Shown: positions 1 through 12,941 of the stretch, piece after piece
How the letters are laid out: each line of letters begins with the position of its first letter
How positions within the stretch are numbered: position 1 is the first letter of the stretch
The notes under the pieces: model-generated
The model's database searches: none
Seen by the model: only the letters and a program-made list of their open reading frames with translations
Told to the model about the DNA's origin: nothing
Program-made: the position numbers and the translations under genes
DNA from: Fidelibacterota bacterium
GTDB taxonomy: Bacteria; Fidelibacterota; Fidelibacteria; Fidelibacterales; Fidelibacteraceae
DNA: 12,941 bases
NCBI GenBank assembly: GCA_034723415.1
Contig: JAYEOX010000004.1
Location: 1-12,941, forward strand
Direction: 5' to 3'

Positions 1-130
1 TAACGGTTGGTATAAGAATAGTAACCGACTGCGGAACTCGAATTTTTCAAGTTACAACTAAATTTTATGCGGGCTACAATGCTCATATCTACTACTATTT
101 CGGTTATTATTTTTATACTTTGTTACCTGC
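1..130 (-). mobile_element. attC-like integron cassette recombination site (atypical, TATA-arm type); R' truncated by the window edge
   Basis: On the minus strand, R''-like GCAGGTAAC (130-122) contains the TAA stop of the upstream ORF and R'-like GTTA is at 4-1. Arms 10-28 (gtataagaatagtaaccga) and 100-118 (tcggttattatttttatac) are inverted repeats with 17/19 match. Both mismatches become G.T wobbles on the cassette bottom strand. Confidence 0.8.
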
Positions 131-1086
131 TGGCGTTCTCTATCTTTTCAAATTTTAAATATCTGTTTTCAAAATCAATAATCCATTTGTCAGTACAATG
201 ATTTTTTATTGTTTCAACTAATCTTTCAATTGTCAATGGTTTAAAATGGCTTTCAACGTCTTTTTTAAAAGTCTTTTTATATTCTTCAATTCCAGTTTTA
301 CAATTCAAATTTCCCGATGGAAATAAATAAATGAAGTCTCCTATTTCATAGTCATTATTTGTAACGAAAAGACTTAAAGTCAAAAGATGGTCTCTCCAAA
401 TTTGTTGGATTGGTTTTTCTTTTAATCTATTGATATTCGTCATTTCAAAAATTCCTGATGCAGATGAAATTGTTTCATAAGTATTTTTATGAGTAGAAGG
501 TTCATCATTCAAATCTTCGGCATATTTTACTTCAATTCCAAAAATTCCATTTTTGTCTTTTTCCGTTTCATATTCAATAAATACATCAAATGCAGAACTA
601 TCACCAGTGTATTTCGGATTTTTTCTTCCAGGCGAATATTCAAATTCAATAGCCGTTACTCTTTTTAGGTTTCTTTCGGGATATAGTTTTTTGAAGATTA
701 TTGTTGCCAATTCATTATTTATTTTCAATTCTCCGAAAAGATTAAATGCCAATGGTTGACTGGAAAGTAAATTATTCCAAATTCTTGGCTCTTGAATTAC
801 TTTTCCGTCAATATGTTTATTTTTGACTTCAAATTTTACAATTTCAGAAATTCCGTTAGTTAAAAAATTCGCTCCCGTTTCTTTTGCGAAATCCAGTTTC
901 AAGAAGTTTCCGTATTTCTCAAATTCAAAACCGTTTTCCGTTCTCCAAATACTTTGAAGTATTCGTGCGTTTGAAGCAAAATCAGTCTTGTCGTAATAAT
1001 CAGTTTCGTATTTTTTTCTTAATTCTTTGTCAGGTTTCATTTTATTCACTTTTTATACGGACTTCGTTTCTTCCGCTTGCAGGTAA
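4..1086 (-). mobile_element. Single-gene integron-type cassette (~1083 bp) carrying a nuclease gene
   Basis: Bounded by G|TT crossover points at 1087/1086 and 4/3. The 5' core GTTACCTGC (1087-1079) is the exact 9-bp complement of R'' GCAGGTAAC at the cassette 3' end. One ORF fills the unit with under 50 bp of leader. Confidence 0.75.
123..1049 (-). CDS. PD-(D/E)XK-superfamily nuclease, resembling the PGN_0703-family putative restriction endonucleases (start GTG 1049 or ATG 1040)
   Basis: 308-aa ORF with motifs ARILQSIWR, NNLLSSQPLAFNLFG, catalytic-type D-SSAF-D...GIEVKY-E and QQIWRDHLL. Confidence 0.72.
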   Translation of the reverse strand: MNKMKPDKELRKKYETDYYDKTDFASNARILQSIWRTENGFEFEKYGNFLKLDFAKETGANFLTNGISEIVKFEVKNKHIDGKVIQEPRIWNNLLSSQPLAFNLFGELKINNELATIIFKKLYPERNLKRVTAIEFEYSPGRKNPKYTGDSSAFDVFIEYETEKDKNGIFGIEVKYAEDLNDEPSTHKNTYETISSASGIFEMTNINRLKEKPIQQIWRDHLLTLSLFVTNNDYEIGDFIYLFPSGNLNCKTGIEEYKKTFKKDVESHFKPLTIERLVETIKNHCTDKWIIDFENRYLKFEKIENASR

Positions 1087-1114
1087 CGGTTGTGTATAGT
1101 TATTGTTCTTACAC
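1079..1114 (-). other. Array-head recombination site (attI-like or half attC): ...TATACACAACC-G|TTACCTGC
   Basis: taacggttg at 1084-1092 directly repeats 1-9 and is followed by tgtata (gtata in the attC). No complementary partner arm was found in 1100-1360. A small GTGTA/TACAC inverted repeat lies at 1092-1096/1110-1114. Confidence 0.55.
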
Positions 1115-1157
1115 TACCAAATTGGAGGGATAAGCACCATTGCAATGTGCTGCGGGG

Positions 1158-1190
1158 CACTGAGCCTGTCGAAGTGAGCCCGCCGAAGTG
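1158..1190 (+). repeat. REP-like motif CACTGAGCCTGTCGAAGTG plus a partial second copy
   Basis: Motif at 1158-1176, followed by gagcccgccgaagtg (1176-1190). An inverted near-copy is at 2666-2685. This is a GC-rich patch in an AT-rich spacer. Confidence 0.65.
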
Positions 1191-1298
1191 CGATGTATTT
1201 TTCTTTTATAATCTTTTCTAACATTATTCTATTTTAAACAATTTTTACGAAACAAAAAAGGATTTTTTTAAATTATTTTAAAATTATAAAAAATTATT

Positions 1299-1327
1299 TT
1301 GAAATTGAACAATATAATTGTTATCTT
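1299..1327 (+). promoter_or_regulatory. Putative sigma70-type promoter for the ATPase operon with an overlapping palindrome
   Basis: TTGAAA (1299-1304)-N17-TATCTT (1322-1327) with extended -10 TG at 1319-1320. Palindrome AACAAT-ata-ATTGTT at 1308-1322. AAGGA RBS at 1349-1353. Confidence 0.5.
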
Positions 1328-1361
1328 ATCAACTATGAAAAAAATAAAAAGGAATTCATAA

Positions 1362-2723
1362 ATGAAGAAAGTATATAATAAAATATTAAGCGTTGTAGGG
1401 AATGTAATTACAGTTAAAGCAACGGATGTTGCAAACGAAGAATTAGCGGAAGTTTCAACGGATCGCGGCAAGACATTAGCACAGGTAATAAAATTGGAAG
1501 ATGAATTGGTATCGTTACAGGTTTTCTCCGGTAGTAAAGGAGTTGCTACAAATGATGAGGTGAGATTTTTAGGTCATCCGATGAAGGTTTCATTCTCAGA
1601 AAATATGTTAGGTAGGATTTTTGATGGAAGTGGCGAGCCGAGAGATAATGGTCCTTCTTTACAGGAAAATCTTATAGAAATCGGTACTCCTTCAGTAAAT
1701 CCTGCAAAGCGAATAATTCCAAATAGAATGATCAGAACAAATATTCCTATGATCGATGTATTTAATTCATTGGTCGTATCACAAAAGTTGCCGATATTTT
1801 CCGTATCAGGTGAGCCGTATAATGAATTATTGGCAAGAATTGCATTGCAGGCAGAAGTTGATATGATAATTCTCGGCGGAATTGGTTTAAAATATGATGA
1901 ATATATGTATTTCAGGAATGAATTGGAAAAAGGCGGTGCTTTAAATCGTTCGATATTTTTTATGCATACAGCTGCCGATCCAATTGTTGAAGGATTAATG
2001 GTTCCGGATCTGTGTCTCGCAGTTGCTGAAAAATTTGCATTACAAGGTAAAGATGTCTTAGTACTTTTAACCGATATGACAAATTTTGCTGATGCTTTGA
2101 AAGAAATTGCAATCACAATGGAACAAGTTCCATCGAATAGAGGATATCCGGGAGATCTGTATAGTCAGCTTGCTTCTCGTTATGAAAAAGCAGTTGATTT
2201 TGATGATGCCGGTTCGATTACAACTTTAGCCGCAACCACAATGCCCGGAGATGATGTTACTCATCCGGTTCCTGATAATACCGGTTATATTACAGAGGGA
2301 CAATTTTATCTTCGCAATGGTAGAATTGAACCATTTGGTTCATTAAGTAGATTGAAACAACAAGTAAATAAAGATACGAGAGAAGATCATAGAGCAATTA
2401 TGGATGGAATGATCCAACTCTACGCAAATTATAAAGAGACAGAAGAGAAGCGTTCTATGGGATTCAGAATGAGCGATTTGGATGAGAAATTATTAAAATA
2501 CGGCGGAATGTTTGAATCCGAAATGATGGATCTTAAAGTAAATATTTCTTTAGAAGATGCTTTAGATAATGGTTGGAAAATTTTATCAGAATGTTTTGAT
2601 AAAGATGAGACGAATTTTAGAAGTGAATTGATCGAGAAGTTTTGGCCTGAAGAAGGTGGCTCGCACACTTCGACATTGCTCAGTGCAAGAAGTCGCAAAG
2701 ACGCAAAGGGGAATTTAGATTAA
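1362..2723 (+). CDS. atpB: V/A-type ATP synthase subunit B (non-catalytic)
   Basis: Motifs [68 protein letters not shown] and [10 protein letters not shown], typical of the spirochaete/Bacteroidota/Chlamydia-type subunit B. Confidence 0.97.
2666..2685 (-). repeat. REP-like motif copy inside the atpB 3' end
   Basis: cacttcgacattgctcagtg is the reverse complement of CACTGAGCAATGTCGAAGTG, a near-copy of 1158-1176. Confidence 0.65.
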
Positions 2724-2750
2724 GGTTAAGATTGAATGGAGTAAAAATGT

Positions 2751-2917
2751 AGCCACGAAAGACACGAAAAAAAACACGAAGTAGTATAGAAAAAGGCAAC
2801 AAAGAAAATTTAAAATGAAAAAGGAAAAAAACCAAGCTGCAAACAATAATAAAAAATATTTTTGTGCAAATTTCGTGTTTTTCGTGGCTGAAAAATAATT
2901 TCGTGGTTTTCGTGGCT
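2751..2917. repeat. Intergenic inverted-repeat element made of 9-bp-period CACGAA/TTCGTG units
   Basis: Left arm agccacgaaagacacgaaa (2751-2769), with a third CACGAA at 2775-2780. Right arms at 2871-2889 (18/19 complementary) and 2899-2917 (17/19). A-rich spacer between arms. Confidence 0.85.
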
Positions 2918-2930
2918 AAATAAAAATATT

Positions 2931-3551
2931 ATGTCAAAAATTAAATTAACAAAAAACGAATTAAAAAAGCAGAAAGAATCGTTAAAGCGATTTACGAGAT
3001 ATTTACCTACATTAGAATTAAAAAAGCAGCAGTTGTTGATTGAAGTTAGAAATATTCAGAGAAAAGTTCGTAAAATTGAAAACGAAATCAAGAAATTGGA
3101 AAGTGATGTTGATAAGTGGGTTGATGTATTTGGTGAAGATGTGGGAATTCAGGATTTATTTGAAGTAAAAGGAATAGATACTGCTACCGATAATGTTGCC
3201 GGAATAGATGTTCCGATATTTAATGATATTAAGATCGATATAGAAGAATATGATCTTATGAAGTATCCGTTATGGGTTGATTTTGGTCTGGAAGCCATAA
3301 AAAAAATTATTAAATTAAAAACAGAAATTGAAATTTTACATGAACAGCAAGATATTTTGGAAAAGGAATTGAGAATAACTATTCAAAGAATAAATTTATT
3401 TGATAAAATAAAAATTCCTGAATCGCGTGAAAATATAAGAAGAATTCGTATATTTTTAGGAGATCAACAGACAGCTGCGGTAGTTAGGGGTAAAATATCA
3501 AAGTCAAAATTAGAGAAGAAGAGAATTGCTGAGGCAAATAATGTTGGATAA
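2931..3551 (+). CDS. atpD: V/A-type ATP synthase subunit D
   Basis: 206 aa. N-terminal KLTKNELKKQK..L....RYLPTLELKKQQL and C-terminal ELRITIQRINLFDKIKIP. Located between B and I. Confidence 0.95.
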   Translation: MSKIKLTKNELKKQKESLKRFTRYLPTLELKKQQLLIEVRNIQRKVRKIENEIKKLESDVDKWVDVFGEDVGIQDLFEVKGIDTATDNVAGIDVPIFNDIKIDIEEYDLMKYPLWVDFGLEAIKKIIKLKTEIEILHEQQDILEKELRITIQRINLFDKIKIPESRENIRRIRIFLGDQQTAAVVRGKISKSKLEKKRIAEANNVG

Positions 3552-3581
3552 TAAAAATAAAAATTGGATGGAAAGAAGATA

Positions 3582-5375
3582 ATGATTTCTGAAATGTCAA
3601 AACTTACGTTATTGGTGATGAAATCAAATATTGATGATACCATTAAAAAATTACGCAAACTCGGTGTGATCCATATTAAGGAGATAAAAAAACCTGTATC
3701 TGAAGATATTGATAAATTAAAATCCGATTTAGATAATACAGAATCTGTAATTAATATTCTTACAAGTAGGGAAGAGAAAAAACAGAAAGATAACAAAAAG
3801 TCCCAATCAATTATTGAAGATATTATTAATTTAGAAAAAGAGAAAAAAGAATTAGTTACAAAACAAAATGAATTGGAAAAGATCGAGAATTGGTATGAGG
3901 ATTGGGGAGTAATTTCATTAAAAGATATTGAAGAAATTAAAAAATCAGGTTATAATATCAAATTATTTTCACAACCTGTTTCGTATTTAAAAACAATCGA
4001 TATTGATAAAATGAAAAATATATTTATTATCAGTAAAGATAAAAATAGTGTGAAATTGGCTCAAATTGGATTTGAAAATAAAGAGGAATTAAATTTAAAA
4101 CAAATTCATCTTCCTGATTTGGAATATAAACAAACTCAAACTGAAATCAATGAAATAACAAATAGATTAGGGAAAATTGAATCGACTGTTAATGAATATT
4201 CTTCATATTTAGACAGCATAAGAGATATCAAAAAGAAATTAGAGAAGAAATTAGAATTTGCGCAAGTTAAATATGGAGTAGGTGATTCGGAATCGATTTA
4301 TTATTTAAATGGATATTTTCCAACAATTAAAAAAGATAAAGTAAAAAAAGAAGCGGAAAAAAATAGTTGGGGATATGTGTTTGAGAAACCAACTGAAGAA
4401 GACAATCCACCGGTATTGATAAAAAATCCAAAATGGATAAGAATAATAGAACCGGTATTTAATTTTATGGGTACTACACCCGGCTATCATGAATATGATA
4501 TCAGTATTTGGTTTTTATTGTTCTTCAGTTTGTTTTTCGGAATGCTAATTGGTGATGCAGGATATGGGTTGACTTTTTTAGCAATTACATATTTTGCTCG
4601 GAGAAAATTTAAAAAAGCACCTTTTGAACCATTTGTATTGATGTATGTGTTGAGTGGTGCAACTATCATTTGGGGAGTGTTAAGTGGTACATATTTTGGT
4701 TCTGAAGCAATTGCTCACCTTCCTATATTAAAAGCACTGGTGAATCCAAACATTTCAAGTTTTGCTCTATCGTCTTCCGGGTTTAATGATAATCAGATGT
4801 TTATGATAAGTTTATGTTTTATAATAGGAGCGACACACTTGTCAATTGCTCATTTACTTAGAGCAATTAAAAATATAAAATCACTAAAAATGATCTCTCA
4901 AATTGGATGGATTGGAATAATTTGGAGTTTATATTTAATTGCAGGTAATCTTGTATTAGGAAAAGAATTTCCTCAAATTGGAATTTATTTATTTACAATA
5001 AGTTTTGTTTTAACCTTATTATTTAGTAATGCTGAAAAGGGAATATTGAAAGGATTGGGTGTTACATTAGGTAGTTTGCCACTTGATATTATTAGTGGAT
5101 TTTCCGATGTAGTATCATATTTAAGATTATTCGCAGTAGGATATGCATCTGTTGTAGTTGCATATAGTTTCAATCAAATGGCGATTGGCAGCGGTATCAA
5201 TAGTGTAATTTCAGGTGTTATTGCAGCAATAATTCTTCTTTTAGGGCATTCATTAAATATTTTATTAGGGGCAATGGCAATAATAGTTCATGGAGTTAGA
5301 TTAAATATGTTAGAATTTTCAGGACATTTAAATATGGAATGGTCAGGAATAAAATATAGACCATTTTCAGAGTAA
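3582..5375 (+). CDS. atpI: V/A-type ATP synthase subunit I (a); likely start ATG 3582 (MISEMSKLTL) rather than TTG 3564
   Basis: Soluble coiled-coil N-terminal half and hydrophobic C-terminal half with FFGMLIGDAGYG, DVVSYLRLFAVG (essential Arg) and HGVRLNMLEF. Confidence 0.95.
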   Translation: MISEMSKLTLLVMKSNIDDTIKKLRKLGVIHIKEIKKPVSEDIDKLKSDLDNTESVINILTSREEKKQKDNKKSQSIIEDIINLEKEKKELVTKQNELEKIENWYEDWGVISLKDIEEIKKSGYNIKLFSQPVSYLKTIDIDKMKNIFIISKDKNSVKLAQIGFENKEELNLKQIHLPDLEYKQTQTEINEITNRLGKIESTVNEYSSYLDSIRDIKKKLEKKLEFAQVKYGVGDSESIYYLNGYFPTIKKDKVKKEAEKNSWGYVFEKPTEEDNPPVLIKNPKWIRIIEPVFNFMGTTPGYHEYDISIWFLLFFSLFFGMLIGDAGYGLTFLAITYFARRKFKKAPFEPFVLMYVLSGATIIWGVLSGTYFGSEAIAHLPILKALVNPNISSFALSSSGFNDNQMFMISLCFIIGATHLSIAHLLRAIKNIKSLKMISQIGWIGIIWSLYLIAGNLVLGKEFPQIGIYLFTISFVLTLLFSNAEKGILKGLGVTLGSLPLDIISGFSDVVSYLRLFAVGYASVVVAYSFNQMAIGSGINSVISGVIAAIILLLGHSLNILLGAMAIIVHGVRLNMLEFSGHLNMEWSGIKYRPFSE

Positions 5376-5403
5376 AAGAATAATTATTAATTAAGGAGTA
5401 GTA

Positions 5404-5850
5404 ATGGATTTATTTTTTCAGAAAATCGGAGATTTGAACACATCGTTAACATTGGCAGCAATGGGATCTGCGTTAGGAACGGGTGTGGCAGGAATGGCAG
5501 CAATAGGAGCTTGGAAGAAAGCATTTATCAATAATAAAGCAGCTCCTTTTATTTTGATCGCGTTCGTGGGGGCACCATTATCTCAAACTATTTATGGCAT
5601 GATTTTAAGAAATGCAATTCAAAAGGTGCATTGGACAGCAGATACTGTGATTTACGGTATTTTGATTGGAATATTTAGTGGAATTGCGATGGGATTAAGT
5701 GCATTTTTTCAAGGAAAAGCTGGAGCAAGAGCATCTGATGCATTAGGTGAAACAGGCAAAGGTTTCGGAAACTATATTATGGTTTTAGGTGTAATTGAAA
5801 CCGTTGCTCTATTTGTTATGGTTTTTGCAATGACTGCATTACCTGAATAG
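5404..5850 (+). CDS. atpK: V/A-type ATP synthase subunit K (4-TM proteolipid), Na+-type signature
   Basis: 148 aa, Gly/Ala-rich helices. Motifs APLSQTIYG, FFQGK and GVIETVALF (carboxylate E132). Strong AAGGAG RBS upstream. Confidence 0.95.
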   Translation: MDLFFQKIGDLNTSLTLAAMGSALGTGVAGMAAIGAWKKAFINNKAAPFILIAFVGAPLSQTIYGMILRNAIQKVHWTADTVIYGILIGIFSGIAMGLSAFFQGKAGARASDALGETGKGFGNYIMVLGVIETVALFVMVFAMTALPE

Positions 5851-6201
5851 ATGAAACTGAATATAATTAATTTTGCAGTTACAATAATAATTATTATTCT
5901 TGTAACTGTGATTTTTGGCAGTAAATATTTTATAGATGTAACTTTGGCCGGAATTGTTAGCTTAATTAATGCTATTTCGGGATATTTTGTTTTTATAAAG
6001 TTATCGAAAAAAGAATTCCATAAAATGATGAAATGGATTTTTAAAAGTATAATAGTGAGAATAACATTTATAATATTAACTACATATTTATTAATTCATT
6101 TTGATGTTGTGAAACCAATTCCGTTTATTTTAATTTTATTTGTATTCTATCCTCTTCATCAGTTTATCGAAATAAGATATATCAAAAATTGGGTAAAATA
6201 A
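5851..6201 (+). CDS. Small 4-TM membrane protein resembling F-type ATP synthase protein I (UncI)
   Basis: 116 aa with four hydrophobic segments. The GIVSLIN helix, a basic loop, S-I-I-V-R-I and a final TM match the UncI layout. ATG directly abuts the atpK TAG. Confidence 0.55.
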   Translation: MKLNIINFAVTIIIIILVTVIFGSKYFIDVTLAGIVSLINAISGYFVFIKLSKKEFHKMMKWIFKSIIVRITFIILTTYLLIHFDVVKPIPFILILFVFYPLHQFIEIRYIKNWVK

Positions 6202-6215
6202 AAAAAGGAATAATT

Positions 6216-7028
6216 ATGAATTTTTCGAGTGCTATAAAAAATTCGTGTATTGAATTAGATTTTAAAGCGGACAAAAAAGATGAAGTATTAAAAGAAATTG
6301 CTCGTTTGGCAAAAAATGATCCAATATTAAAAAATGTAAAAGAAAAAACAATTTATAAAGCATTGGCAGATAGGGAAGATGTTGGTTCAACCGGTTTCGG
6401 GAATGGAATTGCTATTCCACATTGTACGATTGAAAATATTTCCGATTTTGTTGTCGGCGTATTAGTAATTCCGGATGGAGTTGATTATGATTCTATTGAT
6501 GGAAAAGAAACGAAAATATTATCATATATAATAGCTCCTAAAGAAAAGAAAAATGAACATATTAGAATTTTATCAAATATTTCAAAAATTTTACAACAAT
6601 CTGAAAATATAAAAAAAATATTAGAATCAAGTTCATCTGAACAAATAATTAATATTTTTTCTAAAGTGTTAGATAAAGGTAAAGATAAACAAAAAGAGAA
6701 AAAATACACAAAATTTACAATAATTATTCAGGATGAAAATTCTTTCTATGATATTTTAGAAATTTTTACTGAAATAAATGATTGCTTTTTATCAATTATA
6801 AATGCTGAGAATGCAAGTAAATATTTGTATTCAATGCCACTGTTTTCTCATTTTTGGAATGAAGAAAAAAAAGGATTCAATAGAATTATTTTAGCAATTG
6901 TTAATAATACTTTTGCGAATGACACATTAAGAAAATTGAATTTAATAATAGATTCTCTTGATAAAAATACAGGTGTATTGGTTTTATCGCAAGAAATTTC
7001 TTATATCAATGGTTCAATAAATTTATAA
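6216..7028 (+). CDS. PTS EIIA (Ntr/Fru-type) domain fused to a C-terminal PII-like domain; likely start ATG 6216
   Basis: REDVGSTGFGNGIAIPH with the phospho-acceptor His (codon 6420-6422) and HIRILSNIS. A charged linker leads to an ~105-aa beta/alpha domain ending in GVLVL..ISYING. AAGGA RBS before 6216. Confidence 0.8.
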   Translation: MNFSSAIKNSCIELDFKADKKDEVLKEIARLAKNDPILKNVKEKTIYKALADREDVGSTGFGNGIAIPHCTIENISDFVVGVLVIPDGVDYDSIDGKETKILSYIIAPKEKKNEHIRILSNISKILQQSENIKKILESSSSEQIINIFSKVLDKGKDKQKEKKYTKFTIIIQDENSFYDILEIFTEINDCFLSIINAENASKYLYSMPLFSHFWNEEKKGFNRIILAIVNNTFANDTLRKLNLIIDSLDKNTGVLVLSQEISYINGSINL

Positions 7029-7046
7029 AATTATGAAAGGGAAATA

Positions 7047-8315
7047 ATGCAGTCATTTTTTGCTAATTTAAATTTGTCATTACCAATATTATTGATAGTT
7101 GGAATAGTTGTCTTGATAAGTTTCTATATTGGCAAAAGTATGAAATATATAAGACTACCTTCTCTAATTGGCTATATGATCTTAGGTGTGATCTTTGGCC
7201 CTTCATTATTCAATTTATTAAATGAATCAGTGCAAGTATCATTATCATTTATTACGGAAATTGCTTTAGCATTAGTTGCATTAAGTATCGGATTTGAATT
7301 AAAATTATCTTCATTAAAAAAATTAGGAAGTGGAATTGTTTGGATAATTTTTGTTGAATCATTCGGAGCATTTATTTTGGTTTTTACAGCTGTTTTTTTA
7401 TATACAGGAAATTTACCATTGGCTTTGATCTTTGGAGGAATAGCTCCTGCCAGTGCTCCGGCCGGAACGGTCGCAGTTATTCAAGAATACAAAGCAAGGG
7501 GATTATTGACAAAATCACTTTATGCAATTGTCGGATTTGATGATGGACTTGGAATAATAATTTTTGGTTTTGCAGCAGCAATCGCCCGTTCGATTTTAAT
7601 ACATCAGACAGGAGTAGATACTGTTAGTTTTTTTGAACTGATCTGGCTTCCATTTAAGGAGATATTAATTAGTTTGGCTATTGGTGGCGGATTTTCGATT
7701 ATCATAAGTTTATTAGTTAGAAAACTAGAAAATTCTAGTGATATTCTGATAATATTGATTACTTTTATTTTTATATCTGTTGGAATTAGTCACATTTTTC
7801 ATATTTCAATAATATTAACTAATATGGTGGTGGGAATGATAATTGTAAATACGCAGGGTTTTTCAATTGTGCGTAAAATTAGTGAAAGATTACCTATTTT
7901 TATGCCATTACTTTTTATTTTATTTTTTACTTTAGCAGGAGCTAATTTATACATAAAGGCACTTCCATCATTAGGTTTGTTAGGAATTATATATGTTTTC
8001 GCGAGAGCGAGTGGTAAGTTTTTTGGTTCTAAACTTGGTGCTATAATTGGAAAAGCAAATGAAAATATTAGGAAATATGTTGGTTTGGGAATATTATCAC
8101 AAGCCGGTGTTGCAATTGGTTTAGCTATTATGGTAAAACAAGAATTCAAAGGATTAGGAAATGTGATCAATACTCAAGGAATTACAACCGGTGATAATTT
8201 AGGAGCTATAGTAATTACAACTGTTACTGCAACTTGTATATTTTTTGAGATCATTGGCCCAATTTTAACAAAATACGCTCTGACGAAAGCAGGTGAAATT
8301 AACAAATCAAGATAA
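7047..8315 (+). CDS. Cation:proton antiporter, CPA2 family
   Basis: 422-aa polytopic protein with LPSLIGYMILGVIFGP, IGFEL, ASAPAGT, VGFDDG (DD motif), RASGK and LSQAGVAIGL. Confidence 0.92.
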   Translation: MQSFFANLNLSLPILLIVGIVVLISFYIGKSMKYIRLPSLIGYMILGVIFGPSLFNLLNESVQVSLSFITEIALALVALSIGFELKLSSLKKLGSGIVWIIFVESFGAFILVFTAVFLYTGNLPLALIFGGIAPASAPAGTVAVIQEYKARGLLTKSLYAIVGFDDGLGIIIFGFAAAIARSILIHQTGVDTVSFFELIWLPFKEILISLAIGGGFSIIISLLVRKLENSSDILIILITFIFISVGISHIFHISIILTNMVVGMIIVNTQGFSIVRKISERLPIFMPLLFILFFTLAGANLYIKALPSLGLLGIIYVFARASGKFFGSKLGAIIGKANENIRKYVGLGILSQAGVAIGLAIMVKQEFKGLGNVINTQGITTGDNLGAIVITTVTATCIFFEIIGPILTKYALTKAGEINKSR

Positions 8316-8395
8316 TTATTTTAATTTTCAAAGTTCTAATTATTATTTACAGTTTTACGGAATACTTATTCATAAATAAAAAAATAAAATGTATA

Positions 8396-8424
8396 TTGTT
8401 TTATTGAATGAATTTTTGTAAAAT
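8396..8424 (+). promoter_or_regulatory. Possible sigma70-type promoter for nusB-secA
   Basis: TTGTTT (8396-8401)-N17-TAAAAT (8419-8424) in a 170-bp AT-rich spacer, so a chance match is possible. Confidence 0.3.
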
Positions 8425-8485
8425 TATAACTATGGAAGAGATATTAAATGTTACATAACTTTAAAATATATTTTAGGAATGATCA

Positions 8486-8956
8486 ATGAAAAGTAATAGA
8501 CGACACTCAAGAGAATTATGTTTGCAAGTATTATATTCATATATAATGACTTCGGATCCGATTAACCAAATTATTACTAATATTAAGAATATTGATTTAG
8601 AGGCAGCAACTGAATATGATGAAGATTTATTAGAAATGTTGGTTATTAAAACGATTAAAAATATGGAAATGATTGATGATAAAATTAAACAGAGAGCAAA
8701 AAACTGGAATTTTGATAGAATAGCATTGATAGATAAATTAATATTAAGGCAGTCAATTGCGGAATTATTATTTTGTGATGATGTTCCACCAAGAGTTACG
8801 ATCTCTGAAGCAATTGAATTAGGGAAAAATTATTCTACAGATGATAGTCATATATTTATCAATGGGATGCTTGACAGAATTTATCATGATTTTATTGAAG
8901 AAGGTAAATTGTTGCCAAGAATTGATTCAGAAGAAAAAAAAGAAGAAAAAGAATAA
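8486..8956 (+). CDS. nusB: Transcription antitermination factor NusB
   Basis: RRHSRELCLQVLY, NWNFDRIALIDKLILR and VTISEAIELGKNYS...FINGMLD. Confidence 0.96.
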   Translation: MKSNRRHSRELCLQVLYSYIMTSDPINQIITNIKNIDLEAATEYDEDLLEMLVIKTIKNMEMIDDKIKQRAKNWNFDRIALIDKLILRQSIAELLFCDDVPPRVTISEAIELGKNYSTDDSHIFINGMLDRIYHDFIEEGKLLPRIDSEEKKEEKE

Positions 8957-8988
8957 AATAATTGAAAAATATTTGATAAGGATAGTTT

Positions 8989-11985
8989 ATGTTTAGTAAT
9001 TTATTAAAAAAAATGTTTGGCACAAGTTCTGAGAGATATTTAAAGAATATTGAACATTATGTTGATGAAATAAATAGTAATTATGAAAAAATTGTTGATT
9101 GGACTCAAGACGATCTAAAAAATCGTACGGAAGAAATGATAGAATATATTGATAATAAAAGGGAAAAAGCAAGGAATAAAGCTGAGACAGAAAATTTAGA
9201 ACCGGAAAAGATAGATAGTGAGATATATAAAGCTGAACAATCTGCTTTAGATGAGTTAATGGTTGAAGCATTTGCAATGGTAAAAACAACTTGTAAACAA
9301 TTACTTGGTAAAGAATTTATGGTTGTTGGAAACAAGATGAAATGGGAAATGGTTCCATTTGATGTTCAATTATTGGGAGCAGTGGTTTTGCACAGAGGAG
9401 ATATTGCAGAAATGAAAACCGGCGAAGGTAAAACACTGGTTGCAACGATGCCAATATTTCTCAATGCTTTAACTAAAAGGGGAGTACATTTAGTAACTGT
9501 AAATGATTATCTCGCAGAACGAGATGCAGAATGGATGGGATTAATTTATAAATATTTAGGTTTAACGGTTGGGAAAATTCTTAACACTATGCCAAATGAA
9601 TTAAGAAAAGAAAATTATAATTGTGATATTATATATGGAACAAATAACGAATTCGGTTTTGATTATTTGCGTGATAATATGTCTGTTGATTTAGAGGATA
9701 CAGTTCAACGTGATTATTCTTATGCTATTGTTGATGAAGTCGATTCTGTGCTTATTGACGAAGCGAGAACACCATTAATTATTTCCGGTCCGGTTAAATC
9801 AAATACAAATGAATTGTTTAAAAAACTTAATCCGACAATAAAAGGTTTAGTTAGAGCACAGCAAAGATTAGTATCTAAAATTCTTACCGAGTTTGAAGAT
9901 ATGGATGAGAGTTCAGATGCGATCGAACGTGGAACAAAATTATTAGTTGCTCATAAAGGGTTGCCCAAAAATAAAAGATTAATGAAAAAATTACAAGAAC
10001 CGGGAATGCAGAAACTTTTATTTGATACTGAATCTTTTTACATACAAGAGAAAAAAATAGAACAGATTGAAGAGGAACTCTATTATTCAATTGACGAAAA
10101 AAATAATATAATAGATATTTCCGATAAGGGGCGGAATTTGCTTTCACCGAATGATCCCAACCAATTTATTATTCCTGATATCGGAGATGAATTTGCACAA
10201 ATAGATGAACAAAATGATCTTTCACATAAGGAAAAGGAAGAGAAAAAGAATGAAATTCAACGCCTTCACAGTAAAAGAAGTGAAACAATTCATAATTTAC
10301 AACAATTATTAAGAGCATATTCGCTTCATGAAAAAGATGTAGATTATGTAGTAAAAGAAGGAAAGGTTTTAATTGTTGATGAATTTACAGGCAGGATACT
10401 TCCTGGAAGGCGTTATAGTGAAGGTTTGCACCAAGCAATTGAAGCAAAAGAAAATGTAAAAATTGCAGGTCGAAATCAAACATTAGCTACAATTACATTA
10501 CAAAATTATTTTCGTATGTATGATAAACTTGCGGGAATGACTGGAACAGCTATAACAGAAGCAGATGAATTTCAGGATATTTACAAATTAGAAGTTGTAA
10601 CTGTTCCAACAAATAAACCATGTATAAGAGATGATAAGGAAGATCTTATCTACAAAACAAAAAGAGAAAAATATGCAGCAATAATTGATGAAATTTCTAA
10701 ATGTCATAAGAATGGACAGCCAGTATTAGTAGGAACAATCACAGTTGATGTTTCGGAAACAATAAGTAGAATTCTCAAGAGAACAAAAATACCACATAAT
10801 GTATTGAATGCAAAACAACATCAACGAGAAGCAGAAATAGTTTTACGGGCAGGGAATCCCGGAGCAGTAACAATTGCTACGAATATGGCAGGAAGAGGAA
10901 CAGATATAAAAATAACAGATGAAGTAAAAAATGTTGGTGGTTTAAAAATAATTGGAACTGAACGACATGAATCAAGAAGAATTGATCTTCAACTAAAAGG
11001 GCGTGCAGGAAGACAAGGAGATCCTGGCGAATCAGAATTTTTCTTATCACTTGAAGATAATTTAATGCGTCTATTTGGTAGTGAAAGAGTAAGTAATATT
11101 ATGGATAGAATAGGAATTGGTACTGGTGAAGTTATTACTCATTCAATGATTTCAAGATCAATTGAAAAAGCACAAAAAAAAGTTGAAGAGCGAAATTTTG
11201 GAATTAGAAAACATTTGTTGGAATATGATGATGTGATGAATCAACAAAGAGAAGTTATATATGACAGGCGGAATTATGCATTACACGGAGGTAATTTACA
11301 GGAAGAAATAGATACAATGATCAATGAATATATTGATGATATTGTTATGCAATTTACAGATAATCCTGAAATAGAATATTGGAATTGGGAAGCGTTGAGG
11401 CAAGAAACGATAAATGTGTTAATGACAGATATTCATCCTGACGAGTTTGATAATGAAATTAATAGAGAATTATTAAAGAAAAAATTAATTGAAAAGACAA
11501 AAAATACATATGAAAGGAAAAATGAAATTATTCCATCTGAAATAATGAGGCAGTTGGAGAAATGGGCATATTTAAGAACCATTGATAAATTATGGAAAGA
11601 ACATCTTTTTGAATTAGATCAAGTAAAAGAGGGTATTGGTTTACAAGCTTATGGGCAAAAGGATCCATTAATTGCATATAAATCTGAAGCATTTCGATTG
11701 TTTAAAGAATTATTAGATAGGATTAATCACGACTCTTTACAACTAATGTTTAGAACTGAGATAAGAACTGAGGAAAAACCGAAAACCAGTCAAAGTAAAA
11801 GAATGTCAACTCAACATGCAGCTTCAACAAATATGGGTTTTCAAAATGCCGGTCAAAATGATTCAAACAGCTCTGATAAAAAGAAAAAACAACCTTATGT
11901 AAGAAAAACAAAGAAAATTGGTAGAAATGATCCTTGTCCATGCGGAAGTGGGAAAAAATATAAAAATTGTTGTGGAAAAAGATAG
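8989..11985 (+). CDS. secA: Preprotein translocase subunit SecA with C-terminal SEC-C zinc motif
   Basis: Walker A MKTGEGKT, DEVDSVLIDEARTPLIISG, TNMAGRGTDI, GRAGRQGDPG and GRNDPCPCGSGKKYKNCCG. Confidence 0.99.
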   Translation: MFSNLLKKMFGTSSERYLKNIEHYVDEINSNYEKIVDWTQDDLKNRTEEMIEYIDNKREKARNKAETENLEPEKIDSEIYKAEQSALDELMVEAFAMVKTTCKQLLGKEFMVVGNKMKWEMVPFDVQLLGAVVLHRGDIAEMKTGEGKTLVATMPIFLNALTKRGVHLVTVNDYLAERDAEWMGLIYKYLGLTVGKILNTMPNELRKENYNCDIIYGTNNEFGFDYLRDNMSVDLEDTVQRDYSYAIVDEVDSVLIDEARTPLIISGPVKSNTNELFKKLNPTIKGLVRAQQRLVSKILTEFEDMDESSDAIERGTKLLVAHKGLPKNKRLMKKLQEPGMQKLLFDTESFYIQEKKIEQIEEELYYSIDEKNNIIDISDKGRNLLSPNDPNQFIIPDIGDEFAQIDEQNDLSHKEKEEKKNEIQRLHSKRSETIHNLQQLLRAYSLHEKDVDYVVKEGKVLIVDEFTGRILPGRRYSEGLHQAIEAKENVKIAGRNQTLATITLQNYFRMYDKLAGMTGTAITEADEFQDIYKLEVVTVPTNKPCIRDDKEDLIYKTKREKYAAIIDEISKCHKNGQPVLVGTITVDVSETISRILKRTKIPHNVLNAKQHQREAEIVLRAGNPGAVTIATNMAGRGTDIKITDEVKNVGGLKIIGTERHESRRIDLQLKGRAGRQGDPGESEFFLSLEDNLMRLFGSERVSNIMDRIGIGTGEVITHSMISRSIEKAQKKVEERNFGIRKHLLEYDDVMNQQREVIYDRRNYALHGGNLQEEIDTMINEYIDDIVMQFTDNPEIEYWNWEALRQETINVLMTDIHPDEFDNEINRELLKKKLIEKTKNTYERKNEIIPSEIMRQLEKWAYLRTIDKLWKEHLFELDQVKEGIGLQAYGQKDPLIAYKSEAFRLFKELLDRINHDSLQLMFRTEIRTEEKPKTSQSKRMSTQHAASTNMGFQNAGQNDSNSSDKKKKQPYVRKTKKIGRNDPCPCGSGKKYKNCCGKR

Positions 11986-11998
11986 AAAAAATATTTGT

Positions 11999-12021
11999 CA
12001 CCGAATACACCGAAAAAACAC
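11999..12021 (+). repeat. Short 9-bp-period repeat CACCGAA-ta-CACCGAA-aaaa-CAC downstream of secA
   Basis: CACCGAA at 11999-12005 and 12008-12014, with the same layout as the left arm at 2754-2780. Confidence 0.5.
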
Positions 12022-12181
12022 TTAAGAAATTTTTTGGTATGAAACAGAGAACGAAGAAAAAAAGCTGAGCAAATGTATAATTTAGGAATTGATTAGATTA
12101 TTGTGATGTTTGTGTAAAACGGACATGATTTCTAAATAAACTTGCAGATTATTAAAAATTAGTTATATACAGATAAAATTT

Positions 12182-12940
12182 ATGAACTTTTCAAATGCAA
12201 TAGTAAGGCAATCCGGAATAAATTTTGCTGATGGAATTACTACCCAATTGCAAAAACCCGATTATAAAAAAGCATTATTCCAACATGACAATTATTGTAA
12301 AATTTTAGAAAAGTGTGGATTAAAATTAATTATTCTTAAACCTGATTTGAGATACCCTGATGGAGAATTTGTTGAAGATACAGCAATTATAGCCGAAAAA
12401 ATGGCAATAATAACTCGGCCGGGAGATATGAAACGAAGAAATGAAACAAAAGAAATAAAATCAATTTTATCGAATTATAAAAAAATTGAGCAAATTATTT
12501 ATCCCGGTACAGTTGATGGTGGTGATATTTTACAAGTAGAAGATCACTTTTATATCGGTCACTCTGATAGAACAAATTTAGATGGAATTGACCAATTAAG
12601 ATCATCGTTTTCCAAATATGGTTATACTTCATCAGTTGTCCAAGTTGATAAAATTTTACATTTGAAGTCAGGTGTAAATTATTTAGGTAACGGAGTCATA
12701 ATTATCCAAGAAAAGTTGGTTGATTTGCCCATTTTCAATTCTTATAAAAAAGTAATTGTATCTGAAAACGAGAATTATTCGGCTAATTGTCTAAATATTA
12801 ATGGGAAAATACTGATTCCAAAAGGATATCATAACACAAAAAATAAATTACTAAGTATGAATTTCGAAATTATAGAATTGGAAATGAGTGAATTTATGAA
12901 AATGGATGGCGGCTTAACTTGTTTGTCACTTAGATTTTAA
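12182..12940 (+). CDS. Dimethylarginine dimethylaminohydrolase (DDAH) / amidinotransferase-family protein
   Basis: 252 aa with FVEDTA, VDGGD, HLKSG and C-terminal DGGLTCLSLRF (catalytic Cys). Complete, with TAA at 12938-12940. Confidence 0.92.
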   Translation: MNFSNAIVRQSGINFADGITTQLQKPDYKKALFQHDNYCKILEKCGLKLIILKPDLRYPDGEFVEDTAIIAEKMAIITRPGDMKRRNETKEIKSILSNYKKIEQIIYPGTVDGGDILQVEDHFYIGHSDRTNLDGIDQLRSSFSKYGYTSSVVQVDKILHLKSGVNYLGNGVIIIQEKLVDLPIFNSYKKVIVSENENYSANCLNINGKILIPKGYHNTKNKLLSMNFEIIELEMSEFMKMDGGLTCLSLRF

Positions 12941-12941
12941 A

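Follow-up and report, generated by a model that had tools for sequence, protein, structure and literature searches.

The window analysed here is the whole 12,941-nt stretch of contig C4 of a Fidelibacterota genome, and its left end carries an integron-type gene cassette (positions 4-1086), which comprises an attC site and a minus-strand gene for a predicted nuclease. The SecA protein of the genome finds its best matches, at 54-57% identity, in MAGs labelled Neomarinimicrobiota, Calditrichaceae or Ignavibacteria, which places the genome in the FCB group. The nuclease gene (123-1040, minus strand) ends with a TAA stop (125-123) inside the R'' box of the attC site. ATG at 1040 is the likely start, since homologues begin with MKP; the longest frame opens at GTG 1049. 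Profile searches match the predicted protein to PF20796 (PDDEXK_13; 3.4e-85, 286.4 bits, cut-off 27) and PF22558 (REase-ARP; 9.4e-41), and residues D155 and E173-x-K175 are invariant in all eight homologues. The protein is thus a predicted PD-(D/E)XK nuclease of the Pfam family PDDEXK_13 and probably a restriction- or defence-type enzyme, while PADLOC and NCBIfam profile searches with it matched nothing. Among the 41 related genomes, the gene is found in the source genome only. Homologues at the loci L032 and L034, which belong to two further MAGs, share 71% and 61% identity with it. Cassette-type boundaries are missing at half of the eight homologue loci, namely L033, L035, L036, and L037, and L031 has a decayed one only.

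The attC site occupies positions 1-130, and the plus strand of the window corresponds to the bottom strand of the cassette, on which recombination is expected. Arm pairing, family alignment and covariation identify the site; the covariance model R1 scores it at 110.6-114.5 bits, a value that is not independent since this site is a seed of the model. On the plus strand the site comprises the R' half TAAC (1-4), the spacer GGTTG (5-9), a first 19-nt arm (10-28), a variable terminal region (29-99) including the family motif GCGGGCTACAA, a second 19-nt arm (100-118), the spacer TTT (119-121), and the R'' box GTTACCTGC (122-130). It measures 123 nt from AAC to GTT (2-124) and 130 nt including the R'' box. 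The usual size range of attC sites is 57-141 nt, into which this imperfect inverted-repeat site past the ORF falls. The two arms are complementary at 17 of 19 positions. The exceptions, G16.T112 and G21.T107, are G.T wobbles on the plus strand (cassette bottom strand) and A.C on the other strand. The arms have no extrahelical base, and the spacers differ in length (5 nt at 5-9, 3 nt at 119-121). The arm pair, its two wobbles, the unequal spacers and the missing extrahelical base had been described in a first-pass annotation of the sequence and agree with the coordinates. The annotation had furthermore proposed that the bottom strand folds better. The DNA fold of 1-130 is indeed lower in energy on the plus strand (-11.1 kcal/mol) than on the minus strand (-8.6 kcal/mol), but neither value is better than those of shuffled sequences (z -1.5 and -0.44, respectively). 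Because neither strand stands apart from shuffles, the single-sequence fold is weak evidence, and support for the structure comes from family-wide covariation instead. An Rfam search of the whole window (E<=1) returned no match.

The attC claim had been staked on similar sites elsewhere, and these are present: R1 matches occur at six places in the source genome (G000) and in 20 of the 41 related genomes, with E-values of non-seed matches in the source genome down to ~1e-23. A rule-based scan for AAC...GTT hairpins was less informative. It yielded 180 matches, mostly noise in DNA of 30% GC, of which only those on C4, C57, and C73 bear the family signature; the covariance model was used in its place for this reason. 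The sites part one or few ORFs on contig C57 of the source genome, where two sites ~1 kb apart lie on either side of a single 290-aa ORF, and in the arrays of G007 (at least five sites past the recombinase gene) and G003 (three sites on C168). On contig C135 of the source genome, motif matches lie at 32161 and 32687, the latter within a weak R1 site.

Covariation within the family is extensive. The 12 seed sites share 22 consensus pairs, 12 of which show compensatory changes. In 52 independent non-seed sites, whose alignment was fitted to the model's own structure, 94.3% of cells pair versus 65.9% in shuffles (0/500 shuffles reach this value), both sides have changed in 16 of 17 stem pairs, and the covariation score is 0.679 as compared to 0.169 in shuffled and at most 0.123 in slid alignments. 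The wobbles are themselves conserved: pairs equivalent to G16.T112, G21.T107, and G5.T121 of the window are G.U in 12/12, 11/12, and 12/12 seeds, and the G21.T107 position is G.U in 52/52 non-seed sites. Only three of the 12 seeds contain a bulge (1 nt), and the family spacers measure 5-6 nt versus 2-3 nt. The unequal spacers and the missing bulge, which the annotation had taken for atypical traits, constitute the norm of the site family rather than oddities, and so do the two wobbles.

The boundaries of the cassette are defined by its ends. The unit 4-1086 (minus strand) is 1083 nt long; its first bases, TTACCTGC, lie next to the crossover G1087 and its last base is the G opposite C4. The 5' leader (1041-1086, minus strand) opens with TTACCTGCAAGCGGAAGAAACG and is conserved with respect to the leaders of L031 and L032, the homology stopping at the G|TT junction. 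At this junction the 9-mer GCAGGTAAC lies on the plus strand (1079-1087; GTTACCTGC on the minus strand, 5' of the ORF), with the G contributed by the attI-like site described below and TTACCTGC by the cassette. The same 9-mer, read on the minus strand from 130 to 122, contains the TAA stop of ORF 123-1049, and the junction is an exact complement of the R'' box (9/9). The annotation had pointed out both sequence facts, and the coordinates bear it out. GCAGGTAAC occurs twice in the window versus 0.01 expected, none of 200 shuffles has two or more matches, and the whole 1.94-Mb genome contains it five times. A circle formed by cuts at G|TT would measure 1083 nt (4-1086).

Homologous cassettes provide a further view of these boundaries, since their leaders part from the flanking sequence exactly at G|TT. 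The annotation had made its cassette claim depend on nuclease homologues bounded at the same positions; L032 and L034 are bounded in this way, each with its own complement between R'' and 5' end, and these complements covary (GCAGTTAAC/GTTAACTGC in L032 and AACTTATAAC/GTTATAAGTT in L034). In a comparison of 12 cassettes, seven (the cassette of the source genome, L032, L034, cassettes 1 and 2 of G007, G011, and G003_c) have an R'' box that complements their own 5' end at 9/9 positions, two reach 8/9 and three reach 5/9 or less. Own ends average 7.75/9, versus 5.25/9 for the in-situ neighbour.

On the left, a single attC site is assembled in the window, at the contig start. Position 1 is the first base of contig C4 and hence the beginning inside R' reflects an assembly break. 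More cassettes had been suggested as possible leftward, but an identical public contig of 1327 nt that reaches 117 nt further left has no ORF there and instead shows the start of another platform-type unit. Sequence words of the window are shared by 23 sequencing runs from 12 studies, at 0.86-0.95 in four runs of one study; such shares by themselves are no evidence for or against the cassette.

On the right, the cassette is joined at G|TT to the attI-like site (1084-1160, plus strand), which contains TAAC, the spacer GGTTG, a TGTATAG box and, enclosing the palindrome CCAAATTGG (1117-1125), an imperfect hairpin. Two GC-rich 14-nt tandem units follow (1161-1188, plus strand); they are inserted in the remnant and missing from the element's other copies. 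The remaining part (1189-1265, plus strand) is homologous to a unit of G003 (L038:3669-3875), and its minus strand reads as a putative promoter-type AT-rich leader with the first and last few codons of a lost recombinase gene. Copies of the attI-like element are found in the source genome (C59 and C118) and in G001, G003, G004, and G006; over 12 copies the conservation stops at (T/C)AAC. In G006, G007, and G011 the element lies directly 3' of a recombinase gene, which is deleted beside it in the window. The C59 copy matches a stretch that covers the sequence immediately before the C135 recombinase gene and extends into the beginning of that gene (87 nt at 90.8%) as well as the 3' flank of the recombinase gene of G006 (62 nt at 80.6%). 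The element has no match to the attC model R1. The stretch 1084 to ~1265 is best read as an attI-like site within a platform remnant that has lost its integrase gene and is found repeatedly in the genus, and not as an attC site. Platform units bounded by G|TT on both sides are found on G003:C168 and G000:C66, and the start of such a unit follows the attC site of the window. Rightward of ~1265 the sequence matches the region upstream of atpB of the congener G004; cassette and platform remnant are absent upstream of atpB in G003 and G004, the two congeners with enough sequence there. The cassette and the decayed platform adjoin the V-ATPase operon. Two other readings of 1084-1215 were rejected, namely a second attC site (no partner arm, no R1 match) and a small RNA or small ORF (MIKEKYK...; the frame is not kept between copies and Rfam gives no hit), the recombinase-gene stub being preferred.

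Next, we focus on the recombinase. Intact platforms of relatives carry a co-oriented gene for a XerA-like tyrosine recombinase of ~280 aa at the head of the array; in G007 and G011 the recombinase gene is followed in turn by the attI-like site, G|TT, the first cassette and its attC site. This short recombinase passes the cut-off of NF040815 (237.9 bits, cut-off 220) but reaches just 209.8 bits with TIGR02249 (<265), split in two stretches. It is without 31 and 11 alignment columns of canonical IntI, and there is no variation in the residues R, K, HxxR, H, and Y. For IntI, the specific domain is reported to be necessary for activity (cited in PMC9668308). Of the 46 short-recombinase loci whose downstream sequence covers 1 kb or more, 20 are accompanied by co-oriented R1 sites and 22 have no R1 site; no array lies beside two f1 copies (G001:C58 and G015:C191). 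The copy in the source genome (C135:27957-29030) is interrupted by an in-frame TAA. A quick tree, midpoint-rooted with long branches and just three Xer rows, separates the short type and IntI from Xer (SH-aLRT 99). The annotation had raised the possibility of a divergent recombinase. What bears on this is association, that is, the attI-like site 3' of the gene and the co-oriented R1 sites, which suggests that the short recombinase may move the cassettes.

Taken together, we consider it probable that the locus is a cassette of the integron kind, docked at an attI-like site of a decayed platform, with the XerA-like enzyme as the likely recombinase. On this reading the cassette contains one promoterless gene for the predicted nuclease, followed by an attC site predicted to fold (1-130), and is the first at the attI-like site (1084-1160) of the platform (1088 to ~1265), the recombinase gene of which has lost all but its first and last codons. 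Excision may proceed through a transient circle of 1083 nt, in which TTACCTGC is joined to the terminal G to give a 9-bp R box. The predicted circle joint is CAACCG|TTACCTGC, and the predicted joint of the emptied attI-like site is CAACCG|TTAGAAAA. The bottom strand (plus strand of the window) would fold into the R box, the asymmetric spacer (5 nt/3 nt), and the 19-bp stem. A tyrosine recombinase would then exchange this strand at G|TT with a double-stranded attI-like site or another attC site. In this stem without bulges, strand choice would result from the conserved G.T wobbles, which pair on the bottom strand only, and the asymmetric spacer. The likeliest candidate for the acting enzyme is the XerA-like recombinase of ~280 aa without IntI-specific insertions. 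Since a stop interrupts the sole recombinase copy found in the source genome, the cassette is probably immobile there unless an enzyme acts in trans.

Alternatively, the locus might be an ordinary integron cassette made and moved by canonical IntI, which is present in other families of the phylum; it would then be an integrase-less relic (CALIN/SALIN), and the short recombinase a frequent neighbour or an enzyme that resolves something else. Canonical IntI scores over the cut-off in nine of the 41 relatives, four of which (G025, G029, G031, and G035) also have R1 sites, and a C-terminal fragment of canonical IntI lies 4.3 kb from two R1 sites in G010, which belongs to the source family. Moreover, removal of the extrahelical bases from VCR is described to lower bottom-strand recombination by IntI 6.2-fold, with strand specificity lost in part, but not to abolish it (PMC2727003). 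However, none of the 12 R1 matches in the four IntI-bearing genomes shares a contig with intI, and no R1 site is found in 85 kb around eight canonical intI genes; for four of these genes, the sequence on the side where an array is expected amounts to 6-10 kb. All nine genomes with IntI over the cut-off belong to the 16 outside the source family, as compared to 0/25 within it, where R1 sites occur in 16/25 genomes. In the assembly of the source genome (~6% unassembled), TIGR02249 reaches at most 137 bits (cut-off 265). Furthermore, G007 and G011 have their first cassette joined exactly at the site that lies 3' of the short recombinase gene, with 9/9 own-end complementarity of the cassette. We therefore regard the involvement of canonical IntI as unlikely.

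A transposon- or MITE-like insertion, with TAACGGTTG as a 9-bp target duplication and the hairpin as terminator of the nuclease gene, accounts for the exact 9-nt direct repeat (1-9 and 1084-1092) and for a hairpin just past the stop codon. The ends at 10.. and ..1083 are, however, not inverted repeats of each other and there is no transposase; the supposed duplication is the conserved spacer-plus-core common to the attC and attI-like sites of the family, and homologous cassettes elsewhere have different flanks and the same internal boundaries. No terminator-like site was detected within 1-1400, and stem covariation with a conserved interior of 70 nt is unlike a terminator. This reading is largely refuted and very improbable. 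That the inverted repeats are functionless chance matches in AT-rich DNA would fit the fold energies within the shuffle range and the 180 loose hairpin matches genome-wide, but given the 9-mer pair expectation of 0.01, the covarying complements of the homologues, the strength of the non-seed R1 matches and, decisively, the own-end complementarity in 12 cassettes and the covariation in 52 sites, the sequence comparisons refute it and we assign it a negligible probability.

The favoured reading as an integron-kind cassette with a XerA-like recombinase can be placed among known systems. The window's cassette resembles those of integrons (V. cholerae VCR type) in having one or few promoterless ORFs followed by an imperfect palindrome of ~120-135 nt, AAC/GTT cores with a G|TT crossover, an R'' box complementary to its own 5' end, the succession of R box, unpaired spacer, L stem and variable terminal region, and arrays with species- or clade-typical site sequences. 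The R'' consensus is RYYYAAC, and the window's R'' box fits it in AAC only. As in most attC sites, the base after AAC on the bottom strand is a G (PMC2727003). Strand choice in known attC sites is directed by two or three bases that are extrahelical on the bottom strand (PMC2727003). The window's site is without such bases and has conserved bottom-strand-only G.T wobbles in their stead, as well as family spacers of 5-6 nt against 2-3 nt. A further difference from known integrons is that, by TIGR02249 scores, no IntI with the extra domain is present in the source genome or its family, and hence none lies beside the array as in a complete integron.

CALINs are defined as integrase-less clusters in which a minimum of two attC sites lie within 4 kb (PMC4889954). 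One attC site is assembled in the window, and in the same genome C57 bears a pair of sites separated by 1 kb. Like CALINs and single attC sites (Cury et al., 2016; PMC4889954), the cassettes considered here have no nearby IntI, and standard tools would class them so, if they detected the sites. Unlike in CALINs, the head of the array is recognisable (attI-like site and recombinase stub) and relatives keep an intact recombinase gene. Thus, the lack of an integrase may be an artefact of how integrases are defined. The arrangement of G007, G011, and G006, with the recombinase co-oriented with the cassettes and an attI-type site 3' of it, is shared with the 'inverted' integrons described for instance in Treponema (PMC4889954), whose integrases, in contrast to the short type, have the IntI-specific domain. 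A putative attI site immediately downstream of intI and many arrays that appear as CALINs in fragmented MAGs are also reported for archaeal integrons, the IntIs of which are, by contrast, stated to have the additional domain (Ghaly et al., 2022; PMC9668308). With XerA, XerC, XerD, and Xer-dependent elements, the short type shares its size (~280 aa), an NF040815 (XerA-type) score over the cut-off and the absence of the IntI insertion. Unlike Xer, it adjoins arrays of cassettes whose sites are long and folded, in contrast to a dif-type site of 28 nt, and the quick tree places it with IntI and not with the genomes' own Xer proteins.

In a wider reading, which we offer tentatively and rate somewhat below an even chance, the window would be an outpost of an unrecognised integron class that is widespread in Bacteroidota and neighbouring FCB lineages. 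Its hallmarks would be a short XerA-like integrase without the IntI domain, an attC strand marked by G.T wobbles and an asymmetric spacer, and possibly a cassette-like platform. The platform, consisting of promoter, integrase gene and attI-like site, may enter attC sites as a cassette-like unit and leave integrase-deleted miniature platforms behind. A literature search found no published description of such a cassette system.

For the window alone, the gain is smaller and consists of one cassette with a predicted defence-type nuclease and a decayed platform. Integrons are defined and searched for by the extra domain of the integrase and by bulged attC sites. The window's cassette system has neither and would therefore be counted among integrase-less clusters or be missed. 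Should the short recombinase be the enzyme at work, the extra domain would be unnecessary for cassette capture, and strand choice by wobble pairs would, if true, be a testable alternative to extrahelical bases. IntegronFinder 2.0 reports one complete integron in Bacteroidetes proper (Salinibacter ruber) in addition to those in Chlorobi and Ignavibacteriae (PMC9024848). With the short recombinase at work, integron-type exchange would be far commoner in Bacteroidota-like lineages than such surveys report.

The window covers positions 1-12,941 of contig C4 in the genome under study, that of an FCB-group bacterium (1.94 Mb in 182 contigs, 29.6% GC, completeness 94%). It opens with a probable cassette at 4-1086, whose attC site spans 1-130 with the plus strand as bottom strand. 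The nuclease ORF (123..1049, minus strand) has its terminal TAA inside GCAGGTAAC (130-122), and this 9-mer recurs at 1079-1087 on the plus strand (two occurrences within the window vs 0.01 expected by chance). The arms 10-28/100-118 pair at 17 of 19 positions, the two remaining positions being G.T on the plus and A.C on the minus strand, and the hairpin has spacers of 5 nt and 3 nt and no bulge. All features listed by the first-pass annotation, including the complement of the 9-mer 5' of the ORF, are present. In single-stranded DNA folding the plus strand is slightly more stable than the minus strand (-11.1 vs -8.6 kcal/mol), but neither fold is convincingly better than shuffled sequence. The fold by itself would not carry the cassette case.

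An alignment of twelve sites, taken from this genome (C4, C57, C73), two relatives (G003, G007) and locus L032, has a mean column identity of 68% and shows a conserved interior motif. Their consensus fold comprises an R box of 5 pairs and a stem of 17 pairs, with compensatory changes at 12 of these 22, and G.U occupies the position of window G16.T112 in 12/12 sites and that of G21.T107 in 11/12. The cassette reading turned on similar sites existing elsewhere, and R1, a covariance model built from these 12 seeds, finds them at six places in this genome, three of which were not seeds (C31:118-253, C57:3561-3695 and, weakly, C135), and in 20 of the 41 related genomes overall. In 52 non-seed sites from other genomes, aligned by fitting to the model, which favours pairing, 94.3% of cells pair vs 65.9% in shuffled alignments (0 of 500 shuffles reach the observed value), both sides change at 16 of 17 stem pairs, and the covariation score is 0.679 vs 0.169 shuffled and at most 0.123 with slid partners. 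The equivalent of G21.T107 is G.U in 52/52 of these sites and that of G16.T112 in 29/52. A simple scan found family sites solely on the strand opposite the genes. Canonical attC sites are described as having an unpaired spacer, extrahelical bases, the first of which governs strand choice, and a variable terminal structure (PMC2727003). The window site was called atypical, and its traits are as described; on the evidence of seed alignment, R1 matches and covariation, they are the norm of its own family.

Family sites in this genome occupy the starts of contigs C4 and C31 and the end of C73, or fall on the 3.8-kb contig C57, where two of them flank a single 290-aa ORF, adjoining an IS-type transposase gene. 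The gene directly after an attC there (C57:1233-2441) appears to encode an IS4-type transposase, judged from the ORF beginning alone. In the relative G003 (C168, 832-3615), cassettes carry AbiEi/AbiEii-like and nucleotidyltransferase/HepT-like pairs, again judged from ORF beginnings alone.

Canonical IntI, for which the IntI-specific domain is restated as defining in PMC9668308, exceeds the cut-off in 9 of 41 relatives and in none of the 25 genomes of the family studied here, and no R1 site occurs in the 85 kb of sequence surrounding eight canonical intI genes. The ~280-aa short-type recombinases of G007 and G006 pass the XerA-type model NF040815 (237.9 and 233.5 bits; cut-off 220) and fail TIGR02249 (209.8 and 223.5; cut-off 265), their match to the latter being split in two, with model positions 182-238 passed over. 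In an alignment with a pair of canonical IntIs from the phylum, the short type is without 31 + 11 columns and retains its catalytic residues (R, K, HxxR, H and Y). Relatives are encoded at 69 loci, mostly in Bacteroidota, cultured Flavobacteriia included. As 23 loci end <1 kb past the gene, 46 remain, with co-oriented downstream R1 sites at 20 (G007 included), the opposite arrangement at 4 and no R1 site at 22. A quick-search tree with flagged long branches (48 rows: 38 loci selected by us out of the 69, plus three more of the short type, taken from G001, G006 and G011; four rows that were short or odd were excluded) places short type and IntI together, apart from three Xer proteins (SH-aLRT 99), IntI being a single clade (100) among short types. 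Homologues at L067-L099 (Flavobacteriales, Chitinophagales) have 345-375 aa or more, with an N-terminal extension absent from the ~280-aa proteins of this family. A non-exhaustive full-text search turned up no publication describing cassette arrays whose leading recombinase lacks the IntI-specific domain; CALIN and the inverted-integrase group are defined in PMC4889954.

It seems unlikely that a canonical IntI made and moved the cassettes with the short recombinase only a frequent neighbour. R1 sites do occur in four genomes that have IntI, and the only short-type gene of this genome (within C135:27957-32700) is interrupted by one in-frame TAA. In G010, two R1 sites have a C-terminal fragment of IntI 4.3 kb away, but a stub of the short recombinase directly adjoins them. 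Within 6 kb, that locus (G010:C1, 10247-16110) holds the IntI fragment, the two attC sites and an ORF in which part of an IS256-like transposase is fused to the final residues of a short-type recombinase. Past the recombinase gene on C135 lie a Zn-ribbon ORF, a pair of ~40-nt direct repeats that end in attI-like ...TATACAAACGTTAGG, then three genes and lastly an attC with a weak score (38.8 bits).

At the right-hand flank of the cassette, window 1084-~1215 does not match R1; it is a repeated element, found again on C59 and C118 as well as in G001, G003 (11 matches), G004 and G006. Conservation among 12 copies extends as far as (T/C)AAC, beyond which a different gene follows in each case. In G006, G007 and G011 the same element directly follows the stop of a gene for a tyrosine recombinase of ~280 aa, and G|TT with the first cassette comes next. 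In the C59 copy, 87 nt (90.8%) from the start of the C135 recombinase gene and the region just upstream of it are joined to the 3'-flank element; hence, these units are platforms with the recombinase gene deleted. Such units come after attC at G|TTAGAAAA on G003:C168 and C66 of this genome, and TTAGAAAA also comes after the window's attC in L030, a public 1327-nt contig identical to window 1-1210 that extends 117 nt further left. L030 is filed under a MAG labelled Patescibacteria, which probably reflects either a binning error or an origin in the same population. The right-hand boundary, with its attI-like site (1084-1160), is a different kind of site from attC. Upstream of atpB, two congeners have neither platform remnant nor cassette. 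Two 14-nt GC-rich tandem units (TGAGCCYGYCGAAG) lie within the remnant at 1161-1188; a related 24-nt tandem array is found at C44:105-200 and single copies on C161, C74, C67 and C31, which suggests a small family of GC-rich repeats in this genome of 30% GC. Genes of the V-type ATPase (B, D, I, c-ring and an ATP-synt_I-like gene) follow at 1362-6201, beginning with subunit B, which unrelated genes likewise precede in congeners; tblastn with subunit B found no A-subunit paralogue in the assembly.

The nuclease matches PDDEXK_13 (286 bits) and also REase-ARP in profile searches, with no matching family in PADLOC or NCBIfam, and among the 41 related genomes compared its gene was found in this one only. 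Sampling a single genome for each species recovered eight loci with a homologue, L030 among them, and D155 and E173-x-K175 are invariant across eight homologues. Two results count against the cassette reading: at L033, L035, L036 and L037 no cassette boundary is seen around the homologue, and at L031 the boundary has decayed. The gene also occurs outside cassettes. The expectation that homologues be bounded at the same G|TT points is borne out at L032 and L034, each with its own matching end pair. The L032 homologue (71% identity) has its stop within GCAGTTAAC and its leader opens right after ...CAACC with GTTAACTGC, and at L034 (61% identity) R'' and the cassette's 5' end read AACTTATAAC and GTTATAAGTT. 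Hence, the R'' box (122-130 in the window) and the first bases of the cassette change jointly while remaining exact complements. Among 12 cassettes with both ends known, seven have an R'' that complements the cassette's own 5' end at 9/9 positions, two at 8/9 and three at ≤5/9 (mean 7.75/9 vs 5.25/9 for the in-situ neighbour). Judging from these end pairs, the cassette boundaries are genuine, and such exact co-change is what would be expected if each cassette circularises at G|TT.
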